Part shown: one piece after another, positions 1 to 12,086 of the stretch
Layout of the letters: the number at the start of each line of letters is the position of its first letter
How positions within the stretch are numbered: the first letter of the stretch is position 1
From: a virus
Lineage: Duplodnaviria; Heunggongvirae; Uroviricota; Caudoviricetes
Reading direction: 5' to 3' (one strand)
IMG/VR virus record: IMGVR_UViG_2703718792_000009
DNA length: 12,086 bases
Program-made: the position numbers and the translations under genes
Notes under the pieces: model-generated
The model's input: the letters and a program-made list of their open reading frames with translations, nothing else
Databases searched by the model: none
Told to the model about the DNA's origin: nothing

Positions 1-564
1 TTTGCTGCCGCTCTGAATTGCAGCATCCGGTTTAACCACAGAAAGATCGTTTTCTGGCTGGTCAGAGGATTCGCCAGAATTCTCGGACGAATAATCTTTT
101 CTTTTTTCTTTTGTAATAGTGTCTTTTGTGTCCCCCTGTTTTGAGGGATAGCAATCCCCCAATTTGAGGGATGTTTTATCCCTCGTTTTAGGGGATTTTC
201 CCTCGTTTTGAGGGATACACCATTCTGAGATGTTTTTATTTGGTCCAAACATGCCGCCTTGCTGCTTGATAATATTCATTCTGACGAGTTCTAACTTGGC
301 TTCATTGCACCGTTTGACGGGTAACTTTGTAATCTCGCTAAGTTGAGAATCGGTGATTCTGTCCATTGGTTTATTCCACCCATAGGTTTTACGCAGAATG
401 GCAAGCAGCACTTTAAACTGTCGCTTGGTCAGATCTGCGCCTGAATAAGCCTCAAGCAGCATATTTGATAGTCTGGCGTAACCATCATCGAGATCTGCCA
501 CATTACGCTCCTGTCCGGCAAAGTTACCTCTGCCGAAGTTGAGTATTTTTGCTGTATTTGTCAT
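1..564 (-). CDS. O: Replication initiation protein O (lambda O-like), N-terminal ~188 codons; 3' end lies beyond the window start
   Basis: Minus-strand frame from ATG (complement of 562-564) reads MTNTAKILNFGRGNFAGQERNVADLDDGYARLSNMLLEAYSGADLTKRQFKVLLAILRKTYGWNKPMDRITDSQLSEITKLPVKRCNEAKLELVRMNIIKQQGG..., matching lambda O as recalled; open to position 1. Absent from the ORF track because it runs off the edge. Confidence 0.9.
   Translation of the reverse strand, partial: MTNTAKILNFGRGNFAGQERNVADLDDGYARLSNMLLEAYSGADLTKRQFKVLLAILRKTYGWNKPMDRITDSQLSEITKLPVKRCNEAKLELVRMNIIKQQGGMFGPNKNISEWCIPQNEGKSPKTRDKTSLKLGDCYPSKQGDTKDTITKEKRKDYSSENSGESSDQPENDLSVVKPDAAIQSGSK
95..217. repeat. ori-lambda-like origin: four ~19-20 bp iterons (131-150, 154-173, 177-196, 198-217) plus adjacent AT-rich tract (95-130), inside the O coding sequence
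   Basis: Four tandem copies of a TCCCTC-N5/6-GAGGGA-type inverted-repeat unit at ~21-23 bp spacing, followed on the O-downstream side by a T/A-rich stretch (aatcttttcttttttcttttgtaatagtgtcttttgtg). Confidence 0.85.
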
Positions 565-596
565 AATGACTCCTGTTGATTGATCCAGTAATTCCC

Positions 597-893
597 TCAG
601 AATTGCATATCAATTTGCTTAAAATCCTCGGTGGCAGCCGGGGATTTTTTCTTTGTGATTTCATCAAGCGCATACTTAAAAGCCCTGCTAATCGGACTGA
701 TGTCTGATGCCATTCCGAAAGCACACAAGACCGAAGCAATAAATCTCCAGTCCGTTCTGCTTATCTTCGATTCATGACAGCCAATCATCTTTGCCAGACC
801 GCGCTGAGTAAGCGCTGACAGGTTGATAAGTAAATCTGTTTCTGCGCGATCAACGTCGCGCTGTGATAGTTTGCTGTAACTTGTTTGTTCCAT
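597..893 (-). CDS. cII: cII-like transcriptional activator
   Basis: 98-aa ORF; C-terminus ITKKKSPAATEDFKQIDMQF resembles lambda cII (...ILTNKKRPAATERSEQIQMEF) and an internal SKISRTDW segment resembles the cII HTH region; lies between cro and O as in lambda. Confidence 0.8.
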   Translation of the reverse strand: MEQTSYSKLSQRDVDRAETDLLINLSALTQRGLAKMIGCHESKISRTDWRFIASVLCAFGMASDISPISRAFKYALDEITKKKSPAATEDFKQIDMQF

Positions 894-903
894 TTCTTAA
901 GAT
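871..903 (+). promoter_or_regulatory. PRE-like cII-dependent promoter candidate: TTGC-N6-TTGT (871-884) with a possible -10 TAAGAT (898-903), directed toward cI
   Basis: TTGC tgtaac TTGT direct repeat inside the first codons of cII, the position of the lambda TTGC-N6-TTGC cII site; second repeat is imperfect. Confidence 0.4.
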
Positions 904-978
904 TTCCAATAGTGAATAGCTAGTTGAAAGGTATGCATGGAAACGCATATGGCCTTGGTTGGTCAGATATCTTGGGAC

Positions 979-1024
979 TCGCTTTTCAGCGACGTAGGAC
1001 GAATGTCCGTTGTTACAAAGAGCG
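979..1024 (-). promoter_or_regulatory. nutR-like site: boxA (complement of 1010-1024, CGCTCTTTGTAACAA) and boxB hairpin (complement of 979-992, TCGCT-GAAA-AGCGA)
   Basis: boxA-like CGCTCTTT motif followed ~17 nt later by a 5-bp stem with GAAA loop, in the cro-cII interval; the nutL counterpart has the same loop and a covarying stem. Confidence 0.55.
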
Positions 1025-1034
1025 GATCCGCTTA

Positions 1035-1250
1035 TTAAGCGGATTTGTGTTCTGGCGGGAATACGTCATCAAGACTTACTTTTGCGCCTAACTTGTTTAG
1101 ACACGCAACAAGAGCACGGCATGTTTTAAGGTCTGGGAAGCGACGACCAGATTCCCAATGTCCGATAGCTCCCTGTGTGCATCCAACTTCCTTAGCAAGT
1201 GTTGTTTGAGAGATATTCAGTGACTCTCGATATTTTCGTAGGTTGCTCAT
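1035..1250 (-). CDS. cro: Cro-like HTH repressor (71 aa)
   Basis: Start taken at the internal ATG (complement of 1248-1250), preceded by GGAGGG; [39 protein letters not shown]... is an HTH_XRE-type domain resembling the N-terminus of the adjacent cI; divergent from cI across an operator region. Confidence 0.8.
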
Positions 1251-1276
1251 ATGCCCTCCATAGTAACCATGAAGAA

Positions 1277-1305
1277 AAAATACAATATGTACTTTTTGAA
1301 TGCAA
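1277..1305 (-). promoter_or_regulatory. PR-like promoter for cro: -35 TTGCAT (complement of 1300-1305), 17-bp spacer, -10 TATTTT (complement of 1277-1282)
   Basis: Read on the minus strand upstream of cro; good -35, canonical spacing, A/T-rich -10. Confidence 0.5.
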
Positions 1306-1349
1306 GCAAAAATACACATTGTGCATGGATGGTTGCAATACAGAGCGTA
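1281..1349. promoter_or_regulatory. OR-like tripartite operator: three TACA-N3-TGTA-type sites (1281-1291 TACAATATGTA, perfect palindrome; 1313-1323 TACACATTGTG; 1339-1349 TACAGAGCGTA)
   Basis: Three related 11-bp sites between the divergent cro and cI starts, centres spaced 32 and 26 bp; the same motif recurs three times upstream of N. Confidence 0.5.
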
Positions 1350-1360
1350 ATAATAAGGAC

Positions 1361-2020
1361 ATGAAAATGAAATGGTATGAACTGGCTAGATCCAGAATGA
1401 AAGAGCTCGGCATAACTCAAGAGAAGTTAGCCGAAGAGCTAGGTATGACGCAGGGTGGGATTGGACACTGGTTGCGCGGATCTCGTCATCCATCTCTTAG
1501 TGATATTGGTGTGGTGTTTAAATACCTTGGTATTGATAACATATCATTCAACCACGACGGGACATTTTCACCTGTTGGCGAATACTCATCGGCCCCAGTT
1601 AAAAAACAATATGAGTACCCTGTTTTTTCTCATGTTCAGGCTGGGATGTTCTCTCCAGAACTTAGAACCTTTACCAAAGGTGATGCAGAGAGATGGGTAA
1701 GCACAACCAAAAAAGCCAGTGATTCTGCATTCTGGCTTGAGGTTGAAGGTAACTCAATGACCGCACCAACAGGTTCCAAGCCCAGTTTTCCTGATGGAAT
1801 ATTAATTCTGGTTGACCCTGAAAAGGCCGTTGAGCCTGGCGATTTCTGCATAGCCAGACTTGGTGGTGATGAATTTACCTTCAAGAAACTGATCAGGGAT
1901 AGCGGTCAGGTGTTTTTACAACCACTAAACCCACAGTACCCAATAATCCCATGCAATGAGAGTTGTTCCGTTGTGGGGAAAGTTATCGCCAGCCAGTGGC
2001 CTGAAGAGACGTTTGGGTAA
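1361..2020 (+). CDS. cI: cI-type prophage repressor with LexA/S24-like autocleavage domain (219 aa); C-terminal domain lambda-cI-like, N-terminal HTH of a different immunity type
   Basis: C-terminal ~135 aa ([63 protein letters not shown]...[23 protein letters not shown]...[10 protein letters not shown]) match lambda cI as recalled, including the GNSM serine and FKKL lysine; N-terminus [37 protein letters not shown] is unlike lambda. Start set at ATG 1361; the longer track ORF from 1199 would overlap cro and the operators. Confidence 0.9.
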
Positions 2021-2049
2021 CCACAATACAACCTTGTTGTCGCAAAAAG

Positions 2050-2097
2050 ATCGCATATGCGATTGTTTATTAGAAATAGAAATCGCCATATAGGCGA
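2050..2097. promoter_or_regulatory. Two palindromes with TCGC/GCGA half-sites in the cI to 2139-gene intergenic region (2050-2063 ATCGCATATGCGAT, perfect; 2083-2097 TCGCCATATAGGCGA)
   Basis: Read directly from the sequence; located 40-90 bp upstream of the 2139 start codon. Function unknown. Confidence 0.3.
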
Positions 2098-2138
2098 ATA
2101 GTCGATCGCGGCGCATAACCTAAGGAAATCAATAACAT

Positions 2139-3041
2139 ATGCCAAATTTACCGATGGGCGGATCGCAGGGTGAATTACCCTTAGTACCTACAGTAGAAGT
2201 TGTTGCTGATGGCATTCCTATGGGGGTGCTTAATGATGGAACCCCTTATCTAACTCTTTACGGTTTAGCCAAATTATGTGGCATAGATGAAGCACCTCTT
2301 CGAATGTTTACATCTAACTGGGAGACTGAAAAAAATAAGCCAAGAGGACAAAAAGTAGCTGCATACTTAGCTGAGAAAGGATTTAACAACGTTGACCGAC
2401 TGTATACCCGCGTCATAAATAGCTCAAACGTTGAAACACATGCTTATCCTGACTATGTTTGTATGGCTGTTCTTAGGTACTATGCCCTCGATGCCACAAA
2501 TTTTGATAGATCCGTTGCAATAGGAAACTTTGTTCGCTTAGCTGAATACACGCTCAAGCGAATGATCTATGAAAAAGCAAACTATAACCCCAACGCTGCC
2601 ATAGACGTTTCATTCGAAAACTATAGAGCTCGTATAAAGCTAAACAACCAAATACCAACAACTCATTTTGCTGTATTCAGAGAAATAGCAGATATTGCAA
2701 TGACGTTAATAGGAAATGGCTTTCCTATGGATGATACCACGTCACTAGACGGAAGCGTTGGAAATCACTGGGGAAAGTATTGGACAAAAAACAACCTTTC
2801 CGAGAGATTTGGTGATAGAGTTCAATATCAACACATTTTCCCTGAAAACTACAGGCAATCTGCAGCCAACAAGTACATAAAAGCCTGGATTTACCCTATC
2901 GAATCATTGGGGCTATTCAGGAAATGGCTTCACGATAACTATGCCATGGAAAAACTACCCAAATATCTTGGAAACAAAAAAATCAGTAACATAACTGAAC
3001 TATTGGAAGCCGTCAAAAAACCAGCATTACCAAACCAGTGA
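2139..3041 (+). CDS. Hypothetical 300-aa protein in the rexAB-equivalent slot (between cI and PL/nutL); candidate prophage-encoded anti-phage (abortive infection / exclusion) protein
   Basis: Long clean ORF; AAGGA 12 nt upstream of ATG; followed by a strong intrinsic terminator. Not RexA-like. No P-loop or obvious nuclease motif seen. Looks AT-richer than cI by eye (not computed). Confidence 0.8.
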   Translation: MPNLPMGGSQGELPLVPTVEVVADGIPMGVLNDGTPYLTLYGLAKLCGIDEAPLRMFTSNWETEKNKPRGQKVAAYLAEKGFNNVDRLYTRVINSSNVETHAYPDYVCMAVLRYYALDATNFDRSVAIGNFVRLAEYTLKRMIYEKANYNPNAAIDVSFENYRARIKLNNQIPTTHFAVFREIADIAMTLIGNGFPMDDTTSLDGSVGNHWGKYWTKNNLSERFGDRVQYQHIFPENYRQSAANKYIKAWIYPIESLGLFRKWLHDNYAMEKLPKYLGNKKISNITELLEAVKKPALPNQ

Positions 3042-3062
3042 TAAAATTATTTACGCTACAGC

Positions 3063-3090
3063 AACCCGGCCTCAGCGCCGGGTTTTCTTT
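3063..3090 (+). terminator. Rho-independent terminator after the 2139-3041 gene (t_imm-like)
   Basis: aaCCCGGC-ctcagc-GCCGGGtt stem (8 bp) followed by TTTTCTTT. Confidence 0.6.
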
Positions 3091-3231
3091 GCCTCACGCC
3101 CCCACCTAAAGACACATAACCAAATGTATTTATTGAAAAATAAATAGATACAACTCACTAAACCACGCAATTCTGATCTCTCCTTACATCGCCGAGGCGA
3201 TACACCCACGCTAAAAAACAACACTATTAAA

Positions 3232-3300
3232 TACAAAGTGTTATAAAAAATCACCCTATTTTAGAACAAATCGTATTGACCCAATAAAGTACATATCGTA
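3232..3300. promoter_or_regulatory. OL-like tripartite operator: TACAAAGTGTT (3232-3242), AACAAATCGTA (3265-3275), TACATATCGTA (3290-3300)
   Basis: Same TACA-N3-TGTA family as at OR; centre spacings 33 and 25 bp, close to the 32 and 26 bp at OR; overlaps the PL -35/-10. Confidence 0.45.
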
Positions 3301-3304
3301 CTAT
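3276..3304 (+). promoter_or_regulatory. PL-like promoter: -35 TTGACC (3276-3281), 17-bp spacer, -10 TACTAT (3299-3304)
   Basis: Consensus-like -35 with canonical spacing, ~190 bp upstream of N and ~45 bp upstream of nutL boxA. Confidence 0.5.
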
Positions 3305-3350
3305 TTAACCGTCAGCAGGACGCTGGAAGCCAAACGGAACAGACTGGCAG

Positions 3351-3396
3351 GCTCTTTAAACAACGTCGAACTCTCGACTACGTGGCTGAAAAGCCA
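3351..3396 (+). promoter_or_regulatory. nutL-like site: boxA GCTCTTTAAACAA (3351-3363) and boxB hairpin TGGCT-GAAA-AGCCA (3383-3396)
   Basis: boxA resembles the CGCTCTTTAACAA-type consensus; boxB has the same GAAA loop as the nutR candidate with a compensatory stem change (GG/CC here, CG/CG there). Confidence 0.55.
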
Positions 3397-3494
3397 GATC
3401 ACCCAACCACATAAGCTATGGGATGCAATGCCGGAGCAACCGTCTCAGGAGGAGCTTCGAGATTGCATCGCCAAAGTTTATTCGGGAGGAATCC

Positions 3495-3767
3495 ATGTCC
3501 AGAAAAACAGAATTTAAAGGCACCGCAGCTTCTCGCCGTAGAGCTCGTCGCGCAAATCTGCAAAGTCAGGAGGCGATCAGCTCCGACAAGCTACACAGGC
3601 CAACCCCTTCACGAGTGGTCTTGCAATGCAAGCGCAAACCAGCAATGAGAGCAGAAGTGATAACTCTGACAACGTTGACCAGAAAATATGAAGGTTCAAC
3701 TTGTCTTCCGAACGTAGCTCTTTACGCGGCAGGCCACCGGAAATCCAAACAACTGACAGCAAGATGA
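3495..3767 (+). CDS. N: N-type transcription antiterminator, P22 gene-24-like (90 aa)
   Basis: Arginine-rich motif near the N-terminus (ASRRRARRANL) and C-terminus NVALYAAGHRKSKQLTAR, close to the P22 gp24 C-terminus as recalled; GGGAGGA RBS before ATG 3495; downstream of PL and nutL. Confidence 0.8.
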   Translation: MSRKTEFKGTAASRRRARRANLQSQEAISSDKLHRPTPSRVVLQCKRKPAMRAEVITLTTLTRKYEGSTCLPNVALYAAGHRKSKQLTAR

Positions 3768-3828
3768 CTTGTGTTGGTCACCAGAAAATGAAATCAGGCA
3801 GCAAACCACTTATTTGAGAGGAATTAAT

Positions 3829-4452
3829 ATGTCATCAATCCGCTTAACTACGAGAATGAAAGAGGATATCGCTCGTAACGCTTTAATTAAGTCCGGGGTT
3901 TTCACCGAACTTGAAGAAGTAACAAAGTTAAAGAACCGGCTTGCACTTGACGCCAGAGTTGTTGCGTTTGGCGGTAAAAAGAAAACTGAAGAAGTGGATC
4001 AGTTATCATCCAGATTAATGGCTATAAGTGAAGAACTTGAAAAGATGGGATGTTCATTTTACTCATACGATGTTCGTTCTACTTCAATTTATCTGACTGT
4101 ATCTGGCAGAAGGGTTGGCTGGTATTCATATGGAAAAGACGGTAACGGCGAAGATATATTGCTCCCTACTCCTAACAGAGATAAATGCATGTTTAACGCA
4201 GAACACGAAATAACAAAAAGGTTTGATGAAATCTGCGCATTGCAACAAAAACTTGAAGCCAGGAAAAAGGATATCGAATCAAATGTATGGGCTGCTTTGA
4301 ACTCAGTAACAACAGTTAAGCGACTTATTGAAGTTTGGCCTGAAAGCAAAGAATTGCTACCAAAAGAAGCAGATAAAGCAAGTACAGCACTTCCTGCTTT
4401 ACGGGTAGAAGATTTGAATAAGATGATTGGACTTCCTTCCGAGGCCGCATAG
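3829..4452 (+). CDS. Hypothetical 207-aa soluble protein in the N to cIII interval (ral/sieB-equivalent accessory slot)
   Basis: GAGAGGA RBS 6 nt before ATG 3829 (the track ORF begins at a TTG at 3769); no hydrophobic segments; no motif I recognise; stop codon sits in the loop of a terminator hairpin. Confidence 0.7.
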   Translation: MSSIRLTTRMKEDIARNALIKSGVFTELEEVTKLKNRLALDARVVAFGGKKKTEEVDQLSSRLMAISEELEKMGCSFYSYDVRSTSIYLTVSGRRVGWYSYGKDGNGEDILLPTPNRDKCMFNAEHEITKRFDEICALQQKLEARKKDIESNVWAALNSVTTVKRLIEVWPESKELLPKEADKASTALPALRVEDLNKMIGLPSEAA

Positions 4453-4467
4453 TCGGCCTTTATTTTT
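4442..4467 (+). terminator. Rho-independent terminator (tL1-like) overlapping the stop of the 207-aa gene
   Basis: AGGCCG-catagt-CGGCCT stem followed by TTATTTTT. Confidence 0.5.
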
Positions 4468-4557
4468 GGCATAAACAACAGAATAAACACAGCACTGTGT
4501 ATTCATTCCAACGAGTGAATACACGGAGCAATTTAAAGCGTAAATAAGGAGCACACC

Positions 4558-4698
4558 ATGCAATATGCCATTGCAGGGTGGCCTGTTGCTGGCTGCCCTT
4601 CCGAATCTTTACTTGAGCGAATCACACGTAAATTACGTGACGGATGGAAACGACTCATCGACGTACTTAATCAGCCAGGAGTTCCCCAAAATGGATAA
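4558..4698 (+). CDS. cIII: cIII (46 aa), lambda cIII-like
   Basis: MQYAIAGWPVAGCPSESLLERITRKLRDGWKRLIDVLNQPGVPQNG, near-identical to the recalled lambda cIII N-terminal 46 aa; AAGGAG RBS upstream. Confidence 0.85.
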   Translation: MQYAIAGWPVAGCPSESLLERITRKLRDGWKRLIDVLNQPGVPQNG

Positions 4699-4804
4699 AA
4701 CACTTATGGCTATCCAGACTAAATTCACTATCGCCACTTTTATTGGCGATGAAAAGATGTTTCGTGAAGCCGTCGAAGCCTACAGGAAATGGAGGTCAAA
4801 ATGA
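4691..4804 (+). CDS. kil: Kil-like small protein (37 aa), overlapping the 3' end of cIII
   Basis: MDKTLMAIQTKFTIATFIGDEKMFREAVEAYRKWRSK; position and overlap with cIII as for lambda kil, and similar to my recollection of lambda Kil, which I cannot verify. Confidence 0.55.
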   Translation: MDKTLMAIQTKFTIATFIGDEKMFREAVEAYRKWRSK

Positions 4805-4989
4805 TTCCGGTAGAACTGGCGAAAACTCCAGAGTTAAGTCGATTAAAAAGAGAATATCACATTGCTGAGGCTCGTTACTGGCGTAAAGCGGGAGATAAAT
4901 CAAAGAAACAACTTTGTTTATGGCAGGCACAAAGAGAGCGCATGAATGAGCGCGAGTTTCTTTCCTCCCCATCCGAATTACCATTCTGA
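4801..4989 (+). CDS. Hypothetical 62-aa protein in the position lambda uses for gam
   Basis: GGAGG 5 nt before ATG 4801; ATGA overlap with the kil stop; basic, no recognised motif. Confidence 0.5.
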   Translation: MIPVELAKTPELSRLKREYHIAEARYWRKAGDKSKKQLCLWQAQRERMNEREFLSSPSELPF

Positions 4990-4997
4990 GGTGAATT

Positions 4998-5705
4998 ATG
5001 GATTTGAATAAATTCGATGAGCCATTCAGCCCCGAAGATATCGAATGGCGAATACAGCAAAGCGGTAAAACACGCGATGGCAAGGTGTGGGCTATGGTGC
5101 TGGCTTATGTCACGAACCGGGCAATCATGAAACGCCTGGACGATGTTTGCGGAAAAGCAGGATGGCGCAATGAATACCGCGATATTCCCAACAACGGCGG
5201 CGTTGAATGCGGCATATCAATAAAGATTGATTCCGAATGGGTCACCAAATGGGATGCTGCTGAAAACACGCAGGTAGAAGCCGTCAAAGGTGGTCGTTCC
5301 GGTGCAATGAAGCGCGCTGCCGTTCAGTGGGGAATCGGTCGGTATCTGTATAACCTTGAGGAAGGTTTCGCACAAACATCTCTCGATAAAAAGCAGGGGT
5401 GGCACAGGGCAAAACTGAAAGATGGAACAGGATTTTACTGGCTCCCTCCATCTCTGCCGGGATGGGCAATCCCAGCATCAGATAACAAACCATCACCAGA
5501 AAATACCAACCAGAAATCTCCATCGGTTGACTGCGAACAAATCCTGAAAGACTTCAGCGATTATGCGTCAACAGAAACTGACAAGAAAAAACTCATCGAG
5601 CGTTATCAGCGTGACTGGCAATTAATGGCTGGCAACGAGGAGGCGCAGGCTAAATGCGTTCAGGTAATGAACATCAGAGTTAACGAACTAAAACAGGCGG
5701 CATAA
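4998..5705 (+). CDS. Rad52/Sak-like single-strand annealing protein (235 aa)
   Basis: N-terminal pattern DIEWRIQQSGKTRDGKVWAMVLAYVTNRAIMKRLDDVCGKAGWRNEY is typical of Rad52-family phage annealing proteins; GAGGTG RBS; sits where lambda has bet. Confidence 0.7.
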   Translation: MDLNKFDEPFSPEDIEWRIQQSGKTRDGKVWAMVLAYVTNRAIMKRLDDVCGKAGWRNEYRDIPNNGGVECGISIKIDSEWVTKWDAAENTQVEAVKGGRSGAMKRAAVQWGIGRYLYNLEEGFAQTSLDKKQGWHRAKLKDGTGFYWLPPSLPGWAIPASDNKPSPENTNQKSPSVDCEQILKDFSDYASTETDKKKLIERYQRDWQLMAGNEEAQAKCVQVMNIRVNELKQAA

Positions 5706-6173
5706 ATGTCTCACTTGGACGGAATTATTAAAAGATTCGAGTCCAGCTACAAAGTTAATGAAACAACAGGTTGCTGGGAGTCTACCTATTCAAAAAACAA
5801 AGGAGGATACACAAAATTTGTAGCCTTTGGCGTAACAATGCTTTCTCATCGGGTTGCTTTTGAGCTTTATCACTCCCCCATTCCATCTGGGAAGATGGTT
5901 TGCCACAAATGCGATAACCCATGCTGCGTTAATCCTGAACATCTCTTTTTAGGTAGCGCGCAAGAAAACATGGACGACAAGATAGCAAAAGGAAGGCATC
6001 GTGGAGCCAAGAAAGGTCATGCTCATCATGGTGCAAAATTAACAGAGTGGCAGGTTATAGAAATTAGGAAAAGACTCTCTGAAAAAGAGAGTCAGTACAA
6101 GATAGCAAAAGACATGGGTGTATCTCAATCAATTATAAGCAACATAAAAACTGGCAAGAGGTGGAGCAAATGA
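5706..6173 (+). CDS. HNH endonuclease (155 aa), free-standing
   Basis: Core [27 protein letters not shown] (HNH with Cys-rich metal site); start is immediately after the annealing-protein stop and the stop overlaps the ssb start (ATGA). Confidence 0.8.
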
Positions 6174-6676
6174 GTTCTCGCGGGATAAATAAGGTGATTA
6201 TCCTTGGTCGGGTAGGACAAGACCCTGAAGTTCGATACTCACCATCAGGAACAGCGTTCGCTAACCTGACAATAGCCACGTCAGAACAATGGCGAGATAA
6301 AAATACTGGCGAGCAAAAGGAATTGACTGAATGGCATCGTGTTGCTGTATCCGGGAAACTTGCTGAGGTCGTGGGGCAGTATGTGAAAAAAGGTGATCAG
6401 ATTTATTTCGAGGGAATGCTGAGAACCAGAAAGTGGAAAGACCAGTCAGGGCAAGACCGTTACACAACCGAGGTTCATGTCGGAATTAATGGCGTGATGC
6501 AAATGCTTGGCGGCATTGGCGACAGCAAACAACAAGCAGCCAACAGGCAATCACAGAAGCCACAGCAGCAATCATCACCAGCACAACACAACGAACCTCC
6601 GATGGATTTTGACGACGATATACCCTTTGCACCAGTAACTCTCCCCTTCCCTCATCACGCTATTCACGCAATTTAA
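6170..6676 (+). CDS. ssb: Single-stranded DNA-binding protein SSB, with a 15-aa extension beyond the canonical DDDIPF tip
   Basis: [42 protein letters not shown]...TEWHRV...[11 protein letters not shown]...[11 protein letters not shown] aligns with E. coli SSB as recalled; the ORF continues [15 protein letters not shown] before the stop. Confidence 0.9.
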
Positions 6677-6684
6677 GGACTTAC

Positions 6685-7233
6685 ATGAATCACTTAATGG
6701 TTGACCTTGAAACAATGGGCAACGGTCCATACGCGCCAGTTATTTCTATTGGGGCGGTATTCTTTGACCCGAATACCGGAGAAACAGGAGAAGAGTTCTC
6801 GGTAAATATCTCGCTTGAGTCATCAATGCGATATCGGGCGCGTCCTGACGCTTCAACGATTTTATGGTGGATGGAACAGAGTGAAGAAGCCAGAAAATCG
6901 CTAACCAGCAACACTCAAGAGCTTTCAACGGCTCTTTCATGGTTATCTGAATTCATCATAAAGAACGCTAACCACAAATTCGTTCAGGTTTGGGGGAATG
7001 GAGCATCATTTGACTGCGTTATTCTCCGCAACAGTTATTCGCTGACAGGGCAGCCAGTTCCGTGGCAGTGGTGGAATGACCGCGACGTAAGAACAATCGT
7101 CGAGCTTGGAAAGGTAATAGGATTCGACCCTAAGCGAGATATGCCATTCAAAGGAACTCGCCACAACGCGCTTGATGATGCCATCCACCAAGCCAAATAC
7201 GTTTCAGCGATCTGGAAAAAGTTAGCTAAATAA
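6685..7233 (+). CDS. DnaQ-like (DEDDh) 3'-5' exonuclease (182 aa)
   Basis: Exo I MVDLETMG (D-x-E), Exo II-like WGNGASFDCVIL, Exo III HNALDDAIHQAKY (H-x4-D); AAGGA RBS. Confidence 0.75.
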   Translation: MNHLMVDLETMGNGPYAPVISIGAVFFDPNTGETGEEFSVNISLESSMRYRARPDASTILWWMEQSEEARKSLTSNTQELSTALSWLSEFIIKNANHKFVQVWGNGASFDCVILRNSYSLTGQPVPWQWWNDRDVRTIVELGKVIGFDPKRDMPFKGTRHNALDDAIHQAKYVSAIWKKLAK

Positions 7234-7249
7234 TCAACCGGAGAAAAAC

Positions 7250-7543
7250 ATGCCAGCGCCTTTGTATGGTGCGGATGACGCGCGCCGCTGTTCCGGCAAT
7301 TCCGTATCGGAGGTGCTGGATAAATTCAGAAAAAACTACGATCGGATAATGTCGCTACCGCAGGAAACGAAAGAGGAAAAGGAATTTCGCCATTGTATAT
7401 GGCTTGCAGAGAAAGAAGAACGCGAGCGAATTTACCAGACATCAATCCGACCATTCCGCAAAGCCACATATACCCACTTCCCTGAAATTGACCCGCGCCT
7501 GCGTAATTACCGCTCACGCTATGGCGCTATCAGTAATGACTGA
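7250..7543 (+). CDS. Hypothetical protein (97 aa)
   Basis: GGAGA RBS 5 nt before ATG; same-strand operon context; no motif recognised. Confidence 0.55.
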
Positions 7544-7553
7544 GGAATTAACC

Positions 7554-7718
7554 ATGAGAGGACTTGCATACAATCCCGGCATTCTTCCGGCAGAAATGAT
7601 TATTCGCCAACGCGTAAAGCCAATGCCATCGAGAGAGGAATTGCTTAAGAGAAATTCTTTTCCATCAGTGAATAAAAACAAATATCTGAATGCGATGTGG
7701 CGGAGTGGGAAGAAATGA
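7554..7718 (+). CDS. Hypothetical small protein (54 aa)
   Basis: GAGGAA RBS before ATG 7554 (the track ORF from 7404 would overlap the previous gene); stop overlaps the next start (ATGA). Confidence 0.45.
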
Positions 7719-8176
7719 AACAAATGTCACTAATTGAGATGGATGGTTTTCTGAAAGGTAAATGCATCCCATGTGATTTAAAGGTTAACGAAACAAAGGC
7801 TGAATATCTGGTGCGTAAATTTGCTGAAGCGGAGGCCAAGATTTCGGCTCTGTACGAAGACCACCAGAAAGCGATTGAGTCAATTAAGCAGGCTGATGCA
7901 GCTGTTAAGTTGGCACACGAGAAGTTTTCAGCGCTGGCGGCGGAGAATGAGGCGATAAAGTTCTACCTCAGAAACGGCCCGGTAATACGCAAAGGTGATG
8001 AGCTTGCAGCTGCGCACCAGTTTGCGCCAGAAACACCAGCCACCGACGCTTTCCTGGCTGAAGTACGTGCGCAGGGGGTTGAGATGATGCGCGAACATCC
8101 ATCAATCAAACTTTGCTCTTTGACGCACATATGTGATGAGTTAGTCGACCAGCTTCGCAAAGGAGGCAACCAGTGA
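7715..8176 (+). CDS. Hypothetical protein (153 aa)
   Basis: ATG 7715 overlaps the upstream stop; heptad-like Ala/Glu/Lys-rich middle segment (by eye); stop overlaps the next GTG start. Confidence 0.6.
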
Positions 8177-8721
8177 GTAAGATTGACTATCAGGTACTGC
8201 GTGAAAAGGCAGAGAAAGCAACTAAAGGAAGCTACATCGTAGGGCATACATCTGTTAACCAGCACGGCAATTTAACAGGAGTTTTTGTTTGTCAAAAATG
8301 GAAAGGAGAGCCAGGTGGCGTGATTGCAGAATGTCACGTTAACTGCCTGATTGAAACAGATGCTCAGGCTTATGCAAACGCAGAATTCATAGCAGAGGCT
8401 AACCCAGCTACCGTACTGGCACTACTGGATGAACGGGAAAGAAACCAGCAATACATCAAATCCCGCGACCAGGAGAACGAGGAAATTGCGCTAACGGTAG
8501 GGAAGCTGCGCGTTGAGCTTGAAGCAGAAAAACAGCGGGCAAAAGTTCTATTTATGGAAAATGCTCGGCTTAAGTCAGGTATAGCCGGTCTGATACACCT
8601 CGGTATTCGATATGCAGATGTTGAGGTCATGAGAATTGCTGGAGATGCCCAGCTTTCTACCCCATGCACTGACAGCATCATAAACAGCATTGCAACAGGC
8701 ATTCGCATCAAAGGAGAGTGA
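8173..8721 (+). CDS. Ead/Ea22-like family protein (182 aa), GTG start
   Basis: AAGGAGG RBS then GTG 8173; contains EANPATVLALLDERE, which I associate with enterobacterial prophage Ead/Ea22-like proteins (from memory, unverified). Confidence 0.6.
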   Translation: MSKIDYQVLREKAEKATKGSYIVGHTSVNQHGNLTGVFVCQKWKGEPGGVIAECHVNCLIETDAQAYANAEFIAEANPATVLALLDERERNQQYIKSRDQENEEIALTVGKLRVELEAEKQRAKVLFMENARLKSGIAGLIHLGIRYADVEVMRIAGDAQLSTPCTDSIINSIATGIRIKGE

Positions 8722-8722
8722 T

Positions 8723-9091
8723 ATGAGCGCTATAACCAAAGAACGTATCAAATTATTCATTAAAAATCCGCTTGATAACGGACTTACTCGTGGCGAACAA
8801 ATGGAACTGGCACGAATTGCACTGGCATCGCTGGAAGCAAAACCAATAGGTGCTTTCCACATTGCAGAACAGCAGGTCGATGGCACAAGTGACTACATCA
8901 AGGATGGGGAGTGGCCTATTGATAATGGGACAATTGAAGTATACGCCGCCCCTCCAGCGCCAGTAGTGCCGGAAGAAAAACCAATGCCGAACCCTCTTAG
9001 CATGTACGCGGTTGATGCTGTTGCCGCTATTGCAGAGGTGAGAGGATGGAACGCCTGTCGTGCAGCCATGCTTAAGGGGGATAAATCATGA
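8723..9091 (+). CDS. Hypothetical protein (122 aa)
   Basis: AAGGAGAG RBS before ATG 8723; stop overlaps the next start. Confidence 0.6.
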   Translation: MSAITKERIKLFIKNPLDNGLTRGEQMELARIALASLEAKPIGAFHIAEQQVDGTSDYIKDGEWPIDNGTIEVYAAPPAPVVPEEKPMPNPLSMYAVDAVAAIAEVRGWNACRAAMLKGDKS

Positions 9092-9447
9092 TTAATCGAA
9101 CCAAACTGGAGCACATCCTCGAGTATGCCAGGCAGCAGAGGCGCTTTGGCCAGCTTTGTAAAATTCTGCCAGGAGATATGGTTGAAATCGTGGAGATTGC
9201 CATGCGTAAGACTGGCAACTCTCCGGTAACTCCGGATGGTTGGATAAGCTGTAGTGAGCGAATGCCGGATAGCAAAACAGCCGTTCTTGTTGCCAGGGAG
9301 TTTGACAGGAAAGGTGACTGGCGAATGAAATGGGCGACTTACATCCCGGGGCATCCTGACGCTAATGATGGGTGGATAATTCCCGGTGCGTCGTGGAAAC
9401 CGTCACACTGGATGCCGCTACCGGAACCGCCGCAGGAGGTGAAGTGA
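9088..9447 (+). CDS. DUF551-like prophage protein (119 aa)
   Basis: W-rich C-terminal half ending HWMPLPEPP, characteristic of DUF551 as I recall it; ATGA overlap with the upstream stop. Confidence 0.7.
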   Translation: MINRTKLEHILEYARQQRRFGQLCKILPGDMVEIVEIAMRKTGNSPVTPDGWISCSERMPDSKTAVLVAREFDRKGDWRMKWATYIPGHPDANDGWIIPGASWKPSHWMPLPEPPQEVK

Positions 9448-9725
9448 TGGACTCCTTCGCGAAATATACGATTATTGACTGGATAGCCTTCCTTCAGGTT
9501 TTGCTCATCTGGTTTTATATGGCTTACAGGAGTGGACAGTGGATTGTCAGTGTAGCCTGTAGCAAGGGATGGCGTTGGTGGAACCGAAAGAATAAAAAAG
9601 CACTGGCCTTGGATTCGTTTTACGAAGCATTCAATCTTAACAGCCTTCAGCCTGGTTCTGTCATTGTAGTCACCACTCAAAGTGGCATGACCATTCAGAT
9701 TCATAAACCAAAAGAGGAAAAATGA
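9447..9725 (+). CDS. Hypothetical small protein with a hydrophobic N-terminal segment (92 aa)
   Basis: AGGAGG RBS; TGATG overlap with the upstream stop; IIDWIAFLQVLLIWFYMAY looks like a single membrane helix. Confidence 0.55.
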   Translation: MDSFAKYTIIDWIAFLQVLLIWFYMAYRSGQWIVSVACSKGWRWWNRKNKKALALDSFYEAFNLNSLQPGSVIVVTTQSGMTIQIHKPKEEK

Positions 9726-9811
9726 TGTGGCCTATATGTGTTAATTGCGGACGGATGTGCCTATCTGGATGGTGCCGAAAGTGCGACAAATGCACGAAGA
9801 AAAGACAATAA
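9722..9811 (+). CDS. Candidate 29-aa cysteine-rich (zinc-ribbon-like) micro-protein
   Basis: AGAGGA RBS 5 nt before ATG 9722, which overlaps the upstream stop; MMWPICVNCGRMCLSGWCRKCDKCTKKRQ has six Cys as CxxC/CxxC-type pairs; below the ORF-track length cutoff. Confidence 0.35.
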   Translation: MMWPICVNCGRMCLSGWCRKCDKCTKKRQ

Positions 9812-9812
9812 C

Positions 9813-9870
9813 AATCCTCGCACTCGCGGGGATTTCTTTTATCTGAACTCGCTACGGCGAGTTTTGTTTT
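9813..9870 (+). terminator. Two tandem hairpin + T-tract elements (9813-9842 and 9846-9870), candidate intrinsic terminators or attenuators
   Basis: AATCCTCGC-actc-GCGGGGATT + TCTTTTAT (one G-U pair), then AACTCGC-tacg-GCGAGTT + TTGTTTT. Confidence 0.45.
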
Positions 9871-9883
9871 ATGGAGATGATAA

Positions 9884-10051
9884 ATGCACTTCCGAGTCAC
9901 AGGTGAATGGAATGGAGAGCCATTCAACAGAGTTATCGAAGCGGAGAACATCAACGACTGCTATAACCACTGGATGATATGGGCGCAGATAGCACATGCA
10001 GACGTAACCAATATTCGAATTGAAGAACTGAAAGAACACAAAAACGCCTGA
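9884..10051 (+). CDS. Hypothetical 55-aa protein
   Basis: GGAGA RBS 6 nt before ATG 9884; MHFRVTGEWNGEPFNRVIEAENINDCYNHWMIWAQIAHADVTNIRIEELKEHKNA; bracketed by hairpin/T-tract elements; short, so uncertain. Confidence 0.35.
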   Translation: MHFRVTGEWNGEPFNRVIEAENINDCYNHWMIWAQIAHADVTNIRIEELKEHKNA

Positions 10052-10066
10052 TGGCGGTTTTTTATT
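10045..10066 (+). terminator. Weak intrinsic terminator candidate overlapping the stop of the 55-aa ORF
   Basis: CGCC-tgat-GGCG stem (4 bp) followed by GTTTTTTATT. Confidence 0.4.
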
Positions 10067-10073
10067 GCCTGAT

Positions 10074-10089
10074 TTGCAGGTTCGATTCC
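10074..10089 (+). other. tRNA-derived fragment: T-stem 5' half plus T-loop (TTGCAGGTTCGATTCC), not part of a complete tRNA
   Basis: Contains the GGTTCGATTCC T-loop signature; no D-arm or anticodon arm upstream. Matches my recollection of the segment of tRNA-Arg (argW) immediately 5' of the fragment at 10379-10393. Confidence 0.5.
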
Positions 10090-10108
10090 CTATTCGGAGA
10101 TAGCACTC

Positions 10109-10309
10109 ATGCAACACGAACTACAACCTGATTCACTGGTTGATTTGAAATTCATCATGGCCGATACTGGCTTCGGTAAGACCTTCATCTATGACCGGAT
10201 TAAGTCCGGCGACCTGCCTAAAGCCAAAGTTATCCACGGGCGAGCAAGATGGTTATATCGTGATCATTGTGAATTCAAAAATAAGCTCTTAAGCCGCGCC
10301 AATGGGTAA
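10109..10309 (+). CDS. torI: AlpA/TorI-family excisionase (recombination directionality factor), 66 aa
   Basis: MQHELQPDSLVDLKFIMADTGFGKTFIYDRIKSGDLPKAKVIHGRARWLYRDHCEFKNKLLSRANG, a winged-helix Xis/AlpA-type fold signature; matches my recollection of E. coli KplE1 TorI; last prophage gene before the att core; CGGAGA RBS. Confidence 0.75.
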   Translation: MQHELQPDSLVDLKFIMADTGFGKTFIYDRIKSGDLPKAKVIHGRARWLYRDHCEFKNKLLSRANG

Positions 10310-10378
10310 AATAGCGGGTAAAATATTTCTCACATCTAAAAAACACCATTCCAATCAATCCCCTGCCTCGTCAAGTAG

Positions 10379-10393
10379 ATGTCTGCAGGGGAC
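10379..10393 (+). other. Right attachment-site core (attR): 15-nt copy of a tRNA 3' end (CTGCAGGGGACACCA), consistent with tRNA-Arg argW
   Basis: T-stem 3' half, acceptor 3' half, discriminator and CCA with no upstream tRNA body: the partial duplicate left by integration into a tRNA gene. The argW assignment is from memory. Confidence 0.6.
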
Positions 10394-10838
10394 ACCAGAT
10401 ACCCTTCAAACCAAATCTACCTTCACCCCGTAAAAGATGGGTTTGGCAGCACACTTGCCCTATATCTACTCATTTTTACTGCAACAGGTTGAAATCTCAG
10501 CACTGTCAGAAAGCGCTGATGACTAAACAGCCCTGGGCCGGGCGATGTAACCATCATACAGAATCCTGATAGCGAAATATGGCGTGACTCGATACTTCAC
10601 TCTGCAATGCATTCCTTGATGAATTCGCAGGCCCGTGATACACGGGACAGGTCGCTGAATGACGACAATGTCCTGGAAATCAGCGAACCGCGTATCCGGA
10701 GTACATTTGAGCGACTGTACCAGAACATGAATGAGGCGTTTGGATTAGGCGATTATTAGCAGGGCTAAGCATTTTTGTATTATTATTTTCCGGTTGAGGG
10801 ATATGGAGATATCGACAACAACCGGAAAAAGTTTACGT

Positions 10839-12086
10839 CTATATTGCTGAAGGTACAGGCGTTTCCATAACTATTTGCTCGCGTTTTTTACTCAGGAAGA
10901 AAATGCCAAATAGCAACATCAGGCAGACAATACCCGAAATTGCGAAGAAAACTGTCTGGTAGCCTGCGTGGTCAAAGAGTATCCCAGTCGGCGTTGAAAG
11001 CAGCACAATCCCAAGCGAACTGGCAATTTGAAAACCAATCAGAAAGATCGTCGACGACAGGCGCTTATCAAAGTTTGCCACGCTGTATTTGAAGACGGAT
11101 ATGACACAAAGTGGAACCTCAATGGCATGTAACAGCTTCACTAATGAAATAATCCAGGGGTTAACGAACAGCGCGCAGGAAAGGATACGCAACGCCATAA
11201 TCACAACACCGATAAGTAATGCATTTTTTGGCCCTACCCGATTCACAAAGAAAGGAATAATCGCCATGCACAGCGCTTCGAGTACCACCTGGAATGAGTT
11301 GAGATAACCATACAGGCGCGTTCCTACATCGTGTGATTCGAATAAACCTGCATAAAAGACAGGAAAGAGTTGTTGATCAAAAATGTTATAGAAAGACCAC
11401 GTCCCCACAATAAATATGACAAAAACCCAGAAGTTTCGATCCTTGAAAACTGCGATAAAATCCTCTTTTTTTACCCCTCCCGCATCCGCCGCTATGCACT
11501 GGTGATCCTTATCTTTAAAACGCATGTTGATCATCATAAATACAGCGCCAAATAGCGAGACCAACCAGAAGTTGATATGGGGACTGATACTAAAAAATAT
11601 ACCGGCAAAGAACGCGCCAATAGCATAGCCAAAAGATCCCCAGGCGCGCGCTGTTCCATATTCGAAATGAAAATTTCGCGCCATTTTTTCGGTGAAGCTG
11701 TCAAGCAAACCGCATCCCGCCAGATACCCCAGGCCAAAAAAGAGCGCCCCCAGAATTAGACCTACAGAAAAATTGCTTTGCAGTAACGGTTCATAAACGT
11801 AAATCATAAACGGTCCGGTCAAGACCAGAATGAAACTCATACACCAGATGAGCGGTTTCTTCAGACCGAGTTTATCCTGAACGATGCCGTAGAACATCAT
11901 AAATAGAATGCTGGTAAACTGGTTGACCGAATAAAGTGTACCTAATTCCGTCCCTGTTAATCCTAGATGTCCTTTCAGCCAAATAGCGTATAACGACCAC
12001 CACAGCGACCAGGAAATAAAAAAGAGAAATGAGTAACTGGATGCAAAACGATAGTACGCATTTCTGAATGGAATATTCAGTGCCAT
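10839..12086 (-). CDS. cscB: LacY-family oligosaccharide:H+ symporter, most likely sucrose permease CscB (415 aa, complete; start codon is the last 3 nt of the window)
   Basis: Aligns by eye along its length with LacY (DKLGLKKPLIWCMSFILVLTGPF...NFHFEYGTARAWGSFGYAIG... vs LacY [23 protein letters not shown]...NFEFGRARMFGCVGWALC...); N-terminus MALNIPFRNAYYRFASSYSFLFF matches my recollection of CscB. Confidence 0.8.
   Translation of the reverse strand: MALNIPFRNAYYRFASSYSFLFFISWSLWWSLYAIWLKGHLGLTGTELGTLYSVNQFTSILFMMFYGIVQDKLGLKKPLIWCMSFILVLTGPFMIYVYEPLLQSNFSVGLILGALFFGLGYLAGCGLLDSFTEKMARNFHFEYGTARAWGSFGYAIGAFFAGIFFSISPHINFWLVSLFGAVFMMINMRFKDKDHQCIAADAGGVKKEDFIAVFKDRNFWVFVIFIVGTWSFYNIFDQQLFPVFYAGLFESHDVGTRLYGYLNSFQVVLEALCMAIIPFFVNRVGPKNALLIGVVIMALRILSCALFVNPWIISLVKLLHAIEVPLCVISVFKYSVANFDKRLSSTIFLIGFQIASSLGIVLLSTPTGILFDHAGYQTVFFAISGIVCLMLLFGIFFLSKKREQIVMETPVPSAI

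Follow-up and report, generated by a model that had tools for sequence, protein, structure and literature searches.

Candidate nut sites with GNRA-tetraloop boxB hairpins in a lambdoid prophage encoding a VT2-Sakai-type N protein

Downstream of PL and downstream of cro, this locus carries the same arrangement of a boxA and a 5-bp hairpin with a GAAA loop. Do these elements act as nutL and nutR, and does a boxB loop of four nucleotides go together with an N-nut specificity of its own? The N-boxB complex serves as a textbook case of how a peptide recognizes RNA and is in wide use for tethering. In the searchable literature, the boxBs solved or discussed all have pentaloops or hexaloops, and a natural tetraloop class would be a "GNRA fold without an extruded base", so far made only by mutation. 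In the searchable open full-text literature, which does not extend to the key older phage papers, we found no description of the nut sites of VT2-Sakai-type phages or of a natural tetraloop boxB. We put at roughly 85% the probability that the two sites are the working nutL and nutR of a lambdoid prophage with an N of the VT2-Sakai type. As judged from sequence, the nut sites are genuine and represent a natural class of boxB with a GNRA tetraloop, common in E. coli, with a binding specificity that we infer.

Anatomy of the two sites and their surroundings

The window, that is, the whole 12,086-nt stretch analyzed (IMGVR_UViG_2703718792_000009), carries nutL on the + strand at 3351-3396 and nutR on the - strand at 979-1024, both confirmed to the base (Table 1). 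The positions, the boxA elements and the 5-bp stems with GAAA loops given in the original prediction match the sequence exactly. A G precedes the nutL boxA, which accordingly reads GGCTCTTT, not CGCTCTTT. The boxA core is GCUCUUUA at nutL and CGCUCUUUG at nutR; both are of the CGCUCUU(U)A form and lie 5' of boxB. Although the sites lie on opposite DNA strands, both boxB loops are GAAA when read in the direction of transcription from PL and PR. A spacer of 17-19 nt, as had been proposed, is obtained when boxA is taken in its long form of 13-15 nt, and not otherwise. Each spacer holds a small hairpin that had been missed. The predicted folds contain the nutL spacer hairpin, and relatives differ in it only at the loop; in Citrobacter the nutR spacer hairpin occurs as a compensated variant, GGCC-GUCC-GGCC. 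The UACG linker that follows does not change in any nut site of this architecture, those of 933W, Citrobacter and Tatumella included.

Table 1. Features of the nut sites and of their surroundings in the window
Feature	Position	Strand	Sequence or remark
nutL boxA	3351..3363	+	GCTCTTTAAACAA / GCUCUUUAAACAA; matches rrn consensus core GCUCUUUA
nutL spacer hairpin	3365..3378	+	GUCGA-ACUC-UCGAC (DNA, GTCGA-ACTC-TCGAC)
nutL UACG linker	3379..3382	+	between spacer hairpin and boxB
nutL boxB	3383..3396	+	UGGCU-GAAA-AGCCA; 5-bp stem, GNRA tetraloop
nutR boxA	1010..1024	-	CGCTCTTTGTAACAA / CGCUCUUUGUAACAA
nutR spacer hairpin	997..1008	-	GGAC-AUUC-GUCC (DNA, GGAC-ATTC-GTCC, 1008-997); identical in 933W/HK106 nutR
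nutR UACG linker	993..996	-	sequence comparison
nutR boxB	979..992	-	UCGCU-GAAA-AGCGA
N antitermination protein gene	3495..3767	+	90 aa; Pfam PF25694; PHROG 271
ARM of N	3519-3572	+	residues 9-26; GTAASRRRARRANLQSQE
PL promoter	3276..3304	+	-35 TTGACC at 3276, -10 TACTAT ending 3304; promoter scan
cro	1035..1250	-	71 aa, HTH_3
cII	597..893	-	Pfam Phage_CII, 1.5e-31
nutR-to-cII interval	894..978	-	presumed Rho-dependent tR1, from position and flank homology
N-leader long stem	3421..3483	+	between nutL and N ribosome-binding site
Terminator-like hairpin and T-run	4441..4460	+	terminator scan; candidate tL1

A composite motif was defined as a boxA and, 10-35 nt further on, a GNRA tetraloop on a perfect stem of 5 bp. 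The window has two occurrences, nutL and nutR themselves, against a mean of 0.0045 occurrences per dinucleotide shuffle; none of 2000 shuffles contained at least two. Other GNRA hairpins in the window (at 3130, 5884 and 11664) were dismissed, being without a boxA. A search of Rfam at E up to 1 returned no family at nutL or nutR, and its sole real match is the cIII thermoregulator RF01804 at 4545-4603.

The surroundings of the two sites are those of a lambdoid early region, and lambda has its nut sites in the same placement relative to PL, N, cro and cII. PL overlaps a palindromic operator, AGTACATATCGTACT, and the record of Stx2 phage II has a promoter and operators annotated at the equivalent position. 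The nutL boxA lies about 40 nt 3' of the predicted start of the PL transcript, with N about 100 nt further on, and nutR begins 10 nt past the cro stop and precedes cII. The interval between nutR and cII is presumed to hold a Rho-dependent tR1 like those of lambda and H-19B; the flank 3' of nutR (GUCCCAA...) is homologous to that of the 933W nutR, and nutR and tR1 overlap in H-19B (PMC3526286). The long stem in the N leader folds at -70.5 kcal/mol (z -4.4), and its sequence covaries in relatives and in lambda; it corresponds to the homologous lambda N-leader stem (boxC / RNase III region). The terminator-like hairpin at the candidate tL1 would be passed by N-modified polymerase on its way to cIII.

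Conservation and covariation among relatives

Absence of the hairpins from prophages with the same N had been named as grounds for abandoning the proposal; the nutL hairpin is kept in 82/82 loci with sequence upstream of this N, and the nutR hairpin in 78 of the 79 same-N loci that reach the nutR position (the exception, L048, is taken up below). Across 54 leader haplotypes, a single position out of 31 is variable in boxA, linker and boxB, as against 39/70 in the adjacent flanks, and that position is the second of the loop, the only variation that the GNRA fold would be expected to tolerate. Loops on perfect stems are GAAA, GCAA or GUAA only; they thus have G at position 1, a purine at 3, A at 4 and a Watson-Crick closing pair, with position 2 free, as in GNRA tetraloops. 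Of 13 matches to versions of the nut pattern with a GNGA, GNYA or GKAA loop, 12 were unpaired chance occurrences and one was a real GUAA nutR.

The nutL and nutR stems differ at pair 2 (G-C versus C-G) in a compensatory manner, as had been noticed. Alone, this change is weak evidence of selection on the RNA structure; the argument holds when it is joined to the double changes found in relatives at three of the five pairs. In 9 distinct tetraloop boxBs, a set gathered by requiring pairing, every stem position is paired (100%); pairs 1, 2 and 5 show double changes, and the covariation score is 0.544, against 0.156 when shuffled, with 0/500 shuffles reaching it. Eleven distinct stems of relatives stay perfectly paired through double changes. 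As a safeguard for a set so gathered, a boxB-type hairpin with perfect pairing lies 5' of N in all N-linked loci but one; the exception, L202, has a 933W-type N, and its region upstream of N has been replaced. The formal pair count covers tetraloop sites only, because MAFFT set the pentaloop gap at the 3' end. Importantly for the size of the loop, pair 5, which closes it, changes from U-A to C-G; the loop is therefore fixed at 4 nt and no 5-nt reading is possible, and the boxB does differ from the lambda pentaloop form, as originally proposed. By fold prediction, each hairpin taken by itself forms as drawn (nutL, -7.1 kcal/mol, z -3.05; nutR, -6.5 kcal/mol, z -2.78).

Of 5,426 complete E. coli genomes, 759 carry this N together with its nutL; the Stx2a phage of O157:H7 Sakai is one instance. 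A scan of genome contigs with a four-protein alignment gave 5 loci, so that the unbiased species-level survey is small.

The N protein and known N-nut systems

The N protein matches Pfam PF25694 (N_peptide; 112 bits, cutoff 27.9) over its full length; with N of the Stx2 phage VT2-Sakai it shares 98.9% identity. It shares the Pfam family, 42% identity and an identical C-terminal ALYAAGHRKSKQ(L/I)TAR with P22 gp24, and the description of N as P22-gene-24-like is thus correct for the whole protein. It does not extend to the arginine-rich motif (ARM), which is closer to that of lambda (9/18 identical, RRRxRRAxxQ, including RRRxRRA and Q15) than to that of P22 (7/18). The ARM is of a class, RRRxRRAxLQ, without a Trp at the position of lambda W18; the aligned residue is Glu in this N and L, A, V or D in relatives. 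A search of the PDB with N at E up to 10 found no match, because the solved N peptides are too short.

For the nut sites, the closest relatives are not those of P22 but those of H-19B and 933W. H-19B, 933W and HK106 likewise have a boxA, a spacer hairpin, CUACG and a 5-bp boxB, and their nutR agrees with this one in the whole of the spacer hairpin (GGACAUUCGUCC), in the linker, in the stem of boxB (UCGCU/AGCGA) and in the flank on its 3' side (GUCCCAA). The sole nutR difference is the loop, GACAA (5 nt) in H-19B, 933W and HK106 and GAAA (4 nt) here, which sets the site apart from the GACAA pentaloop type of H-19B/933W and P22. At nutL, boxA is consensus here and CGCACUACU in 933W and HK106. 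The N proteins of this group share with this N the N-terminus MxRRTxFKG and the C-terminus CLPNVALYAAGxRKSKQLTAR; N has 127 residues there and 90 here, and identity is only 40%. The arginine core RRRER is common to both ARM classes, which differ only beyond it: after RRRxR, the ARM reads RAxLQ here and LKAKALANGVLAR in H-19B/933W.

The P22 nutL boxB stem (GCGCU/AGCGC) has the U-A closure found here, but its loop is a GACAA pentaloop whose C is looped out and touches the peptide, in contrast to the tetraloop of this boxB, and the P22 nut has no spacer hairpin and a spacer of 9-10 nt. In P22, that C is looped out of a GNRA-like fold (PMC12550061). The general architecture of the lambda N complex has been described (PMC8632103, PMC2724277). 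The top of the lambda boxB, CU-GAA(A)A-AG with its U-A closing pair, is like that of this boxB, but the lambda loop is a pentaloop (GAAGA/GAAAA) with the fourth base extruded and Trp18 stacked on the loop, and no fifth base exists here. With a tetraloop and a Glu at the W18 position, the pair under study thus departs from the lambda type, a GNRNA pentaloop with Trp18. In lambda, boxA is CGCUCUUA, the spacer is short and without a hairpin, and the C-terminal domain of N is unrelated to this N. The boxB of phi21 has a longer stem that ends in a hexaloop, CUAACC, and the start of the phi21 N ARM, GTAKSRYKARRAEL, resembles GTAASRRRARRANL of this N. The phi21 RNA loop, too, mimics the GNRA fold (PMC12550061). 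The rrn operons of E. coli share the boxA core GCUCUUUA, followed by ACAA (UGCUCUUUAACAA; rrn and lambda boxA sequences from PMC2724277); unlike the nut sites described here, they have the order boxB-boxA-boxC, need no N protein and can dispense with boxB (PMC2724277, PMC8632103).

Across 121 distinct haplotypes, loop size at nutR and ARM class agree throughout: 79 join a tetraloop to the ARM class of this N, 42 join a pentaloop to the 933W ARM, and none is mixed. The nominal Fisher p of 1.6e-33 for this association is no true probability, since the haplotypes are phylogenetically related. Three cro families carry both loop types, and the loop goes with N every time. Moreover, the loop tracks the ARM and not the remainder of N. 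The L116 group has a 933W-like N body, yet the ARM class of this N and a tetraloop nutL; the N of Tatumella has a lambda-like C-terminal half, yet the same ARM class and again a tetraloop nutL. Recombination inside N thus leaves the match between ARM and loop intact. This perfect co-segregation speaks for the distinct N-nut specificity pair that the original prediction had put forward, at the level of sequence.

Proposed recognition and its alternatives

When PL and PR fire, the nascent RNAs would carry boxA, the small spacer hairpin, UACG and boxB. This boxB, with a true GNRA tetraloop closed by U-A, would then be bound by N through its arginine-rich N-terminus; NusB/NusE would bind the near-consensus boxA, and NusA both N and the spacer. 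Riding on RNA polymerase, the complex would let transcription continue rightward through tR1 into cII and the replication genes. On the left, it would carry the polymerase past a terminator that follows the Nmad5 gene and on into cIII, kil and the genes for recombination. We infer N-boxB binding, the use of Nus factors, the terminators overridden and discrimination against pentaloop sites. The tetraloop may be viewed as a pentaloop boxB minus its looped-out base (P22/933W GACAA minus C, lambda GAAAA minus A), and in lambda the ARM region beyond the arginine core contacts the loop. A tetraloop paired with an ARM class that differs from that of 933W only past the arginine core would thus point to a recognition class of its own. 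Tentatively, and with somewhat less than even confidence, we propose a fourth natural N-boxB class, made of a GNAA tetraloop and a Trp-less, lambda-like ARM and separated from H-19B/933W by one loop nucleotide, beside those of lambda (pentaloop, fourth base out, Trp18), P22/H-19B (pentaloop, third base out) and phi21 (hexaloop). With no extruded base and no Trp18, the N-boxB surface shown to NusA would differ from that of lambda.

It is rather unlikely, in our estimate, that the nut sites are real but that loop size sets no specificity, the association with the ARM being a by-product of cassette swapping; N proteins of the Sakai and 933W types would then act on either loop. If immunity regions move as cassettes bounded by the two nut sites, physical linkage could preserve the co-segregation: nutL lies 100-320 nt from the ARM codons and is therefore co-inherited with them, and nutR together with cII makes up a conserved block beside cro genes that vary. 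The core RRRER is present in both ARM classes, and a lambda N peptide is reported (Legault et al., in 1998) to bind boxB about equally well with a GAAA tetraloop and with the pentaloop. Moreover, L048 pairs this N with lambda cI/cro and a lambda-type nutR; we set this locus aside as evidence of cross-reactivity, because its PL carries non-lambda operators and could not be controlled by lambda repressor; the prophage may be defective, or the locus a chimera produced in assembly. Linkage, however, has to accommodate the lack of mixed cases despite a single-base difference at nutR and three shared immunity families, an ARM class that follows the loop even where the rest of N is 933W-like or lambda-like, and a loop that is invariant save at position 2.

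Two further readings concern the hairpins themselves. Possibly, boxA and the 3' half of boxB form a long-range helix that competes with the boxB hairpin and acts as a regulatory switch, for which the "alternative NUT RNA structures" reported in H-19B would be a model; the boxB hairpin would then not be the sole functional form. In isolation, the minimum-energy folds of nutL and nutR do pair GCUCUUU with AAAAGC, a fold that at nutL dominates the ensemble, and from boxA to boxB the boxB stem has a probability of 0.04 at nutL and about 0.55 at nutR. We nevertheless consider the switch improbable and set it aside as not conserved: in 8 of 11 related nut sites the predicted folds lack this helix, which is also impossible in relatives with a non-canonical nutL boxA and gives way to both local hairpins in the minimum-energy fold of the full PL leader. 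A U-rich boxA opposite an A-rich loop makes such a helix trivial, and co-transcriptional folding with NusB/E on boxA would favor the local hairpins. That the hairpins are not RNA elements, and are chance palindromes, DNA binding sites or terminators near promoters, seems hardly credible. Short palindromes are common in operator regions, and the spacer palindrome is picked up by a terminator scan when the opposite strand is read (3378-3365), but boxB is not followed by a T-run, chance does not come near to explaining the composite motif, the stems covary, and the asymmetric loop reads GAAA in the transcribed sense at both sites. In addition, the homologous sites of 933W and HK106 are annotated as nut sites in their records, and footprints of N and NusA have been obtained on nutR of H-19B (PMC3526286).

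If the proposed tetraloop class is real, its specificity would separate this N from the 933W class that is co-resident in EHEC genomes, and whether N of one Stx prophage switches on a neighboring prophage would hinge on it. The loop would then be a possible one-nucleotide natural specificity switch relative to the 933W/H-19B class, and the peptide and hairpin possibly an orthogonal pair for tethering. In the records of VT2-Sakai and Stx2 phage II that we examined no nut sites are annotated, and N itself is often labelled "hypothetical protein" in RefSeq.

Candidate nut sites in the PL and PR leaders

The original prediction placed a boxA and a tetraloop boxB downstream of both PL and cro, and re-reading of the sequence finds both sites at exactly those positions, within the early region of a lambdoid prophage whose orientation is reversed relative to the usual lambda map. 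Each site also has a spacer hairpin and a common TACG, features that the prediction did not mention. The composite motif combines a boxA with a perfectly paired 5-bp stem and GNRA tetraloop 10-35 nt further on; the window contains it twice, only at nutL and nutR; its expectation is 0.0045 per dinucleotide shuffle, and two occurrences were found in 0/2000 shuffles. Moreover, the loop is asymmetric, and both the PL and the PR transcripts carry it as GAAA despite the opposite DNA strands, as expected of an RNA element and not of a DNA palindrome.

Features of the early region and the prophage end
Feature	Position	Strand	Remarks
Four iteron-like repeats (CCC-N-GTTTTGAGGGAT-like)	120-230		start of replication gene O; presumably the replication origin
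cII	597-893	-	
Strong terminator-like hairpin	621-648	+	antisense to cII 3' end; position of the lambda oop terminator
nutR boxB	992-979	-	TCGCT-GAAA-AGCGA
nutR spacer hairpin	1008-997	-	GGAC-ATTC-GTCC, then TACG
nutR boxA	1024-1010	-	CGCTCTTTGTAACAA, then C
8-bp hairpin	1025-1045	-	UCCGCUUA-A-UAAGCGGA; overlaps cro stop codon, abuts 5' end of nutR boxA
cro	1035-1250	-	
cI	1367-2020	+	
BstA abortive-infection protein gene	2139-3041	+	300 aa, accessory; PADLOC BstA 4e-106; PHROG 6287 2e-131
PL	-35 at 3276, -10 ending at 3304		
nutL boxA	3351-3363	+	G-GCTCTTTAAACAA, then C
nutL spacer hairpin	3365-3378	+	GTCGA-ACTC-TCGAC, then TACG
nutL boxB	3383-3396	+	TGGCT-GAAA-AGCCA
Long stem	3421-3483	+	GGGAUGCAAUG ... 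GAUUGCAUCGCC, then AAAG; between nutL and N ribosome-binding site
N	3495-3767	+	90 aa
Nmad5-domain (nucleotide-modification-associated) gene	3829-4452	+	directly 3' of N
Terminator-like hairpin and T-run	4441-4460		end of Nmad5 gene; candidate tL1, before cIII
cIII thermoregulator	4545-4603	+	Rfam Lambda_thermo, 88.5 bits, E 6e-21
TorI-type excisionase at prophage end, beside chromosomal cscB	10109-10309 (+) to 10839-12086 (-)		

In isolation the boxB hairpins adopt the structure originally described (-7.1 and -6.5 kcal/mol, z about -3). In the isolated boxA-to-boxB RNA of the window nutL, the equilibrium ensemble favours pairing of boxA with the 3' half of boxB, and the boxB stem has a probability of 0.04 at nutL and about 0.55 at nutR. 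When the whole PL leader (3311-3510) is folded, both hairpins form and the boxA:boxB helix is gone (-70.5 kcal/mol, z -4.4); most related nut sites lack this helix in their predicted folds. We have set it aside as a conserved switch, and read it as a by-product of a U-rich boxA opposite an A-rich loop. The 8-bp hairpin at the end of cro goes with the cro allele of the window and is not found in 933W; dsRNA beside the 5' end of boxA is a reported binding target of NusB-NusE (PMC3177189).

Conservation and covariation of the nut elements

The hairpins are not absent from prophages with the same N, which had been named as grounds for abandoning the nut reading. Among 83 same-N records (80 IMG/VR loci, two phage records and the window), nutL is found in 82, the remaining record having no upstream sequence, and the window-type nutR in 78, four loci being too short on that side. 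The single same-N locus with a lambda nutR instead, L048 (IMGVR_UViG_2531839234_000006, 1-4150), joins lambda cI, cro, nutR and cII to Sakai-type PL and operators, nutL and N; its nutR and N are mismatched, the lambda repressor could not control its PL, and either a defective prophage or a chimeric assembly may explain it. Across 54 distinct PL-leader haplotypes, 0/13 positions vary in boxA, 0/4 in the UACG linker and 1/14 in boxB (loop position 2), and the spacer hairpin varies only in its loop, whereas the immediate flanks vary at 39/70 positions; the nut elements are thus under purifying selection.

Relatives of boxB were collected by scanning for the nutR spacer and the nutR stem with any loop of 4-5 nt, and by a species-level scan. 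Together these gave eleven distinct sequences, nine with a tetraloop (UGGCU-GAAA-AGCCA, UCGCU-GAAA-AGCGA, UGGCU-GCAA-AGCCA, UCGCU-GCAA-AGCGA, CGGCU-GAAA-AGCCG, AGGCU-GAAA-AGCCU, UGGCC-GCAA-GGCCA, UGGCC-GAAA-GGCCA in Tatumella and UAGCU-GAAA-AGCUA in Citrobacter) and two with a pentaloop (UCGCU-GACAA-AGCGA and GCGCU-GACAA-AGCGC; 933W, HK106). The hairpins for covariation were collected by requiring pairing, and in the nine tetraloop boxBs all cells are paired, with two-sided changes at three of the five pairs, one of them the pair that closes the loop (U-A to C-G), and a covariation score of 0.544 against 0.156 when shuffled (0/500 shuffles). The argument originally drawn from the compensatory difference between the two stems, weak by itself, is strengthened by the relatives. 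The covarying closing pair excludes a hexaloop or pentaloop reading of the tetraloop sites.

Upstream of N, a perfectly paired boxB-type hairpin is present in all N-linked loci but one, L202, which has a 933W-type N and in which this region has been replaced. The Citrobacter spacer hairpin also carries a compensated change (GGAC/GUCC to GGCC/GGCC). Scans for further loop sequences returned one genuine GUAA nutR, and the GNGA and GNYA versions of the nut pattern gave unpaired chance matches only; the loops observed are G-N-A-A with N = A, C or U, variation of the kind that the GNRA fold tolerates. In the loci with a 933W-bodied N (L116, L158, L200, L085), the nutL spacer hairpin has a GNRA loop of its own (AUUCA-GUGA-UGAAU), and two GNRA hairpins lie 4 nt apart; the corresponding loop of HK106 is GAGA.

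The annotated nutR of 933W and HK106, CGCU(C/A)UUUUCACAAU-GGACAUUCGUCC-UACG-UCGCU-GACAA-AGCGA-GUCCCAA, is identical to the window nutR in spacer hairpin, linker, stem and 3' flank; only the loop C is missing from the window site. In the P22 complex, GACAA adopts a GNRA-like fold from which its C is looped out to contact the peptide (PMC12550061), and in the lambda pentaloop the fourth base is extruded (PMC12550061, PMC12027372), so that GAAA equals either pentaloop minus its extruded base. Unlike the window sites, those in the genome records of lambda and P22 have short spacers without a hairpin. The boxA of the window nutL, GCUCUUUA-AACAA, fits the rrn consensus UGCUCUUUA and not lambda CGCUCUUA. 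The openly searchable literature describes pentaloop and hexaloop boxBs only, and does not mention nut sites of VT2-Sakai-type phages or their sequences, for which subscription papers of 1999-2003 are the likeliest earlier source. The kind of system is textbook; the tetraloop form is new relative to the literature searched.

N and the class of its arginine-rich motif

Over its full length N belongs to Pfam PF25694 (N_peptide, 112 bits) and, in keeping with its earlier description as P22-gene-24-like, is 42% identical to P22 gp24; it shares 98.9% identity with N of VT2-Sakai, Stx2 phage II, YYZ-2008 and many further Stx phages. In GenBank, the entries for VT2-Sakai and Stx2 phage II mark promoters and operators but carry no nut-site annotation. 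GenBank/RefSeq place the start of this N at an ATG further upstream, for a product of 114 aa (3423 in the window; 3429-3773 in the loci L001 and L002); we favour 3495 as the probable start, from a Shine-Dalgarno GGAGG at 3486-3490 and from all homologues (MxRRTxFKG). Window-type nutL and N occur in 759 of 5,426 complete E. coli genomes, and in many RefSeq E. coli genomes this N is labelled 'hypothetical protein'. The long stem preceding N covaries in sequence in relatives and in lambda (GGGGUGUGUG ... CACACACCACC-AAAG), and is apparently homologous to the N-leader stem of lambda (boxC / RNase III site).

Wherever N is linked to tetraloop sites, its arginine-rich motif (ARM) follows the pattern RRR-x-(R/H/A)-R-(A/K)-x-(L/M)-Q, termed tetra-ARM (GTAASRRRARRANLQSQ in the Sakai type, ...RRRAHRAELQSL in Shigella phage 75/02, GSA(A/S)GRRRERRAALQN in the L116 group and Citrobacter, GSSAARRRERRAHMQS and GTADSRRREARKHLQA in the related loci L168 and L120, and GSAAGRRRVRRADLQS in Tatumella); where the linked sites are GACAA, N invariably carries RSRRRERLKAKALANGVLAR. 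Among 121 distinct haplotypes with N and nutR, 79 pair a tetraloop with a tetra-ARM, 42 a pentaloop with a 933W-ARM and none is mixed, although, as these haplotypes are phylogenetically related, the nominal Fisher value cannot be taken as a probability. If immunity regions move as cassettes between nut sites, N and nutR would stay linked without selection, and the Sakai-type and 933W-type N might be interchangeable on both loop sizes. Three cro families are found with both nutR types, and each time the loop follows N across the immunity region. Moreover, beyond residue 30 the N of the L116 group resembles that of 933W, and in Tatumella the C-terminal half of N is lambda-like, yet both proteins have a tetra-ARM and tetraloop sites, which indicates that the loop is tracked by the ARM and not by the body of N. 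We consider interchangeability unlikely, and infer that the loop and ARM classes reflect N-boxB binding specificity.

The two ARM classes have the arginine core in common and diverge after it; in the lambda N structures of Legault (1998) and Scharpf (2000), the part after the core reportedly lies over the loop. In an ungapped alignment, the window ARM shares identical residues with lambda at 9/18 positions (A3, R6-8, R10-11, A12, Q15, Q17), with P22 at 7/18 and with 933W at 6/18, and has Glu at the position of lambda Trp18. A natural N chimera is found in Tatumella terrea (L207; NZ_BAAAFX010000014, 5001-5330), where a tetraloop-class ARM and a P22/933W-like N-terminus (MTRRTQFNG) are joined to a C-terminal half resembling that of lambda N (…WYSKPGERGITCTGRQKSRGRSIPLV); recombination thus occurs between the part of N that binds RNA and the part that binds polymerase/NusA.

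Proposed antitermination and the surrounding genes

The nut sites, whose position, conservation and covariation are observed directly, would by homology function as follows. As the PL and PR RNAs emerge, the ARM of N would bind their GNRA-tetraloop boxB, NusB/NusE the consensus boxA, and NusA both N and the spacer. The complex would then travel with RNA polymerase, as the lambda N complex does (PMC8632103, PMC2724277), and the polymerase would pass tR1 before cII and the terminator-like hairpin before cIII.

The BstA gene occupies the rexAB slot, between cI and PL, which in VT2-Sakai and phage 2B8 is filled by other genes; its product has no Pfam match. The recombination genes come after cIII. 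About 500 bp separate the TorI-type excisionase from cscB, the chromosomal gene for sucrose permease, and this prophage end has neither integrase nor tRNA; KplE1-type prophages likewise lack an integrase here and carry it at the opposite end.

Follow-up and report, generated by a model that had tools for sequence, protein, structure and literature searches.

A putative lysis-lysogeny switch of VT2-Sakai immunity type in a lambdoid Escherichia coli prophage

In the switches of phages 434 and P22, Cro and the head of the repressor are HTH paralogues, and both recognise a common set of short, partly symmetric operators whose outer bases are conserved and whose centre is variable. The region described here resembles them in this design and differs in three respects: there is no significant DNA similarity to 434 or P22, the C-terminal domain of the repressor is of lambda type, and the 434 operator reads ACAA-N6-TTGT. 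Much closer systems have been described among Stx phages of the VT2-Sakai type (VT2-Sakai is Sp5, NC_000902), whose mosaic repressor and six putative operators have been on record in GenBank and in print since about 1999-2003. GenBank record AP005153 (Stx1-converting phage) carries the same six sites annotated as putative operators. Table S1 of PMC10742460 (2023) gives them as VT2-Sakai 17-mers OR1-3 and OL1-3, and Fattah et al. 2000 is named there as the source for a repressor that is lambda-like at its C-terminus and divergent at its N-terminus. A search of the accessible literature found no EMSA, footprinting or cooperativity data for these six sites with their own repressor or Cro; the only binding data located are for lambda CI.

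We analysed a window of 12,086 nucleotides, the whole stretch of virus record IMGVR_UViG_2703718792_000009, which belongs to a prophage at the torI/cscB junction. No stx gene is in view, and there is no tRNA gene within the window that could mark an attachment site. We suggest, with a probability of roughly 0.9, that the region between cro and N is the lysis-lysogeny (immunity) switch of a lambdoid E. coli prophage, that it is of the VT2-Sakai/Sp5 immunity type and that it works by the mechanism proposed below. The first-pass annotation had read the region as a domain-level mosaic in which a C-terminal domain of lambda type is joined to a non-lambda HTH domain akin to that of Cro, with two sets of three operators. 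This reading stands, and it matches both the AP005153 annotation and PMC10742460. The features are as follows; operators are listed without strand.

1035-1250, minus strand: cro, 71 aa plus stop, coding for an all-alpha HTH_3 protein (Pfam HTH_3, 4.9e-12)
1277-1305, minus strand: PR candidate, read from the sequence, with -35 TTGCAT (1305-1300), 17-bp spacer and -10 TATTTT (1282-1277)
1281-1291: putative OR1 core TACAATATGTA; published 17-mer at 1278-1294, identical to VT2-Sakai OR1 (PMC10742460 Table S1)
1313-1323: putative OR2 core TACACATTGTG; 17-mer at 1310-1326, identical to VT2-Sakai OR2
1339-1349: putative OR3 core TACAGAGCGTA; 17-mer at 1336-1352, 1 nt from VT2-Sakai OR3 (position 1338)
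1348-1354, plus strand: PRM -10 candidate (TAATAA / AATAAT), proposed from the sequence
1361-2020, plus strand: cI, N-terminal HTH domain and lambda-type C-terminal block
1361-1608, plus strand: immunity-specific N-terminal HTH domain of cI with the beginning of the linker (aa 1-83; Pfam HTH_3, 1.9e-10)
1609-2020, plus strand: lambda-type C-terminal block of cI with the oligomerisation surface, then stop codon (Pfam Peptidase_S24, 1e-27)
2139-3041, plus strand: bstA-family abortive-infection gene (PADLOC BstA, 4.1e-106; PHROG 6287 'BstA abortive infection system', 2e-131)
3063-3094, plus strand: intrinsic terminator from a terminator scan, at the end of the cI-bstA (PRM) transcript, homologous to lambda between rexB and OL
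3232-3242: putative OL3 core TACAAAGTGTT; 17-mer at 3229-3245, 2 nt from VT2-Sakai OL3, a putative operator in AP005153
3265-3275: putative OL2 core AACAAATCGTA; 17-mer at 3262-3278, 1 nt from VT2-Sakai OL2
3276-3304, plus strand: PL, with -35 TTGACC (3276-3281), 17-bp spacer and -10 TACTAT (3299-3304), promoter scan 9/12
3290-3300: putative OL1 core TACATATCGTA; 17-mer at 3287-3303, identical to VT2-Sakai OL1
3495-3767, plus strand: N antiterminator, first gene of the PL operon (Pfam N_peptide, 2.2e-32)

The same module is found in VT2-Sakai, AP005153, Stx2 II (AP005154), 1717, 2851, Nil2, YYZ-2008 and the PA phages, as well as in non-Stx coliphages including 2B8, ev017 and ev207. The repressor is identical to that of AP005153 at 215 of 219 residues. 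Its residues 1-83 are the same in both, and tblastn finds them 100% identical in many Stx and non-Stx coliphages (Stx2 II, PA phages, 2B8 and others). Cro shares 69 of 71 residues (97%) with the putative Cro of AP005153, and the DNA from cro through OR to the N-terminal domain of cI is 97-99% identical within this group. Promoters and the lambda-like C-terminal domain are also held in common. Three of the operator 17-mers (OR1, OR2 and OL1) equal those of VT2-Sakai, and the other three are off by 1-2 nt; the four differences fall outside the 11-bp core (1338 and 3243) or at core position 8 (3239 and 3272). The DNA-binding domain of the repressor, Cro and the six operator sequences are thus all of the VT2-Sakai/Sp5 immunity type. 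Differences from these phages are a few substitutions in inter-operator spacers, one of them in the -35 of PR (TTGCAT here, TTGTAT there), and the genes between cI and OL. Because a bstA homologue here replaces their hypothetical ORFs, only 57-58% of positions 1000-3450 is covered by DNA of VT2-Sakai-type phages.

The bstA gene occupies the place of lambda rexA-rexB and can be regarded as cargo, outside the switch proper. Pfam and NCBIfam gave no match to this 300-aa ORF; it was identified as BstA by PADLOC and PHROGs, and E. coli PK12 has a homologue that carries the annotation 'BstA C-terminal domain-containing protein'.

Likeness to lambda is of another kind. The order cII-cro-OR-cI-(cargo)-terminator-OL-N is shared, and the tripartite lambdoid layout is present, with divergent cI and cro, three operators over PR/PRM and three over PL upstream of N. 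Near-identity to lambda is seen in the terminator region beyond the cargo gene, from 3063 to approximately 3181, and again where the PL transcript begins, the alignment placing the start region TCAGCAGGACGC in both phages. One arm of an inverted repeat (I2, 3116-3132 / 3228-3244) lies in this lambda-shared sequence, and the repeat was rejected as the source of a seventh operator, its left arm being a 2-mismatch match of background level. Set against these likenesses are the repressor, which is 18 aa shorter here, and Cro, which is of the all-alpha HTH_3 type and not of the lambda type (no alignment of the two Cro proteins had E below 100). Further, operators have the form TACR-N3-YGTA here and are TATCACCGC-type 17-mers in lambda, and spacings are 32/26 and 25/33 bp here versus 24/23 and 24/20 bp in lambda. 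Lambda 17-bp operators, the lambda CI N-terminal domain and lambda Cro, which together define imm-lambda, are all missing from the region.

The border between the two kinds of sequence runs through cI itself. Its lambda-like block has sharp borders at about 1609 and 2017, and the C-terminal domain was expected from the first reading to match lambda cI. This was confirmed by comparison: 133 of 136 residues (98%) are identical to lambda CI over the shared block, and nucleotides 1609-2017 agree with lambda at 384 of 409 positions, with 22 synonymous and 3 non-synonymous differences. The cleavage site (VQ-AG-MF), the serine (GNSMT) and the lysine (FKKLI) align with lambda CI and are identical to it. 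The protein also matches the lambda repressor structure in PDB (3bdn, 1.9e-96) and the C-terminal domain structures 1f39, 1kca and 2ho0. An HTH_3 head (residues 11-58, E 1.9e-10) followed by a Peptidase S24 domain with Ala-Gly site and Ser/Lys dyad is the composition of self-cleaving repressors of the LexA/lambda-CI type. Since the C-terminal domain is 98% identical to that of lambda CI, we infer RecA-stimulated autocleavage and SOS induction of the prophage.

The N-terminal domain was likewise correctly perceived as different from that of lambda and similar to the HTH of the adjacent Cro. By alignment, it is unrelated to its lambda counterpart at the DNA level (110 of 308 columns identical), and it shares 38% identity with Cro (E 7e-14; recognition helices of 11 residues each). 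Cro is thus a paralogue of the repressor head.

These comparisons support a repressor specificity that would be distinct from that of lambda. An alternative is that the separation is incomplete, with lambda CI and the present cI cross-reacting through weak operator recognition or oligomers mixed through the C-terminal domain, which would make the region behave as partly lambda-immune. According to PMC10742460, all six VT2-Sakai 17-mers are shifted by lambda CI, and the paper quotes Fattah 2000 for some cross-immunity with lambda; the near-identity of C-terminal domains points the same way. However, apparent KD values of lambda CI in that paper are 3.7-6.4 uM for the VT2-Sakai 17-mers against 0.21-3.07 uM for lambda's own six sites, and the passages covered make no mention of a non-specific DNA control in the shift assay. 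The head and Cro are also unrelated to those of lambda. The lambda consensus TATCACCGCNNGTGGTA had 0 matches here at up to 3 mismatches, in agreement with the first-pass annotation, and TACR-N3-YGTA was not found in lambda OR or OL, which served as negative control. We therefore consider such cross-reaction quite improbable and retain a separate, VT2-Sakai-type specificity.

As for the operators, all six sites have the coordinates and sequences first proposed for them, with one set of three in the cro-cI gap and the other upstream of N. The motif proposed with them, TACA-N3-TGTA, needs some correction. Five sites fit it with at most one mismatch, and OL2 has two (one to TACRNNNYGTA); position 8, given as T, is in fact Y, since some sites and phages have T there and others C. 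The OR1 core TACAATATGTA, originally described as the only perfect palindrome, is indeed the sole exact match to the pattern and overlaps the PR -10, but its symmetry is confined to the outer 4+4 bases. Phage Dewey has another exact match, TACATCTTGTA, as its OR2. Spacings had been called near-identical, and centre-to-centre distances are indeed 32/26 bp in the cro-cI gap and 33/25 bp upstream of N. Their order relative to the promoters is nevertheless mirrored: O1-32-O2-26-O3 at OR, O1-25-O2-33-O3 at OL.

Background density of the motif gives a two-sided answer. At up to one mismatch, the whole window has 6 matches versus 3.9 expected, and at two mismatches 48 versus 49, so that OL2 by itself stands at background level; there is no global enrichment in the window (6 vs 3.9; 10 vs 10; 48 vs 49). 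Density alone decides neither way, and we therefore turned to clustering, conservation and a second phage as evidence. Firstly, 5 of the 6 matches at up to one mismatch fall in the two regulatory gaps of about 70 bp, and at least three matches within 80 bp occurred in 0.1% of 2000 first-order Markov simulations. Secondly, in five phages, closely related and so not independent samples, variable columns number 4 of 48 in outer half-site positions versus 28 of 90 in spacers (Fisher p = 0.003). Substitutions spare the half-sites and are free in the central triplet and spacers; none of the 30 sites (six positions in five phages) departs from AC and GT, and the OR3 core does not vary at all in these phages. 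The whole-window density is thus that of chance, and the sites are clustered in regulatory gaps, placed at promoters and conserved across phages.

The second phage is SPN9CC, a P22-like phage of Salmonella (JF900176). Its repressor is homologous over the full length (70% overall, 52% in the N-terminal domain) and its Cro is 43% identical. It has the motif in exact copies (TACACATCGTA, TACAAATTGTA and TACAAAATGTA), the three-site layout at both OR and OL, and nearly equal spacings (33/26 and 30/25). Its -10 hexamer begins at operator position 10, as it does here. The motif count is 9 against 3.35 expected, a number reached in 1 of 200 shuffles, and 7 of the 9 matches lie in the cro-cI gap and upstream of N. 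Differences are found in the recognition helix (TKGAVSHWLNG in SPN9CC), host genus and flanking genes.

One could argue that AT-rich promoter DNA and common descent produced the motif cluster, with no relation to repressor binding, given a global density at the shuffled expectation, the close kinship of the five phages and the overlap of sites with -10-like sequence. The rarity of such clusters in simulations and the avoidance of half-sites by substitutions argue against this. So does the recurrence of motif and spacing in SPN9CC despite 52% and 43% identity of the cI head and Cro, and lambda promoters at equivalent positions lack the motif. We regard this explanation as very improbable, and sites read by the repressor remain the preferred reading.

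It is less improbable, though still unlikely, that the true operators differ in extent or number from six 11-mers. They may be sites of 13-17 bp, or only two may be functional at OL, with OL2 and OL3 as relics or low-affinity sites. The two mismatches of OL2 (AACAAATCGTA), at background frequency, would fit this, as would the …GTT end of OL3 and the variation of core positions 1, 4, 8 and 11 among sites and phages. Moreover, the published sites were defined as 17-mers by analogy with lambda, and phage 933W has only two OL sites (PMC4587872). On the other hand, all six positions are kept in five phages with AC and GT invariant, and three-site layouts with matching spacing recur at OR and OL of the distant SPN9CC. 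The OL2 candidate is backed by its position, directly adjoining the PL -35, by conservation and by the VT2-Sakai allele AACAAATTGTA, which has one mismatch. We thus keep to six operators in the following model.

The promoters set the frame for it. With 8/12, the PR candidate falls short of the 9/12 that the promoter scan required; the hexamers of PR and PRM are weak matches assigned by eye, and they agree with the annotation of AP005153, whose 'putative major rightward promoter' coincides with the PR -35. OR1 and OL1 sit in the spacers of PR and PL, and the final two bases of each are the first two of the respective -10. OR2 stops 7 bp away from the PR -35 and directly adjoins a weak PRM -35, and OR3 overlaps the PRM -10. 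Transcription from PRM would begin near 1361, on the A of the cI start codon, so that cI mRNA is probably leaderless, as in lambda. In SPN9CC, a perfect TATAAT stands in the PRM -10 register, 7 nt before the cI ATG, and an in-frame TGA upstream of cI excludes a longer ORF.

We propose that the cI dimer uses its HTH_3 head, which is of 434/P22-like type, to bind partly symmetric sites with consensus TACR-N3-YGTA and invariant AC and GT. Repressor at OR1 and OL1 would occupy the PR and PL spacers and, because operators and -10 hexamers share two bases, block both lytic promoters. With OR2 beside the weak PRM -35 and OR3 over the PRM -10, positive and then negative autoregulation in the style of lambda might act on the PRM transcript, a probably leaderless cI-bstA mRNA. 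Cro, the paralogue of the repressor head, would read the same sites. The C-terminal block would allow dimers to form and to contact each other, and would carry out RecA-stimulated self-cleavage at the conserved Ala-Gly; the prophage would consequently be SOS-inducible. A closely spaced operator pair (25-26 bp) lies over PL and PRM, and the 32-bp pair over PR. In its operator geometry PL thus resembles PRM and not PR, and the cooperative pairs may therefore not be those of lambda.

Taken together, the immunity type is that of the Sakai Stx2a phage, which predicts that the lysogen would be immune to superinfection by many Stx phages with the same repressor. The scientific gain is small and has three parts. 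The first is a comparative case for a functional core TACR-N3-YGTA with AC and GT invariant. The second, new here, is the recurrence of operator motif and spacing in the distant Salmonella phage SPN9CC. The third is that comparison favours 1361 as the start of cI over an in-frame ATG near 1325, within OR2, which annotations of homologues use. Because SPN9CC carries a homologous head (52%) on a lambda-like C-terminal domain that is conserved, though visibly more diverged, such domains are common to several specificity classes, at least three by sequence: lambda, VT2-Sakai type and SPN9CC type. Together with the 98% identity to lambda CI, this raises the tentative and rather doubtful idea that repressors of co-resident hetero-immune prophages form mixed dimers, tetramers and octamers through the shared domain. 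If true, mixed oligomers might underlie the lambda/VT2-Sa cross-immunity for which Fattah 2000 is cited, or give dominant-negative destabilisation, and they would couple stability and induction of different prophages.

The 12-kb window comprises the early region of a lambdoid prophage of E. coli, in an orientation opposite to the usual lambda map. From left to right it holds the following features.

Features of the immunity region and its surroundings (window coordinates, strand)
597-893, minus: cII (Pfam Phage_CII, 1.5e-31)
1035-1250, minus: cro, 71 aa (HTH_3)
between cro and cI, ~110 bp: regulatory gap OR
1361-2020, plus: cI (HTH_3 and Peptidase_S24)
2139-3041, plus: bstA, 300-aa ORF (BstA by PADLOC and PHROG)
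3063-3094, plus: intrinsic terminator
between terminator and N: second regulatory gap, OL
3495-3767, plus: N (N_peptide, 2.2e-32)

The first-pass annotation described a lambda-type cI C-terminal domain (CTD) fused to a different DNA-binding specificity, and both halves of this description hold. Over the shared block, 133 of 136 aa are identical to lambda cI. At the DNA level (1609-2017) the identity is 384/409 nt, with 22 synonymous and 3 non-synonymous differences, and the block has abrupt borders just before the YEYPVFSH motif and at the stop codon. Conservation extends to the Ala-Gly cleavage site and to both residues of the Ser/Lys catalytic dyad, and lambda repressor structures are the best PDB matches of this part. 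The DNA of the N-terminal 83 residues is unrelated to lambda; this head is instead 38% identical to the adjacent Cro (E 7e-14), with nearly identical recognition helices. No similarity was detected between Cro and lambda Cro. Cro residues 1-70 match PDB 28tn, a "lambda repressor-like protein" of 82 aa (E 4.7e-18), a possible template for modelling its operator recognition.

DNA resembling that of lambda occurs in three segments. One is the cI C-terminal block, another runs from the terminator (3063) to about 3181, some 50 bp short of OL3, and the third is formed by the opening bases of the PL transcript (TCAGCAGGACGC). What bears specificity is non-lambda: the OL operators at one end, and OR, cro and the cI head at the other. 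The repressor of the Salmonella P22-like phage SPN9CC (JF900176) is homologous to the window cI over its full length (70% overall, 52% in the head). Its lambda-type tail is conserved, yet visibly further from the window's tail than lambda's is. Lambda-type CTDs thus serve at least three head types.

The six proposed 11-bp operators were recovered with the same positions and sequences: OR1-OR3 at 1281-1291, 1313-1323 and 1339-1349, and OL3-OL1 at 3232-3242, 3265-3275 and 3290-3300. The lambda operator consensus is, as claimed, not found in the window. Matches to TACA-N3-TGTA with at most one mismatch show no global excess (6 in the whole window, 3.9 expected), but five of the six lie in the two regulatory gaps, and three or more within 80 bp arose in 0.1% of 2000 first-order Markov simulations. 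The OL2 site, AACAAATCGTA, has two mismatches; because matches at this stringency occur at background level (48 against 49 expected), its support comes from context alone. The site TACAATATGTA is indeed the sole exact match to the pattern, but it is palindromic in its outer 4+4 bases only and not throughout, positions 5 and 7 being non-complementary. At position 8 both T and C occur, within the set of six sites as well as in the alleles of other phages; TACR-N3-YGTA is a better consensus. It has 10 matches in the window, and the operator regions hold three exact and three one-mismatch matches that comprise all six sites.

The spacings of 32/26 and 33/25 bp are numerically correct. Since PR, the cro promoter, fires leftward and PL, the N promoter, rightward, their order is mirrored relative to function: counted outward from the promoter, OR reads O1-32-O2-26-O3 and OL reads O1-25-O2-33-O3. 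A 17-nt direct repeat (3212-3228, TAAAAAACAACACTATT, and 3244-3260, TAAAAAATCACCCTATT; 82% identical, 32 bp apart) has its copies directly before OL3 and OL2. Hence OL3 and OL2 look as if a ~32-bp unit had been duplicated in tandem, which would account for the 33-bp OL spacing.

The promoter scan placed PL at TTGACC (3276-3281) and TACTAT (3299-3304) with a 17-bp spacer. The PR candidate, found by eye on the minus strand, consists of TTGCAT (1305-1300), 17 bp and TATTTT (1282-1277); its -35 matches the one annotated in the homologous record AP005153, from a Stx1-converting phage. For PRM, the cI promoter, the -10 candidate is TAATAA/AATAAT at 1348-1354. In all three promoters the -10 hexamer starts at operator-core position 10 (TA...). 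OL2 adjoins the -35 of PL, and a gap of 2 bp separates OR2 from the -35 presumed for PRM; hence the geometry of PL resembles PRM, not PR. Transcription from PRM would begin with the A of the cI ATG (about 1361) and give a leaderless, lambda-like mRNA.

GenBank and RefSeq give homologous cI genes 231 aa, counted from an ATG that corresponds to window 1325 and lies within OR2, upstream of predicted PRM; the VT2-Sakai RefSeq record divides cI into a "fragment" and a shorter cI. The conserved ATGAAAATGAA start at 1361 lies 7 nt 3' of the -10-like hexamer. We favour 1361 over 1325 because in SPN9CC the longer form is ruled out by an in-frame TGA that precedes the conserved MKM(K/N)WY start. The true product is probably the 219-aa protein, translated from a leaderless mRNA.

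Five phages of this immunity type were compared: the window, VT2-Sakai (the Stx2a phage Sp5 of O157:H7 Sakai), Dewey, phi458 and the E. coli PK12 prophage. Variable columns number 4 of 48 in the outer half-site positions (positions 4, 8, 8 and 11), 5 of 18 in the central triplets and 28 of 90 in the spacers. Outer positions differ from spacers with Fisher p = 0.003, a value that is indicative only because the five phages are related. AC at positions 2-3 and GT at positions 9-10 do not vary in any of the 30 sites, and Dewey OR2 is an exact TACATCTTGTA. SPN9CC, whose cI head and Cro are 52% and 43% identical to those of the window, has 9 relaxed-motif matches where 3.35 are expected; in 200 shuffles this number was reached once. 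Of the nine, seven lie in the cro-cI gap and upstream of N; the operator spacings are 33/26 and 30/25, and after OR3 comes a perfect TATAAT in the same register. Lambda served as the negative control: OR and OL of its immunity region contain no site of this kind. As far as sequence comparison goes, both data sets support a function of the predicted operators.

The place that rexA-rexB occupy in lambda, between cI and OL, is taken by bstA, whose product belongs to the BstA family of abortive-infection defence proteins (PADLOC 4e-106; PHROG 6287, 2e-131). VT2-Sakai-type Stx phages carry unrelated hypothetical ORFs there. In the lambda-immunity wild phage CL707 a 77%-identical copy takes this place, as does a homologue in PK12. 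The bstA start codon lies between two GATCGC direct repeats (2104-2109 and 2161-2166, 57 bp apart); a third copy is found at 2049. In PK12 both repeat positions read ATCCC, so the two repeats changed in concert. The BTP1 aba, a 63-bp self-immunity element, likewise spans the start codon and carries CCCGCC direct repeats at its ends, at a distance of 56 bp (PMC8585504). By this analogy, 2103-2167 is a possible candidate for an anti-BstA (aba) self-immunity element.

Likely nut sites were recognized by eye: nutL (plus, 3351-3395) with boxA GCTCTTTAA (3351-3359) and boxB hairpin GGCTGAAAAGCC (3384-3395), and nutR (minus, 980-1024) with boxA CGCTCTTTG (1024-1016) and boxB CGCTGAAAAGCG (991-980). 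Both boxB loops are GAAAA, consistent with the arginine-rich N. To the right of N follow erf, an HNH endonuclease gene, ssb, an exonuclease gene, a torI-type excisionase gene and a host cscB-like permease gene; the window thus extends to the prophage end. The HNH gene (5706-6173, plus) is placed between erf (4998-5705) and ssb (6161-6676), with its ATG directly behind the erf stop codon and a 13-nt overlap with ssb. This gene may represent a mobile element of homing type inserted into the recombination module. At the prophage end (10109-12086), neither an integrase nor a tRNA gene separates the torI-type gene (10109-10309) from the cscB-like gene (10839-12086), a host oligosaccharide MFS transporter. 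Many E. coli genomes share this junction at 98-99% identity, with the excisionase gene annotated there as torI; the layout recalls that of the KplE1 prophage.

The segment cro-OR-cI head (1035-1612) is 97-99% identical to many phage records, among them Stx phages (VT2-Sakai, AP005153, Stx2 II, 1717, 2851, Nil2, YYZ-2008 and PA phages) and non-Stx coliphages (2B8, ev017, ev207, 2G7b and PhiR phages). The CI of AP005153 shares 215/219 aa with the window repressor, with residues 1-83 identical, and its Cro 69/71. That record annotates PR, PRM, PL and six 17-bp "putative operators", which coincide with the 11-bp sites if a 1-bp indel in an A-run is allowed. Table S1 of a 2023 paper in Genes (PMC10742460) gives VT2-Sakai OR1-3 and OL1-3; OR1, OR2 and OL1 are identical in the window, OR3 and OL2 differ by 1 nt and OL3 by 2 nt. 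Predicted OR1-3 and OL1-3 of Sakai-type phages are also found in PMC4587872.

One could suppose that the specificity is shared with lambda and that the repressors cross-react; PMC10742460 attributes some cross-immunity with lambda to Fattah et al. 2000. The same paper cites that work for high C-terminal but low N-terminal, DNA-binding similarity between VT2-Sa and lambda CI. In the searchable literature we found no binding measurement for the cognate repressor or Cro on the six sites. The sole binding data found, again from PMC10742460, concern lambda CI, with an apparent KD of 3.7-6.4 uM on VT2-Sakai 17-mers against 0.21-3.07 uM on lambda's own sites. We read this as weak binding, by which shared specificity is not established, and consider cross-reaction improbable.

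We prefer a separate, non-lambda specificity. From the lambda-type CTD and the layout we infer cooperativity, PRM activation, a leaderless start and RecA-stimulated cleavage. Since AP005153, PMC10742460 and PMC4587872 already describe the region, the hybrid immunity region of the first-pass annotation, its observation confirmed and its interpretation supported, is a correct rediscovery. The feature is already known and represents an ordinary case of an immunity type widespread among Stx phages.

Follow-up and report, generated by a model that had tools for sequence, protein, structure and literature searches.

The window, i.e., the complete 12,086-nt stretch of viral DNA that was analyzed, contained a cI-type repressor gene followed by a second gene in the slot that is occupied by rex in phage lambda. 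The following features were located by sequence analysis.

Whole window: lambdoid immunity region, in an orientation opposite to that of the lambda map
Minus strand: replication gene O with ori iterons
597-893, minus strand: cII
1035-1253, minus strand: cro
1361-2020, plus strand: cI-type prophage repressor (Pfam matches to HTH_3 and Peptidase_S24)
2018-2020: cI stop codon
2021-2138, plus strand: bstA leader, part of the bstA cassette and not of the cI module
2028-2040, plus strand: inverted repeat ACAAC-ctt-GTTGT with 5-bp, AT-rich arms of a size expected by chance
2050-2063 (-89 to -76 from the ATG): pal1, perfect 14-bp palindrome ATCGCATATGCGAT, flanked by an A-run and a T-run
2083-2097 (-56 to -42 from the ATG): pal2, inverted repeat TCGCC-ATATA-GGCGA with 5-bp arms
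2104-2166, plus strand: predicted anti-BstA (aba) self-immunity DNA element, 63 bp, -35 to +28 from the ATG
2122-2126, plus strand: Shine-Dalgarno sequence AAGGA of bstA, inside the predicted aba
2139-3041, plus strand: bstA, predicted 300-aa abortive-infection phage-defense protein (PADLOC profile, homology with BstA of phage BTP1)
2533-2562: in-ORF inverted repeat TTCGCTT...AAGCGAA, of a size expected by chance
3063-3084, plus strand: Rho-independent terminator (Timm; -15.9 kcal/mol, z -3.0), predicted end of the cI-bstA transcript
Around 3276-3304: OL/PL
3288-3302: OL site AGTACATATCGTACT
Beyond OL/PL, plus strand: N

Several observations concerned parts of the window at a distance from the cI-bstA junction. 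An 18-nt iteron (CCCTCGTTTTGAGGGATA type) that occurs four times at 133-217, with 20-24-bp spacing and within the minus-strand replication gene, represents a lambda-type origin. The region downstream of N (3829-4452, 4998-6173, and 6161-7543) encoded an Nmad5-domain protein, a Rad52-family recombinase, and an HNH endonuclease, and genes for SSB, an Rv2179c-like exonuclease, and a P22-type anti-RecBCD protein (Abc2) were found in the same region. Together, these genes make up an early-left operon of the P22-like kind that includes a nucleotide-modification-associated gene. On the minus strand (10839-12086), a complete lacY (E 9e-194) adjoined the phage early-left genes. No integrase-sized ORF was present between lacY and these genes, and no lacA-sized ORF occurred downstream of lacY in the window. 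The position of lacY suggests either a prophage end, or a deletion, beside a lac operon.

The original prediction for this locus had drawn attention to palindromes with TCGC/GCGA half-sites in the 118-bp gap between the cI stop codon (2018-2020) and the ATG at 2139, a gap size that was confirmed by reading of the sequence. The perfect 14-bp palindrome ATCGCATATGCGAT was indeed present at 2050-2063, with an imperfect extension to 2045-2068, as was CGATCG at 2103-2108. In contrast, TCGCCATATAGGCGA at 2083-2097, which had been presented as a second, related palindrome, is not palindromic: its 5-bp arms TCGCC and GGCGA enclose a non-palindromic 5-nt center, ATATA, and its TCGC and GCGA half-sites are 7 nt apart, as compared to 4 nt in pal1. 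The inverted repeat ACAAC-ctt-GTTGT, assigned to 2025-2037, was found 3 nt further downstream, at 2028-2040. The repeat TTCGCTT...AAGCGAA within the ORF was found at 2533-2562, as had been indicated, with 7-bp arms and a 16-nt spacer. Pairing of its arms decreased in relatives from 7 to 4 of 7 positions via synonymous changes and without compensation, while the encoded peptide VRLAEYTLKR was conserved. In view of this synonymous decay and of its chance-level size, the in-ORF repeat was rejected as a functional element and interpreted as a by-product of coding. Another inverted repeat, ATCGCC-GA-GGCGAT at 3188-3201, had arms identical to those of pal2. It is situated between the terminator and OL, in an OL-proximal module outside the bstA cassette, and this segment is shared with VT2-Sakai, in which the repeat is imperfect (GGCAAT). 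The identity of its arms to those of pal2 is probably a coincidence.

The statement that in lambda rexA follows cI without such a leader proved to be incorrect, since in NC_001416 a gap of 112 bp separates cI (37227-37940) from rexA (36275-37114). Lambda rexA/rexB thus resembles the locus in the window in that a defense cargo in the cI-N slot, preceded by a leader of ca. 112 bp after cI, is co-transcribed with cI from PRM until Timm. Proteins and leader sequence of the two loci are, however, unrelated. We know of no aba-like self-immunity DNA element in Rex.

Comparison with related phages and prophages was used to define the borders of the cargo cassette. The conserved 3' end of cI, encoding SQWPEETFG*, represents its left recombination junction, and homology of cI with the corresponding genes of lambda, E212, and CL707 ended at the stop codon. 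A group of O111 strains carried a different cI, yet their sequences were identical to the window from position 1993 on, including the leader. The right junction was located just beyond the shared terminator at 3063-3084, whose homologous site is annotated as Timm in CL707 and as the pRM terminator in VT2-Sakai. These observations indicated that the leader travels with bstA. Leaders of the window type occurred in 33 of 5426 complete E. coli genomes, with an identity of at least 97.5% and bstA present every time, while beyond E. coli they were found in a few viral and metagenome contigs, all at least 97.5% identical. No diverged copies were found in the complete E. coli genomes or in the viral and metagenome contigs. 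Because every known copy is at least 97.5% identical, constraint on 2021-2103 is not measurable, and the invariance of this segment is uninformative, since the 300 bp of coding sequence that follow likewise show no variation. Leaders were non-homologous between cassettes of the cI-N (rex) slot, and 2021-2103 showed no significant homology to other bstA leaders (best case locus L066, p 0.02, uncorrected).

BstA has been described as a prophage abortive-infection protein whose gene is located downstream of cI (Owen et al., 2021, PMC8585504). The ORF at 2139-3041 matched the PADLOC BstA profile PDLC02356 with an E-value of 4.1e-106 (residues 8-291 on profile positions 4-286 of 292), and tblastn showed 40.5% identity of the encoded protein to BTP1 BstA over 291 aa (97% coverage, E 3e-68) and 84-86% identity to a protein of phage CL707. 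Homology to BstA was full-length, covering both the N- and the C-terminal domain, and 84 columns of the BstA alignment were invariant. The gene order of the family was also observed, with bstA directly downstream of cI, co-oriented with it and followed by a Rho-independent terminator. On these grounds, the 300-aa ORF in the rex slot was identified as encoding BstA. A KilA-N-like (helix-turn-helix) DNA-binding domain has been assigned to the N-terminus of BstA by remote-homology methods only (PMC8585504). In the window protein, residues 39-124 gave a weak PADLOC HTH match (E 0.0037), while no Pfam or NCBIfam match was obtained at an E-value of 0.01 or better, and sequence search retrieved no solved structure for BstA. 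Residues 118-203 (window 2490-2747) showed a sub-significant match (E 0.089) to PDB 8vz6, an "Abi family protein," which might be a hint that the C-terminal half is related to Abi_2/AbiD-type proteins. BstA of the CP53/ST131 type was a mosaic (CP53 itself, locus L002, and loci L003, L043-L046, L060, and L064), in which the leader and the first ca. 110 codons were of the window type and the C-terminal part, from a breakpoint near 2469 onward, of the CL707 type. Several copies of this type looked defective, with a TAG at codon 9 (L046), a truncated ORF (LR-17-1), IS1 beside or within the bstA locus (ECO2947), or IS5 in the neighboring cro gene (CP53).

In the Salmonella prophage BTP1, a 63-bp aba element at -29 to +34 of bstA, with CCCGCC as a terminal direct repeat, has been characterized experimentally. 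A single G-to-T change in either copy of CCCGCC abolishes activity, and the element acts as DNA, in trans only when multicopy, and specifically on its own BstA (PMC8585504). Suppression of the cognate BstA by multicopy DNA and necessity for prophage induction are features by which an aba element is defined. A set of 65 bstA loci, drawn from phage records, GTDB genomes, IMG/VR, and metagenomes, was anchored on the conserved MGVLNDG codon and reduced to 42 non-redundant loci (upstream regions less than 80% identical), in which direct repeats were sought at spacings of 30 to 90 bp. Direct repeats of 6 nt or longer without mismatches were present at a spacing of 56/57 bp in 20 of the 42 loci, as compared to an average of 1.9 loci, and never more than 7, in 500 shuffles. 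Spacing 57 occurred in 16 loci and spacing 56, which is part of the same signal, in 6, versus 0-5 for each other spacing between 30 and 90. The repeated words were up to 16 nt long and differed between loci. When mismatches were allowed, the two copies matched at a minimum of 7 of 10 positions in 37 of the 42 loci. First and second copies from the same locus agreed at 7.8 of 10 positions, and copies from different loci at 5.4 of 10 (Mann-Whitney p 2e-18). At the level of sequence, the repeated word is thus locus-specific, i.e., cognate, and the two-copy architecture with its 56/57-bp spacing holds across Proteobacteria. As far as the text and supplements of PMC8585504 show, this family-wide spacing rule has not been described there.

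The survey also revealed a module in many enterobacterial bstA leaders (loci L009, L012-L015, L038, L055, L056, and L066), located ca. 100 to 45 nt before the bstA ATG. It consists of ACACAGCGCGAATCC, followed by a stem, a CAAAGA-type loop, the return stem, a T-rich tail, and, just before the first aba repeat, a CAGGGGAA box. Compensatory changes were found in four of the five pairs of the stem. The module, which was not recognizable in the window, could serve as a structured leader or, between cI and bstA, as a terminator or attenuator.

The window carried the direct repeat GATCGC at 2104-2109 and 2161-2166, 57 bp apart from start to start. Relative to the conserved MGVLNDG codon, these copies are positioned at -116 and -59, as compared to -115 and -59 for CCCGCC in BTP1, so that the offset is within 1 nt of that in BTP1. 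Based on this match and on the family-wide repeat at 56/57 bp, 2104-2166 was predicted to be the aba element. A single 6-nt pair at one fixed spacing, which is all that the window's 6-nt repeat offers, is not significant without the family context. The sequence CGATCG at 2103-2108 coincides with the first predicted aba repeat. The window shares with BTP1 a hexamer repeat whose copies are 56-57 bp apart, have the same offset from the protein motif, and enclose both the ribosome-binding site and the start codon. The encoded proteins are homologous in both domains (40% identity), and their genes occupy the slot downstream of cI and are followed by a Rho-independent terminator. TAAGGAAATCA at the Shine-Dalgarno sequence was conserved across enterobacterial bstA loci. 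The two systems differ in the repeated word (GATCGC in the window, CCCGCC in BTP1), in leader length (118 and 88 bp, respectively), and in the location of the repeats relative to the ATG (-35 and +23 in the window, -28 and +29 in BTP1), the last because the N-terminus encoded in the window is two codons shorter. Furthermore, BTP1 has no counterpart to the two palindromes and the third in-phase copy of the word that are present in the window.

Among eleven near-identical copies of the window leader type, eight variable sites were found in the span 1993-2468, seven of which (2108, 2110, 2112, 2120, 2143, 2157, and 2164) were located inside 2104-2166. No variable sites among these copies occurred in 2003-2107 or 2165-2468, and the same four differences represented all divergence in 23 E. 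coli genomes. The predicted aba is, accordingly, the single fast-changing patch among otherwise identical copies. This hypervariability agrees with selection on specificity or with a decay of defective prophages. Several of these prophages carry insertion sequences or nonsense mutations. In the CP53/ST131 group, the first repeat copy reads GATCTC, which means either that perfect identity of the repeats is not required or that these copies are defective.

A Dam site, GATC, was present at both repeat positions in an E. coli/Serratia/Yersinia clade (the window and loci L007/L047, L009, L013, L054, L055, and L066). It was kept despite differing next bases, as in GATCGG and GATCCC of L055 and GATCTC and GATCCC of L047. 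The window as a whole contained 28 GATC sites, versus ca. 47 predicted from base composition, three of which are at 2049, 2104, and 2161. The BTP1 aba is without GATC, so that any role of methylation would be clade-specific.

A close relative of the window protein is BstA-Ec of E. coli NCTC10963, whose locus corresponds to the immunity region of phage CL707 (EF120459). The proteins are 84-86% identical and the flanks, i.e., the 3' end of cI and Timm, are the same, but the first ca. 25 codons and the whole leader are unrelated to those of the window. The CL707-type leader is 86 bp long and has its own 10-bp palindrome, CATCTAGATG. The NCTC10963 locus with its upstream sequence confers cognate self-immunity (PMC8585504), and the allele tested in that study (primer NW_761) has the CL707-type leader and N-terminus rather than the window type. 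In the CL707/NCTC10963 locus, ATCCCT is repeated at 57 bp. As the word of the predicted aba in the window differs from it, cross-immunity between the two is not expected.

These results place the palindromes in a different light. The idea of a cis-acting element for a regulator very probably holds insofar as a protein-recognized element is concerned, whereas the conserved part of this element consists of the GATCGC direct repeats and not of the palindromes. Both pal1 and pal2 were absent from all other bstA leader types, including those of loci L054 and L066, the closest relatives with the GATCG word of the window. Short palindromes of unrelated sequence were found soon after the cI stop codon in other leader types: CATCTAGATG 62 nt before the ATG in CL707 (L004), CGGCATATGCCG ca. 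108 nt before it in L056, and CGGCA-tt-TGCCG in L055, likewise ca. 108 nt before it, and in L015. Individually, these were at chance level. Across bstA leaders, no family-wide enrichment of palindromes or hairpins was found (combined p 0.9).

That the palindromes of the window have no function, and arose by chance or as a mutational by-product in the AT-rich, unconstrained spacer of a mosaic cassette, for instance when a local duplication or a template switch copied the aba word, is a serious possibility, although rated somewhat below an even chance. Of the Markov shuffles of the complete 12-kb window, 58% contained a perfect palindrome of at least 14 bp. With inverted repeats counted from arms of at least 5 and loops of at most 5, three or more in 118 bp were found in 2.8% of real 118-nt windows of the same sequence, and three in 3.6% of dinucleotide shuffles. 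One of the 42 loci had a p-value below 0.05 for palindromes, as chance would give. Absence of a function would also agree with the non-homology of slot leaders between cassettes and with the presence of an inverted repeat in the lambda leader. Shuffling of the 118-bp gap itself yielded a perfect palindrome of this size in 1.7% of cases, and the palindromes are thus only mildly improbable by chance. The strongest non-random signal of 2021-2170 was word enrichment, which is harder to reconcile with an absence of function: GATCGC occurred in three copies in 2021-2170 versus three in the other 11.9 kb (Bonferroni-corrected p 0.025), and ATCGC in five copies versus 25 (0.009). Moreover, a third GATCGC at 2049 is in phase with the aba repeats, and a duplication that might have generated it left no trace at the level of alignment. 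Tandem or segmental duplication was rejected as the source of the extra ATCGC copies, since local alignments were no better than those of shuffles; Tandem Repeats Finder and a repeat search detected nothing beyond the palindrome.

The same enrichment raises the possibility of an extended aba, in which the palindromes would be extra BstA sites and a phased ATCGC array, with direct copies at 2049, 2104, and 2161 and inverted copies at 2059-2063 and 2094-2097, would raise avidity or add autoregulation of cI-bstA. In support of this proposal, (G)ATCGC is the most enriched word of 2021-2170. The left arm of pal1 forms, with G2049, the third GATCGC copy, on the same strand as the first aba repeat and 55 bp upstream of it, i.e., near the family spacing. 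The left arm of pal2 forms a further ATCGC copy with A2082, GATCGCA is common to pal1 and the second aba repeat, and the perfect 14-mer has a p-value of 0.017 within the gap. Against this, a third copy of a locus's own word was found in no other bstA locus, but only in the window leader type, and neither it nor the palindromes occur in L054 and L066 despite their identical GATCG word. The minimal BTP1 aba requires nothing upstream of -29, the unequal half-site spacings imply that one dimer geometry cannot fit both palindromes, and the statistics were chosen after the data had been seen. An extended aba is therefore regarded as rather unlikely.

Transcription of the leader bears directly on the claim that its gene is controlled independently of PRM. 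In BTP1, cI and bstA belong to one operon that has a single transcription start and none in the intergenic gap, which is spanned by reads, and the cI promoter drives high expression of bstA (PMC7067206). These data, the only experimental ones for the family, contradict independent control, and no sigma-70-like -35/-10 site with at least 9 of 12 matches was found in 2021-2138. By extrapolation from the 40%-identical BTP1 homolog, bstA in the window is most likely co-transcribed with cI from PRM, with termination at 3063-3084.

Palindromic symmetry and a location upstream of the gene are what one would expect if pal1 and pal2 were operators of a dimeric regulator acting on a PRM-independent bstA promoter, as the original prediction proposed. 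Neither the missing -35/-10 match nor the single cI-bstA start in BTP1 is compatible with this model, and the spacing of the two sites differs. Operators of the window phage itself have AGTAC-N5-GTACT half-sites. The leader contains no GTAC, which between 1936 and 2185 occurred in coding sequence only, and a role of the palindromes as cI/Cro operators was rejected because their half-sites are unrelated to those of OR/OL and GTAC is absent from the leader. Non-conservation of the palindromes in homologous bstA loci, which had been named beforehand as an observation that would speak against the operator model, has already largely refuted it. Operators of an independent regulator are thus a highly improbable explanation. 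Control of the cargo gene is also at odds with the known function of aba, which confers self-immunity as DNA and does not control transcription (PMC8585504).

Pal1 and pal2 might alternatively act at the RNA level. As weak hairpins, they could reduce read-through from cI into bstA, make the bicistronic mRNA more stable or direct its processing, or stop antisense transcripts before these reach cI. A pattern scan flagged pal1 (on both strands) and pal2 as terminator-like; pal1 is flanked by its A-run and T-run on both sides and pal2 is followed by TTTCTATTTC on the minus strand. Their stems comprise only 5-6 pairs, however, and predicted hairpin energies of -6.9 kcal/mol for pal1 and -7.6 (plus strand) and -8.2 kcal/mol (minus strand) for pal2 are weak in comparison with the -15.9 kcal/mol of the true terminator, Timm. 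The leader RNA folded somewhat better than shuffles (z -2.07), and in its best-energy fold CCUU (2032-2035) pairs with AAGG of the Shine-Dalgarno sequence. Pal1 was 74% complementary to the start-codon region. Long-range RNA pairing, either of pal1 with the start codon or by sequestration of the Shine-Dalgarno sequence, was set aside in view of a z-score of only -2 for the fold. The covarying hairpin and T-rich tail of other enterobacterial bstA leaders offer a precedent for RNA structure at this position, but the window leader had no significant homology to these leaders, and no Rfam family matched the window leader or 12 related loci. Reads crossing the gap and high expression of bstA from the cI promoter in BTP1 (PMC7067206) argue against attenuation, and minus-strand promoter-like sites were no more frequent than in shuffles. 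A function in RNA or termination is, in our assessment, decidedly improbable.

The reading that we consider the most probable, and more likely than not, takes 2021-2138 as the leader of a bstA cassette that occupies the cI-N (rex) slot and 2104-2166 as its aba, with the palindromes outside the conserved architecture. According to this model, bstA would be read with cI from PRM, as in the operon of BTP1, and its transcript terminated at 3063-3084. BstA is known as an abortive-infection protein that lysogens produce and that prevents superinfecting phages from replicating their DNA. The two GATCGC repeats, 57 bp apart, would bracket the ribosome-binding site and start codon, and their repeated word would presumably be recognized by the N-terminal DNA-binding domain of BstA. 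Upon induction, multiplication of prophage DNA would supply aba DNA that neutralizes the cognate BstA, so that the phage's own replication would not be aborted. This function is ascribed to 2104-2166 because it has been shown for BTP1. The palindromes are not operators of an independent regulator; most likely, they are variant-specific reiterations of the aba word and would be at most accessory BstA sites. Gene identity, repeat architecture, position, family conservation, and local hypervariability were derived from the present analysis, while the function of aba, its action as DNA, and its specificity, together with the cI-bstA operon, were taken from the homolog (PMC8585504; PMC7067206).

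The proposed logic of aba resembles that of decoy or titration DNA sites, such as iterons and partition-site arrays, in which repeated short words act in trans only at many copies. It differs from these in having only two copies at a fixed 57-bp spacing and in overlapping a translation start, and binding by BstA is putative. A more speculative extension, which we judge unlikely, is that an extended, phased (G)ATCGC array might sense phage copy number and/or the Dam methylation (replication) state, and perhaps feed back on the cI-bstA transcript, and that the 57-bp spacing with its locus-specific, fast-evolving words might be the code for aba specificity. The suggestion of Dam methylation derives from the GATC in each direct GATCGC copy, a site that many enterobacterial alleles retain in both repeats even with different neighboring bases.

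The original prediction pointed at the right neighborhood, but at the wrong features and the wrong function. The present analysis has corrective value in this respect: the palindromes are not the conserved signal, and independent control of the gene is not demonstrated. The locus in the window is a new variant of the known BstA-aba system, which is one of few defense systems with a built-in DNA "password" that spares the prophage from its own weapon. The window adds to this system a bstA variant with a new predicted aba word, and the combination of its architecture, a locus-specific word, and a single variable patch makes the specificity of aba directly testable.

Follow-up and report, generated by a model that had tools for sequence, protein, structure and literature searches.

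What occupies the slot between the repressor gene and the early leftward promoter of this lambdoid prophage, and what might it do for a lysogen? The stretch of viral DNA analyzed here (Caudoviricetes; 12,086 nucleotides, referred to throughout as the window) carries at 2139-3041, on the plus strand, an ATG-initiated open reading frame of 300 aa, confirmed from the sequence. An earlier note had read it as an unrecognized gene and a candidate single-gene anti-phage system, and had raised membership of the BstA family as a hypothesis. By analogy with characterized members of that family, the product of the gene is very probably an abortive-infection protein of the BstA family, its gene forming part of the prophage immunity region as cargo expressed in the lysogen. 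The BstA system is already known, having been described in 2021, and is picked up by standard defense-annotation models.

The surroundings of the gene define the slot. Genes for CII (597-893, minus strand; Pfam E=1.5e-31) and a Cro-like HTH protein (1035-1250, minus strand; Pfam) lie to the left of a cI-type prophage repressor on the plus strand (1361-2020; Pfam Peptidase_S24 E=1e-27, HTH_3 E=2e-10), for which ATG 1361 and ATG 1367 are both possible true starts and whose RefSeq homologues are labeled "LexA family protein". A leader of 118 nt (2021-2138, plus strand), holding two palindromes and the Shine-Dalgarno-like AAGGAA at 2122-2127, separates cI from bstA (2139-3041, plus strand), and the cI-bstA unit ends at a Rho-independent terminator (3063-3092, plus strand; stem AACCCGGC/GCCGGGTT with a T-rich tail). 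The stem at 3063-3084 has 8 bp, six of them G-C pairs, followed by TTCTTTG, in keeping with the strong terminator described earlier, and coliphage CL707 annotates a terminator, Timm, in the equivalent relative position. Beyond it, at 3276-3306 (plus strand), a promoter scan placed a PL-like promoter (TTGACC-17-TACTAT, 3276-3304). An OL operator-like sequence overlaps this promoter: the 21 nt from 3286 to 3306 show 86% complementarity with the OR region (1275-1295). This overlap locates OL/PL downstream of the open reading frame, which therefore occupies the equivalent of the lambda rexAB slot. The first gene of the early-left operon, encoding the N antitermination protein, follows at 3495-3767 (plus strand; Pfam N_peptide E=2.2e-32). 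Both the Pfam neighbors and the PL/OL-like sequences thus bear out the position between cI and PL that had been proposed from the sequence. The complete order, with cII and cro leftward and then cI, bstA, terminator, PL and N rightward, is confirmed in the window and has the same layout in the Salmonella prophage BTP1 and in CL707. A gene downstream of a same-strand prophage repressor, with a Rho-independent terminator after it, is the layout of the BstA family, whose published synteny also places bstA downstream of cI (PMC8585504). The bstA coding sequence is AT-richer than its surroundings, as had been judged by eye, if only modestly so, at 40.1% GC compared with 44.7% for the window (8th lowest among 224 windows of 903 nt).

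Several further features of the region were recorded. Between PL and N, at 3351-3398, lies what we take to be a nutL-like site, with a boxA-like GCTCTTTAA and a boxB-like hairpin GGCTGAAAAGCC, compared by eye with the lambda consensus. The genes 3' of N encode, by Pfam, Nmad5, a Rad52-like recombinase, an HNH endonuclease, SSB and a 3'-5' exonuclease. The nucleotide-modification-associated Nmad5 protein after N is encoded at 3829-4452. A lambda cIII thermoregulator RNA element was found at 4545-4603 (Rfam 88.5 bits, E=6e-21), covering the start of a cIII-like open reading frame at 4558-4698. The HNH endonuclease gene (5706-6173), which lies between those for the Rad52-like recombinase and SSB, has no counterpart there in the related E. 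coli MEI008 prophage; it is possibly a mobile, homing-type insertion. Near the right end of the prophage a TorI-type excisionase (10109-10309) is followed by cscB, a LacY-family sucrose permease gene (10839-12086, minus strand). An identification of this right-end MFS gene as lacY was rejected in favor of cscB on the csc/dsdX context, and in MEI008 (locus L084, 13451-19428) the same junction runs on into cscK-cscA-cscR-dsdX. Neither an integrase nor a tRNA gene was found at the right end within the window, and the junction suggests that the prophage is organized like KplE1, with its integrase gene at the opposite end.

Family membership rests on full-length similarity. PHROGs assigned residues 5-299 to phrog_6287, "BstA abortive infection system, replication inhibitor" (E=2e-131), and the PADLOC BstA model matched residues 8-291 (E=4e-106). 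BLASTP aligned residues 10-300 with BTP1 BstA (97% coverage) at 40% identity, 62% positives and E=4e-81, so that both the N- and the C-terminal halves are covered, and the protein has all 32 of the 32 invariant columns in an alignment of 72 family sequences. An unnamed open reading frame in the immunity region of CL707 (CL70704) is closer still, with 86% amino-acid identity in the tblastn and BLASTP comparisons. The 98 homologues come from Enterobacterales, Pasteurellaceae, Aeromonas and Xanthomonadales; PF26567 is annotated as a precomputed domain in almost all of them, and some RefSeq entries are already named "BstA C-terminal domain-containing protein" or "BstA-like C-terminal domain-containing protein". 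The gene can therefore no longer be called unrecognized, whereas the BstA hypothesis of the earlier note is upheld by both profile searches, the BTP1 alignment and the cI synteny. Pfam-A and NCBIfam gave no match to the protein, the Pfam-A copy used evidently lacking PF26567. These two databases likewise returned no ATPase or nuclease domain, as had been anticipated, and the absence of resemblance to Rex also stands, with no RexA or RexB match in Pfam, PHROGs or PADLOC and a slot that holds a single open reading frame. The identity to the founding member, BTP1 BstA, is only 40%, which counts against this assignment.

The earlier note had also found the N-terminal part of the protein reminiscent of KilA-N/Bro-N domains, and a KilA-N/Bro-type antirepressor, or another regulatory DNA-binding protein of the phage life cycle, would be an alternative to a role in defense. 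The architecture expected of BstA proteins is one of two domains with a boundary near residue 155, a putative N-terminal DNA-binding domain and a BstA C-terminal domain, and remote homology has been used to place a KilA-N(-like) domain at residues 32-147 of BstA-BTP1 (PMC8585504). Pfam KilA-N matched 0 of the 72 aligned family members, which gave scattered sub-threshold HTH matches only. An AF2 model built from the 72-sequence alignment (mean pLDDT 87.5, with a pTM of only 0.60) describes a soluble, two-part alpha/beta protein in which residues 1-12, the tail encoded by the candidate aba region discussed below, are disordered. When this model was compared with viral models, Foldseek returned weak matches (E 7e-4 to 0.5) enriched for antirepressor, Bro-N and KilA-N proteins. 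The KilA-N-like label is therefore plausible for the N-terminal domain, with the weak viral matches in its favor and the Pfam result against it. KilA-N/APSES and Bro-N have no sequence-profile match to the window protein, and the resemblance is a lead rather than evidence of membership. Foldseek against the PDB gave nothing at E<0.4, DdrC being the closest solved structure, and a search of the PDB with the family profile found no match. A PDB sequence match to 8vz6, an "Abi family protein", was discarded as chance level (E=0.089). Of the checks that the earlier note had proposed, Pfam yielded no KilA-N and structure prediction a model of good local confidence, and it was PHROGs and PADLOC that named the protein as BstA. 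An antirepressor is very improbable on these grounds: the protein is a full-length member of a family with experimental abortive infection (PMC8585504), the domain making up its C-terminal half is specific to BstA (PF26567 in homologues) and is neither KilAC nor ANT, and repression in the lysogen would be defeated by an antirepressor transcribed together with cI.

Homologues of mosaic composition were also observed. Between residue 9 and approximately residue 108, the BstA of locus L006 matches the window protein exactly; its C-terminal part departs from that protein in the CL707 pattern. The BstA of locus L024 is approximately 85% identical up to about residue 148 and approximately 40% identical in the C-terminal part, with the same box-2 sequence as the window, GATCGCAGGG. 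These mosaics, together with the AF2 model, fit a two-domain architecture.

How the gene would act follows from the published biology of the family. The protein is produced in the lysogen; when a phage infects, it moves to the phage DNA that is being replicated, stops that replication and makes the infection abortive (Owen et al. 2021, PMC8585504). Judging by this family behavior (PMC8585504), bstA of the window would be transcribed with cI in the lysogen. A promoter scan of the 118-nt cI-bstA leader found no sigma-70-like promoter, and the lack of a promoter-like site between the two genes suggests that they may be co-transcribed from PRM. The palindrome-rich character of the leader reported previously was confirmed (ATCGCATATGCGAT at 2050-2063, a perfect 14-mer, and TCGCCATATAGGCGA at 2083-2097). 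A structured leader RNA was considered and rejected, the predicted fold being no better than that of shuffled sequences (z=-0.91). On infection by a foreign phage, BstA would gather at the replicating phage DNA and block its replication, and the infected cell would die without releasing progeny, protecting the population. When the resident prophage is induced, an aba element spanning the bstA start would neutralize the cognate BstA and allow the prophage to replicate; the candidate cis aba at approximately 2102-2171 would provide this exemption. The single-gene defense proposed in the earlier note thus holds insofar as BstA is one protein, but known BstA loci pair that protein with a cis-acting aba, of which a candidate is seen here.

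It is pertinent to ask whether the protein acts on phages at all. The BTP1 orthologue was first named st313-td in the BTP1 records and implicated in Salmonella virulence phenotypes, and Owen et al. mention earlier virulence and anti-virulence reports for it (PMC8585504), which would fit a host-interaction factor. The published abortive-infection results concern the BTP1, Klebsiella and E. coli NCTC10963 (BstA-Ec) homologues only; all three were active, and their anti-phage activity was direct and transferable between Salmonella, Klebsiella and E. coli homologues (PMC8585504). As the window protein, moreover, has no sequence sign of secretion or host targeting and its AF2 model is soluble, a virulence or anti-virulence function is extremely improbable. 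The bstA-Ec cloning primer (PMC8585504 supplement) is an exact match to the CL707 leader, which identifies the tested E. coli allele as the CL707 type, approximately 86% identical to the window protein.

The distribution of the gene bears on whether it is still functional, since a BstA-like passenger, related by descent, might have lost its function in the window prophage. Here the prophage is seen at its right end beside cscB, with no integrase in view, which would suit a decaying element. However, the open reading frame is intact and full length with every invariant residue retained, and the RBS, terminator and aba-like boxes are conserved. Furthermore, an identical protein is recorded on 816 contigs, and among 5426 complete E. 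coli genomes 33 carry this gene type, 10 of them with 100% identity at the nucleotide level. We therefore regard a decayed or inactive passenger as quite improbable, and the antirepressor, passenger and virulence explanations together as unlikely.

Accessory cargo would also be expected to change its genomic company. In E. coli 2013C-4538, the one context examined, the identical gene lies behind a different repressor in a lambda-like prophage. In MEI008 (L084, 4292-5736), a prophage with the same backbone at the same chromosomal site, the cI-N slot is empty, consisting of approximately 420 bp with no annotated open reading frame, and illustrates presence/absence polymorphism of the bstA cassette. 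The other repressor in 2013C-4538 and the empty MEI008 slot imply that the cassette moves between immunity regions as a unit, and indicate that it is mobile and maintained, as accessory cargo would be. The last ~30 nt of cI (1993-2020; CCAGTGGCCTGAAGAGACGTTTGGGTAA, encoding ...QWPEETFG*) are conserved between the otherwise different repressors of the window, CL707 and BTP1, and the 99% match to E. coli 2013C-4538 begins at this same conserved end. This segment may serve as a crossover point at which cassettes are exchanged.

A BstA locus should also contain the means by which its own prophage escapes. A carrying prophage does so through aba, which acts as DNA and against the cognate BstA only; in BTP1 it is a 63-bp element that starts 29 bp before bstA and extends 34 bp into the gene, with terminal CCCGCC direct repeats that are each essential (PMC8585504). 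At sequence level, the window has a comparable start-codon-spanning element with terminal direct repeats, a candidate aba at 2102-2171: GATCGC occurs as box 1 at 2104-2109 and as box 2 at 2161-2166, 57 bp apart and bracketing the ATG at 2139. When the cI-bstA junctions of the window, E. coli 2013C-4538, CL707 and BTP1 were aligned, each had a direct hexamer repeat in the same two columns, with a sequence that differs (GATCGC in the window, ATCCCT in CL707, CCCGCC in BTP1). The window boxes have just six exact nucleotides in common, or 7/9 when extended. A third GATCGC lies at 2049-2054, 55 bp upstream of box 1, and the near-identical leader of L006 has one too; the window contains six GATCGC sites in all, and half of them lie in 2049-2166 on the plus strand, 55 and 57 bp apart. 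A Dam GATC is present in each of these three, and more ATCGC half-sites are found within both leader palindromes. The BTP1 aba is without GATC, so any role of methylation would be specific to the window allele. Whether the GATCGC boxes are functional determinants of aba immunity we consider evenly balanced.

To place these boxes in a wider frame, 80 bstA loci from IMG/VR were all lined up at the conserved MGVLNDGT codon. Exact direct repeats of 6 nt or more, with the first copy at -120 to -112 and a spacing of 56 or 57 bp, were present in 29 of 65 non-identical leaders, compared with a mean of 0.38 loci and a maximum of 10 in control windows at other positions and spacings; the surveyed loci are related to one another, so that these counts do not represent independent events. 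No fewer than 12 distinct box sequences were represented, and most of the remaining loci have an imperfect pair at the same place. The two boxes of one locus agreed at 7.0/12 positions at a spacing of 56/57, against 3.3-4.2 at other spacings and 5.0/12 when boxes were paired across loci, the observed value being reached in 0 of 2000 re-pairings. The boxes were located by searching for the BTP1 pattern, and box 2 lies within coding sequence. A Klebsiella phage that was checked separately has TGGTCA boxes 57 bp apart, and the further types seen elsewhere comprise GATCCC, CCACCA, TGGTCA(CCA), TGGGCA, TGAACA, GAGCAGC and GCAGCACCCC, with CCCGCCA as the BTP1 type. A general third box across the family was sought and rejected: only the -57 partner stands out (4.71/8 against a mean of 1.99, with the next-best at 3.57), which makes the third GATCGC specific to the leader type of the window.

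We propose, with confidence that is evenly divided, that aba may be a bipartite site found throughout the family rather than a peculiarity of BTP1: two boxes of ~6-12 bp, separated by 56-57 bp, would flank the bstA start codon at a constant position, the two copies co-varying in sequence and the sequence itself differing from one BstA clade to the next. We found no description of such a two-box family pattern in Owen et al. 2021 (PMC8585504), the text of its supplement or later indexed papers, and no mechanistic or structural papers on BstA or aba after 2021 in the indexed literature. This architecture is the sole point of the present analysis that is possibly new. If it is correct, the boxes would amount to a specificity code from which the immunity of each prophage to a given BstA could be read, and the window allele would be a distinct immunity type, having boxes with Dam (GATC) sites and a third copy 55 bp upstream. 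Should the boxes determine specificity, BstA immunity groups would become predictable from sequence, the BstA-aba interaction would be open to box swaps between alleles that are 86% identical, and the need of aba for replicating or high-copy DNA could be probed, including through Dam methylation in the GATC boxes. The window gene itself adds no new kind of system, and the comparative view of aba is its useful residue. As a correct rediscovery, it demonstrates that a sequence-only reading of the cI-PL slot can spot real defense cargo.

Comparison with BTP1 brings out a shared plan with different details. In both BTP1 (STMMW_03531 / st313-td) and the window, bstA lies directly downstream of cI and upstream of a terminator, PL and N, and the boxes share a common register, with box 1 at about -115/-116 and box 2 at about -59 nt from the MGVLNDGT codon. 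The box is GATCGC at a spacing of 57 bp in the window, as opposed to CCCGCC(A) at 56 bp in BTP1, and the window leader is longer (118 nt), containing the third GATCGC and two palindromes that BTP1 is without. Given 40% protein identity and the cognate-pair rule (PMC8585504), the aba elements of the window and BTP1 should not cross-protect. The CL707/BstA-Ec type belongs to the same clade as the window, in the same slot and with the same Timm-type terminator. The differences between these two proteins are concentrated in residues 9-28 (10/20), a stretch encoded by the aba region, and the boxes differ likewise, being ATCCCT in CL707 and GATCGC in the window.

The resemblance to lambda RexAB is, conversely, one of place and outcome. 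By analogy, the two would share the slot from cI to OL/PL, expression with cI in the lysogen and abortive infection as the class of outcome, although RexAB has no homology to the window BstA. Rex is a two-protein system consisting of a sensor and a membrane channel. BstA, unlike Rex, consists of one soluble protein, which has a putative DNA-binding domain, acts by blocking the replication of phage DNA and is accompanied by a DNA immunity site.

Follow-up and report, generated by a model that had tools for sequence, protein, structure and literature searches.

A full-length Nmad5-family gene between N and cIII in the early left operon of a lambdoid prophage

The window analysed here is a stretch of 12,086 nucleotides of caudoviricete DNA (IMG/VR record IMGVR_UViG_2703718792_000009), in which an Nmad5-family gene is located on the plus strand at 3829-4452. 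The gene starts with an ATG at 3829, ends with a TAG at 4450-4452 and encodes a protein of 207 amino acid residues with a mass of 23.3 kDa and a pI of 7.6. The ribosome site GAGG is found at 3818-3821 on the same strand, 7 nt upstream of the ATG. A reading of 227 residues starting with the TTG at 3769 is unlikely, since every homologue begins at MSSIRLT. The G+C content of the gene was 39.9% versus 44.7% for the window, and its GC3 was 0.33, with values of 0.41-0.49 for the neighbouring genes. Among 57 distinct alleles the median pairwise dN/dS was about 0.3, showing that the gene is under purifying selection. Together with the existence of homologues, this shows that the reading frame is a genuine gene and not a chance open reading frame. 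An antisense open reading frame of 133 residues over the 3' half of the gene (4089-4490, minus strand) probably occurs by chance, and a promoter-like site inside the gene (4131-4160) was treated likewise.

Directly at the end of the gene an intrinsic terminator resembling tL1 was detected at 4441-4467 (plus strand) with a terminator scan and RNA folding. In its hairpin (4441-4460), a stem of 7 base pairs, of which 5 are G-C, closes a loop of 6 nt with the sequence CATAGT, and TATTTTTGG follows. The TAG stop codon at 4450-4452 is located within this loop. We then compared the window with 80 close lambdoid relatives from IMG/VR, all of which carry the Nmad5 gene, and the terminator was present 3' of the gene in every one of them. 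The arrangement was also observed in more distant homologues. In the Dryocola homologue (60% identity) the hairpin with the stop codon in its loop and the T-run are kept with a different stem sequence, and in the Izhakiella homologue (54% identity) a hairpin and a T-run follow directly after the stop. The protein has no membrane segments, as the highest 19-residue Kyte-Doolittle mean was 0.61. The initial annotation had described a soluble 207-residue protein without transmembrane segments, not SieB-like, whose stop codon lies in a terminator loop; the ribosome site, the homologues, the hydropathy profile and the terminator scan with RNA folding all agree with this description.

Upstream of the gene, a sigma-70 promoter-like site (TTGACC-17-TACTAT, 3276-3304, plus strand) was found in a consensus scan with 9 of 12 matches. 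It is located downstream of the terminator of the repressor-bstA unit (3063-3084), and the fact that it is flanked by the S24 repressor operon and N suggests that it is PL. A nutL-like element at 3351-3378 (plus strand) was read by eye. It consists of the boxA-like GCTCTTTAAACAA at 3351-3363 and the hairpin GTCGA-ACTC-TCGAC at 3365-3378, which was also found by a scan; its role as nutL is putative, judged from the sequence. The strict search for the lambda boxA (CGCTCTTA) returned nothing meaningful. The N antiterminator gene with 90 codons follows at 3495-3767 (plus strand; PF25694 N_peptide, E 2.2e-32), and the cIII gene is located at 4558-4698 (plus strand; PF02061, E 3.1e-30). Pfam therefore identifies both flanking genes and places the Nmad5 gene between N and cIII in the PL operon, where the initial annotation had put it and where Ral- and SieB-type genes are located.

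From the PL-like promoter to the hairpin at 4441-4467, the scan detected no terminator-like site on the plus strand. In the 62-nt gap between N and the Nmad5 reading frame, no promoter-like site was detected with a consensus scan, which weak promoters could escape. Because the region between promoter and hairpin is free of terminators, the Nmad5 gene is probably transcribed together with N as an immediate-early gene, before N-mediated antitermination. The expression of cIII, kil and the recombination genes would then need read-through of the terminator at 4441-4467. A possible Rho-dependent termination between PL and the Nmad5 gene would speak against immediate-early expression.

Besides N and cIII, the window encodes the S24 repressor, Rad52, HNH, SSB, a 3'-5' exonuclease, Ea22 and DUF551, where the SSB gene was assigned from the list of open reading frames and the synteny with mEp235. 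The Rad52-HNH-SSB-exonuclease group begins 0.55 kb downstream of the Nmad5 gene. Directly 3' of the S24 repressor, in a rexAB-like slot closed by the terminator at 3063-3084, is a gene of 300 codons for the abortive-infection defence protein BstA (2139-3041, plus strand; PADLOC PDLC02356, E 4e-106). This bstA gene has no Pfam match and a G+C content of 40%, and it is common to only about 2 of the 80 related loci.

The 207-residue protein was then assigned by profile searches. It matched PF18757, which is Nmad5, the 'nucleotide modification associated domain 5', with 242.1 bits against a cut-off of 27 (E 7.6e-72), and residues 4-203 were aligned with profile positions 1-206 of 206. PHROG 1965, annotated as 'unknown function', was matched with E 2.1e-81, and homologues in RefSeq and UniRef are named 'Nmad5 family putative nucleotide modification protein'. 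The Pfam scan at E<=1 returned only Nmad5 and noise below the thresholds, with neither the Ral nor the SieB family, and NCBIfam gave no match to the protein. A Pfam match to YfjL_C (E 0.016, below its cut-off) and the label 'Smchd1' on the homologue APC_JM3.2 were judged to be spurious. In the databases 64 homologues were found at E<=1e-3. A profile search in 1.84 billion cluster representatives extended the family to 2,283 clusters at 50% identity (E<=1e-3), and among the best 150 of these clusters nearly all members are stand-alone proteins with a median length of about 205 residues. The Nmad families were reportedly first described by Iyer and colleagues in 2013. Thus, the gene that had been called unrecognised and without a motif is a database object already known in this slot, with a family name and in sequenced phages. 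We regard it as practically certain that the protein is a full-length, intact Nmad5 member encoded by a promoter-less cassette directly downstream of N in the PL operon.

Close relatives of the gene are widespread in lambdoid phages. DNA with 95-96.5% identity was found in 77 phage records, which include mEp235, HK542, HK244, SH2026Stx1, Kapi1 and many Stx1a- and Stx2a-converting phages. At the protein level the window copy is 93-96% identical to those of mEp235, HK542, HK244 and Stx1a-converting phages, which share the slot, and one IMG/VR contig (L014) encodes an identical protein. In mEp235 the order is N, Nun, the Nmad5 gene, cIII and kil, followed by Rad52, SSB, exonuclease and Abc2. As in the window, the genes of mEp235 (mEp235_037), HK244 (gp01) and HK542 follow N, or N and Nun, and are followed by the terminator; nothing of substance differs, and only the downstream neighbours vary between the phages. 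The immunity-region records of HK542 and HK244 list another hypothetical protein beneath the match to the window. A literature search on mEp235 yielded no functional study of the Nmad5 gene.

When the 80 related loci were aligned to the window, the homology ended at clustered breakpoints. On the left side the ends were found at 3765 (45 loci) and at 3797-3809 (19 loci), and on the right side at 4482-4500 (19 loci) and at 4532 (55 loci). The N region was common to only about 8-24 of the 80 loci, and the sequence past the terminator was shared by 57 loci, falling to 22. The clustering shows that the ribosome site, the reading frame and the terminator travel together as one mobile cassette (3765-4532, plus strand). 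An N-family gene is located one or two genes upstream of the Nmad5 gene in 66 of the 80 loci and within five genes in 77, and N is the only constant partner gene. On the 3' side, cIII comes next in about 48 loci; in the others its place is taken by any of several unrelated genes. The recombinase in these loci is either Rad52 or belongs to a second, unannotated family.

The Nmad5 gene is also lost by insertion. In 48 records of Stx2a-converting phages an IS3-family element, whose transposase reading frames have 108 and 296 residues, interrupts it near codon 35. In one of the records, that of phage Stx2_716 (locus L101, 1238-2451), the split corresponds to about position 3930 of the window and a truncated reading frame of 152 residues remains. 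The mobility of the cassette, the low G+C content, the purifying selection and the split by the element mark the gene as accessory, and it appears to be dispensable for phage growth. Like a moron, the cassette has its own terminator, an atypical composition, a patchy distribution and variable flanks; a promoter of its own for expression from the repressed prophage was not found with the consensus scan of the 62-nt gap. The initial annotation had taken the N-cIII interval for a variable accessory slot, and this part of its interpretation stands. The comparison of the interval across the 80 loci gave cassette breakpoints between differing flanks, the DNA of the gene was present in 211 of 5,426 complete E. 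coli genomes, and the gene is found split by the insertion element; it neither encodes a known core phage protein nor is it conserved in all relatives.

The structure of the protein was predicted with AlphaFold2. An alignment of 58 sequences gave a model with a pLDDT of 91.8 and a pTM of 0.82, and with 22 sequences the pLDDT was 84.9. In the model, three long helices (residues 8-72) are followed by a beta hairpin and a few short strands (86-122), a helix of 32 residues (127-158) and short helices (163-176 and 194-200), resulting in a helical bundle with a small beta insert. The search for relatives of the model yielded no solved structure, and the fold resembles no known enzyme. The protein thus has a named family and a confidently predicted fold without a solved relative, and the description as unrecognised was not upheld.

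The conservation was highest in the C-terminal region, at residues 161-203 (4309-4437, plus strand). Here, the signature motif T-x-K-[KR]-L-x3-W-P-E-x2-E-L-L-P ... L-P-A ... L-N-x2-I-G-L-P was observed. In the 58 sequences, which are 24-80% identical, L166, W170, P178 and N197 are invariant, and T162, P171, E172, L176, L196 and G201 are at least 90% conserved. K164 and the K or R at 165 also lie within this stretch. At the amino terminus the conservation was weaker (R5, I14 and A18, in a motif R-L-T...I...A..K). The window protein carries every position that is at least 90% conserved in the alignment. The helical fold, which is not enzyme-like in the model, and the invariant C-terminal surface suggest a binding protein rather than a catalyst.

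For the wider family we inspected 77 diverse IMG/VR loci whose proteins are 33-46% identical to a central family member. The gene is found most often in replication modules. A DUF2800/PD-(D/E)XK nuclease is encoded in 36 loci (in 31 of them at position -2 from Nmad5), an Enc34-type ssDNA-binding protein in 33 (in 30 at position -1) and a family A DNA polymerase in 39 (in 28 at +1 or +2), with a SNF2 helicase further along in 17. A search of the literature on the DUF2800/DUF2815/PolA module brought up no functional work on the intervening gene. A conserved protein of about 300 residues without a Pfam match is encoded at position -3, before the DUF2800 nuclease, in 31 of the 77 loci with PolA-type modules; an example among the loci L105-L148 is L146, 4151-5053.

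Similar neighbourhoods were observed outside this sample. In an N4-like Ithacavirus the order is PolA-DUF6378-ThyX-Nmad5-PD-(D/E)XK-primase, in YuA Nmad5 and PolA are located in one gene block, and in a Vibrio phage the gene adjoins a replication initiator. In a Serratia prophage and in a second, unrelated prophage, Nmad5 directly follows the S24 repressor, and in the latter it heads an operon that runs into exonuclease, SSB and PolA. An exception is Dhillonvirus, in which the gene is a lone insert on the opposite strand within the head module. The hosts of the family include Vibrio, Pseudomonas, Bordetella, enterobacteria and alphaproteobacteria. An unvarying motif in about 2,283 clusters and in phages of such distant hosts implies a conserved interaction partner.

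Taken together, we propose that Nmad5 is a non-enzymatic adaptor with a helical bundle that would act by binding. The contact would be made by the family-invariant basic and WPE...LN..IGLP C-terminal region, the target may be DNA or a conserved part of the machinery for replication or recombination, and early phage DNA metabolism would thereby be tuned or protected. We consider this the best explanation as a whole and hold it tentatively, at close to an even chance; the mechanism with all its steps, which rests on the gene neighbourhood and the predicted fold, is slightly less probable. Several observations speak against it. The Dhillonvirus gene is located in the head module and not in a replication module, and the lambdoid loci have no constant partner gene besides N. 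In addition, the conserved polar residues, E172 and those of an ADH-like motif near residue 125, could be catalytic.

The Dhillonvirus proteins, which offer indirect hints in favour of the adaptor, are the only members of the family with genetic data (PMC11846954). They share the domain (SM_A8 and SM_S22, CDS6/7; BF9 gp17; E 1.3e-54) and differ from the window protein by an identity of only about 26%, by an insert of about 45 residues in the beta region and by belonging to lytic phages. Escape from the Tmn system maps to the exchanges K216E in SM_A8 and K296E in SM_S22, and the reversion of the mutation restored the sensitivity to Tmn (PMC11846954). When the gene was deleted the phage was viable and still sensitive, the gene was toxic and could not be cloned, and wild-type Nmad5 gave no protection against Tmn (PMC11846954). 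The Dhillonvirus gene is therefore dispensable, and the window gene appears to be so as well. In our alignment K216 corresponds to R165 of the window protein, the second basic residue of the T-x-K-[KR]-L motif. The SM_S22 coding sequence (L100, 2006-3010, minus strand) has an N-terminal extension of 80 residues that overlaps the scaffold gene and is, judged from the sequence, probably a start-codon miscall. The family start MRLTK aligns with an internal methionine of this coding sequence, which shows that K296 is the K216 site.

The interval between N and cIII is known for accessory genes such as ral and sieB of lambda and gene 17 of P22, and early left operons also carry genes for anti-defence and host takeover. 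The position of the gene alone therefore does not discriminate between the adaptor and an anti-defence or host-takeover protein, which would be made as the infection begins and would bind and block a host nuclease or an NTPase-type defence protein and thereby do a job like that of Ral. Such a protein would be in keeping with a gene directly after N and ahead of the first terminator, with the accessory hallmarks (patchy distribution, mobile cassette, low G+C content and loss by the insertion element) and with a non-enzymatic fold. DNA hypermodification is generally regarded as an anti-restriction device, and the copies of the M6/YuA type are located inside a DNA-hypermodification cluster. In Dhillonvirus a missense mutation and not the deletion leads to escape from Tmn, as fits a retargetable binder, and the gene is toxic when cloned. 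However, known anti-defence proteins are usually narrow in distribution and evolve fast, whereas this family is very broad and has an invariant motif; its members are most often encoded between the genes for an ssDNA-binding protein and a DNA polymerase, and Tmn is not countered by the wild-type Dhillonvirus protein. The likeness to Ral, SieB and the P22 gene 17 product concerns the genomic slot and the accessory status. Neither homology to Ral or SieB (Pfam, E<=1) nor membrane segments of the SieB type (hydropathy maximum 0.61) were found, so that the likeness is positional only. When the PADLOC database was searched, no family matched the protein at E<=1. In the DefensePredictor paper an 'NMAD' domain is named for both predicted and validated defence systems; as the paper does not specify the Nmad family, we gave this no weight. 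We consider such an anti-defence or host-takeover protein rather unlikely, although it is the main rival of the adaptor. The host-takeover or exclusion role that the initial annotation had implied thus lacks direct support, since PADLOC is blank and the family context is that of replication and recombination modules; of its interpretation, the accessory slot holds and the unrecognised status does not.

A more specific form of the adaptor proposal involves Tmn itself. In T2, RIIB is the direct trigger of Tmn and is called an early replisome-associated protein (PMC13001434, a 2026 preprint). We tested T4 RIIB as a homologue of Nmad5 and rejected it, as hhalign gave a probability of 0.6%. Because the two proteins are non-homologous, the parallel is only functional and circumstantial. 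Both proteins are early, dispensable and genetically linked to Tmn, and the replisome association stated for RIIB of the T-even phages in the source paper is paralleled by the synteny of Nmad5 with replication genes. In contrast, RIIB null mutants escape Tmn, whereas the Nmad5 deletion does not. Nmad5 could accordingly be the counterpart of RIIB in siphophages and lambdoid phages, a non-enzymatic adaptor of the replisome or of replicating DNA that is expressed immediate-early with N, has no role in modification and has a C-terminal motif surface that the membrane NTPase Tmn reads or is blocked by. We judge this to be distinctly unlikely in such a specific form.

We also considered whether Nmad5 is a component of a modification pathway, as its name suggests. 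The name reportedly rests on the gene neighbourhood in a few thymidine-hypermodifying phages. In YuA, the neighbours of Nmad5 include a 5-hmdU DNA kinase with its helical partner, a radical-SAM protein and a thymidylate synthase resembling dUMP hydroxymethylase, and the SN1 paper describes the same neighbourhood for M6 and SN1. The YuA (gp15; PF18757, E 4e-56), M6 and SN1 (SN1_019) proteins share the domain and the C-terminal motif with the window protein. They are about 32% identical to it and are embedded among modification genes that are missing here. The position inside this thymidine hypermodification cassette, and the order in the N4-like phage, where Nmad5 follows ThyX, would agree with a DNA-binding subunit that confers specificity or serves as a scaffold, or with an enzyme that has escaped recognition, acting together with enzymes of the host or with a phage partner. 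However, no modification enzyme was found among the window genes, and no hydroxymethylase, kinase or aGPT-Pplase in the complete 37.6-kb genome of mEp235, which carries the Nmad5 gene. The lambdoid protein must therefore act without these partners. The neighbourhood of 5-hmdU DNA kinase, aGPT-Pplase and pyrimidine hydroxymethylase is absent here; it is contextual and does not define the membership in the family. Moreover, most members are encoded in modules without hypermodification genes, and the fold is unlike any known enzyme. The papers found to mention Nmad5 contained no experiment on a biochemical role in nucleotide modification. Given the missing partners and a fold unlike that of an enzyme, a role in modification is very unlikely, and the name probably misdescribes the protein, as the lambdoid copies without partner enzymes show.

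The weakest of the alternatives is a prophage defence or superinfection exclusion protein expressed from the lysogen in the manner of sieB, which occupies the same slot in lambda and P22: although this prophage carries the BstA defence gene beside the repressor, a gene downstream of PL and N without its own promoter should be repressed in the lysogen, the 62-nt gap has no promoter-like site, the protein has neither a membrane segment nor a PADLOC match, and members of the family are frequent among strictly lytic phages, for example the N4-like phages and Dhillonvirus, so that we regard it as extremely improbable.

The lambdoid gene offers the easiest place to find the function of Nmad5 and to probe the link to Tmn. 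The family is very large, with about 2,283 clusters and a confidently predicted fold, and carries a name that suggests a function from the neighbourhood alone. Both mEp235 and HK542 can be grown on E. coli K-12, and as the gene appears to be dispensable, it is the lambdoid copy that can be studied most readily.

Two further observations concern the downstream part of the window. The prophage end is contained in the window without int: an AlpA/excisionase-like reading frame (10109-10309, plus strand) is followed by a host gene for an oligosaccharide MFS transporter (10839-12086, minus strand), and no integrase gene lies between them. The second observation is the HNH_3 endonuclease gene at 5706-6173 (plus strand; E 1e-13), which is located between the Rad52-family gene and ssb. 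As these two genes are adjacent in mEp235, the HNH_3 gene looks like the insertion of a homing endonuclease.

Follow-up and report, generated by a model that had tools for sequence, protein, structure and literature searches.

In the early-left operon of phage lambda, the gene for the RecBCD inhibitor Gam stands between kil and the annealase gene. In the stretch of viral DNA analysed here (12,086 nucleotides, IMG/VR record IMGVR_UViG_2703718792_000009; hereafter, the window), the corresponding place is occupied by a 62-aa ORF, and a preliminary description of this DNA supposed it to encode a substitute inhibitor of RecBCD or of another host nuclease. The locus thus raises the question of what this small gene is, and whether it takes the place of gam.

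The gene lies at positions 4801..4989 of the plus strand and comprises 62 codons and the stop codon at 4987-4989; reading of its start and stop from the sequence confirmed the ORF as it had been described. Its ATG (4801-4803) overlaps the stop codon of kil (4802-4804) within the tetranucleotide ATGA, bearing out the translational coupling to kil proposed before, and a Shine-Dalgarno sequence, GGAGG, was read from the sequence at 4791..4795 (+), 5 nt before this ATG. An alternative in-frame ATG at 4789, yielding a protein of 66 aa, is an unlikely start, because it overlaps the Shine-Dalgarno sequence and because homologues elsewhere start with MIPV straight after the upstream stop codon. The product is indeed small and basic, with a pI of 9.6 and a net charge of +4. 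The ORF is a real gene rather than a chance one, since its product matches phrog_1723, the family is present in 107 phage records and in 229 of 5426 complete Escherichia coli genomes, and dN/dS values of 0.07-0.39, calculated for the pairs with unsaturated dS, indicate purifying selection. Inside the ORF, no Rfam family and no promoter-like or terminator-like site was found.

All the neighbouring features are encoded on the plus strand as well. The cIII thermoregulator RNA element (4545..4603; Rfam RF01804 Lambda_thermo, 88.5 bits, E 4.7e-22) lies at the 5' end of the cIII-kil-hkaM block. It is followed by overlapping cIII (4558..4698, 46 aa; Pfam Lambda_CIII, E 3.1e-30; phrog_550) and by lambda-type kil (4691..4804, 37 aa against 47 aa in lambda; translation MDKTLMAIQTKFTIATFIGDEKMFREAVEAYRKWRSK). 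The Kil protein of locus L049, identical to that of the window, shows 91% identity to lambda Kil over 34 aa, so that the lambda-like character ascribed earlier to cIII and kil holds for both genes. Downstream, a gap of 8 nt separates the stop codon from the gene of a Rad52-like single-strand annealing protein (4998..5705, 235 aa; Pfam Rad52_Rad22, E 5e-26; phrog_1097, E 3.5e-130), which is the immediate neighbour, as had been stated. The Shine-Dalgarno sequence of the annealase gene, GAGGTGA (4988..4994, read from the sequence), overlaps the stop codon of the small gene. Further on, an HNH endonuclease gene (5706..6173; Pfam HNH_3, E 1e-13), an insertion found in only a few related loci, stands between the genes of the annealase and of a phage SSB (6161..6676, 171 aa; Pfam SSB, E 1.8e-36), the latter protein having a DDDIPF motif followed by a C-terminal extension of 15 aa. 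Next come the genes of a DnaQ-like 3'-5' exonuclease (Rv2179c-like; 6685..7233; Pfam PF16473, E 2.8e-73) and of the anti-RecBCD protein Abc2 (7250..7543, 97 aa; phrog_656 'abc2 anti-RecBCD', E 7.7e-55), which is 93% identical to P22 Abc2.

Judged by its sequence, the small protein is not new and belongs to the already catalogued HkaM family. The profile match to phrog_1723 spans residues 2-59 of 62 (E 1.6e-33), and the same family includes HkaM of phage HK620 (NP_112046; 98% identity to the window protein), Orf-66 of ST64T (68%), gp50 of ES18 (66%) and gp37 of epsilon34. In HK620, ST64T and ES18 the position of the gene between kil and the annealase gene, along with the kil-hkaM layout, is the same to the base as in the window, and there is no material difference between the window protein and the HK620 HkaM family. 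HK620 HkaM was described as an uncharacterised orphan, first named 'arf' from its position (PMC5928155). The family is labelled 'recombinase' in PHROG and RefSeq and 'hypothetical protein' in the RefSeq E. coli genomes; the former label has no experimental or homology basis. Searches of Pfam, NCBIfam and PADLOC with HkaM gave no match, its profile matched none of the PDB sequences below E 1, and Foldseek searches of PDB and BFVD returned just generic helical hairpins, all with E above 1. Among 1.84 billion representative proteins, the profile found 21 matches at E <= 0.001; the full-length small proteins retrieved from these matches were HkaM family members, and in two long proteins the profile matched 5 and 7 stretches, which looks like noise from TPR-type repeats. 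As to the HK620 record, its 'terminators' tL2C and tL2D are predictions.

The surroundings of hkaM were surveyed from both sides of the junction. Starting from HkaM, an annealase was encoded by the next gene in all 172 loci having a downstream ORF, at a distance of 7-12 nt in nearly all of them; by BLAST, it was of the Sak4 type in 66 loci, Rad52-like in 52 and Erf in 50, and the remaining four genes, judged from their sequence, are Erf or Sak4-like ones that have diverged or degraded. Linkage of hkaM to kil, instead of the annealase gene, was considered and rejected, as kil is missing directly upstream of hkaM in several loci (L006, L007, L095) and was undetected in many others, with the annealase gene always downstream. 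Starting from the annealase, an HkaM-family gene was found upstream of 223 out of 239 genes (71/80 Erf, 72/79 Sak4 and 80/80 Rad52-like), and an Arf-type gene upstream of ten (8 Erf and 2 Sak4 loci). The slot upstream of the Erf, Sak4 and Rad52-like genes is rarely empty: HkaM occupies it in approximately 93% of the loci sampled, and Arf in a few per cent; Arf was found in none of the HkaM-bearing loci. The gene order in P22 being kil-arf-erf, the slot of HkaM is that of P22 arf and not that of gam.

P22 arf is the real positional counterpart of hkaM, unrelated to it in sequence. BLASTP of HkaM against P22 Arf gave no alignment at E <= 100, and homology of the two proteins was rejected on this ground. 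Both are very small (P22 Arf has 47 aa) and act as alternative sole occupants of the slot upstream of the Erf and Sak4 genes, but P22 Arf, with a pI of 4.1, is acidic and has AGYYS at its C-terminus, whereas HkaM is basic and ends with PF. P22 Arf helps recombination without being essential for it (PMC12315714, PMC9836394) and was suggested to be a DNA mimic (PMC9836394), which HkaM cannot be.

According to the AlphaFold2 model, built with 19 sequences (mean pLDDT 87.5, blocks over residues 11-50 scoring 93-97), HkaM is predicted to be a basic helix-hairpin of approximately 45 residues (codons 10-54, 4828..4962, +; helices 10-30 and 33-54) followed by the short flexible tail SSPSELPF (codons 55-62, 4963..4986; pLDDT 56-70). 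In the hairpin, A24, R28, G31 and E46 are invariant in the 19-sequence alignment. The tail linker displays indels, substitutions and hypervariable positions among the family members, and at its very end come P61 and F62 (codons 4981-4986). No more than six or seven columns are invariant in the 19 sequences, whose identity drops to 34%, and these two residues are among them. The window protein ends with EFLSSPSELPF and fits the pattern [FY][FL]L-linker-x-Pro-Phe-stop, a family feature defined in the present analysis. Among 42 distinct family proteins, 40 end with PF, the two exceptions being one that lost its stop codon and one truncated pseudogene. Among the plus-strand ORFs of the loci, the proteins ending with PF are the HkaM members, SSBs and one single 77-aa ORF.

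This constraint acts on the protein, because the Pro, Phe and stop codons vary synonymously (four Pro, two Phe and three stop codons occur) and the sequence between the two genes varies as well. The stop codon of hkaM is part of the Shine-Dalgarno sequence of the next gene, and the view of PF as a by-product of this signal was largely rejected: PF is kept with CCG, CCT or CCC, with TTT, with TAG or TAA and at junctions devoid of GGTGA, and the GAGGTGA sequence itself, retained in most junctions, is missing in some of those where PF persists. Of 39 distinct junctions, 35 have TTC as the Phe codon, and in view of this bias and of the Shine-Dalgarno overlap, some nucleotide-level constraint at the hkaM-annealase junction is possible. 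The residues preceding the tip are less uniform. Many members, ending with ELPF, DLPF, DMPF, EPPF or DPPF, carry one or two acidic residues there, and the GPCPF and GPAPF subfamily carries none; the abundant 56-aa subfamily ends with GPCPF. The subtypes are shuffled among the annealases, in that the ELPF type is followed by Sak4 or Rad52-like genes, and PCPF by genes of any of the three annealase types. No covariation of the HkaM tip with the type of annealase or SSB was seen in the loci surveyed, which argues against an annealase-specific partner.

A C-terminus of this kind resembles the tip of SSB. In the pockets that bind SSB tips, the terminal Phe is buried, its alpha-carboxyl is anchored and the Asp run contacts a basic ridge (PMC10164576); the tip of the HK620 SSB, NDYPPF, is required for the stimulation of Sak4 (PMC5928155). 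Like the SSB tips of E. coli (DDDIPF) and HK620, the tail of HkaM is flexible in prediction, its pLDDT of 56-70 contrasting with values above 90 in the folded body, and ends with hydrophobic-Pro-Phe-COOH, the stop codon standing straight after Phe in 40/42 proteins and the penultimate P61 being invariant. In SSB, the penultimate Pro is the residue altered in the ssb-113 allele (P176S). The likeness is confined to the tail: SSBs possess an OB fold and a long linker, whereas HkaM has neither, its body being the 45-residue basic hairpin, and the GPCPF tip of the 56-aa subfamily has no Asp run to contact the basic ridge, as that of SSB does. A precedent for two phage proteins sharing similar C-terminal Phe tips is given by gp2.5 and gp4 of T7, whose acidic tails ending with Phe compete for shared docking sites of the partner, although T7 belongs to another phage group, these tails are strongly acidic and they have no sequence relation to HkaM.

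Considering these features, we assume, with a probability of roughly 0.4, that HkaM is a small accessory protein opening the recombination module of the Abc2 type in lambdoid phages, P22-like ones among them, and that its PF end is an SSB-tip-like docking tip. The Pro-Phe-COOH end would dock like an SSB tip, through the buried terminal Phe and the free carboxylate, into a pocket that binds SSB tips. Such a pocket would more likely be located on a host client of SSB, or be a feature common to annealases, than belong to one specific annealase, because annealases of different types occur with one and the same HkaM subtype. Exonuclease I, RecQ, RecJ, RecO and PriA are the candidate host clients, and the likely outcome would be that ssDNA from Abc2-modified RecBCD is kept for, or passed to, the phage annealing pathway. 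The stronger version, in which HkaM would be a phage-made SSB-tip mimic whose basic hairpin displays the Pro-Phe-COOH peptide, plugging the pockets of host clients or of the annealases and rerouting the Abc2-RecBCD ssDNA to phage annealing, is a tentative and rather doubtful proposal. Against the docking role stands the sole published test, in which sak4 with ssb equalled the whole hkaM-containing HK620 module in oligonucleotide recombineering (PMC5928155). HkaM neither helped nor hindered in that assay, in which its expression was unverified and which, being based on oligonucleotides, bypasses end processing.

This result was also taken into account when the hairpin was considered as the active part of the protein, with PF being structural or intended for an unrelated partner; HkaM could then act on nucleic acid, on Kil and cell division, or on the expression of the annealase, and the lack of a difference in the oligonucleotide assay fits such a role. 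The PF end could, in particular, pack against the hairpin instead of docking. The hairpin is the best conserved and most confidently predicted part of this strongly basic protein, and the version with Kil finds some support in the translational coupling of hkaM to kil, seen in many loci besides the window, and in the DIPAFL sequence carried by the FtsZ tail. Tuning of kil, however, disagrees with the loci lacking kil upstream (L006, L007, L095), where the annealase gene still follows directly. Moreover, A24, R28, G31 and E46 look like packing, turn and salt-bridge positions rather than a binding surface, and a linker tolerant of indels and substitutions along with a PF that tolerates none is what a peptide motif on a tether looks like. 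We therefore regard an active hairpin as unlikely.

The replacement of Gam, i.e., direct inhibition or modification of RecBCD or another host nuclease by binding of HkaM to the enzyme, is the reading from which the question arose. Its descriptive half stood, as a basic ORF that is not gam does follow lambda-like cIII and kil and precede the annealase gene, and the inhibitor half did not find support. That the gene is not gam was borne out by hhalign, which gave the HkaM profile a probability of 0.1% against lambda Gam, a protein of 138 aa that is acidic (pI 5.5), in contrast to the basic HkaM of 62 aa. The corresponding probabilities were 0.2% against P22 Abc1 and 0.15% against the Abc2 family (PF11043, phrog_656), and homology to all three was rejected. 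The comparison with Gam, Abc1, Abc2, gp5.9 and DNA mimics proposed at the outset yielded no match: the PDB-wide profile search gave nothing, although entries for Gam, Abc2 and gp5.9 exist there, and structural search remained above E 1. A DNA mimic in the style of Gam or gp5.9 is excluded by the pI of every family member (9.0-10.6 in all 19). Lambda Gam was never found in the HkaM loci, whereas Abc2 is usually present: among 140 related loci, Abc2 is encoded downstream of HkaM in 126, Gam in none and Abc1 in three. The RecBCD inhibitor of this phage is Abc2, not HkaM. Thus, with Abc2 encoded at 7250-7543, no homology, a basic pI and the slot of arf, a substitute inhibitor in this place was not supported.

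Several facts nevertheless speak for such a direct action of HkaM. It sits in the recombination module and never co-occurs with Gam, Abc2 alone exerts just moderate effects on RecBCD in vitro, and full activity in P22 depends on Abc1 and Arf (PMC9836394, PMC12315714), Abc1 being absent from most HkaM phages. Against them stands, in addition to the above, the linkage of hkaM to the annealase gene (100% adjacency) and not to abc2, 1-2.5 kb away. Taken together, these data make direct action on RecBCD or another nuclease quite improbable; an indirect effect on a host nuclease, such as blocking of the SSB-dependent recruitment of exonuclease I, is possible.

Another link to RecBCD could be mediated by the host prolyl isomerase PpiB, for which the x-Pro-Phe end would be a handle, with HkaM acting with or on the Abc2-PpiB-RecBCD complex. 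P22 Abc2, a RecC-binding modifier of RecBCD from the same module, bears a short local resemblance to HkaM ending with x-P-F: in BLASTP, residues 39-62 of HkaM (CLWQAQRERMNEREFLSSPSELPF) align with residues 49-69 of Abc2 at E 0.003, P61-F62 falling on P68-F69. Abc2 P68A loses PpiB, and P68 was modelled in the PpiB active site, so that Pro68-Phe69 of Abc2 appears to be such a handle (PMC9836394). HkaM and Abc2 nearly always co-occur, and a natural in-frame HkaM(1-39)::Abc2(50-97) fusion exists (P0009). The likeness, however, is lost at the profile level (0.15%) and confined to the E. coli variant, other HkaM members having no CLW...ERE stretch; P-F is internal in Abc2, which the window encodes separately, and divergent Abc2-like proteins carry P-I or P-V at this position. 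Nor would a prolyl isomerase require its substrate to sit at the very end of the chain, where the Phe of HkaM stands, directly before the stop codon, almost without exception. For these reasons, a PpiB handle appears very unlikely.

Finally, a spacer or leader ORF whose translation does no more than link the annealase gene with kil, as the overlap of its start with the kil stop codon, the overlap of its own stop with the next Shine-Dalgarno sequence and the highly conserved CCATTCTGAGGTGA junction might suggest, can hardly be reconciled with the dN/dS of 0.07-0.39, the residues invariant down to 34% identity, the confidently predicted fold, the retention of length and PF end across junctions differing in stop codon and Shine-Dalgarno sequence, and the fact that hkaM and the annealase gene each own a Shine-Dalgarno sequence.

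As found, hkaM is an ordinary gene, a widespread catalogued orphan of a well-studied module in which the Gam-like role is filled by abc2. What is worth keeping, from several hundred loci, is the pre-annealase slot that is nearly always filled, and the PF-COOH end of its main occupant, otherwise largely confined to SSBs in these modules. This pattern bears on how phages of the Abc2 type pass the ssDNA made by RecBCD to their own annealase, on what P22 Arf does, and on the performance with dsDNA of portable Sak4, Erf and Rad52-like recombineering modules in which hkaM is included. If the plugging of SSB-tip pockets proves true, HkaM would be the first known viral protein targeting the SSB interaction hub by tail mimicry, and mimicry of the SSB tip would supply the mechanism that the 'accessory recombination' slot of P22-like phages has long lacked.

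The gene hkaM was read from the sequence at 4801-4989 of the window (62 codons, TGA at 4987-4989), and both its position and the small, basic character of its product (pI 9.6) agree with the preliminary description, as do its neighbours: lambda-like cIII (4558-4698; Pfam Lambda_CIII, E 3e-30) and kil (4691-4804, 37 aa) upstream and the gene of a Rad52-like annealase (4998-5705; Pfam Rad52_Rad22, E 5e-26) downstream. Kil of the related locus L049, identical to that of the window, displays 91% identity with lambda Kil over 34 aa. The start ATG of hkaM (4801) and the kil stop overlap in the sequence ATGA, with GGAGG 5 nt ahead of the ATG; the annealase gene begins after an 8-nt gap, its Shine-Dalgarno sequence GAGGTGA overlapping the hkaM stop. 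Scans for Rfam families and for promoter-like or terminator-like sites found none inside hkaM. The product matches phrog_1723 (E 1.6e-33), genes of the family are contained in 107 phage records, and 229 of 5426 complete E. coli genomes carry hkaM under the annotation "hypothetical protein"; dN/dS is 0.07-0.39 where dS was measurable. hkaM is a real gene.

Kil is 37 aa long in the window, HK620, ST64T and ES18 versus 47 aa in lambda, and departs from lambda Kil past residue 34, in the stretch that also contains the ribosome-binding site and start of hkaM. The start of cIII lies within a lambda cIII thermoregulator RNA element (4545-4603; Rfam RF01804, 88.5 bits). On its upstream side, cIII is adjoined by a gene, found in only some related loci, for a 207-aa protein with a Pfam Nmad5 match (nucleotide modification associated domain 5; 3829-4452, E 7.6e-72), followed by a terminator-like hairpin (4441-4460). 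A 300-aa BstA abortive-infection homologue (2139-3041; PADLOC BstA, E 4e-106; phrog_6287, E 2e-131) is encoded next to a cI-like repressor gene (1199-2020).

The gene is the already known orphan HkaM: the HK620 protein is 98% identical to that of the window, ST64T Orf-66 and ES18 gp50 are 66-68% identical, and each of the three phages has it between kil and the annealase gene, with no difference in spacing. It was originally labelled "arf" by position analogy with P22, although it is not homologous to P22 Arf and is described as an orphan (Hutinet et al., 2018; PMC5928155). In the same work, oligonucleotide recombineering with sak4 and ssb equalled that of the whole module including hkaM. Its designation as "recombinase" in databases is thus unfounded. 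The family has no model in Pfam, NCBIfam or PADLOC.

In P22 the gene order is kil-arf-erf-abc1-abc2, and the real counterpart of hkaM is the arf slot. In the HkaM-anchored survey, the next gene encoded an annealase in all 172 loci with a downstream ORF (by BLAST, Sak4 in 66, Rad52-like in 52 and Erf in 50; the remaining 4, read from sequence, are divergent or degraded Erf or Sak4-like genes), the gap being 7-12 nt in nearly all of them. In the reciprocal, annealase-anchored survey of IMG/VR, restricted to the best 80 matches of each scan, which are redundant, so that counts reflect sequenced diversity and not independent events, the HkaM family was upstream in 71 of the best 80 Erf loci (Arf type in 8, another acidic ORF in 1), in 72 of 79 Sak4 loci among the best matches (Arf type in 2, other in 3, none in 2) and in all of the best 80 Rad52-like loci. 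Arf was detected in none of the HkaM loci surveyed. Because of these counts and this absence, HkaM and Arf, the latter known only as an aid to recombination, are interchangeable occupants of a single slot, whatever the annealase family. One HkaM subtype occurs ahead of different annealases, which speaks against any partner restricted to a single annealase type.

A conserved, acidic putative ORF of 57 aa accompanies the 56-aa (PCPF) HkaM subfamily and overlaps its HkaM-like start in a different reading frame (L049:3802-3975; also L114, L115, L126, L162, L163, L167, L170, L172, L175, about 3407-3577); it has the heptapeptide SDEEFI(A/R) in common with P22 Arf. The window annealase and Erf-family annealases (L005:5255-5872, L007:1431-2057) differ in their N-terminal annealing domains but are homologous in the C-terminal domain (...KCVQVMNIR[VI]NELKQ[AV]A), which may be a partner-binding module. 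One IMG/VR contig (L049:1304-6262) carries two modules in tandem, cIII-kil-HkaM-Sak4-SSB-truncated Abc2 and cIII-like-kil-like-HkaM(PCPF type)-Rad52-like-SSB-exonuclease-Abc2, either a real duplication via inter-phage recombination or an assembly chimera.

AlphaFold2 (19-sequence alignment; mean pLDDT 87.5) predicted helices at residues 10-30 and 33-54 (pLDDT above 90) and a tail at 55-62 (pLDDT 56-70). Across the 19 sequences (identity down to 34%), S13, A24, R28, G31, E46, P61 and F62 are invariant. The linker ahead of the terminal Pro-Phe differs between members in both length and sequence (SSPSELPF, DD-GKIPF, GD--ELPF, G---PCPF), and residue 56 of the E. coli variant is S, A, V or C. Pro-Phe is the C-terminal end of 40 of 42 distinct family proteins, the exceptions being a lost-stop variant and a truncated pseudogene of a symbiont genome. 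In L083:2743-2949 (same contig as L366), a mutated stop (TGA to GGA) lets an E. coli-type hkaM run on to ...ELPFGGELWI, which is a natural "capped tip" allele. Among 39 distinct junctions, Pro is encoded by CCA, CCG, CCT or CCC and Phe by TTC or TTT; TGA, TAG and TAA all serve as stop, and the sequence between the genes varies as well. It is thus the protein on which the constraint acts, the chain-terminal position included, with a TTC bias hinting at some nucleotide-level junction constraint. Among all plus-strand ORFs of the loci, Pro-Phe ends only HkaM members, SSBs, either bacterial-type (e.g., ...DDSIPF, ...DDDIPF) or HK620-type (NDYPPF), and a single 77-aa ORF; such an SSB is encoded downstream in 109 of 153 loci.

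In SSB-tip pockets the side chain of the terminal Phe is buried and its alpha-carboxyl is held by a basic lip, and removal of this Phe abolishes SSB interactions (PMC10164576); Sak4 stimulation requires the NDYPPF tip of HK620 SSB (PMC5928155). HkaM resembles SSB in its strictly C-terminal, tethered Pro-Phe, and by this analogy its simplest, still tentative reading is a docking tip of the SSB-tip kind (probability for the whole mechanism about 0.3-0.4). The tip would dock on a host SSB client or on a pocket common to annealases, targets favoured because HkaM is shuffled among annealase families, and docking would likely protect or channel ssDNA from Abc2-modified RecBCD. Counting against this are the GPCPF subfamily, devoid of acidic residues, the lack of an HkaM effect in the sole published oligonucleotide assay (PMC5928155) and the TTC bias.

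In the window SSB (6161-6676), the canonical MDFDDDIPF motif is followed by a 15-residue extension with a second LPF, kept in 32 or more related loci, among them a Citrobacter prophage; this extension would take away the free carboxylate required by SSB-tip pockets. An HNH endonuclease gene (5706-6173), its 3' end overlapping the SSB start, separates the annealase and SSB genes; occurring there in only a few related modules, it probably represents a mobile insertion of the homing type. In protein P0029, a frameshifted HkaM is joined to an HNH of this kind.

That the Pro-Phe end is structural and the hairpin has a function unrelated to it, a link to Kil included, is unlikely. Direct inhibition of RecBCD or a nuclease, as in the proposal that HkaM replaces Gam, is decidedly unlikely and was not supported: the window encodes Abc2 (7250-7543; phrog_656, E 8e-55; 93% identical to P22 Abc2), and of the 140 HkaM loci with 3 kb or more of sequence downstream, 126 had a detectable Abc2 and 0 had Gam. 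In the inspected divergent loci without detectable Abc2, a protein of 100-125 aa is encoded beyond the annealase and SSB genes; the C-terminal end of at least one such protein is Abc2-like. Comparison of the family profile with lambda Gam, P22 Abc1 and the Abc2 family yielded probabilities of only 0.1-0.2%, a profile search of all PDB sequences gave no match below E 1 even though PMC9836394 names PDB entries of Gam, Abc2 and gp5.9, and Foldseek returned generic helical hairpins only. The pI of 9.0-10.6 in all family members rules out DNA mimicry.

Use of the Pro-Phe end as a handle for the host prolyl isomerase PpiB, like Abc2 P68-F69, draws on published Abc2-PpiB work (PMC9836394) and a local BLASTP match between HkaM and Abc2, but is very improbable, as the match fails at the family level and a prolyl-isomerase site does not require the chain end. 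The matching stretch (4915-4986 and 7394-7456; C-L/I-W-x-A...ERE...x-P-F) reached E 0.003 with the E. coli variant. P0009, a protein from one 36-kb contig, is an in-frame fusion HkaM(1-39)::Abc2(50-97), consistent with loss, at TGT/TATGGC microhomology, of the whole annealase and SSB block that separates hkaM from abc2. A non-functional coupling ORF is barely conceivable and conflicts both with the signs of selection and with the fold prediction.

Altogether, the ORF is confirmed and its Gam-like interpretation is not supported; what the analysis adds is the Pro-Phe-COOH tip across the HkaM family and the statistics of the Arf/HkaM slot, which render the function of HkaM directly testable.

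Follow-up and report, generated by a model that had tools for sequence, protein, structure and literature searches.

A known type of Abc2-dependent recombination module in a lambdoid prophage carries an optional, probable homing-type HNH gene at the start of ssb

Background

The recombination modules of P22 (erf-abc1-abc2) and HK620 (sak4-ssb-abc2) share a strategy in which no 5'-3' exonuclease is encoded by the phage and the hijacked host RecBCD enzyme performs resection (PMC5928155, PMC2629481). In such P22-type modules, Abc2 redirects RecBCD to resection, and a cognate SSB also has a role (PMC5928155, PMC9836394). In HK620, as in the locus described here, this SSB adjoins the annealing protein (PMC5928155, PMC2629481). 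The closest described modules are those of epsilon34 (genes 33-36) and mEp235 (genes 29-32), where an arf-like gene, a Rad52-like protein, SSB, a DEDDh exonuclease and Abc2 follow one another in the same order as in our locus, likewise between kil and xis. They belong to the Rec type composed of SAP, SSB-1, DnaQ-like nuclease and Abc2 (PMC12315714). Since this module type has already been catalogued, in 2008 for epsilon34 genes 33-36 and in a 2025 survey of lambdoid Rec modules (PMC2629481, PMC12315714), its gene content alone is not news.

A second set of systems relevant to this locus is formed by the free-standing homing genes of the seg and mob kinds in T-even phages. Like the HNH gene considered below, these are small nuclease ORFs lying between conserved genes, present or absent among close relatives, and the adjacent conserved gene is polymorphic between nuclease-plus and nuclease-minus alleles.

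Here we analyzed a 12,086-nucleotide stretch of caudoviral DNA (IMG/VR record IMGVR_UViG_2703718792_000009, hereafter the window). Positions 4998-7233 hold prophage recombination genes of an already known type, together with an optional, probably selfish HNH gene.

Results and discussion

Composition of the recombination module

The first-pass annotation of positions 4998-7233 had listed genes for an annealing protein, an HNH endonuclease, SSB and a DEDDh exonuclease. All four ORFs are present on the + strand at the coordinates it gave, and Pfam and PHROGs are concordant for each of them (Table 1). The tight junctions that it pointed out are also real: the TAA of the Rad52 gene (5703-5705) is directly followed by the ATG of the HNH gene, whose stop TGA (6171-6173) and the start ATG (6170-6172) of ssb together form an overlapping ATGA (6170-6173). 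The ssb start is taken here as ATG 6170, as in every homologue (the program-made ORF list has GTG 6161). The module lies between kil/cIII and xis, that is at the position of lambda exo-bet-gam, and no Pfam or PHROG match to lambda Red (Exo-type 5'-3' exonuclease, Red-beta, Gam) was found in the ORFs from kil to Abc2, in agreement with the earlier view that it stands in place of these genes. The gene content assigned to the span holds, but its limits were too narrow, as it begins after the arf-position gene and stops short of Abc2, both of which belong to the same Rec module. The former corresponds in position to epsilon34 gene 37 and ES18 gp50 and forms the upstream edge of the module. The latter, whose gene lies in the PL operon beyond that for the annealing protein, is a marker of P22-type (Abc2-dependent) Rec modules. 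Its presence also accounts for an absence that had been noticed without this explanation: no 5'-3' partner exonuclease is encoded, because in modules of this type Abc2 lets the host RecBCD do the resection. The minimal conserved set is the Rad52-like protein, SSB and Abc2. No + strand promoter or terminator was found inside the module, including any internal promoter for the HNH gene, which is therefore co-transcribed with its neighbours.

Table 1. Features of the recombination module (positions in the window)
Feature	Position	Strand	Supporting match
Small gene at the arf position	4789..4989	+	phrog_1723 ('recombinase'), E 2e-33
Rad52-family single-strand annealing protein, 235 aa	4998..5705	+	PF04098 E 5e-26; phrog_1097 E 3.5e-130
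Free-standing HNH (His-Me finger) endonuclease gene, 155 aa	5706..6173	+	HNH_3 PF13392 E 1.1e-13
Re-coded first six ssb codons ATGAGTTCTCGCGGGATA, right end of the HNH cassette	6170..6187	+	
Bacterial-type SSB, 168 aa	6170..6676	+	PF00436 E 1.8e-36; phrog_44 E 7e-67
15-codon extension of SSB past DDDIPF	6629..6673	+	Same DNA as endonuclease 3' end elsewhere
DEDDh (DnaQ/DexA-like) exonuclease, predicted 3'-5', 182 aa	6685..7233	+	Rv2179c-like PF16473 E 2.8e-73
Abc2 anti-RecBCD protein	7250..7543	+	PF11043 E 5.6e-63, full length; phrog_656 E 7.7e-55

The encoded proteins are 98-100% identical to those of mEp235 and 90-92% to those of epsilon34. The annealing protein itself, 100% identical to mEp235 gp32 and 92% to epsilon34 gp36, matches PF04098 with 91.9 bits (cutoff 20.3) over model positions 7-153 of 153. 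Its N-terminal annealing domain spans aa 4-136, and its C-terminal ~60 aa form a domain common to Erf-type proteins in four loci with relatives of the HNH gene (L029, L033, L034 and L127) and also present in P22 Erf (PMC2629481). No solved homologue of the Rad52-like protein was detectable by sequence, the searches with this protein and with the HNH protein yielding nothing of use beyond one weak match of WW type and HTH matches due to chance. The SSB is 98% identical to mEp235 gp31, and its OB-fold ssDNA-binding domain is matched by PF00436 at aa 9-107. With respect to P22 and HK620, the window differs by a Rad52-family annealing domain instead of Erf or Sak4, by a bacterial-type SSB instead of the SSB-2 of HK620, by the lack of Abc1 and by the addition of the HNH and DEDDh cassettes. 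Epsilon34 and mEp235 differ from it in lacking the HNH gene and in an ssb that begins with un-recoded ATGGCAAGCAGAGG.

An HNH gene at the junction of the annealing-protein gene and ssb

The HNH protein matches HNH_3 with 51 bits (cutoff 24.8), PHROG HNH families with E values down to 1.8e-33 and the PADLOC 'homing endonuclease' model (E 1.9e-07), and shows weak C-terminal HTH matches (HTH_38). The His, Asn and Cys positions of the beta-beta-alpha metal finger are conserved, and residues H48, C66, H67, C69, D70, N71, C74, N76 and H79 are invariant in its relatives at 100%, 74% and 62% identity. The gene has a GC content of 0.41, compared with 0.46-0.50 for its neighbours. The ORF is under purifying selection, with pN 0.19 and pS 0.80 in comparison with the 74% clade, given in place of a proper dN/dS as synonymous sites are saturated.

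To the first-pass annotation the gene had looked like a free-standing homing endonuclease wedged into a conserved gene pair. Its insertion there is strongly supported by the presence/absence pattern, the constant boundaries, the re-coded flank, the site shared with diverged relatives and the purifying selection. Among 403 complete E. coli genomes having the junction, 40 carry the HNH gene, and elsewhere (~90%) the Rad52 gene abuts ssb. Similarly, the gene is present in nine of the 80 IMG/VR loci with near-identical Rad52 and missing from the other 71. It was found at the junction in none of the 89 records of the collection of isolated phages, and every occurrence at this site is a prophage or a prophage-derived viral contig. 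Relatives with an empty site, where the two genes are adjacent as the annotation had supposed, include mEp235, epsilon34, HK75 and Huey. In mEp235 and epsilon34, the Rad52 stop TAA is directly followed by the ssb ATG, the mEp235-type junction reading ...GGCGGCATAAATGGCAAGCAGAGGCGTAAATAAGG..., so that a clean 464-bp indel and ~18 re-coded nucleotides set the window apart from them. The boundaries of this indel are exact and identical in all loci compared. The polymorphism thus concerns a fixed site in near-identical genomes, outside any intron or intein. A search for a single genome with both a filled and an empty site led to E2348/69, in which both modules identified are HNH+.

This nuclease lineage is found at the same site in genomes that have diverged. 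In L029-L034, HNH relatives at 74% identity share both the junction and the ATGA overlap, in the company of annealing proteins of the Rad52 or Erf type only 37-64% identical to that of the window and of an ssb 50-63% identical. A relative at 62% (L127, Vibrio phage 1.079.O) is flanked by an ERF protein and ssb, and the DNA upstream of it still contains a leftover of the former ssb start, ATGGCATCACGCGGA (MASRG). Among more distant relatives (45% or less), 39 of 42 do not adjoin an ssb. A one-genome-per-species scan for hosts of the 74% clade returned only relatives at 45% or less, mostly not beside ssb.

Presence of the gene is strictly linked to a synonymous re-coding of ssb codons 2-6. The ssb start reads ATGAGTTCTCGCGG in all 41 HNH+ loci and is of the ATGGCAAGCAGAGG type in all 75 HNH- loci. 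Over the first six codons, HNH- alleles have ATGGCAAGCAGAGGCGTA where the window has ATGAGTTCTCGCGGGATA, with switches of codon family for Ser (AGC>TCT) and Arg (AGA>CGC). Exact junction scans of 2.9 million viral contigs in IMG/VR found 29 cases of HNH with re-coded ssb and at least 120 of an empty site with un-recoded ssb, and none of either mixed combination (HNH with un-recoded ssb, empty site with re-coded ssb). The sequence of the insertion site therefore differs between nuclease-plus and nuclease-minus alleles, and the re-coded flank is presumed to be a nuclease-resistant version of the target. The cassette is found on at least two ssb alleles, with a switch point at AATAAGGTGAT, a pattern read here as movement of the cassette between ssb backgrounds. 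The un-recoded phage ssb start matches that of the E. coli K-12 chromosomal ssb at 24 of 27 nt, AGCAGAGGCGTAAA being identical.

Insertions at the other end of ssb and the tail of SSB

Genes of the HNH type abut the same ssb in the same module in ES18 (gp47), Huey and Bas106, and the ssb codons beside the insertion are re-coded in these alleles too. However, these genes lie at the 3' end of ssb, whereas that of the window lies at the 5' end. ES18 gp47 is 35% identical to the HNH protein of the window (E 3e-24). The Huey/Bas106 type is an unrelated HNH family, whose gene is missing from the window except for its last 15 codons, kept in fusion with SSB. The SSB of the window does not end in a free acidic ...DDDIPF: this motif is internal and followed by 15 residues, and SSB alleles with a free IPF end occur in other phages. 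PVTLPFPRHAIHAI forms the C-terminus of the Huey and Bas106 endonucleases, and the DNA encoding it is identical to that of the SSB tail of the window. The tail sequence was encountered 184 times fused to SSB and 48 times as an endonuclease C-terminus, with no other context. A deletion at a second endonuclease site, at the ssb 3' end, probably left this tail behind as a scar. The opposite order of events, with the second endonuclease gene inserted into an already extended ssb, is less favoured in view of the canonical IPF* ends found beside downstream genes of unrelated kinds; such ends are seen only where another gene follows ssb.

The DEDDh exonuclease as an optional cassette

All five DEDDh residues (D7, E9, D110, H160 and D165) are present in the exonuclease, whose nearest solved relative is T4 DexA (8KEL, E 7e-14). 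D7, E9 and D110 align with D7, E9 and D119 of DexA, and the DEDDh fold and catalytic residues are common to the exonuclease, DexA (PDB 8KEL) and EcD, a DexA homologue of E. coli (PMC12153337). The relationship to DexA is distant, as the protein of the window has 182 aa versus 227 and lacks the DexA loops. Characterised members of the family include a DNase (DexA) and an RNase (Rv2179c). The domain search (PF16473, 8KEL) thus bears out a DexA-related DEDDh enzyme and not a 5'-3' enzyme of another fold, and the family to which it belongs points to a 3'-5' polarity. We also considered whether the exonuclease could be EcD itself, and rejected this since the primers used to clone EcD specify an N-terminus MIDTET and a C-terminus that differs as well; judged from their sequences, the two are family relatives only.

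The exonuclease gene is present in 27 of the 80 loci with near-identical Rad52 (about a third), as a clean ~560-bp indel bounded on both sides by a TAA. The idea that it replaces the usual partner of the annealing protein is right as to the kind of enzyme, but the gene is an optional cassette and not a fixed partner. The exonuclease and HNH genes do not travel together as a homing pair either, the former being found in 3 of 24 HNH+ loci versus 25 of 71 HNH- loci.

Proposed mechanism and alternative explanations

We consider it probable that the locus is a P22/epsilon34-type early-left Rec module of a lambdoid prophage bearing two optional cassettes, and that the HNH gene is a homing gene at the ssb start. 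The core, made of the arf-like gene, the Rad52-like protein, SSB and Abc2, would owe its transcription to PL, following antitermination by N. On the model of P22 and HK620, Abc2 would redirect the host RecBCD so as to yield resected 3' ends, the phage SSB would coat the single strands and the Rad52-like protein would anneal them. The DEDDh exonuclease would be an accessory cassette, most likely trimming 3' ends or flaps, rather than an obligate partner. The HNH gene would have inserted exactly at the ssb start, reusing the old start position and initiation context for its own translation, and the GGAG ribosome-binding sequence at its 3' end, together with the overlapping ATGA, would restart translation of ssb. 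When an HNH+ genome meets an HNH- genome in co-infection or upon induction of a polylysogen, we infer that the enzyme would cut the un-recoded ssb 5' end (around GCAAGCAGAGGCGTAAA), re-coding protecting the HNH+ allele from its own enzyme. Repair of the break, in which this same recombination module may well be used, would then copy both the cassette and the re-coded flank into the genome that was cut. In comparison with the T-even seg and mob genes, this putative homing gene resides in a temperate lambdoid prophage, takes the start-codon position of its target and supplies a re-coded start, and its target ssb is itself part of the module whose recombination functions would mend the break.

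Some of these observations could have arisen otherwise. The re-coded flank could be hitch-hiking donor sequence instead of an immunity determinant, and an occupancy of ~10% at very high identity could stem from one recent clonal insertion spread by ordinary recombination, but the latter is at odds with the occupation of the same site by the relatives at 74% and 62%. The HNH protein might also be a working member of the Rec module that makes breaks or nicks to start recombination or recombination-dependent replication, rather than a selfish one. In the 2025 survey, HNH and DnaQ-like nuclease genes that are tightly packed were held to be probable functional components of Rec modules (PMC12315714), and the gene is indeed closely packed within the Rec operon, with coupled translation and no internal promoter or terminator, its protein is under purifying selection and its adjacency to ssb is kept from E. 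coli prophages to a Vibrio phage. However, it is absent from ~90% of the modules whose Rad52 and SSB are near-identical, including those of the viable mEp235, HK75 and epsilon34, its GC content is below that of its neighbours, and such a role predicts neither the linked re-coding of ssb codons nor the leftover ssb start in the Vibrio phage, which makes it very unlikely in our opinion. Free-standing phage homing endonucleases, as in T4, cause marker exclusion of relatives. The HNH enzyme might act mainly as a weapon that cuts the ssb 5' end of rival phages, and perhaps that of the host, its own re-coded ssb being immune and its spread a by-product of exclusion. The resemblance of the un-recoded phage ssb start to that of K-12 (24/27 nt) fits this possibility, as does a cassette that always brings its own, presumably resistant, ssb start; nevertheless, as a PL-operon gene, it would be silent in the lysogen, and exclusion overlaps with homing in mechanism without being exclusive of it. 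We hold a predominantly offensive role to be unlikely. It also seems improbable that the HNH lineage has the near-universal 5' end of bacterial-type ssb genes (MASRGVNKV...) as its special target, with the host ssb as a further substrate, and serves as a 'cut and replace host SSB' takeover device instead of being a mere selfish passenger. If so, an induced HNH+ phage would break host and rival ssb while expressing its own re-coded, immune copy, and its own SSB, with a masked C-terminal tip, may no longer serve host SSB-partner proteins.

An alternative was likewise weighed for the exonuclease, which may be a DexA/EcD ('HREX') defence or exclusion cassette degrading modified invader DNA, or a nucleotide-scavenging enzyme, instead of a recombination factor. 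DexA is its nearest solved relative, EcD protects E. coli against T4 by degrading 5hmC DNA (PMC12153337), and an optional gene carried as a clean cassette in 27 of 80 loci recalls accessory 'moron' genes. On the other hand, EcD is a protein distinct from the exonuclease of the window, the 5hmC-recognising aspartate of DexA has no clearly aligned counterpart in the latter, and the gene lies inside the PL early operon without a promoter of its own and should therefore be off in the lysogen. Moreover, DexA, a 3'-5' DNA exonuclease, also contributes to the processing of breaks in intron homing, in keeping with a role in recombination (PMC12153337). A defensive or scavenging function is thus conceivable but rather doubtful, and we favour an accessory recombination cassette.

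Conclusions

For temperate lambdoid phages, the locus offers a well-defined natural case of a homing-type HNH gene whose insertion site, cassette ends and putative immunity re-coding are resolved at the nucleotide level. Its predicted target, around GCAAGCAGAGGCGTAAA, opens the enzyme to direct testing and perhaps to use as a site-specific nuclease. Both 'nuclease' components lately counted as members of Rec modules are optional cassettes, which matters when mining such modules for recombineering tools. Finally, in most SSB alleles of this module family the partner-binding DDDIPF tip is buried under a tail of 15 residues, probably derived from an endonuclease gene, which bears on how phage SSBs communicate with annealing proteins.

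Organization of the prophage segment and of the recombination module

The window, read on its + strand, corresponds to the early-left (PL) part of an E. coli prophage of lambdoid/P22-like type. The 300-aa BstA ORF lies directly downstream of the cI-like repressor gene in a region of low GC (0.38-0.39), and has no Pfam match. The Nmad5-family gene (nucleotide modification associated domain 5) belongs to the PL operon, where it is flanked by N and cIII. No integrase is present in the ~530 bp between the TorI-like excisionase and the cscB-like permease (window 10109-10838), and the E2348/69 counterpart has only a DUF4942 protein annotated at this place; the prophage end therefore looks truncated.

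Features of the window and of related loci
Feature	Position	Strand	Match or context
cII, cro		-	first in window gene order
LexA/S24-type repressor	1364-2020
BstA abortive-infection defence protein	2139-3041	+	PADLOC PDLC02356, E 4e-106
N	3423-3767		followed by Nmad5
Nmad5-family gene	3829-4452	+	PF18757, E 1.1e-71
cIII, kil			between Nmad5 and arf-position gene
arf-position gene	4789-4989		directly before the annealing protein, HNH, SSB and exonuclease genes
Rad52_Rad22 annealing protein	4998-5705	+	E 5e-26
HNH_3 with weak C-terminal helix-turn-helix	5706-6173	+	E 1.1e-13
SSB	6170-6676	+	E 1.8e-36
Rv2179c-like DEDD exonuclease	6685-7233	+	E 2.8e-73
Abc2	7250-7543		after exonuclease gene
ea22-like and DUF551 genes			downstream of Abc2, before TorI-like excisionase
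TorI-like excisionase	10109-10309
cscB-like permease		-	after TorI-like excisionase
Huey and Bas106 HNH-type endonuclease genes	L004:3751-4218; L003:3757-4236		after ssb
ES18 gp47	L319:1975-2496		after ssb
epsilon34 gene 31	L002:4127-4819		a little downstream of Abc2
Short ORF, Vibrio phage 1.079.O	L127:2440-2480		upstream of HNH gene

The four gene identities proposed in the first-pass annotation (Rad52-like protein, HNH endonuclease, SSB and DnaQ-like exonuclease) are all correct (domain matches of E 5e-26 to 2.8e-73, and 1.1e-13 for HNH_3), as are its junctions, TAA/ATG at 5705/5706 and ATGA at 6170-6173, on inspection of the sequence. A weak WW-domain-like match (Prp40 WW, E 0.1) in the linker after the annealing domain (aa 129-164; window 5382-5489, +) is probably due to chance. 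About 60 residues at the C-terminus of the annealing protein (window 5526-5702, +) form a separate domain, joined elsewhere to Rad52-like or Erf-like N-domains (IMG/VR loci L029, L033 and L034, and Vibrio phage 1.079.O, L127). The genes of the proteins sharing it always adjoin ssb in the window and these four loci, and it may be an SSB-contact domain.

The module itself is of an already described type. Coliphage mEp235 (proteins 98-100% identical to those of the window) and Salmonella phage epsilon34 (90-92%) have the same order of Rad52-like protein, SSB, exonuclease and Abc2, but lack the HNH gene. Genes 33-36 of epsilon34 were described in 2008 as coding for Abc2, an 'unusual' nuclease, a bacterial-type SSB and an Erf-like protein having only its C-terminal 56 residues in common with P22 Erf (PMC2629481), and a 2025 survey of 325 lambdoid phages counts both HNH endonucleases and DnaQ-like 3'-5' nucleases as components of Rec modules (PMC12315714). 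The four-gene combination is uncommon, with 16 of 5426 complete E. coli genomes matching at least 80% of window 4500-7600.

The exonuclease harbors the catalytic residues D7, E9, D110, H160 and D165, and its nearest solved relative is T4 DexA (8KEL, E 7e-14), a 3'-5' DNA exonuclease (PMC12153337), in agreement with the DEDDh assignment made earlier. The first-pass reading is supported with two corrections, both bearing on its proposal that this enzyme replaces the usual 5'-3' partner. Abc2, left out of the span considered, turns host RecBCD into a resecting nuclease in P22-type modules (PMC5928155; PMC9836394), which explains the absence of a lambda-Exo-type exonuclease. Moreover, the gene is present in 27 of the 80 IMG/VR loci that encode essentially the Rad52 protein of the window, as a clean ~560-bp indel from the ssb stop to the Abc2 ribosome-binding site with TAA at each boundary. 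It is therefore an accessory cassette and not a fixed partner of the annealing protein; Rad52-SSB-Abc2 is the commonest arrangement in these loci. Its role could be recombinational, by 3'-end trimming as for DexA in T4 intron homing, or could instead lie in the exclusion of modified-DNA phages, an activity demonstrated for EcD, a DexA homologue of E. coli that is however another protein.

An HNH gene inserted between the annealing protein gene and ssb

Among 403 complete E. coli genomes with the Rad52/ssb junction, only 40 carry the HNH gene; in the others the two genes abut (matched length 401 bp vs 865 bp), as in mEp235 and epsilon34, which bears out the earlier proposal of an insertion into a conserved gene pair. 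The gene was found in 9 of the 80 IMG/VR loci and in none of 89 matching phage records, and in the 24 IMG/VR loci whose HNH is 99-100% identical, the gene always occupies this single site. Aligned with mEp235 and epsilon34, the window shows a clean indel of 464 bp, identity extending up to the Rad52 stop on the left and restarting at AATAAGGTG within ssb on the right. The HNH start codon takes the former position of the ssb start, and the relocated ssb ATG is closely preceded by GGTGGAG within the 3' end of the HNH gene. In effect, the insertion takes over the existing translation signals and brings a new set for ssb. A promoter scan of the module gave none for the HNH gene itself, and it would therefore act only in lytic growth or induction, when the neighboring recombination proteins are also made.

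The start of ssb is ATG GCA AGC AGA GGC GTA without the HNH gene and ATG AGT TCT CGC GG(G/A) (A/G)TA with it. The protein stays MxSRGxNKV in both, whereas the Ser and Arg codons change codon family. Linkage is perfect in the sample (41/41 re-coded with HNH vs 75/75 un-recoded without). Exact-pattern scans over all IMG/VR contigs joined the HNH end to the re-coded start in 29 contigs and to the un-recoded start in none, and the annealing-protein end to the re-coded start in none and to the un-recoded start in at least 120. HNH-bearing cassettes are found with two or more ssb alleles, the changeover lying immediately 3' of the re-coded codons, which shows that the cassette has moved between backgrounds.

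In six IMG/VR loci, a 74% identical HNH lies at this junction, again with the ATGA overlap, but the neighboring genes are diverged (annealing proteins 37-64% identical with Rad52-like or Erf-like N-domains; ssb 50-63% identical to that of the window). In Vibrio phage 1.079.O, an HNH gene with 62% identity is flanked by the gene of an ERF protein and by ssb, and is preceded by a short ORF beginning ATGGCATCACGCGGA (MASRG...). This ORF is what remains of the former ssb start, pushed aside by the insertion, and it places the insertion point within the first ssb codons. Relatives at most 45% identical mostly do not adjoin ssb. Between the E. coli and 74% clades, synonymous sites are saturated (pS 0.80) and pN is 0.19, indicating that the protein has been kept functional; despite this saturation, 14 nt (ATGAGTTCTCGCGG) are identical in both.

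A putative homing endonuclease targeting ssb

The fixed site, sporadic occupancy, constant ends, linked target-side polymorphism, conservation of the site across diverged hosts and selected ORF are hallmarks of a free-standing homing endonuclease gene. Judged from these comparisons, the element is a new, well-delimited member of this class with ssb as its target gene. We infer that the enzyme would cut ssb at an un-recoded 5' end and that the HNH cassette would be copied when the cut is repaired. Tightly packed HNH genes may instead be working members of Rec modules (PMC12315714), but this leaves the occupancy and the linked re-coding unexplained. It is more speculative to count the host ssb among the targets of the enzyme, the K-12 ssb start having 24 of 27 nt in common with the 'empty' phage allele, including AGCAGAGGCGTAAA. 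In epsilon34, gene 31 combines, in one reading frame, a further HNH endonuclease and an EaE-like gene, which is further evidence that the operon collects nuclease cassettes.

A second site at the 3' end of ssb

The window SSB runs past DDDIPF with a 15-residue tail (6629-6673, +). In Huey and Bas106, ssb has the canonical end (...IPF*); the gene after it codes for an HNH-type endonuclease from another family, and the last 14 codons of this gene are the same DNA as the window tail (PVTLPFPRHAIHAI*). Compared with the window, the 3' codons of ssb in both phages also show synonymous re-coding. Among 317 loci, the tail is fused to SSB 184 times, forms the C-terminus of a Huey/Bas106-type endonuclease 48 times, and is found in no further context. 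A canonical end is always accompanied by a ~500-bp gene after ssb in Rad52-related loci. The SSB of ES18 has a canonical end too; there, the site holds a third endonuclease, gp47, which published work names as an HNH nuclease of the Rec module. Its identity to the window HNH is 35% (E 3e-24), so that related HNH_3 genes with a helix-turn-helix are found at both ssb ends in different phages. In the 74% clade, SSBs before unrelated genes end canonically, and the single SSB encoded before the exonuclease carries the tail.

The simplest explanation is a tail that moves together with the downstream segment and is probably the scar left when a Huey-type endonuclease gene was deleted in frame; the reverse order, an endonuclease gene inserted into an already extended ssb, is less economical. 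A cognate phage SSB needs its six C-terminal residues to stimulate its annealing protein (PMC5928155), and the burial of this partner-binding tip by the tail in the window SSB therefore bears on function.

Follow-up and report, generated by a model that had tools for sequence, protein, structure and literature searches.

A conserved, phage-specific 15-residue tail follows the acidic tip of phage single-stranded DNA-binding proteins

The free C-terminal phenylalanine of SSB, the protein that binds single-stranded DNA, is treated as a universal handle by which bacterial genome-maintenance proteins find ssDNA, and in the complexes of the SSB C-terminal peptide (SSB-Ct) with ExoI, RecQ, chi and PriA both the side chain of Phe177 and its free α-carboxylate are bound. 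The 12,086-nucleotide stretch of Caudoviricetes DNA analyzed here (the window) encodes an SSB in which this tip is followed by 15 further residues. The original prediction, that a normally C-terminal tip has been made internal by the extension, is borne out by the open reading frame and the profile matches alike, and its premise, that the Phe docks through a free C-terminus, agrees with the known structures of the four complexes. The locus raises the questions (i) whether the additional residues are a genuine part of the protein; (ii) how they relate to the HNH nuclease genes that occupy the same site in relatives; and (iii) what a tip that no longer ends the protein might be used for.

The tailed SSB and the conservation of its C-terminus

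The ssb gene (positions 6170–6676, plus strand), assigned through Pfam PF00436, PHROG 44 and TIGR00621, comprises 168 codons and a stop; its ATG at 6170 shares an ATGA with the TGA that closes the upstream HNH gene, and it ends with TAA at 6674–6676. The product is 97.6% identical to the SSBs of phages HK75, mEp235 and mEpX2 and scores 166.7 bits against TIGR00621, for which the cut-off is 53.95. As in bacterial-type SSBs, an OB fold is followed by a disordered linker and an acidic tip that reads ...D-D-D-I-P-F. The OB-fold ssDNA-binding domain (residues 6–104; 6185–6481, plus strand) is delimited by the PF00436 match (E = 1.7e-36) and contains the β strands of an AF2 monomer model, in which block-mean pLDDT values are about 79–87 across residues 11–80. 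The Gln/Pro-rich linker (residues 113–142; 6506–6595, plus strand) is predicted to be disordered on the basis of low pLDDT (below 50 for residues 112–160) and low identity, and leads into the 11-residue acidic tip (residues 143–153; 6596–6628, plus strand). However, while the tip of a bacterial-type SSB is the extreme C-terminus, with a free α-carboxylate on its Phe, here F153 is followed by a 15-residue tail (residues 154–168; 6629–6673, plus strand), which contributes about 1.65 kDa and is recognized by its conservation, fixed length and dN/dS.

Matches to the curated SSB profiles TIGR00621 and NF004972 end at residue 153, which is the final profile position, so that the tail lies outside every curated SSB model. 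The AF2 monomer gives it a pLDDT of only 43–53, and Rfam, terminator and promoter scans returned no feature overlapping it. A run of 15 sense codons beyond a motif is unsurprising by itself, as (61/64)^15 is approximately 0.49; it is the conservation that exceeds chance.

The 15 extra residues are real, and constitute a conserved, phage-specific add-on after the SSB tip. Alignment with prophage and host ssb genes, the check that had been proposed at the outset, determined that the extension is conserved and not unique to the window copy: a complete tail is present in 111 of the 120 nearest protein clusters, and the tailed form was found in 72 of 80 close viral contigs, in 287 complete E. coli genomes and in the cultured phages HK75, mEp235, epsilon34 and g341c. 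The tail was also detected in the genomes of 22 species (Enterobacterales and Colwellia), and the combination of tip and tail in 119–160 phage records. Its length, exactly 15 residues in each of 190 viral-contig matches (190/190), is almost always the same across carriers. When the final 33 residues of the SSB were searched exhaustively against representative proteins, only 14 significant matches emerged, mostly fragments.

Among 41 homologs, mean pairwise identity is 0.94 for the tip, which is the best-conserved block of the SSB, and 0.76 for the tail, which aligns without gaps, compared with 0.41 for the linker. Tail codons have undergone 132 synonymous versus 64 non-synonymous changes (dN/dS 0.17) in a sample retrieved with a pattern that fixes five of the 15 tail positions; at the ten positions left free by the search pattern, dN/dS is 0.29. 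Where the body has diverged (Hafnia, Proteus, Vibrio, Colwellia), the tail has diverged along with it; the F/AP junction between tip and tail is near-invariant, and a generic core, AP[IV]GLQY, recurs in rV5, phi92, ACG-M12 and Vibrio phages, the generic form being APIGLQYGRNFIHVI. The window tail departs from the common form by one residue, R162H (CGT to CAT), a variant for which one other occurrence was found. The tail is ancient and under purifying selection at the protein level. Stop-codon loss or a sequencing artefact, which the original prediction offered as an alternative, is contradicted by the retention of the tail in hundreds of independent sequences from several genera.

HNH genes at and near the tip–tail boundary

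Had the tail arisen by a recent mutation, related SSBs ending at IPF would be expected to differ from the window copy by one base at the stop position. Instead, the relatives of this kind, Huey, Sf6 and IME10, differ by an HNH gene of about 470 nt that lies between codon 153 and the tail, and their SSBs end at IPF. The insertion falls exactly at the tip–tail boundary (F153/A154; 6626–6631, plus strand) in Huey, Sf6 and seven of the 80 close viral contigs; in the window the site is empty. The inserted gene reads on into the tail, giving an HNH-tail fusion, and 71 of 78 HNH loci immediately follow an SSB in which a stop comes after the -DIPF tip. Most of the HNH-tail loci are intact (66 of about 78), one contains a stop and a few are seemingly decayed; the fusions carry local variants of the tail. 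These proteins have the conserved HHCDY...CH.EWH motif of the gp26-family HNH nucleases, and the locus has the hallmarks of a homing endonuclease: presence or absence at an identical site, near-identical flanks, and substitutions clustered beside the site, with eight of the nine mismatches between the ssb genes of Huey and HK75 falling within nt 432–456. These patterns suggest that the conserved DNA encoding the tip serves free-standing HNH homing-endonuclease genes as a landing site, and that insertion at the boundary yields a canonical SSB together with an HNH-tail fusion.

We also considered that the tail might be native to the HNH family, the SSB tail then being a deletion scar, and rejected this. 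The HNH protein of Yersinia phage 30.14, which is 62% identical and is also encoded right after an ssb, has no tail, nor do dozens of other homologs. HNH homologs elsewhere end soon after ...PIY with short, variable ends, the tail-less forms having 1–16 variable residues at this point.

A further HNH gene is located immediately upstream of ssb. By comparison with related loci, this HNH_3 endonuclease gene (5706–6173, plus strand; Pfam HNH_3 PF13392, E = 1.1e-13), the stop of which overlaps the ssb start, is putatively a second mobile nuclease, its insertion separating ssb from the annealing-protein gene. It is missing in HK75, where erf and ssb abut; 10 of the 14 mismatches between the window and HK75 ssb genes lie within nt 4–16, and E. 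coli alleles that do not have the HNH_3 gene align only from query nt 17.

Carriers of the module and their gene neighborhoods

Tip and tail move as one module between unrelated protein bodies. No fewer than four kinds of ssDNA-binding body carry this module, as does one class of primase-helicase, and both temperate and lytic phages have it. Its carriers are the classical SSB of the window; divergent PF00436 SSBs (L094, L280); bodies of the DUF669/HK620-HkaK type (L112, L298, phage Omnitron); a Vibrio OB protein; SSB-like proteins of 310–423 aa (phi92, Mt1B1_P17, rV5, Seu621); the T1-like SSB of ACG-M12; and the DNA primase/helicase of Klebsiella phage K54_rec6 and E. coli phage AV124. The K54_rec6 record has the module at two places: its primase/helicase ends in DDDTPF followed by APIGLQYAKHAIYVI, and both this protein and the module-bearing SSB-like protein adjoin the polymerase gene. 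Hosts of the carrier phages include E. coli, Salmonella, Klebsiella, Proteus and Vibrio, and the lytic carriers are rV5, phi92, T1-like and Vibrio phages. The tip Phe is always internal; most tailed proteins end in I, L or V, and in some lytic phages the last residue of the tail is Phe (phi92, Mt1B1_P17) or Met (Aeromonas 2L372D).

The module is phage-specific and rare on plasmids, being present on 25 of 72,556, of which 24 are non-mobilizable. A degenerate DNA scan for the tail motif on other proteins, in which a preceding Phe was excluded, returned 64 stretches and no new kind of carrier: all but one were HNH sequence fused to the tail, with a stop separating the two in one instance, and the remaining one was a chance match. 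A 59-nt match to tail DNA under a 'holin' annotation (H30) was rejected as a second context, since it is a rearranged prophage remnant abutting abc2.

The window SSB would be expected to work in a pL recombination module together with an annealing protein, a DnaQ-like exonuclease and Abc2. The single-strand annealing protein (4998–5705, plus strand; Pfam Rad52_Rad22, PHROG 1097) has a Rad52-like core and a P22-Erf-type C-terminal domain (PMC2629481), its C-terminal part aligning with P22 Erf. Downstream of ssb lie a gene for an Rv2179c/DnaQ-like 3'-5' exonuclease (6685–7233, plus strand; Pfam PF16473, E = 2.8e-73), the ribosome-binding site of which begins at the ssb stop codon, and the anti-RecBCD gene abc2 (7250–7543, plus strand; PHROG 656), which was compared with P22 Abc2. 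Only a subset of tailed loci has the exonuclease; the annealing protein is Rad52-like, Erf, Sak4-like or absent, and Abc2 is present or absent. Strict co-occurrence of the tail with Abc2, or with one family of annealing proteins, was rejected because about 50 of 120 distinct contexts have no recognizable Abc2 gene, and 37 of these have no recognized annealing protein either. All-against-all clustering of the neighbor genes in the 120 contexts identified no universal partner gene. The abc1 gene occupies the ssb position in P22, and the tail was considered as a 3' remnant of it; this was dismissed, there being no protein or DNA similarity. The likeness of LPFPRHA to the PpiB-bound Abc2 peptide IRPFRKA (PMC9836394) was set aside as well, since the LPF part is not kept in the generic tail (GLQYG).

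Candidate roles and comparison with known systems

The explanation that we tentatively favor is that tip and tail form a two-part docking peptide in which the Phe carboxylate is hidden and by which the protein is directed to a different partner, probably one of the host. The tail would be a short linear motif at the C-terminus, conserved and specific to phages, that always follows an SSB-type acidic tip without a gap. With its Phe carboxylate now within a peptide bond, the tip should be unable to seat in the canonical pockets of host SSB-binding proteins; since it is nearly invariant, however, it is not dead and is still in use. The tail would contribute a new docking surface consisting of its AP-[IV]-x-L-x-[FY] core together with a near-invariant His and an aliphatic C-terminus that is free, and may adopt a short β-hairpin, which the AF2 model, at the low pLDDT given above, suggests weakly. 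This surface may send the phage SSB, and in large lytic phages likewise the primase-helicase, to a different partner. The carriers have no one phage gene in common, which makes a host protein the most likely partner, putatively one that Enterobacterales, Vibrionales, Aeromonadales and Alteromonadales share. In effect, the ssDNA intermediates of the phage would be labeled as belonging to it and not to the host.

More guardedly, we suggest that tip and tail could be an undescribed phage-specific two-part docking peptide through which phage SSBs, and the primase-helicase of large lytic phages, engage or block a host hub protein not engaged by canonical SSB. The hosts of the carriers found here belong to the four orders just named, and the clade that has SeqA/Dam/MukBEF and PriB/PriC/DnaT coincides with this host range, a coincidence that would narrow the list of candidate partners. 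If true, a peptide directed at a host hub would constitute a new interface of host takeover at the replication and recombination fork, and would also explain the crowding of homing endonucleases at the tip–tail site.

Other points weigh against the explanation that we favor. Sf6 and Huey, in which the SSB has a canonical free tip and the nuclease bears the tail, are viable, so that the tail is dispensable on the SSB, at least in the laboratory. Counting against a host partner, the tail shared by SSB and helicase in rV5-like phages could bind the phage's own polymerase, as in T7, which would argue for different partners in different phages.

The T7 model has a wider form, which we regard as unlikely, in which the tail docks a cognate phage protein throughout: in small phages this would be the annealing protein, in rV5/phi92-like phages the DNA polymerase. 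The SSB gene abuts the annealing-protein gene in lambdoid, Vibrio BT-1011, ACG-M12 and mEp013 loci, the K54_rec6 primase/helicase and SSB-like protein share the module beside a polymerase gene, and Sak4 requires the tail of the HK620 SSB (PMC5928155); however, the neighbors of the motif vary (Rad52-like, Erf, Sak4-like, DUF2303, HD-domain), with no family common to all tail types, and the tail occurs in phages both with and without a polymerase of their own. The Erf-type C-terminal domain, moreover, also accompanies the tail-less SSB of Yersinia phage 30.14, and P22 has it while lacking any SSB. Nor do we think it probable that the tail is purely a mask, merely blocking the Phe carboxylate so that the SSB coats ssDNA without recruiting host nucleases or helicases, or poisons mixed tetramers, in line with the sequestration of ssDNA or dominant interference raised by the original prediction. 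Such a role would fit the binding of SSB-Ct through its terminal carboxylate in established structures, as well as a module that is phage-specific rather than plasmid-borne, but a cap needs neither a fixed length of 15 residues nor a conserved sequence, a silenced tip should decay and yet this tip is the most conserved block, and sequestration of ssDNA hardly accounts for a primase-helicase that bears the same module.

It appears quite improbable that the tail is a regulated degradation tag or a pro-peptide clipped off to expose the tip, even though its non-polar C-terminus ([AVSC][ILV]-COOH) follows basic or His residues and the near-invariance of the F/AP junction could be accounted for in this way. 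The last residues found (AI, VI, AL, AV, SI, CL, LI) are non-polar with a free carboxylate, as in ClpX degrons, and ssrA or MuA-type ClpX signals resemble them; clipping would also explain both the conserved tip and the viability of HNH-split alleles, which make free-tip SSB directly. Against a degron, the carriers are presumably replication machinery in lytic rV5-, phi92- and T1-like phages, for which clearance after a lysogeny decision is irrelevant, the conserved N-terminal half AP[IV]GL[QP][YF] is more than simple C-terminal degrons need, and the motif was never found on other phage proteins except HNH fusions. We give very little credence to a functionless peptide, held open only for translational coupling to the downstream gene or carried along as a homing hitch-hiker. 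Although the ssb stop lies 8–13 nt ahead of the next start codon, with the ribosome-binding site beginning at the stop, and homing endonucleases do cluster at the tip–tail site, coupling preserves an open frame and not an amino acid sequence; synonymous changes far exceed non-synonymous ones, and the genes downstream of the tail are unrelated (abc2, exonuclease, methyltransferases, a phosphatase-like gene, HNH genes). An artefact of sequencing, a recent stop-codon loss or a scar from HNH deletion can practically be discounted: deletion and frameshift derivatives occur at the locus (P0131, P0134, P0144), and CP-1639 joins an HNH-type tip (NFDDEIPF) to a tail, but the hundreds of independent sequences, the co-variation of diverged tails with their bodies and the tail-less HNH homologs away from the tip–tail site all speak against it. 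We consider a mask, a degron and a neutral scar each less likely than the two-part docking peptide.

A large set of phage proteins thus internalizes the SSB Phe handle by means of a conserved, portable 15-residue motif, and its carriers include model or therapy-relevant phages (rV5, phi92, PVP-SE1, T1-like, HK75, epsilon34). The question addressed by the motif is how phages keep their own ssDNA transactions apart from those of the host. The tail is also relevant to recombineering, where pairs of SSB and annealing protein are picked by SSB C-termini, and to annotation: tailed proteins are currently called plain 'SSB', and the HNH genes found at the tip–tail boundary, despite their annotation as nucleases of the Rec module, look like mobile elements.

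The SSB-Ct tip of E. coli is a hub for ExoI, RecQ, RecO, PriA, chi and others. The window SSB resembles E. coli SSB in its OB fold, disordered linker and highly conserved tip sequence, but its tip is followed by 15 conserved residues and has no free Phe carboxylate. In T7, gp2.5 and gp4 have acidic C-terminal tails ending in Phe, for which T7 DNA polymerase/thioredoxin provides a common site. K54_rec6 is similar in having one C-terminal peptide module on an SSB-like protein and a primase-helicase; in contrast to T7, however, the aromatic residue of the module is internal, most carriers have an aliphatic end, and the module is also present in phages without their own polymerase or helicase, such as this prophage. 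The window shows no helicase gene, and the comparison with a shared tail of the T7 type does not extend to its phage. The tail motif P-[IV]-x-L-x-[FY] has the hydrophobic residues of the β-clamp motif (QL[SD]LF / QLxLxL) at positions 2, 4 and 6, but an invariant Pro in place of the Gln at position 1; we take its resemblance to the β-clamp motif of Hda, QLSLPL, as a lead only.

HkaK of HK620 (SSB-2, DUF669) requires its last six residues, NDYPPF, for the stimulation of Sak4 (PMC5928155), and by analogy the module may be a further instance of a phage SSB C-terminal peptide that recruits a partner. Tip and tail are present on homologs of the HkaK body (36% identity), whereas the HK620 protein is tail-less and ends freely in PPF. 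In lambdoid Rec modules, the SSB-1 proteins have been stated to be unstudied (PMC12315714). In the literature we found no description or experimental study of the tail or the extended SSB tip, the sole earlier mention being the GenBank note on Sf6 genes 27 (ssb) and 26 (HNH), according to which gp26 'contains 14 contiguous amino acids identical to E. coli SSB', a remark that leaves the identity uninterpreted. Sf6 represents the same locus with the HNH gene inserted, and the window the empty site with the tail on the SSB.

Free-standing homing endonucleases that split or truncate conserved phage genes are exemplified by the seg/mob genes of T-even phages and by mobE in nrdA of Aeromonas phage Aeh1. 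The HNH genes at the tip–tail boundary share with these the presence or absence at one site, the adjacent cluster of substitutions and the in-frame fusion with a remnant of the host gene. In contrast to seg/mob and mobE, insertion here strips a C-terminal motif from the SSB and hands it to the nuclease.

The tailed ssb gene in the window and elsewhere

The window represents the early-left (pL) region in a lambdoid prophage whose host is E. coli-like. On the plus strand, cII, cro-like and cI-like immunity genes come first, and the pL operon upstream of cIII encodes a 300-aa ORF without any Pfam hit (2139–3041) and an Nmad5 (nucleotide-modification-associated) domain protein (3769–4452). The cIII thermoregulator, an RNA thermometer (Rfam Lambda_thermo, 4545–4603, 88.5 bits), lies directly upstream of, and extends into, a cIII-like ORF. 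Also on the plus strand are genes for a Rad52-like annealing protein (4998–5705) and, between it and ssb, an HNH_3 endonuclease (5706–6173); ssb itself (6170–6676); a DnaQ/Rv2179c-like exonuclease (6685–7233); abc2 (7250–7543); Ea22-like and DUF551 genes; and an excisionase-like ORF (10109–10309). A host LacY-family permease occupies the minus strand (10839–12086). No integrase gene was found between the latter two (10310–10838), nor any tRNA across the entire window, and at this end the prophage looks truncated or rearranged.

The SSB frame reads exactly as the original prediction had it: an OB fold (aa 6–104), a Gln/Pro-rich linker, the acidic tip ending in DDDIPF (aa 143–153), and a further 15 residues (the tail) before a TAA at 6674–6676. 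The match to curated SSB models stops at residue 153, which leaves the tail outside them.

The suggestion that the tail is an artefact is rejected, as this 15-residue tail, usually ending in ...PRHAIHAI, occurs in many independent sources. It is present in the cultured phages HK75, mEp235 and mEpX2 (SSB 97.6% identical to that of the window), in epsilon34, g341c and NM-3 (90.5%), and on SSBs of only ~68% identity (ECP1, HZ41, CP-1639), while a Hafnia phage SSB, 59% identical, carries the diverged tail APIGLMHPTHAIFSI. At least 80% of the tailed ssb gene is found in 287 of 5426 complete E. coli genomes; the tailed form accounts for 72 of 80 close viral contigs and for 111 of the 120 best protein clusters, their sources including Escherichia, Salmonella, Klebsiella, Citrobacter, Enterobacter and Kluyvera. 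In the E. coli EC931 chromosome, a truncated holin pseudogene directly adjoins the final 59 nt of a tailed ssb (3001–3059 of locus L001), with abc2 downstream and IS5 close by; this is a scrambled prophage remnant.

Selection on tip and tail

A degenerate DNA scan of viral contigs for DIPF-[AS]P[VI]xLxxxxH returned 190 matches, which sort into 22 tail types; in all 190, the tail is exactly 15 residues long before the stop. A minimum-spanning tree of 47 tail haplotypes gave 132 synonymous and 64 non-synonymous changes, corresponding to a dN/dS of 0.17 with part of the positions fixed by the search pattern; at the ten tail positions that the pattern leaves free, dN/dS is ~0.29. Across 41 homologs whose selection ignored the tail, pairwise identity averaged 0.86 for the OB fold, 0.41 for the linker, 0.94 for the tip and 0.76 for the tail, and neither tip nor tail contained gaps. 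Taken together, the dN/dS values, the regional identities and the ungapped tail show that the tail is a selected peptide. The strongest constraint in the SSB still lies on the tip that precedes it.

Nuclease genes at the ends of ssb

By the original prediction, relatives with an SSB ending at the tip, and differing from the window by a single base at the expected stop position, would have pointed to an artefact or recent mutation. A relative ending at IPF, Huey, whose SSB is 96.7% identical over residues 1–153 and ends at NFDDEIPF and a stop, instead carries a 155-codon HNH gene between tip and tail DNA: the gene directly follows the ssb stop, and its frame continues into the tail DNA (...PIYPDEE-PVTLPFPRHAIHAI-stop), with abc2 next. 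In Sf6, IME10, N7 and many contigs, the same site holds an HNH of another type, 159 aa long. When HNH loci were collected by searching with the HNH body alone (n=78), 71 directly followed an SSB ending in a -DIPF tip and stop, and 66 ran on into an intact tail. Homologues elsewhere have a few variable residues past ...PIY and then end without a tail, as does the HNH of Yersinia phage 30.14 (62% identical), which follows a canonical ssb. Since these homologues are tail-less and the HNH-tail fusions bear local tail variants (e.g., ...AIYAI, ...AIHAL), the tail is native to ssb and the HNH gene an invader. A scan for tails without a preceding Phe yielded 64 stretches, 63 of HNH-tail sequence and one chance match. 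Apart from a remark in the Sf6 GenBank record, that gp26 has 14 contiguous residues in common with an E. coli SSB, we found no earlier mention of the tail.

Eight of nine differences between the Huey and HK75 ssb genes fall at nt 432–456, adjoining the insertion point, and 10 of 14 between the window and HK75 fall at nt 4–16 (6173–6185), beside the HNH_3 gene. Such clusters are typical of homing-endonuclease sites, and the HNH_3 locus looks like a second site of this kind, at the opposite end of ssb. The HNH_3 stop overlaps the ssb start as ATGA; HK75-type alleles lack HNH_3, are otherwise near-identical to the window, and begin MASRGVNK in place of its MSSRGINK.

In six viral contigs (L374, L375, L381, L382, L385 and L386), the HNH ends ...PEDLEAA and a stop, and the next codons, PPPEHSISPH, align with ...PRHAIHAI, perhaps as the decayed remains of a tail behind the nuclease gene. 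Three proteins annotated as 'SSB' or 'exonuclease' (P0131, P0134, P0144) are really SSB-HNH or HNH-tail-exonuclease fusion ORFs, and they show how often deletions and frameshifts arise at the tip-tail junction. In large lytic phages, a nuclease gene lies immediately behind the end of the tail-encoding gene in rV5 (gp208; L308), where the two overlap by 29 nt, Mt1B1_P17 (gp117; L304) and K54_rec6 (gene 56; L305). Conserved tip/tail DNA may serve mobile nucleases as a landing pad more generally.

Range and possible function of the tip and tail

The combination of tip and tail extends far beyond lambdoid SSBs. It is found on divergent PF00436 SSBs (L094, L280), a Vibrio OB protein and a classical Vibrio phage SSB, the T1-like ACG-M12 SSB, in mEp013, and on 310–423-aa SSB-like proteins of the lytic phages phi92, Mt1B1_P17, rV5 and Klebsiella Seu621. 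In the 406-aa Seu621 protein (L301), the acidic motif is doubled ahead of the tail; in Providencia stuartii, an intact tail follows a tip degenerated to GEWIDDIPF. The generic tail is AP[IVM]GLQY[GP][RK]x x[IL][HY]x[ILVF], with rare exceptions to the 15-residue length (14 in an Aeromonas phage, 16 in mEp013). Tip and tail occur together in 119–160 phage records and in 22 species-representative genomes (Enterobacterales plus Colwellia), and on only 25 of 72,556 plasmids, 24 of them non-mobilizable. The feature amounts to an SSB-type tip whose extension is conserved, portable and phage-specific. Its motif strings appear in no paper of the literature searched; a 2025 survey of lambdoid Rec modules describes SSB-1 proteins as lacking experimental study so far and defers 'shuffling of partner interaction domains' to later work (PMC12315714). 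Being broad in occurrence, unstudied and directly testable, the extended tip is of moderate to high interest.

We tentatively favor a two-part docking peptide, in which the tail would block canonical, carboxylate-dependent tip contacts and offer a new surface to another partner. The function suggested in the original prediction, loss of canonical tip contacts and perhaps ssDNA sequestration or dominant interference, is plausible in part. No neighboring gene common to all tail carriers was found, and carriers include both temperate and virulent phages, some with a replisome of their own and some without, which argues for a host partner. A phage-encoded partner seems unlikely. A pure mask is somewhat less likely still, since a conserved sequence of fixed length is unlike a mere cap, and the invariance of the tip speaks against its being dead. 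We consider a degron or pro-peptide improbable, and retention through translational coupling very improbable. Phages with the HNH-split arrangement are viable, which weighs on any answer. In the AF2 model the tail forms a weak, low-confidence beta-hairpin, a hint at most.

With respect to known systems, HK620 HkaK has a free NDYPPF end (PMC5928155), whereas DUF669/HkaK-type SSBs beside a Sak4-like ATPase carry tip and tail in L112, Pantoea and Citrobacter phage Omnitron. The DNA primase/helicase of K54_rec6 ends in ...DDDTPF followed by APIGLQYAKHAIYVI, and that of AV124 likewise bears tip and tail; this pairing of SSB and helicase with a shared module resembles that of T7 gp2.5 and gp4.

Follow-up and report, generated by a model that had tools for sequence, protein, structure and literature searches.

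A conserved T-arm-like box in the torI leader of a lambdoid prophage matches part of the integration-target tRNA gene argW

The stretch of DNA analysed here (12,086 nt, hereafter the window) covers the right end of a P22-like/lambdoid prophage with a recombination module of the KplE1/HK620/Sf6 type. The early-left operon (N, cIII, kil, erf-like, ssb and abc through to ASCH and orf55) reads rightward into torI, which is its final gene. The predicted product of torI matches the solved TorI structure PDB 1Z4H over its full length (residues 1-66 of 66, E = 6.6e-43), and RefSeq genomes annotate the gene at 10109-10309 as torI. At the nucleotide level, the region of the orf55 homologue is about 96% identical to lambda 29098-29319, a segment lying just before xis in lambda. 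The terminator behind it keeps its position in other torI lineages, with different stems, and in the window its stem is one pair weaker than in HK620. No sigma-70-like promoter was recognized on either strand near the T-arm-like box described below, and transcription would enter torI by reading through the upstream terminator, in keeping with the layout of the operon. ARAGORN predicted no tRNA gene in the window, and neither ARAGORN nor the Rfam models recognized the box as a tRNA-like RNA gene; the search in Rfam gave sub-threshold matches only, STnc420 on the plus and STnc130 on the minus strand, both anchored on the terminator. The features of the locus are as follows.

9884-10051, plus strand: homologue of lambda 'orf55' (55 aa), last early-left gene before torI, from the list of open reading frames
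10045-10063, no strand: intrinsic, bidirectional-looking terminator, CGCC-TGAT-GGCG in the sequence, with a T-run and, on the other side, an A-run
10064-10071, plus strand: ATTGCCTG box, where homology to the lambda xis leader stops in the alignment with lambda
10077-10090, plus strand: T-arm-like box CAGGTTCGATTCCC, family consensus CAG-GTTCGATT-Y-CC, once in the window
10080-10084, plus strand: GTTCG, the TorI-box core, inside the T-arm-like box
10096-10099, plus strand: torI Shine-Dalgarno sequence (SD) GGAG, 5 nt after the box, at conserved spacing
10109-10309, plus strand: torI, 66 aa, recombination directionality factor (RDF), that is, excisionase, by its match to PDB 1Z4H
10304-10312 and 10316-10324, plus strand: IntS arm-type sites of the P arm, two GGGTAAAAT repeats, with the conserved TAAA (PMC2951348)
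10372-10382, plus strand: degenerate T-loop remnant CAAGTAGATGT, directly 5' of the core, from comparison with relatives
10383-10397, plus strand: attR core, equal to argW nt 61-75 and to fragment 2 below, from identity and prophage-free genomes
10398-12086, no strand: bacterial flank, csc variant of the argW island, from alignment with prophage-free genomes
10607-10759: DUF4942 fragment in the bacterial flank
10839-12086, minus strand: cscB in the bacterial flank

Two fragments of the window are identical to parts of argW, the sequence of which (GTCCTCTTAGTTAAATGGATATAACGAGCCCCTCCTAAGGGCTAATTGCAGGTTCGATTCCTGCAGGGGACACCA) was taken from an E. coli genome with an empty site. Fragment 1 (TTGCAGGTTCGATTCC) occurs once, on the plus strand at 10074-10089, exactly where a preliminary description of this DNA had placed it. 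It is identical to argW nt 46-61 (16/16) and runs from the end of the variable loop through the 5' T-stem and the T-loop into the 3' T-stem, of which it includes the first two nucleotides; in the lineage of the window the match goes beyond a generic T-loop consensus. Fragment 2 (CTGCAGGGGACACCA) also occurs once on the plus strand and is identical to argW nt 61-75 (15/15). Its sequence had been given correctly in the preliminary description, but not its coordinates (10379-10393), as it lies 4 nt further right, at 10383-10397. Alignment of both fragments to argW confirmed that the tRNA is tRNA-Arg (CCU) and that a single C is shared, namely C61, the sole nucleotide common to both. The window has no further argW matches of at least 10 nt on either strand. 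A 16-mer match to any part of argW is expected by chance 3.4e-4 times in 12 kb, which together with conservation in relatives rules out a chance origin of fragment 1. The fragments are 293 bp apart, with torI between them.

As had been expected, fragment 2 is an attR core of the ordinary kind, in a KplE1/HK620/Sf6-type module at argW. The alignment of prophage-free genomes to the window begins at 10383, and in them argW directly adjoins this point on the left; 10383-10397 is accordingly the attR core, and chromosome follows from 10398. The published core of KplE1, HK620, Sf6 and Kapi1 is CTGCAGGGGACACCAT, and in these modules attP lies between xis (torI) and int (PMC2951348, PMC8787464). Immediately inside fragment 2 are the RDF gene and the IntS arm-type sites, known as GGGTAAAA repeats containing a conserved TAAA (PMC2951348); the first GGGTAAAAT copy is within the annotated attP repeat of HK620. 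The layout of the P arm is uniform in 26 loci from at least 10 genera, and in the 17 of these that have the exact core word, the GGGGAC of the core begins 81 nt downstream of the first base of the torI stop codon. The T-loop remnant and core read CAAGTAGATGT-CTGCAGGGG in the window. In relatives the remnant is nnTTCGATGTnTGCAGGGG, with the pattern nnTTCGATGTn, at the same place, and a TTCGATGT-type remnant adjoins the core in every lineage. This remnant is probably the C (core-type) half-site of IntS. The inverted arrangement TGTC|TGCAGGG|GACA suggests TGCAGGG as a putative 7-bp overlap region.

Because the remnant stands beside the core, the tRNA-like block of attP is continuous, and fragment 1, which overlaps the remnant in tRNA coordinates, is an extra copy. 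Fragment 1 is therefore outside the att site and represents a separate copy of the argW T-arm. The preliminary description had instead placed torI within a split tRNA 3' end, as if a longer tRNA-identical block of attP had been interrupted by the excisionase module. This reading does not agree with the unsplit block; moreover, the joined form was found in none of the records queried except in the tRNA itself, and comparison of relatives with and without the T-arm-like box revealed the same P arm in seven torI lineages that lack it. Nested or secondary integration, which had also been proposed, finds no support in the end of the identity at C61, short of the tRNA 3' end, where the torI leader follows, or in the surroundings of fragment 1: no arms or int of a second element are next to it, and its left side is the lambda-like terminator and orf55. 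That arm-type sites had evolved from tRNA sequence was closer in spirit, but the actual IntS arm-type sites are the GGGTAAAA repeats and not the box. In complete E. coli genomes, the junction phage end-fragment 1-fragment 2-flank was found in none of the 40 listed of 165 genomes with full coverage, as the 294-bp torI segment intervenes in all 40; a junction of the argW 5' part with fragment 1 and torI was found in 0/5,426 genomes. Excision in vitro works with a 135-bp attR, the inner primer of which corresponds to window positions 10286-10305 (PMC3509656), 197 bp downstream of fragment 1, so fragment 1 is dispensable for excision in vitro.

Two explanations of fragment 1 can be weighed against these data. 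It is highly improbable that the fragment is a neutral relic, either of an ancestral attP with about 30 nt of tRNA identity into which the torI module was inserted, or of a nested integration. Such an origin would agree with the fact that the two fragments abut in argW with C61 common to both, and with the Serratia box, which reaches into the 3' T-stem with 17/18 nt matching. Against it stand the remnant beside the core, the conservation of the box, which is far above that of neutral sites and never leaves it half-decayed, and the end of fragment 1 before the tRNA 3' end, unlike in displaced fragments of tandem integration. A joined form was not found in the genomes queried. Hardly credible at all is the other explanation, in which fragment 1 is a genuine alternative attR crossover and a torI-less circle would have the junction ...GATTCC-TGCAGGGGACACCA-P'. 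Its source is the record of phage CUS-3 (CP000711), which ends at the 16-mer, labelled there as 'attR core'. However, the Int of CUS-3 is 99% identical to that of HK620, its attL is the standard argW-core-P' junction, torI stands between phage end and flank in the 40 listed of the 165 full-coverage genomes, and the core used by Kapi1, HK620, Sf6 and KplE1 is CTGCAGGGGACACCAT (PMC8787464, PMC2951348). The right end of the prophage in UTI89 is 100% identical to CUS-3 and continues with torI and then dsdC. Since UTI89 keeps torI behind an identical right end, CP000711 was evidently cut at the 16-bp repeat and the label is wrong; by the Int identity, the standard attL and UTI89, CUS-3 was also ruled out as a natural joined form without torI.

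The part of fragment 1 that is shared by the family is the T-arm-like box. Loci of torI were collected from genomes and viral contigs and reduced to 28 lineages, between which nucleotide identity in torI is below 95%. The box is present in 21/28 lineages, a few nucleotides upstream of the torI SD, and it is at the same place in HK620, Sf6 and KplE1 of K-12. In the 21 lineages GTTCGATT and the C at +9 are 100% conserved, where 6/8 bases of GTTCGATT were fixed by the anchoring pattern, and CAG and the C at +10 are 81-86% conserved. The columns flanking the box have only 24-66% pairwise identity, and in the same lineages the 4-fold sites of torI are 56% and third codon positions 61.5% identical. 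Conservation and the comparison with neutral sites show that the box is under purifying selection. Its distance to the SD is 3-6 nt in 20/21 lineages, with 12 nt in Serratia. The sequence left of the box differs between lineages, and the box therefore travels with torI. The TTG that extends the match to 16 nt is specific to E. coli; TTCCAGG, ACAGG, GTCAGG, ATAGG or GCCGG takes its place in other lineages. At +10 there is a conserved C where the tRNA has T, so the family-wide resemblance to the argW T-arm is 13/14 nt. Position +8 is C or T, and the same two bases occur there in the B and C core sites. The stretch of the argW T-arm copied by the box is the left half-site of attB, immediately left of the probable overlap TGCAGGG. 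An inverted TAGTTCGT in torI codons 3-5 is limited to the E. coli lineage.

In the seven lineages that lack the box, its region has been replaced or cleanly removed, not decayed, and the P arm is the same; in Dryocola (L017) the box is cleanly deleted between ATTGCCTG and the SD, reading ATTGCCTG|GAGG. Three lineages have the box in tandem. The Erwinia-type clade retains both copies, with a 16-nt period, and another lineage (L129) has two copies with a 13-nt period. The box is the first conserved element of the torI expression unit, between the terminator and the ribosome-binding site, and it is probably a selected cis element of the torI leader. As far as the literature could be checked, it is previously undescribed: it is unmentioned in three papers on the module (PMC2951348, PMC3509656, PMC8787464), and a full-text search with its sequence returned unrelated uses of tRNA only. 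It is a variant on known themes, which are blocks of tRNA identity in att regions and leader control of RDF genes.

From comparison of sequences we infer a regulatory role of the box and the mechanisms considered for it. The one tentatively favoured is that the box keeps TorI synthesis low by occlusion of the ribosome-binding site, probably reinforced by protein recognition. On read-through transcripts antiterminated by N, the 3' half of the box, AUUYCC, would pair with GGAGAU of the SD region, and the GGUU of the box with the AACC before the ATG; the pairing would occlude the torI ribosome-binding site and keep TorI low. The invariant GTTCGATT is probably, in addition, a predicted binding site for the module's own proteins, TorI and/or IntS, as GTTCG is the TorI-box core and the whole box is the half-site that IntS must recognize in attB. 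ATTYCC in the box is complementary to the SD GGAG, and in Serratia, with its 12-nt spacing, TTCCTG is opposite CAGGAG. The SD is sequestered in minimum free energy folds of most lineages, and its pairing probability was above at least 80% of shuffles in 12/19 lineages; in the lineage of the window it was no higher than in shuffles (0.73). With the partner in register, 84% of cells are paired in the proposed helix; sliding the partner lowers this to 31-63%. Two-sided covariation was not found in this helix, and RNAalifold predicted no consensus structure for the leader. A conserved T-arm hairpin in the RNA was rejected, as a true stem is formed solely in the Edwardsiella/P. stewartii and Serratia types.

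Pairing alone leaves a part of the conservation unexplained, namely C3-G4, which are unpaired yet invariant, and the invariance of bases that could wobble. The invariant unpaired bases together with the retained tandem copies indicate that pairing is not the whole story, and for this reason a leader element combined with protein recognition is favoured. The 7/28 lineages without the box count against this explanation, and the lack of a nearby sigma-70-like promoter, on which a DNA-bound protein could act, counts against its protein part.

P2 Cox, 186 Apl and P4 Vis are examples of RDFs that also act as regulators, and the box might be a DNA operator only, i.e., a TorI site serving autoregulation of the RDF or a block of re-integration, with the RNA pairing incidental. 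Such a role is unlikely, even if several observations point to it. The GTTCG core of the box is a perfect one by comparison with the mapped TorI boxes, the cores of which are GTTCG, GATCG or GTCCG, and TorI represses intS at attL (PMC2951348). The form CAGTTCGA in two lineages (L130/L131) scores 9.2 bits, inside the range of true boxes, one genuine P'-arm box (I4 of L167) is GTTCGATTT, and the tandem copies have been retained. The majority form CAGGTTCGA, however, scores below every true box; by position weight matrix (PWM) the E. coli box reaches 1.6 bits compared to 7.9-15.5 bits for 35 P'-arm boxes, for which the A at -2 and the A at +5 are responsible. The conserved ATTYCC has no counterpart in TorI boxes, and E. 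coli has the box as a single site, in contrast to the cooperative arrays bound by TorI. As there is no sigma-70-like promoter on either strand to repress, a purely transcriptional operator would be left without a target. A second TorI-like word, ATTCGG, 12 nt downstream, has a low PWM score and is not general.

The identity with the tRNA itself would best be accounted for by IntS. The box might be a decoy, a third, B-type core half-site gripped by an IntS that is also on the P-arm GGGTAAAA sites, by which torI would be looped out or the integrative P arm extended. IntS is heterobivalent and autoregulates via att sites (PMC2951348); the box equals the attB left half-site over 13/14 nt and ends where the putative overlap TGCAGGG would start, and at positions that distinguish the B from the C sites it resembles B or has the same C/T alternative. 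It has, however, no partner half-site or overlap sequence, its spacing from the arm sites differs by -2 to +7 nt between lineages, and the 135-bp attR without it recombines in vitro (PMC3509656), so that a decoy is quite unlikely. More specifically, the box could be a deliberate mimic of the attB left half-site, read by the core-binding and catalytic domains of the integrase while its arm-binding domain is on the GGGTAAAA sites after torI, which we regard as very unlikely. If it were true, integrase occupancy would loop out and silence torI, or TorI/IntS would sense the integrated versus the free state; such a coupling of RDF expression to the level of a heterobivalent recombinase, brought about by the recombinase itself, would be new. 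We know of no precedent for a core-site decoy of the IntS type.

The records of HK620 and Sf6 annotate a cII-dependent 'integration' promoter in the region of the box, and the last alternative follows from this: a cII-activated pI-type promoter, with TTGC-N-TTGC repeats overlapping fragment 1, from which cII would drive transcription of int. In lambda the corresponding position, just before xis, is taken by the cII site of pI, TTGCGTGTAATTGC. The first TTGC of the site annotated in HK620 is in the ATTGCCTG box; it is TTAC in about 17/80 E. coli viral-contig loci and in K-12. The second is missing in all other genera (TTCC, ACAG, GTCAG, etc.) while the downstream box is kept. The repeats are spaced by N5 and not N6, there is no acceptable -10, and none with T at position 6, and such a transcript would include torI. 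A cII promoter thus has a very small probability, and judged by the comparison of lineages the annotation in HK620 and Sf6 is unsupported.

The closest system is the module of KplE1 (CPS-53), HK620, Sf6 and Kapi1, which has the same TorI, the same 16-nt core, the same GGGTAAAA sites in the P arm, and likewise torI and int at opposite ends of the prophage. Papers on this module map IntS, TorI and IHF sites in attL and in the 135-bp attR (PMC2951348, PMC3509656, PMC8787464). The box occupies the same slot as the leader of lambda xis, between the orf55 terminator and the SD of xis, with homology up to 10071 that includes the first TTGC. In lambda, TTGC-N6-TTGC is followed directly by the SD, whereas in the window about 25 nt with the T-arm-like box are interposed, the cII repeats are unconserved, and attP is between xis and int. 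TorI boxes I1-I5 of attL share the GTTCG core, often with CAG before it, but they have Y-A before the core, C or T after it, and stand in phased arrays with 10- or 20-bp starts. The T-arm-like box differs from them by its invariant A with TTYCC, by PWM scores that are low in most lineages, and by tandem periods of 13 or 16 nt. [quoted passage not shown] Like leader hairpins that sequester the SD, the box is rich in pyrimidines, lies 3-6 nt upstream of GGAG and is complementary to it, and in most lineages it is predicted to occlude the SD. Ordinary anti-SD stems lack the sequence invariance of the box, its identity with the target tRNA, and the retained tandem copies.

TorI production is the excision switch in the well-studied KplE1/HK620/Sf6 module. 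Published work puts the main control on the RDF gene, and a cis element in the torI leader is undescribed there. A box that copies the integration-target tRNA offers a concrete, mutable target for tests of RDF restraint. Together with argW at the other end of the prophage it forms a 16-bp direct repeat, which has already misled annotation: CUS-3 was cut at the box, and the 'pI' annotation of HK620 and Sf6 rests on it. Automated calling of prophage boundaries can be misled by the box in the same way. In hosts with the divergent acceptor end AGGGAACGCCA the T-arm is unchanged.

The GenBank record of phage CUS-3 (CP000711, locus L001 in the comparison) ends in the T-arm-like box, the copy of argW nt 46-61 upstream of torI, and these last bases are annotated there as 'attR core'. 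They lie at L001 1725-1740 (CP000711 40192-40207), and their counterpart is 10074-10089 of the window. Since torI and then the true attR follow beyond this box in UTI89 and other strains that match CUS-3 with 100% identity at the right end, the CUS-3 record appears to be incomplete, with torI and about 310 bp of prophage apparently missing from it. Among the IMG/VR loci L034-L113, many predicted prophage contigs stop 3 nt past the torI stop codon, short of attR, and the torI-attR module seems to be cut short by prophage-boundary callers.

The features of the window discussed below are as follows:
10012-10067, plus strand, sub-threshold Rfam match to STnc420 (24.6 bits, gathering score 70)
10032-10159, minus strand, sub-threshold Rfam match to STnc130 (29.5 bits, gathering score 55)
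10116-10123, minus strand, inverted TorI-like box TAGTTCGT within torI codons 3-5
10302-10433, plus strand, 43-aa ORF, homologue of HK620 hkaB and Sf6 gene 17

The T-arm-like box is duplicated in tandem in different clades, with periods of 16 nt and 13 nt (L007 2476-2505; L132, L133, and L135; L129), and a single copy is present in L136 of the Erwinia-type clade. The box is absent upstream of the torI homologue of Arsenophonus (L024, about 2455-2490), where TTGCGTGAGATTTGCGTGTAATTG is present instead, which closely resembles the lambda cII-site sequence TTGCGTGTAATTGC. The inverted TAGTTCGT in torI is limited to the E. coli lineage; 38 bp separate it from the T-arm-like box's GTTCG.

Both Rfam matches are full-length and anchored on the bidirectional terminator that precedes torI. 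Its stem at 10045-10063, for which the consensus terminator scan gave no call, is AACGCC...GGCGG, whereas the GCCGCC...GGCGG stem of HK620 and Sf6 is one G-C pair stronger. STnc130, if transcribed, would be antisense to the T-arm-like box and the torI start; no promoter for such an RNA was found.

At the core, the attP/attR side is kept as TTCGATGTn-TGCAGGG-GACACC in the window (10372-10397) and in the same region of loci L007-L030, with inverted TGTC/GACA flanking TGCAGGG. This conservation suggests that TGCAGGG is a 7-bp overlap, and that the C site, with GTn in place of TCC, differs from the tRNA B site by three fixed positions. The 43-aa ORF covers both P arm and core before passing into chromosomal DNA, so its 3' end is swapped on integration; it probably does not represent a real gene. 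In hosts with argW ending in AGGGAACGCCA (L164, L166, and L167), the T-arm GCAGGTTCGATTCCTGC is unchanged, and the P' arms at the prophage attL have the same five-box TorI layout.

Follow-up and report, generated by a model that had tools for sequence, protein, structure and literature searches.

The DNA analysed here, a stretch of 12,086 nucleotides referred to as the window, raises the question of where a prophage keeps its integrase. The phage genes of the window end in the gene of a recombination directionality factor (RDF), or excisionase, and are followed by a chromosomal sucrose permease gene. On the phage side of the attachment core no integrase gene lies beside the RDF gene, so that this lambda-type feature is absent from the window. 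An earlier reading made from the letters alone (the sequence-only reading) proposed that the integrase sits at the opposite prophage end. Our analysis confirmed the observation, with small corrections, and supported its interpretation, which is textbook for the recombination module associated with the tRNA gene argW and not a discovery. The layout, the argW site and the neighbouring sucrose genes were already known. We conclude that a lambdoid prophage has very probably inserted into the 3' end of argW by means of a module of the KplE1/HK620/Sf6 type, and that the region is its attR junction.

The torI gene and the interval up to cscB

The features from the RDF gene to the right end of the window are as follows.

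10109..10309, plus strand: torI, the RDF (excisionase) gene of the KplE1/HK620/Sf6 argW module; by sequence identity also the TorR response-regulator inhibitor
10304-10311 and 10316-10323, plus strand: two direct GGGTAAAA repeats, putative IntS arm-type sites of the P arm
10383..10397, plus strand: attR core CTGCAGGGGACACCA, identical to the 3'-terminal 15 nt of the tRNA-Arg(CCU) gene argW; prophage/chromosome crossover region
10398..10838, no strand assigned: host DNA on the B' side of the core, joined to argW in prophage-free genomes
10523..10759, plus strand: decayed internal fragment of a DUF4942 gene (Pfam DUF4942, E=8e-6)
10786..10829, minus strand: stable hairpin of 11 bp just past the stop codon of cscB
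10839..12086, minus strand: cscB, sucrose:H+ symporter of the LacY family (415 aa), first gene of the chromosomal cscBKAR cluster

The ORF at 10109-10309 encodes a product identical over its entire length (66/66) to the E. coli K-12 Tor inhibition protein (PDB 1Z4H), and RefSeq labels the identical protein torI in the matching genomes. The sequence-only reading had described it as a "TorI/AlpA-like" directionality factor. Its assignment as an RDF and as the last phage gene before attR stands, but the label is understated, the protein being TorI itself. TorI exhibits no AlpA match in Pfam, where HTH_17 reaches a sub-threshold 16.9 bits (cut-off 27), and no NCBIfam model matches it. With tblastn, Pseudomonas phage genes labelled "AlpA family" exhibit 43% identity to TorI over 47 residues; the PADLOC "mad1" model also matches TorI (E=7.6e-14). 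In a scan of viral contigs for TorI, each of the IMG/VR loci listed (80/80) encodes the identical protein. Its counterparts in phages HK620 (HkaC) and Sf6 (gp18) are likewise 100% identical to TorI by tblastn, in agreement with the published identity of the HK620 and Sf6 RDFs (PMC3509656). TorI has been reported to bind both TorR and IntS (PMC3509656). A role of the window's protein in TorR inhibition, raised earlier as a possibility, is not new: a protein of the same sequence has been shown to inhibit TorR, by binding its C-terminal domain and preventing activation of the tor operon (PMC3509656), and this activity would apply to the TorI of the window by sequence identity.

The interval between torI and cscB (10310-10838) is 529 bp long and contains no integrase ORF, as had been noticed from the sequence. 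About 88 bp of it are phage sequence (P arm and core), and the remaining 441 bp are chromosomal. The accompanying statement that this gap lacks any ORF of at least 60 aa holds for ORFs with ATG, GTG or TTG starts, the longest of which encodes 50 aa (10607-10759), but open stretches between stop codons extend to 84 and 78 codons. In the source record, a 60-aa CDS is called at 10577-10759; it does not encode an integrase but represents an internal part of a DUF4942 gene. When compared with a 280-aa DUF4942 protein, the fragment is 59% identical to its residues 93-151; no NCBIfam model matches it. A tblastn search widens the match to residues 76-151 and similarity at the DNA level begins at about 10464, the remnant thus spanning about 290 bp (about 10464-10759). 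A full-length copy of this gene is found after yeeU-cbtA genes, beside a tRNA-Ser gene, and a DUF4942 gene is the usual terminal gene of CP4-type integrative islands. The DUF4942 remnant suggests that an older island was once present at argW on the csc allele.

The hairpin at 10786-10829 folds with a predicted energy of -17.3 kcal/mol (z = -3.8), a value that was not reached by any of 200 shuffled sequences. It is not followed by a T-run, and a terminator scan of 9850-10900 found none. A consensus promoter scan of the same interval returned a single promoter-like site (10756-10783), which is below the shuffle expectation. At gathering thresholds, the only Rfam match in the window is the lambda cIII thermoregulator, with nothing in 10000-10900.

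The permease is a genuine CscB. It is identical (415/415) to the RefSeq protein "cscB: sucrose MFS transporter" and matches Pfam LacY_symp (E=9e-194) and the NCBIfam oligosaccharide MFS transporter model. The next gene on the source contig is cscK (PfkB kinase gene), after which cscA, cscR, a shortened dsdX and dsdA follow in the matching genomes. This order is the same in matching genomes with and without the prophage, and the proposal that the permease places the integration site beside a sucrose-utilisation locus is thus borne out: the locus is cscBKAR. The cscBKAR genes are known to take the place of dsdC and of a part of dsdX at the argW recombination hotspot (PMC4366372). The closest known system on this side is the csc regulon at argW-dsdA, as in E. 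coli EC3132, W and O157:H7; the cscB of the window is identical to that of RefSeq, and the gene order of the locus is found in the matching genomes. Nothing of substance differs, the DUF4942 fragment belonging to the window's allele of the locus.

The attachment core and the empty site

The 15-nt core is an exact copy of argW nt 61-75. The sequence-only reading had placed the junction at 10379-10393. The junction is genuine, but these coordinates need correction: the core lies 4 bases further to the right, at 10383-10397. In K-12, the equivalent 15 nt carry the label pawZ, and KplE1 is integrated in argW with a 16-nt duplicated core, CTGCAGGGGACACCAT, on its two flanks (PMC2951348). The sixteenth base in the window is a G in place of the published T because the host flank differs from that of K-12; for the same reason, the direct repeat in the window measures 15 nt and not 16 nt. 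ARAGORN found no tRNA in the window; no more than the terminal 15 nt of argW are present in attR.

Several comparisons locate the prophage boundary. The alignment of the window with K-12 KplE1 extends from about 10059 to 10397 and is followed directly by complete divergence: beyond the core, K-12 exhibits dsdC-side DNA, in contrast to GATACCC... in the window. Free phages (Kapi1, HF4s, N7, Bas106 and others) also match the window only up to 10397. We further reconstructed the empty site as a 359-nt query, in which argW and its upstream flank are joined directly to the window sequence from 10398 onward. Among 5426 complete E. coli genomes, 1471 cover at least 80% of this query, and the best matches among those listed are all 100% identical over the full 359 nt. 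In strain 746, the order is yfdC, argW, DUF4942 fragment, cscB, cscK, cscA, cscR, shortened dsdX and dsdA. The flank itself (10398-10838) is found in 2624 of the 5426 genomes. Three independent breakpoints, namely the end of the KplE1 alignment, the end of the free-phage matches and the start of the empty site, thus meet at 10397/10398. Identical flanks in prophage-free genomes had been named as an observation that would speak against a genuine junction; in these genomes, the flank is found joined directly to argW instead.

Short exact matches can arise randomly, and about 0.2 occurrences per window are expected for a 15-mer if up to three mismatches are allowed. The 15-mer might on these grounds be taken for a chance match, with the true prophage boundary elsewhere. 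We consider this virtually inconceivable: it is already contradicted by the identity of the 15-mer with both the argW 3' end and the published core, and the three breakpoints coincide at its right edge.

The sequences flanking the core in the different att sites conform to the classical pattern. The attP of phage Bas106 reads ...AGTAGATGT-core-TTTATCAGTTCGC... (P-core-P'). The attL sites of AHB3, K-12 and MEI008 read argW(...GGTTCGATTC)-core-TTTATCAGTTCGC... (argW-core-P'), and the attR of the window reads ...AGTAGATGT-core-GATACCC... (P-core-B'). These combinations of flanks fit the Campbell model exactly.

The P arm between torI and the core carries the two direct GGGTAAAA repeats, the first of which overlaps the torI stop codon. 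The 23 bp spanning both repeats are equal to a sequence labelled "repeat_region attP" in HK620. TAAA is conserved in all IntS arm-type sites (PMC2951348). The GGGTAAAA repeats, which contain TAAA, match this arm-type motif and would accordingly be IntS arm-type sites. The primer attR-IHF2, used for the published attR substrate, maps to 10286-10305. A small ORF at 10302-10433 is the counterpart of HK620 hkaB and Sf6 gene 17. It crosses the core, and its 3' part is therefore host-encoded in the lysogen; we do not consider this ORF important as a gene.

Position of the integrase and layout of the module

In the free phages Bas106, HK620 and Sf6, the RDF gene is followed by about 250 bp containing attP and then by the integrase gene, all on one strand. 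The order of RDF gene, about 250 bp and integrase gene is observed in phage records from E. coli, Shigella, Klebsiella, Erwinia and Salmonella. It extends to increasingly divergent RDFs, with attP again between the two genes: Erwinia phage Midgardsormr38 (RDF 88% identical), Klebsiella phage Chronis (86%), Salmonella phage Emek (52%) and Erwinia phage phiEt88 (39%). Because of this position of attP, torI and intS are separated on integration and come to lie at the two ends of the prophage. The absent integrase is thus nothing anomalous; it marks a module with attP between xis and int.

Lysogens exhibit the corresponding order. That of K-12 is argW, intS ... torI, pawZ, dsdC, and intS and torI have been described as the first and the last prophage gene, respectively (PMC3509656). 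In the complete genome of AHB3, the order is argW, intS, a P22-like virion module ... torI, attR, cscB. MEI008, also a complete genome, exhibits the same ends as AHB3 around an unrelated 44-kb phage body. From the lack of an integrase ORF beside the RDF gene, and with the KplE1 element as a parallel, the sequence-only reading had placed the integrase at the opposite end, next to the intact tRNA gene; K-12, AHB3 and MEI008 all share this layout. The other prophage end was inspected in comparators with the same torI-cscB junction: both complete genomes examined, AHB3 and MEI008, have argW-intS there. The opposite-end layout of int and RDF genes has been published for KplE1, HK620, Sf6 and Kapi1 (PMC2951348, PMC3509656, PMC8787464), and the argW recombination module is conserved in HK620, Sf6 and CUS-3 (PMC2951348).

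The alternative of a lambda-like module, with an integrase formerly just downstream of the RDF gene and now decayed within the 529-bp gap, could draw on the open stretches of up to 84 codons in the gap and on the short CDS called there by annotators. Yet the sequence from 10398 onward is chromosome contiguous with argW and is 100% identical in the listed best prophage-free matches, the sole protein similarity in the gap is to DUF4942, and free phages have their integrase on the other side of the core. The probability that we would assign to a decayed integrase is close to nil.

The argW module and the lambda system have much in common: a tyrosine integrase with arm-type and core-type sites, the use of IHF, and a small RDF of the winged-helix type that binds repeated sites of one arm. 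In both, xis and int have the same orientation. The contrast with lambda drawn by the sequence-only reading, in which int and xis are adjacent, agrees with the location of attP between torI and intS in free phages. In lambda, attP lies beyond int, so that int and xis remain together at the same end of the prophage and share transcription from pL. In the KplE1-type module, in contrast, attP lies between xis and int, the transcription of the int and RDF genes is uncoupled, and the intS promoter is located inside attL (PMC2951348). Excision dependent on IntS, TorI and IHF has been demonstrated for the K-12 module both in vitro and in vivo (PMC2951348, PMC3509656).

Applied to the window, the argW-type module leads to the following proposal. 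The circular phage would carry torI (RDF), the P arm, a 15-16-bp core, the P' arm with the intS promoter, and intS, in this order and in one direction. Crossover by IntS in the core with the argW 3' end would linearise the phage between torI and intS. The resulting lysogen would have the order yfdC, argW(core), P', intS, phage body, torI, P, core and host flank. The attL of the window's prophage is predicted to read ...GGTTCGATTCCTGCAGGGGACACCATTTATCAGTTCGC..., followed by intS, and the junction of the excised circle to read ...GATGT-core-TTTATCAG.... Excision would require IntS from the far end, IHF, and TorI acting on GTTCG-type sites in attL.

From position 1 to about 10397, the window corresponds to the early-left arm of a lambdoid prophage. 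This arm comprises cII, cro, a LexA-type repressor gene, BstA, N, a gene for an Nmad5 protein, cIII (with its RNA thermoregulator) and kil. It also comprises genes for a Rad52-type recombinase, an HNH endonuclease, SSB and a 3'-5' exonuclease, an anti-RecBCD gene, Ea22/DUF551/DUF4752 genes and, at position 1, the O replication gene. The RDF gene has small early-left genes as its upstream neighbours; downstream of it come the core and then host DNA. The window matches, without any difference, the terminal 12 kb of the source contig LOGM01000010.1 (GCA_001606475.1), which breaks off within the phage O gene at window position 1; no gene called on this contig contains an integrase or recombinase domain (Pfam list, locus L008, whose coordinates are those of the window). 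We infer that argW-intS is present at the far end of this prophage and that the prophage is competent for excision.

The contig's lack of the other prophage end would also suit an orphan right end, in which the left part and intS have been lost and torI-attR is a stranded remnant unable to excise. Partial modules do occur. Of the 5426 complete E. coli genomes, 1888 contain the argW-intS attL and 1405 contain the torI-attR block; these unequal counts indicate that incomplete modules exist in the population, and the K-12 KplE1 is itself a 10-kb remnant. Even this remnant, however, has kept both ends. The visible 10 kb of the prophage looks intact and lambdoid, a contig break inside a phage gene is what the assembly of repeated prophage DNA typically produces, as opposed to a deletion, and intS is found at argW in both complete genomes examined with this junction. 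We therefore regard an orphan end as improbable, and favour a prophage with the complete argW module. The precise torI-cscB junction itself occurs in 372 of the 5426 genomes.

KplE1 (CPS-53) of K-12 is a close relative of this module. It shares with the window the same TorI protein, core and target tRNA and the location of int and RDF genes at opposite ends. Between torI and the core, the two P arms are almost identical and differ by 3 mismatches, and the box and ribosome-binding region upstream of torI are the same. KplE1 differs in being a 10.2-kb remnant that lacks an immunity region; in the window, the early region is lambdoid and includes a repressor gene, N, cIII and genes for recombination. 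Beyond the core, the host DNA differs as well: dsdC in K-12, the DUF4942 fragment and cscB in the window. The temperate argW-integrating phages HK620, Sf6, CUS-3, Kapi1 and Bas106 (P22-like and other lambdoid phages) exhibit 100% RDF identity, the same torI-attP-intS order, the arm-type repeats and the core, and match the window up to 10397. Their early-left genes upstream of torI are mosaic and unlike those of the window. In no complete E. coli genome is more than 56% of the 12-kb window covered in a single place.

The argW module has been studied since 2005-2010 and is present in about one quarter of complete E. coli genomes. The proper labels for the region are torI, attR (pawZ-type core, 10383-10397), DUF4942 pseudogene fragment and cscB. 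Tools for prophage boundary prediction that expect int and xis together will misplace the torI end; many IMG/VR prophage calls end 3 nt past torI.

A tRNA-like box in front of torI

Three further features precede torI.

10045..10063, plus strand: short GC hairpin and T-run after the 55-aa ORF 9884-10051; left boundary of the conserved module
10065..10077, plus strand: TTGC-N5-TTGC, predicted cII site of a putative "phage integration" promoter (pI), after the HK620 annotation
10074..10089, plus strand: 16-nt box TTGCAGGTTCGATTCC, an exact copy of argW nt 46-61 (T-arm)

The hairpin at 10045-10063 has a predicted 4-bp stem followed by UUUUUU. Genes upstream of it vary between prophages, and the sequence from the T-run onward is common to them. 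The segment 10065-10077 is identical to positions 1357-1369 of the HK620 locus (L184), labelled as a cII site in GenBank AF335538 with the sequence TTGCCTGATTTGC. The Sf6 record (AF547987) labels the same region "pI; possible integrase expression promoter". Our consensus scan of 9850-10900 gave no sigma-70 promoter support at the position of the HK620 "pI". PtorI has been called "non-characterized" (PMC2951348).

The box at 10074-10089 is a modest lead that stands outside our verdict on the junction. It can also be written (TTGC)AGGTTCGATTCC (12-16 nt), contains GTTCG and is equal to the left (B) half of attB. Together, the box and the core make up the contiguous 3' 30 nt of argW, split by 293 bp that hold torI and the P arm. 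GTTCG, GATCG and GTCCG are the known forms of the TorI site core, and five TorI sites are present in attL (PMC2951348). In the literature searched for the box sequence together with excisionase, we found neither its tRNA identity nor an operator role.

A T-arm-like RNA hairpin at the box was considered and rejected: the 3' stem strand is missing, and the fold of 10036-10125 exhibits no significant RNA structure (z = -1.96).

Among the listed loci with an identical TorI, 75 of 80 keep the exact 16-mer. The box is absent upstream of the RDF gene in Chronis and in loci L165-L175. The motif (A/G)GTTCGATTCCC is found upstream of more divergent RDF genes, in two tandem copies in Midgardsormr38 and in one copy each in Emek and phiEt88. 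In distinct upstream regions of Emek-like and phiEt88-like RDF genes, GTTCGATTCC is kept in 29 of 52; in 28 of these 29, it ends exactly 19 nt before the ATG, with varying flanking sequence. Conservation across families thus sits on the T-loop-like part and not on the TTGC repeats. The box might be a pure fossil of a longer ancestral attP, an explanation that we dropped as the sole one because the box is kept before RDFs of only 39-52% identity while its flanks vary. These conservation data argue for selection on the box. It may be an operator for the control of torI by TorI or IntS, or the functional core of the predicted pI promoter; we put this forward tentatively, as a possibility more doubtful than probable. 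If so, the excision switch would have recruited a sequence of tRNA origin for its regulation.

The box upstream of torI

10074-10089: exact 16-nt copy of the argW T-arm (tRNA nucleotides 46-61)

This copy of part of the tRNA-Arg(CCU) gene argW, the integration target, lies about 20 nt upstream of the ATG of torI, the gene of the recombination directionality factor (RDF). In tRNA numbering, the box is contiguous with the att core at 10383-10397 (nucleotides 61-75). A sub-motif of the box, (A/G)GTTCGATTCCC, is conserved, with constant spacing, in front of RDF genes whose products exhibit just 39-52% identity to TorI, and is present as two tandem copies upstream of the RDF gene in Erwinia phage Midgardsormr38. 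The box contains GTTCG, the published core of the TorI site (PMC2951348). In the records of the argW-type phages HK620 and Sf6, a putative pI promoter activated by cII is annotated in this region.

TorI itself received no family assignment from Pfam or NCBIfam, and matched the PADLOC model 'mad1' (MADS defence system component 1) with an E-value of 7.6e-14. The likely reason for this match is a small HTH fold of excisionase type common to both, not a role in defence.

The attR junction and the prophage limits

10302-10433 (+): 43-aa ORF, counterpart of HK620 hkaB and Sf6 gene 17
10464-10759: decayed internal fragment of a DUF4942 gene (residues about 76-151 of 280)

The start of the 43-aa ORF overlaps the end of torI and its reading frame crosses the att core, so that host DNA supplies the codons for its C-terminal part once the phage is integrated. 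This ORF is unlikely to be a genuine gene. The DUF4942 fragment occupies the interval between attR and the host sucrose permease gene cscB. CP4-type integrative islands have a DUF4942 gene as their terminal gene, and the remnant hints that argW on the csc allele was formerly occupied by an older island. RefSeq genomes carry the remnant as a 50-60-aa 'DUF4942 domain-containing protein' CDS; the 60-aa call on the source contig begins at a non-canonical start codon (ATA at 10577).

Among the IMG/VR prophage predictions that encode a protein identical to TorI (loci L012-L091), many stop exactly 3 nt past the torI stop codon, and such automated calls thus lose the attR P arm and core. At the other extremity, position 1 of the window is the end of the source contig and falls within the phage O gene; the prophage has therefore been split by the assembly.

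Other genes of the early region

2139-3041 (+): BstA abortive-infection defence protein, 300 aa (PADLOC BstA, E-value = 4e-106; Pfam BstA_C)
4545-4603 (+): RNA thermoregulator element of lambda cIII type (full-length match to Rfam RF01804, 88.5 bits)
5706-6173 (+): HNH_3/homing-endonuclease-like gene

The bstA-type gene lies immediately 3' of the LexA-type prophage repressor gene, and an identical BstA protein is encoded in Stx-type prophages carrying lambda-like int-xis modules (comparison loci L006 and L007). The HNH_3 gene exactly separates ssb from the gene of the Rad52-type recombinase. Because these two genes directly adjoin each other, with nothing between, in the related prophages of the complete E. 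coli genomes AHB3 and MEI008, the arrangement suggests that a mobile endonuclease gene has inserted here. The RF01804 match covers the start of the cIII gene (4558-4698 in the source-contig call).
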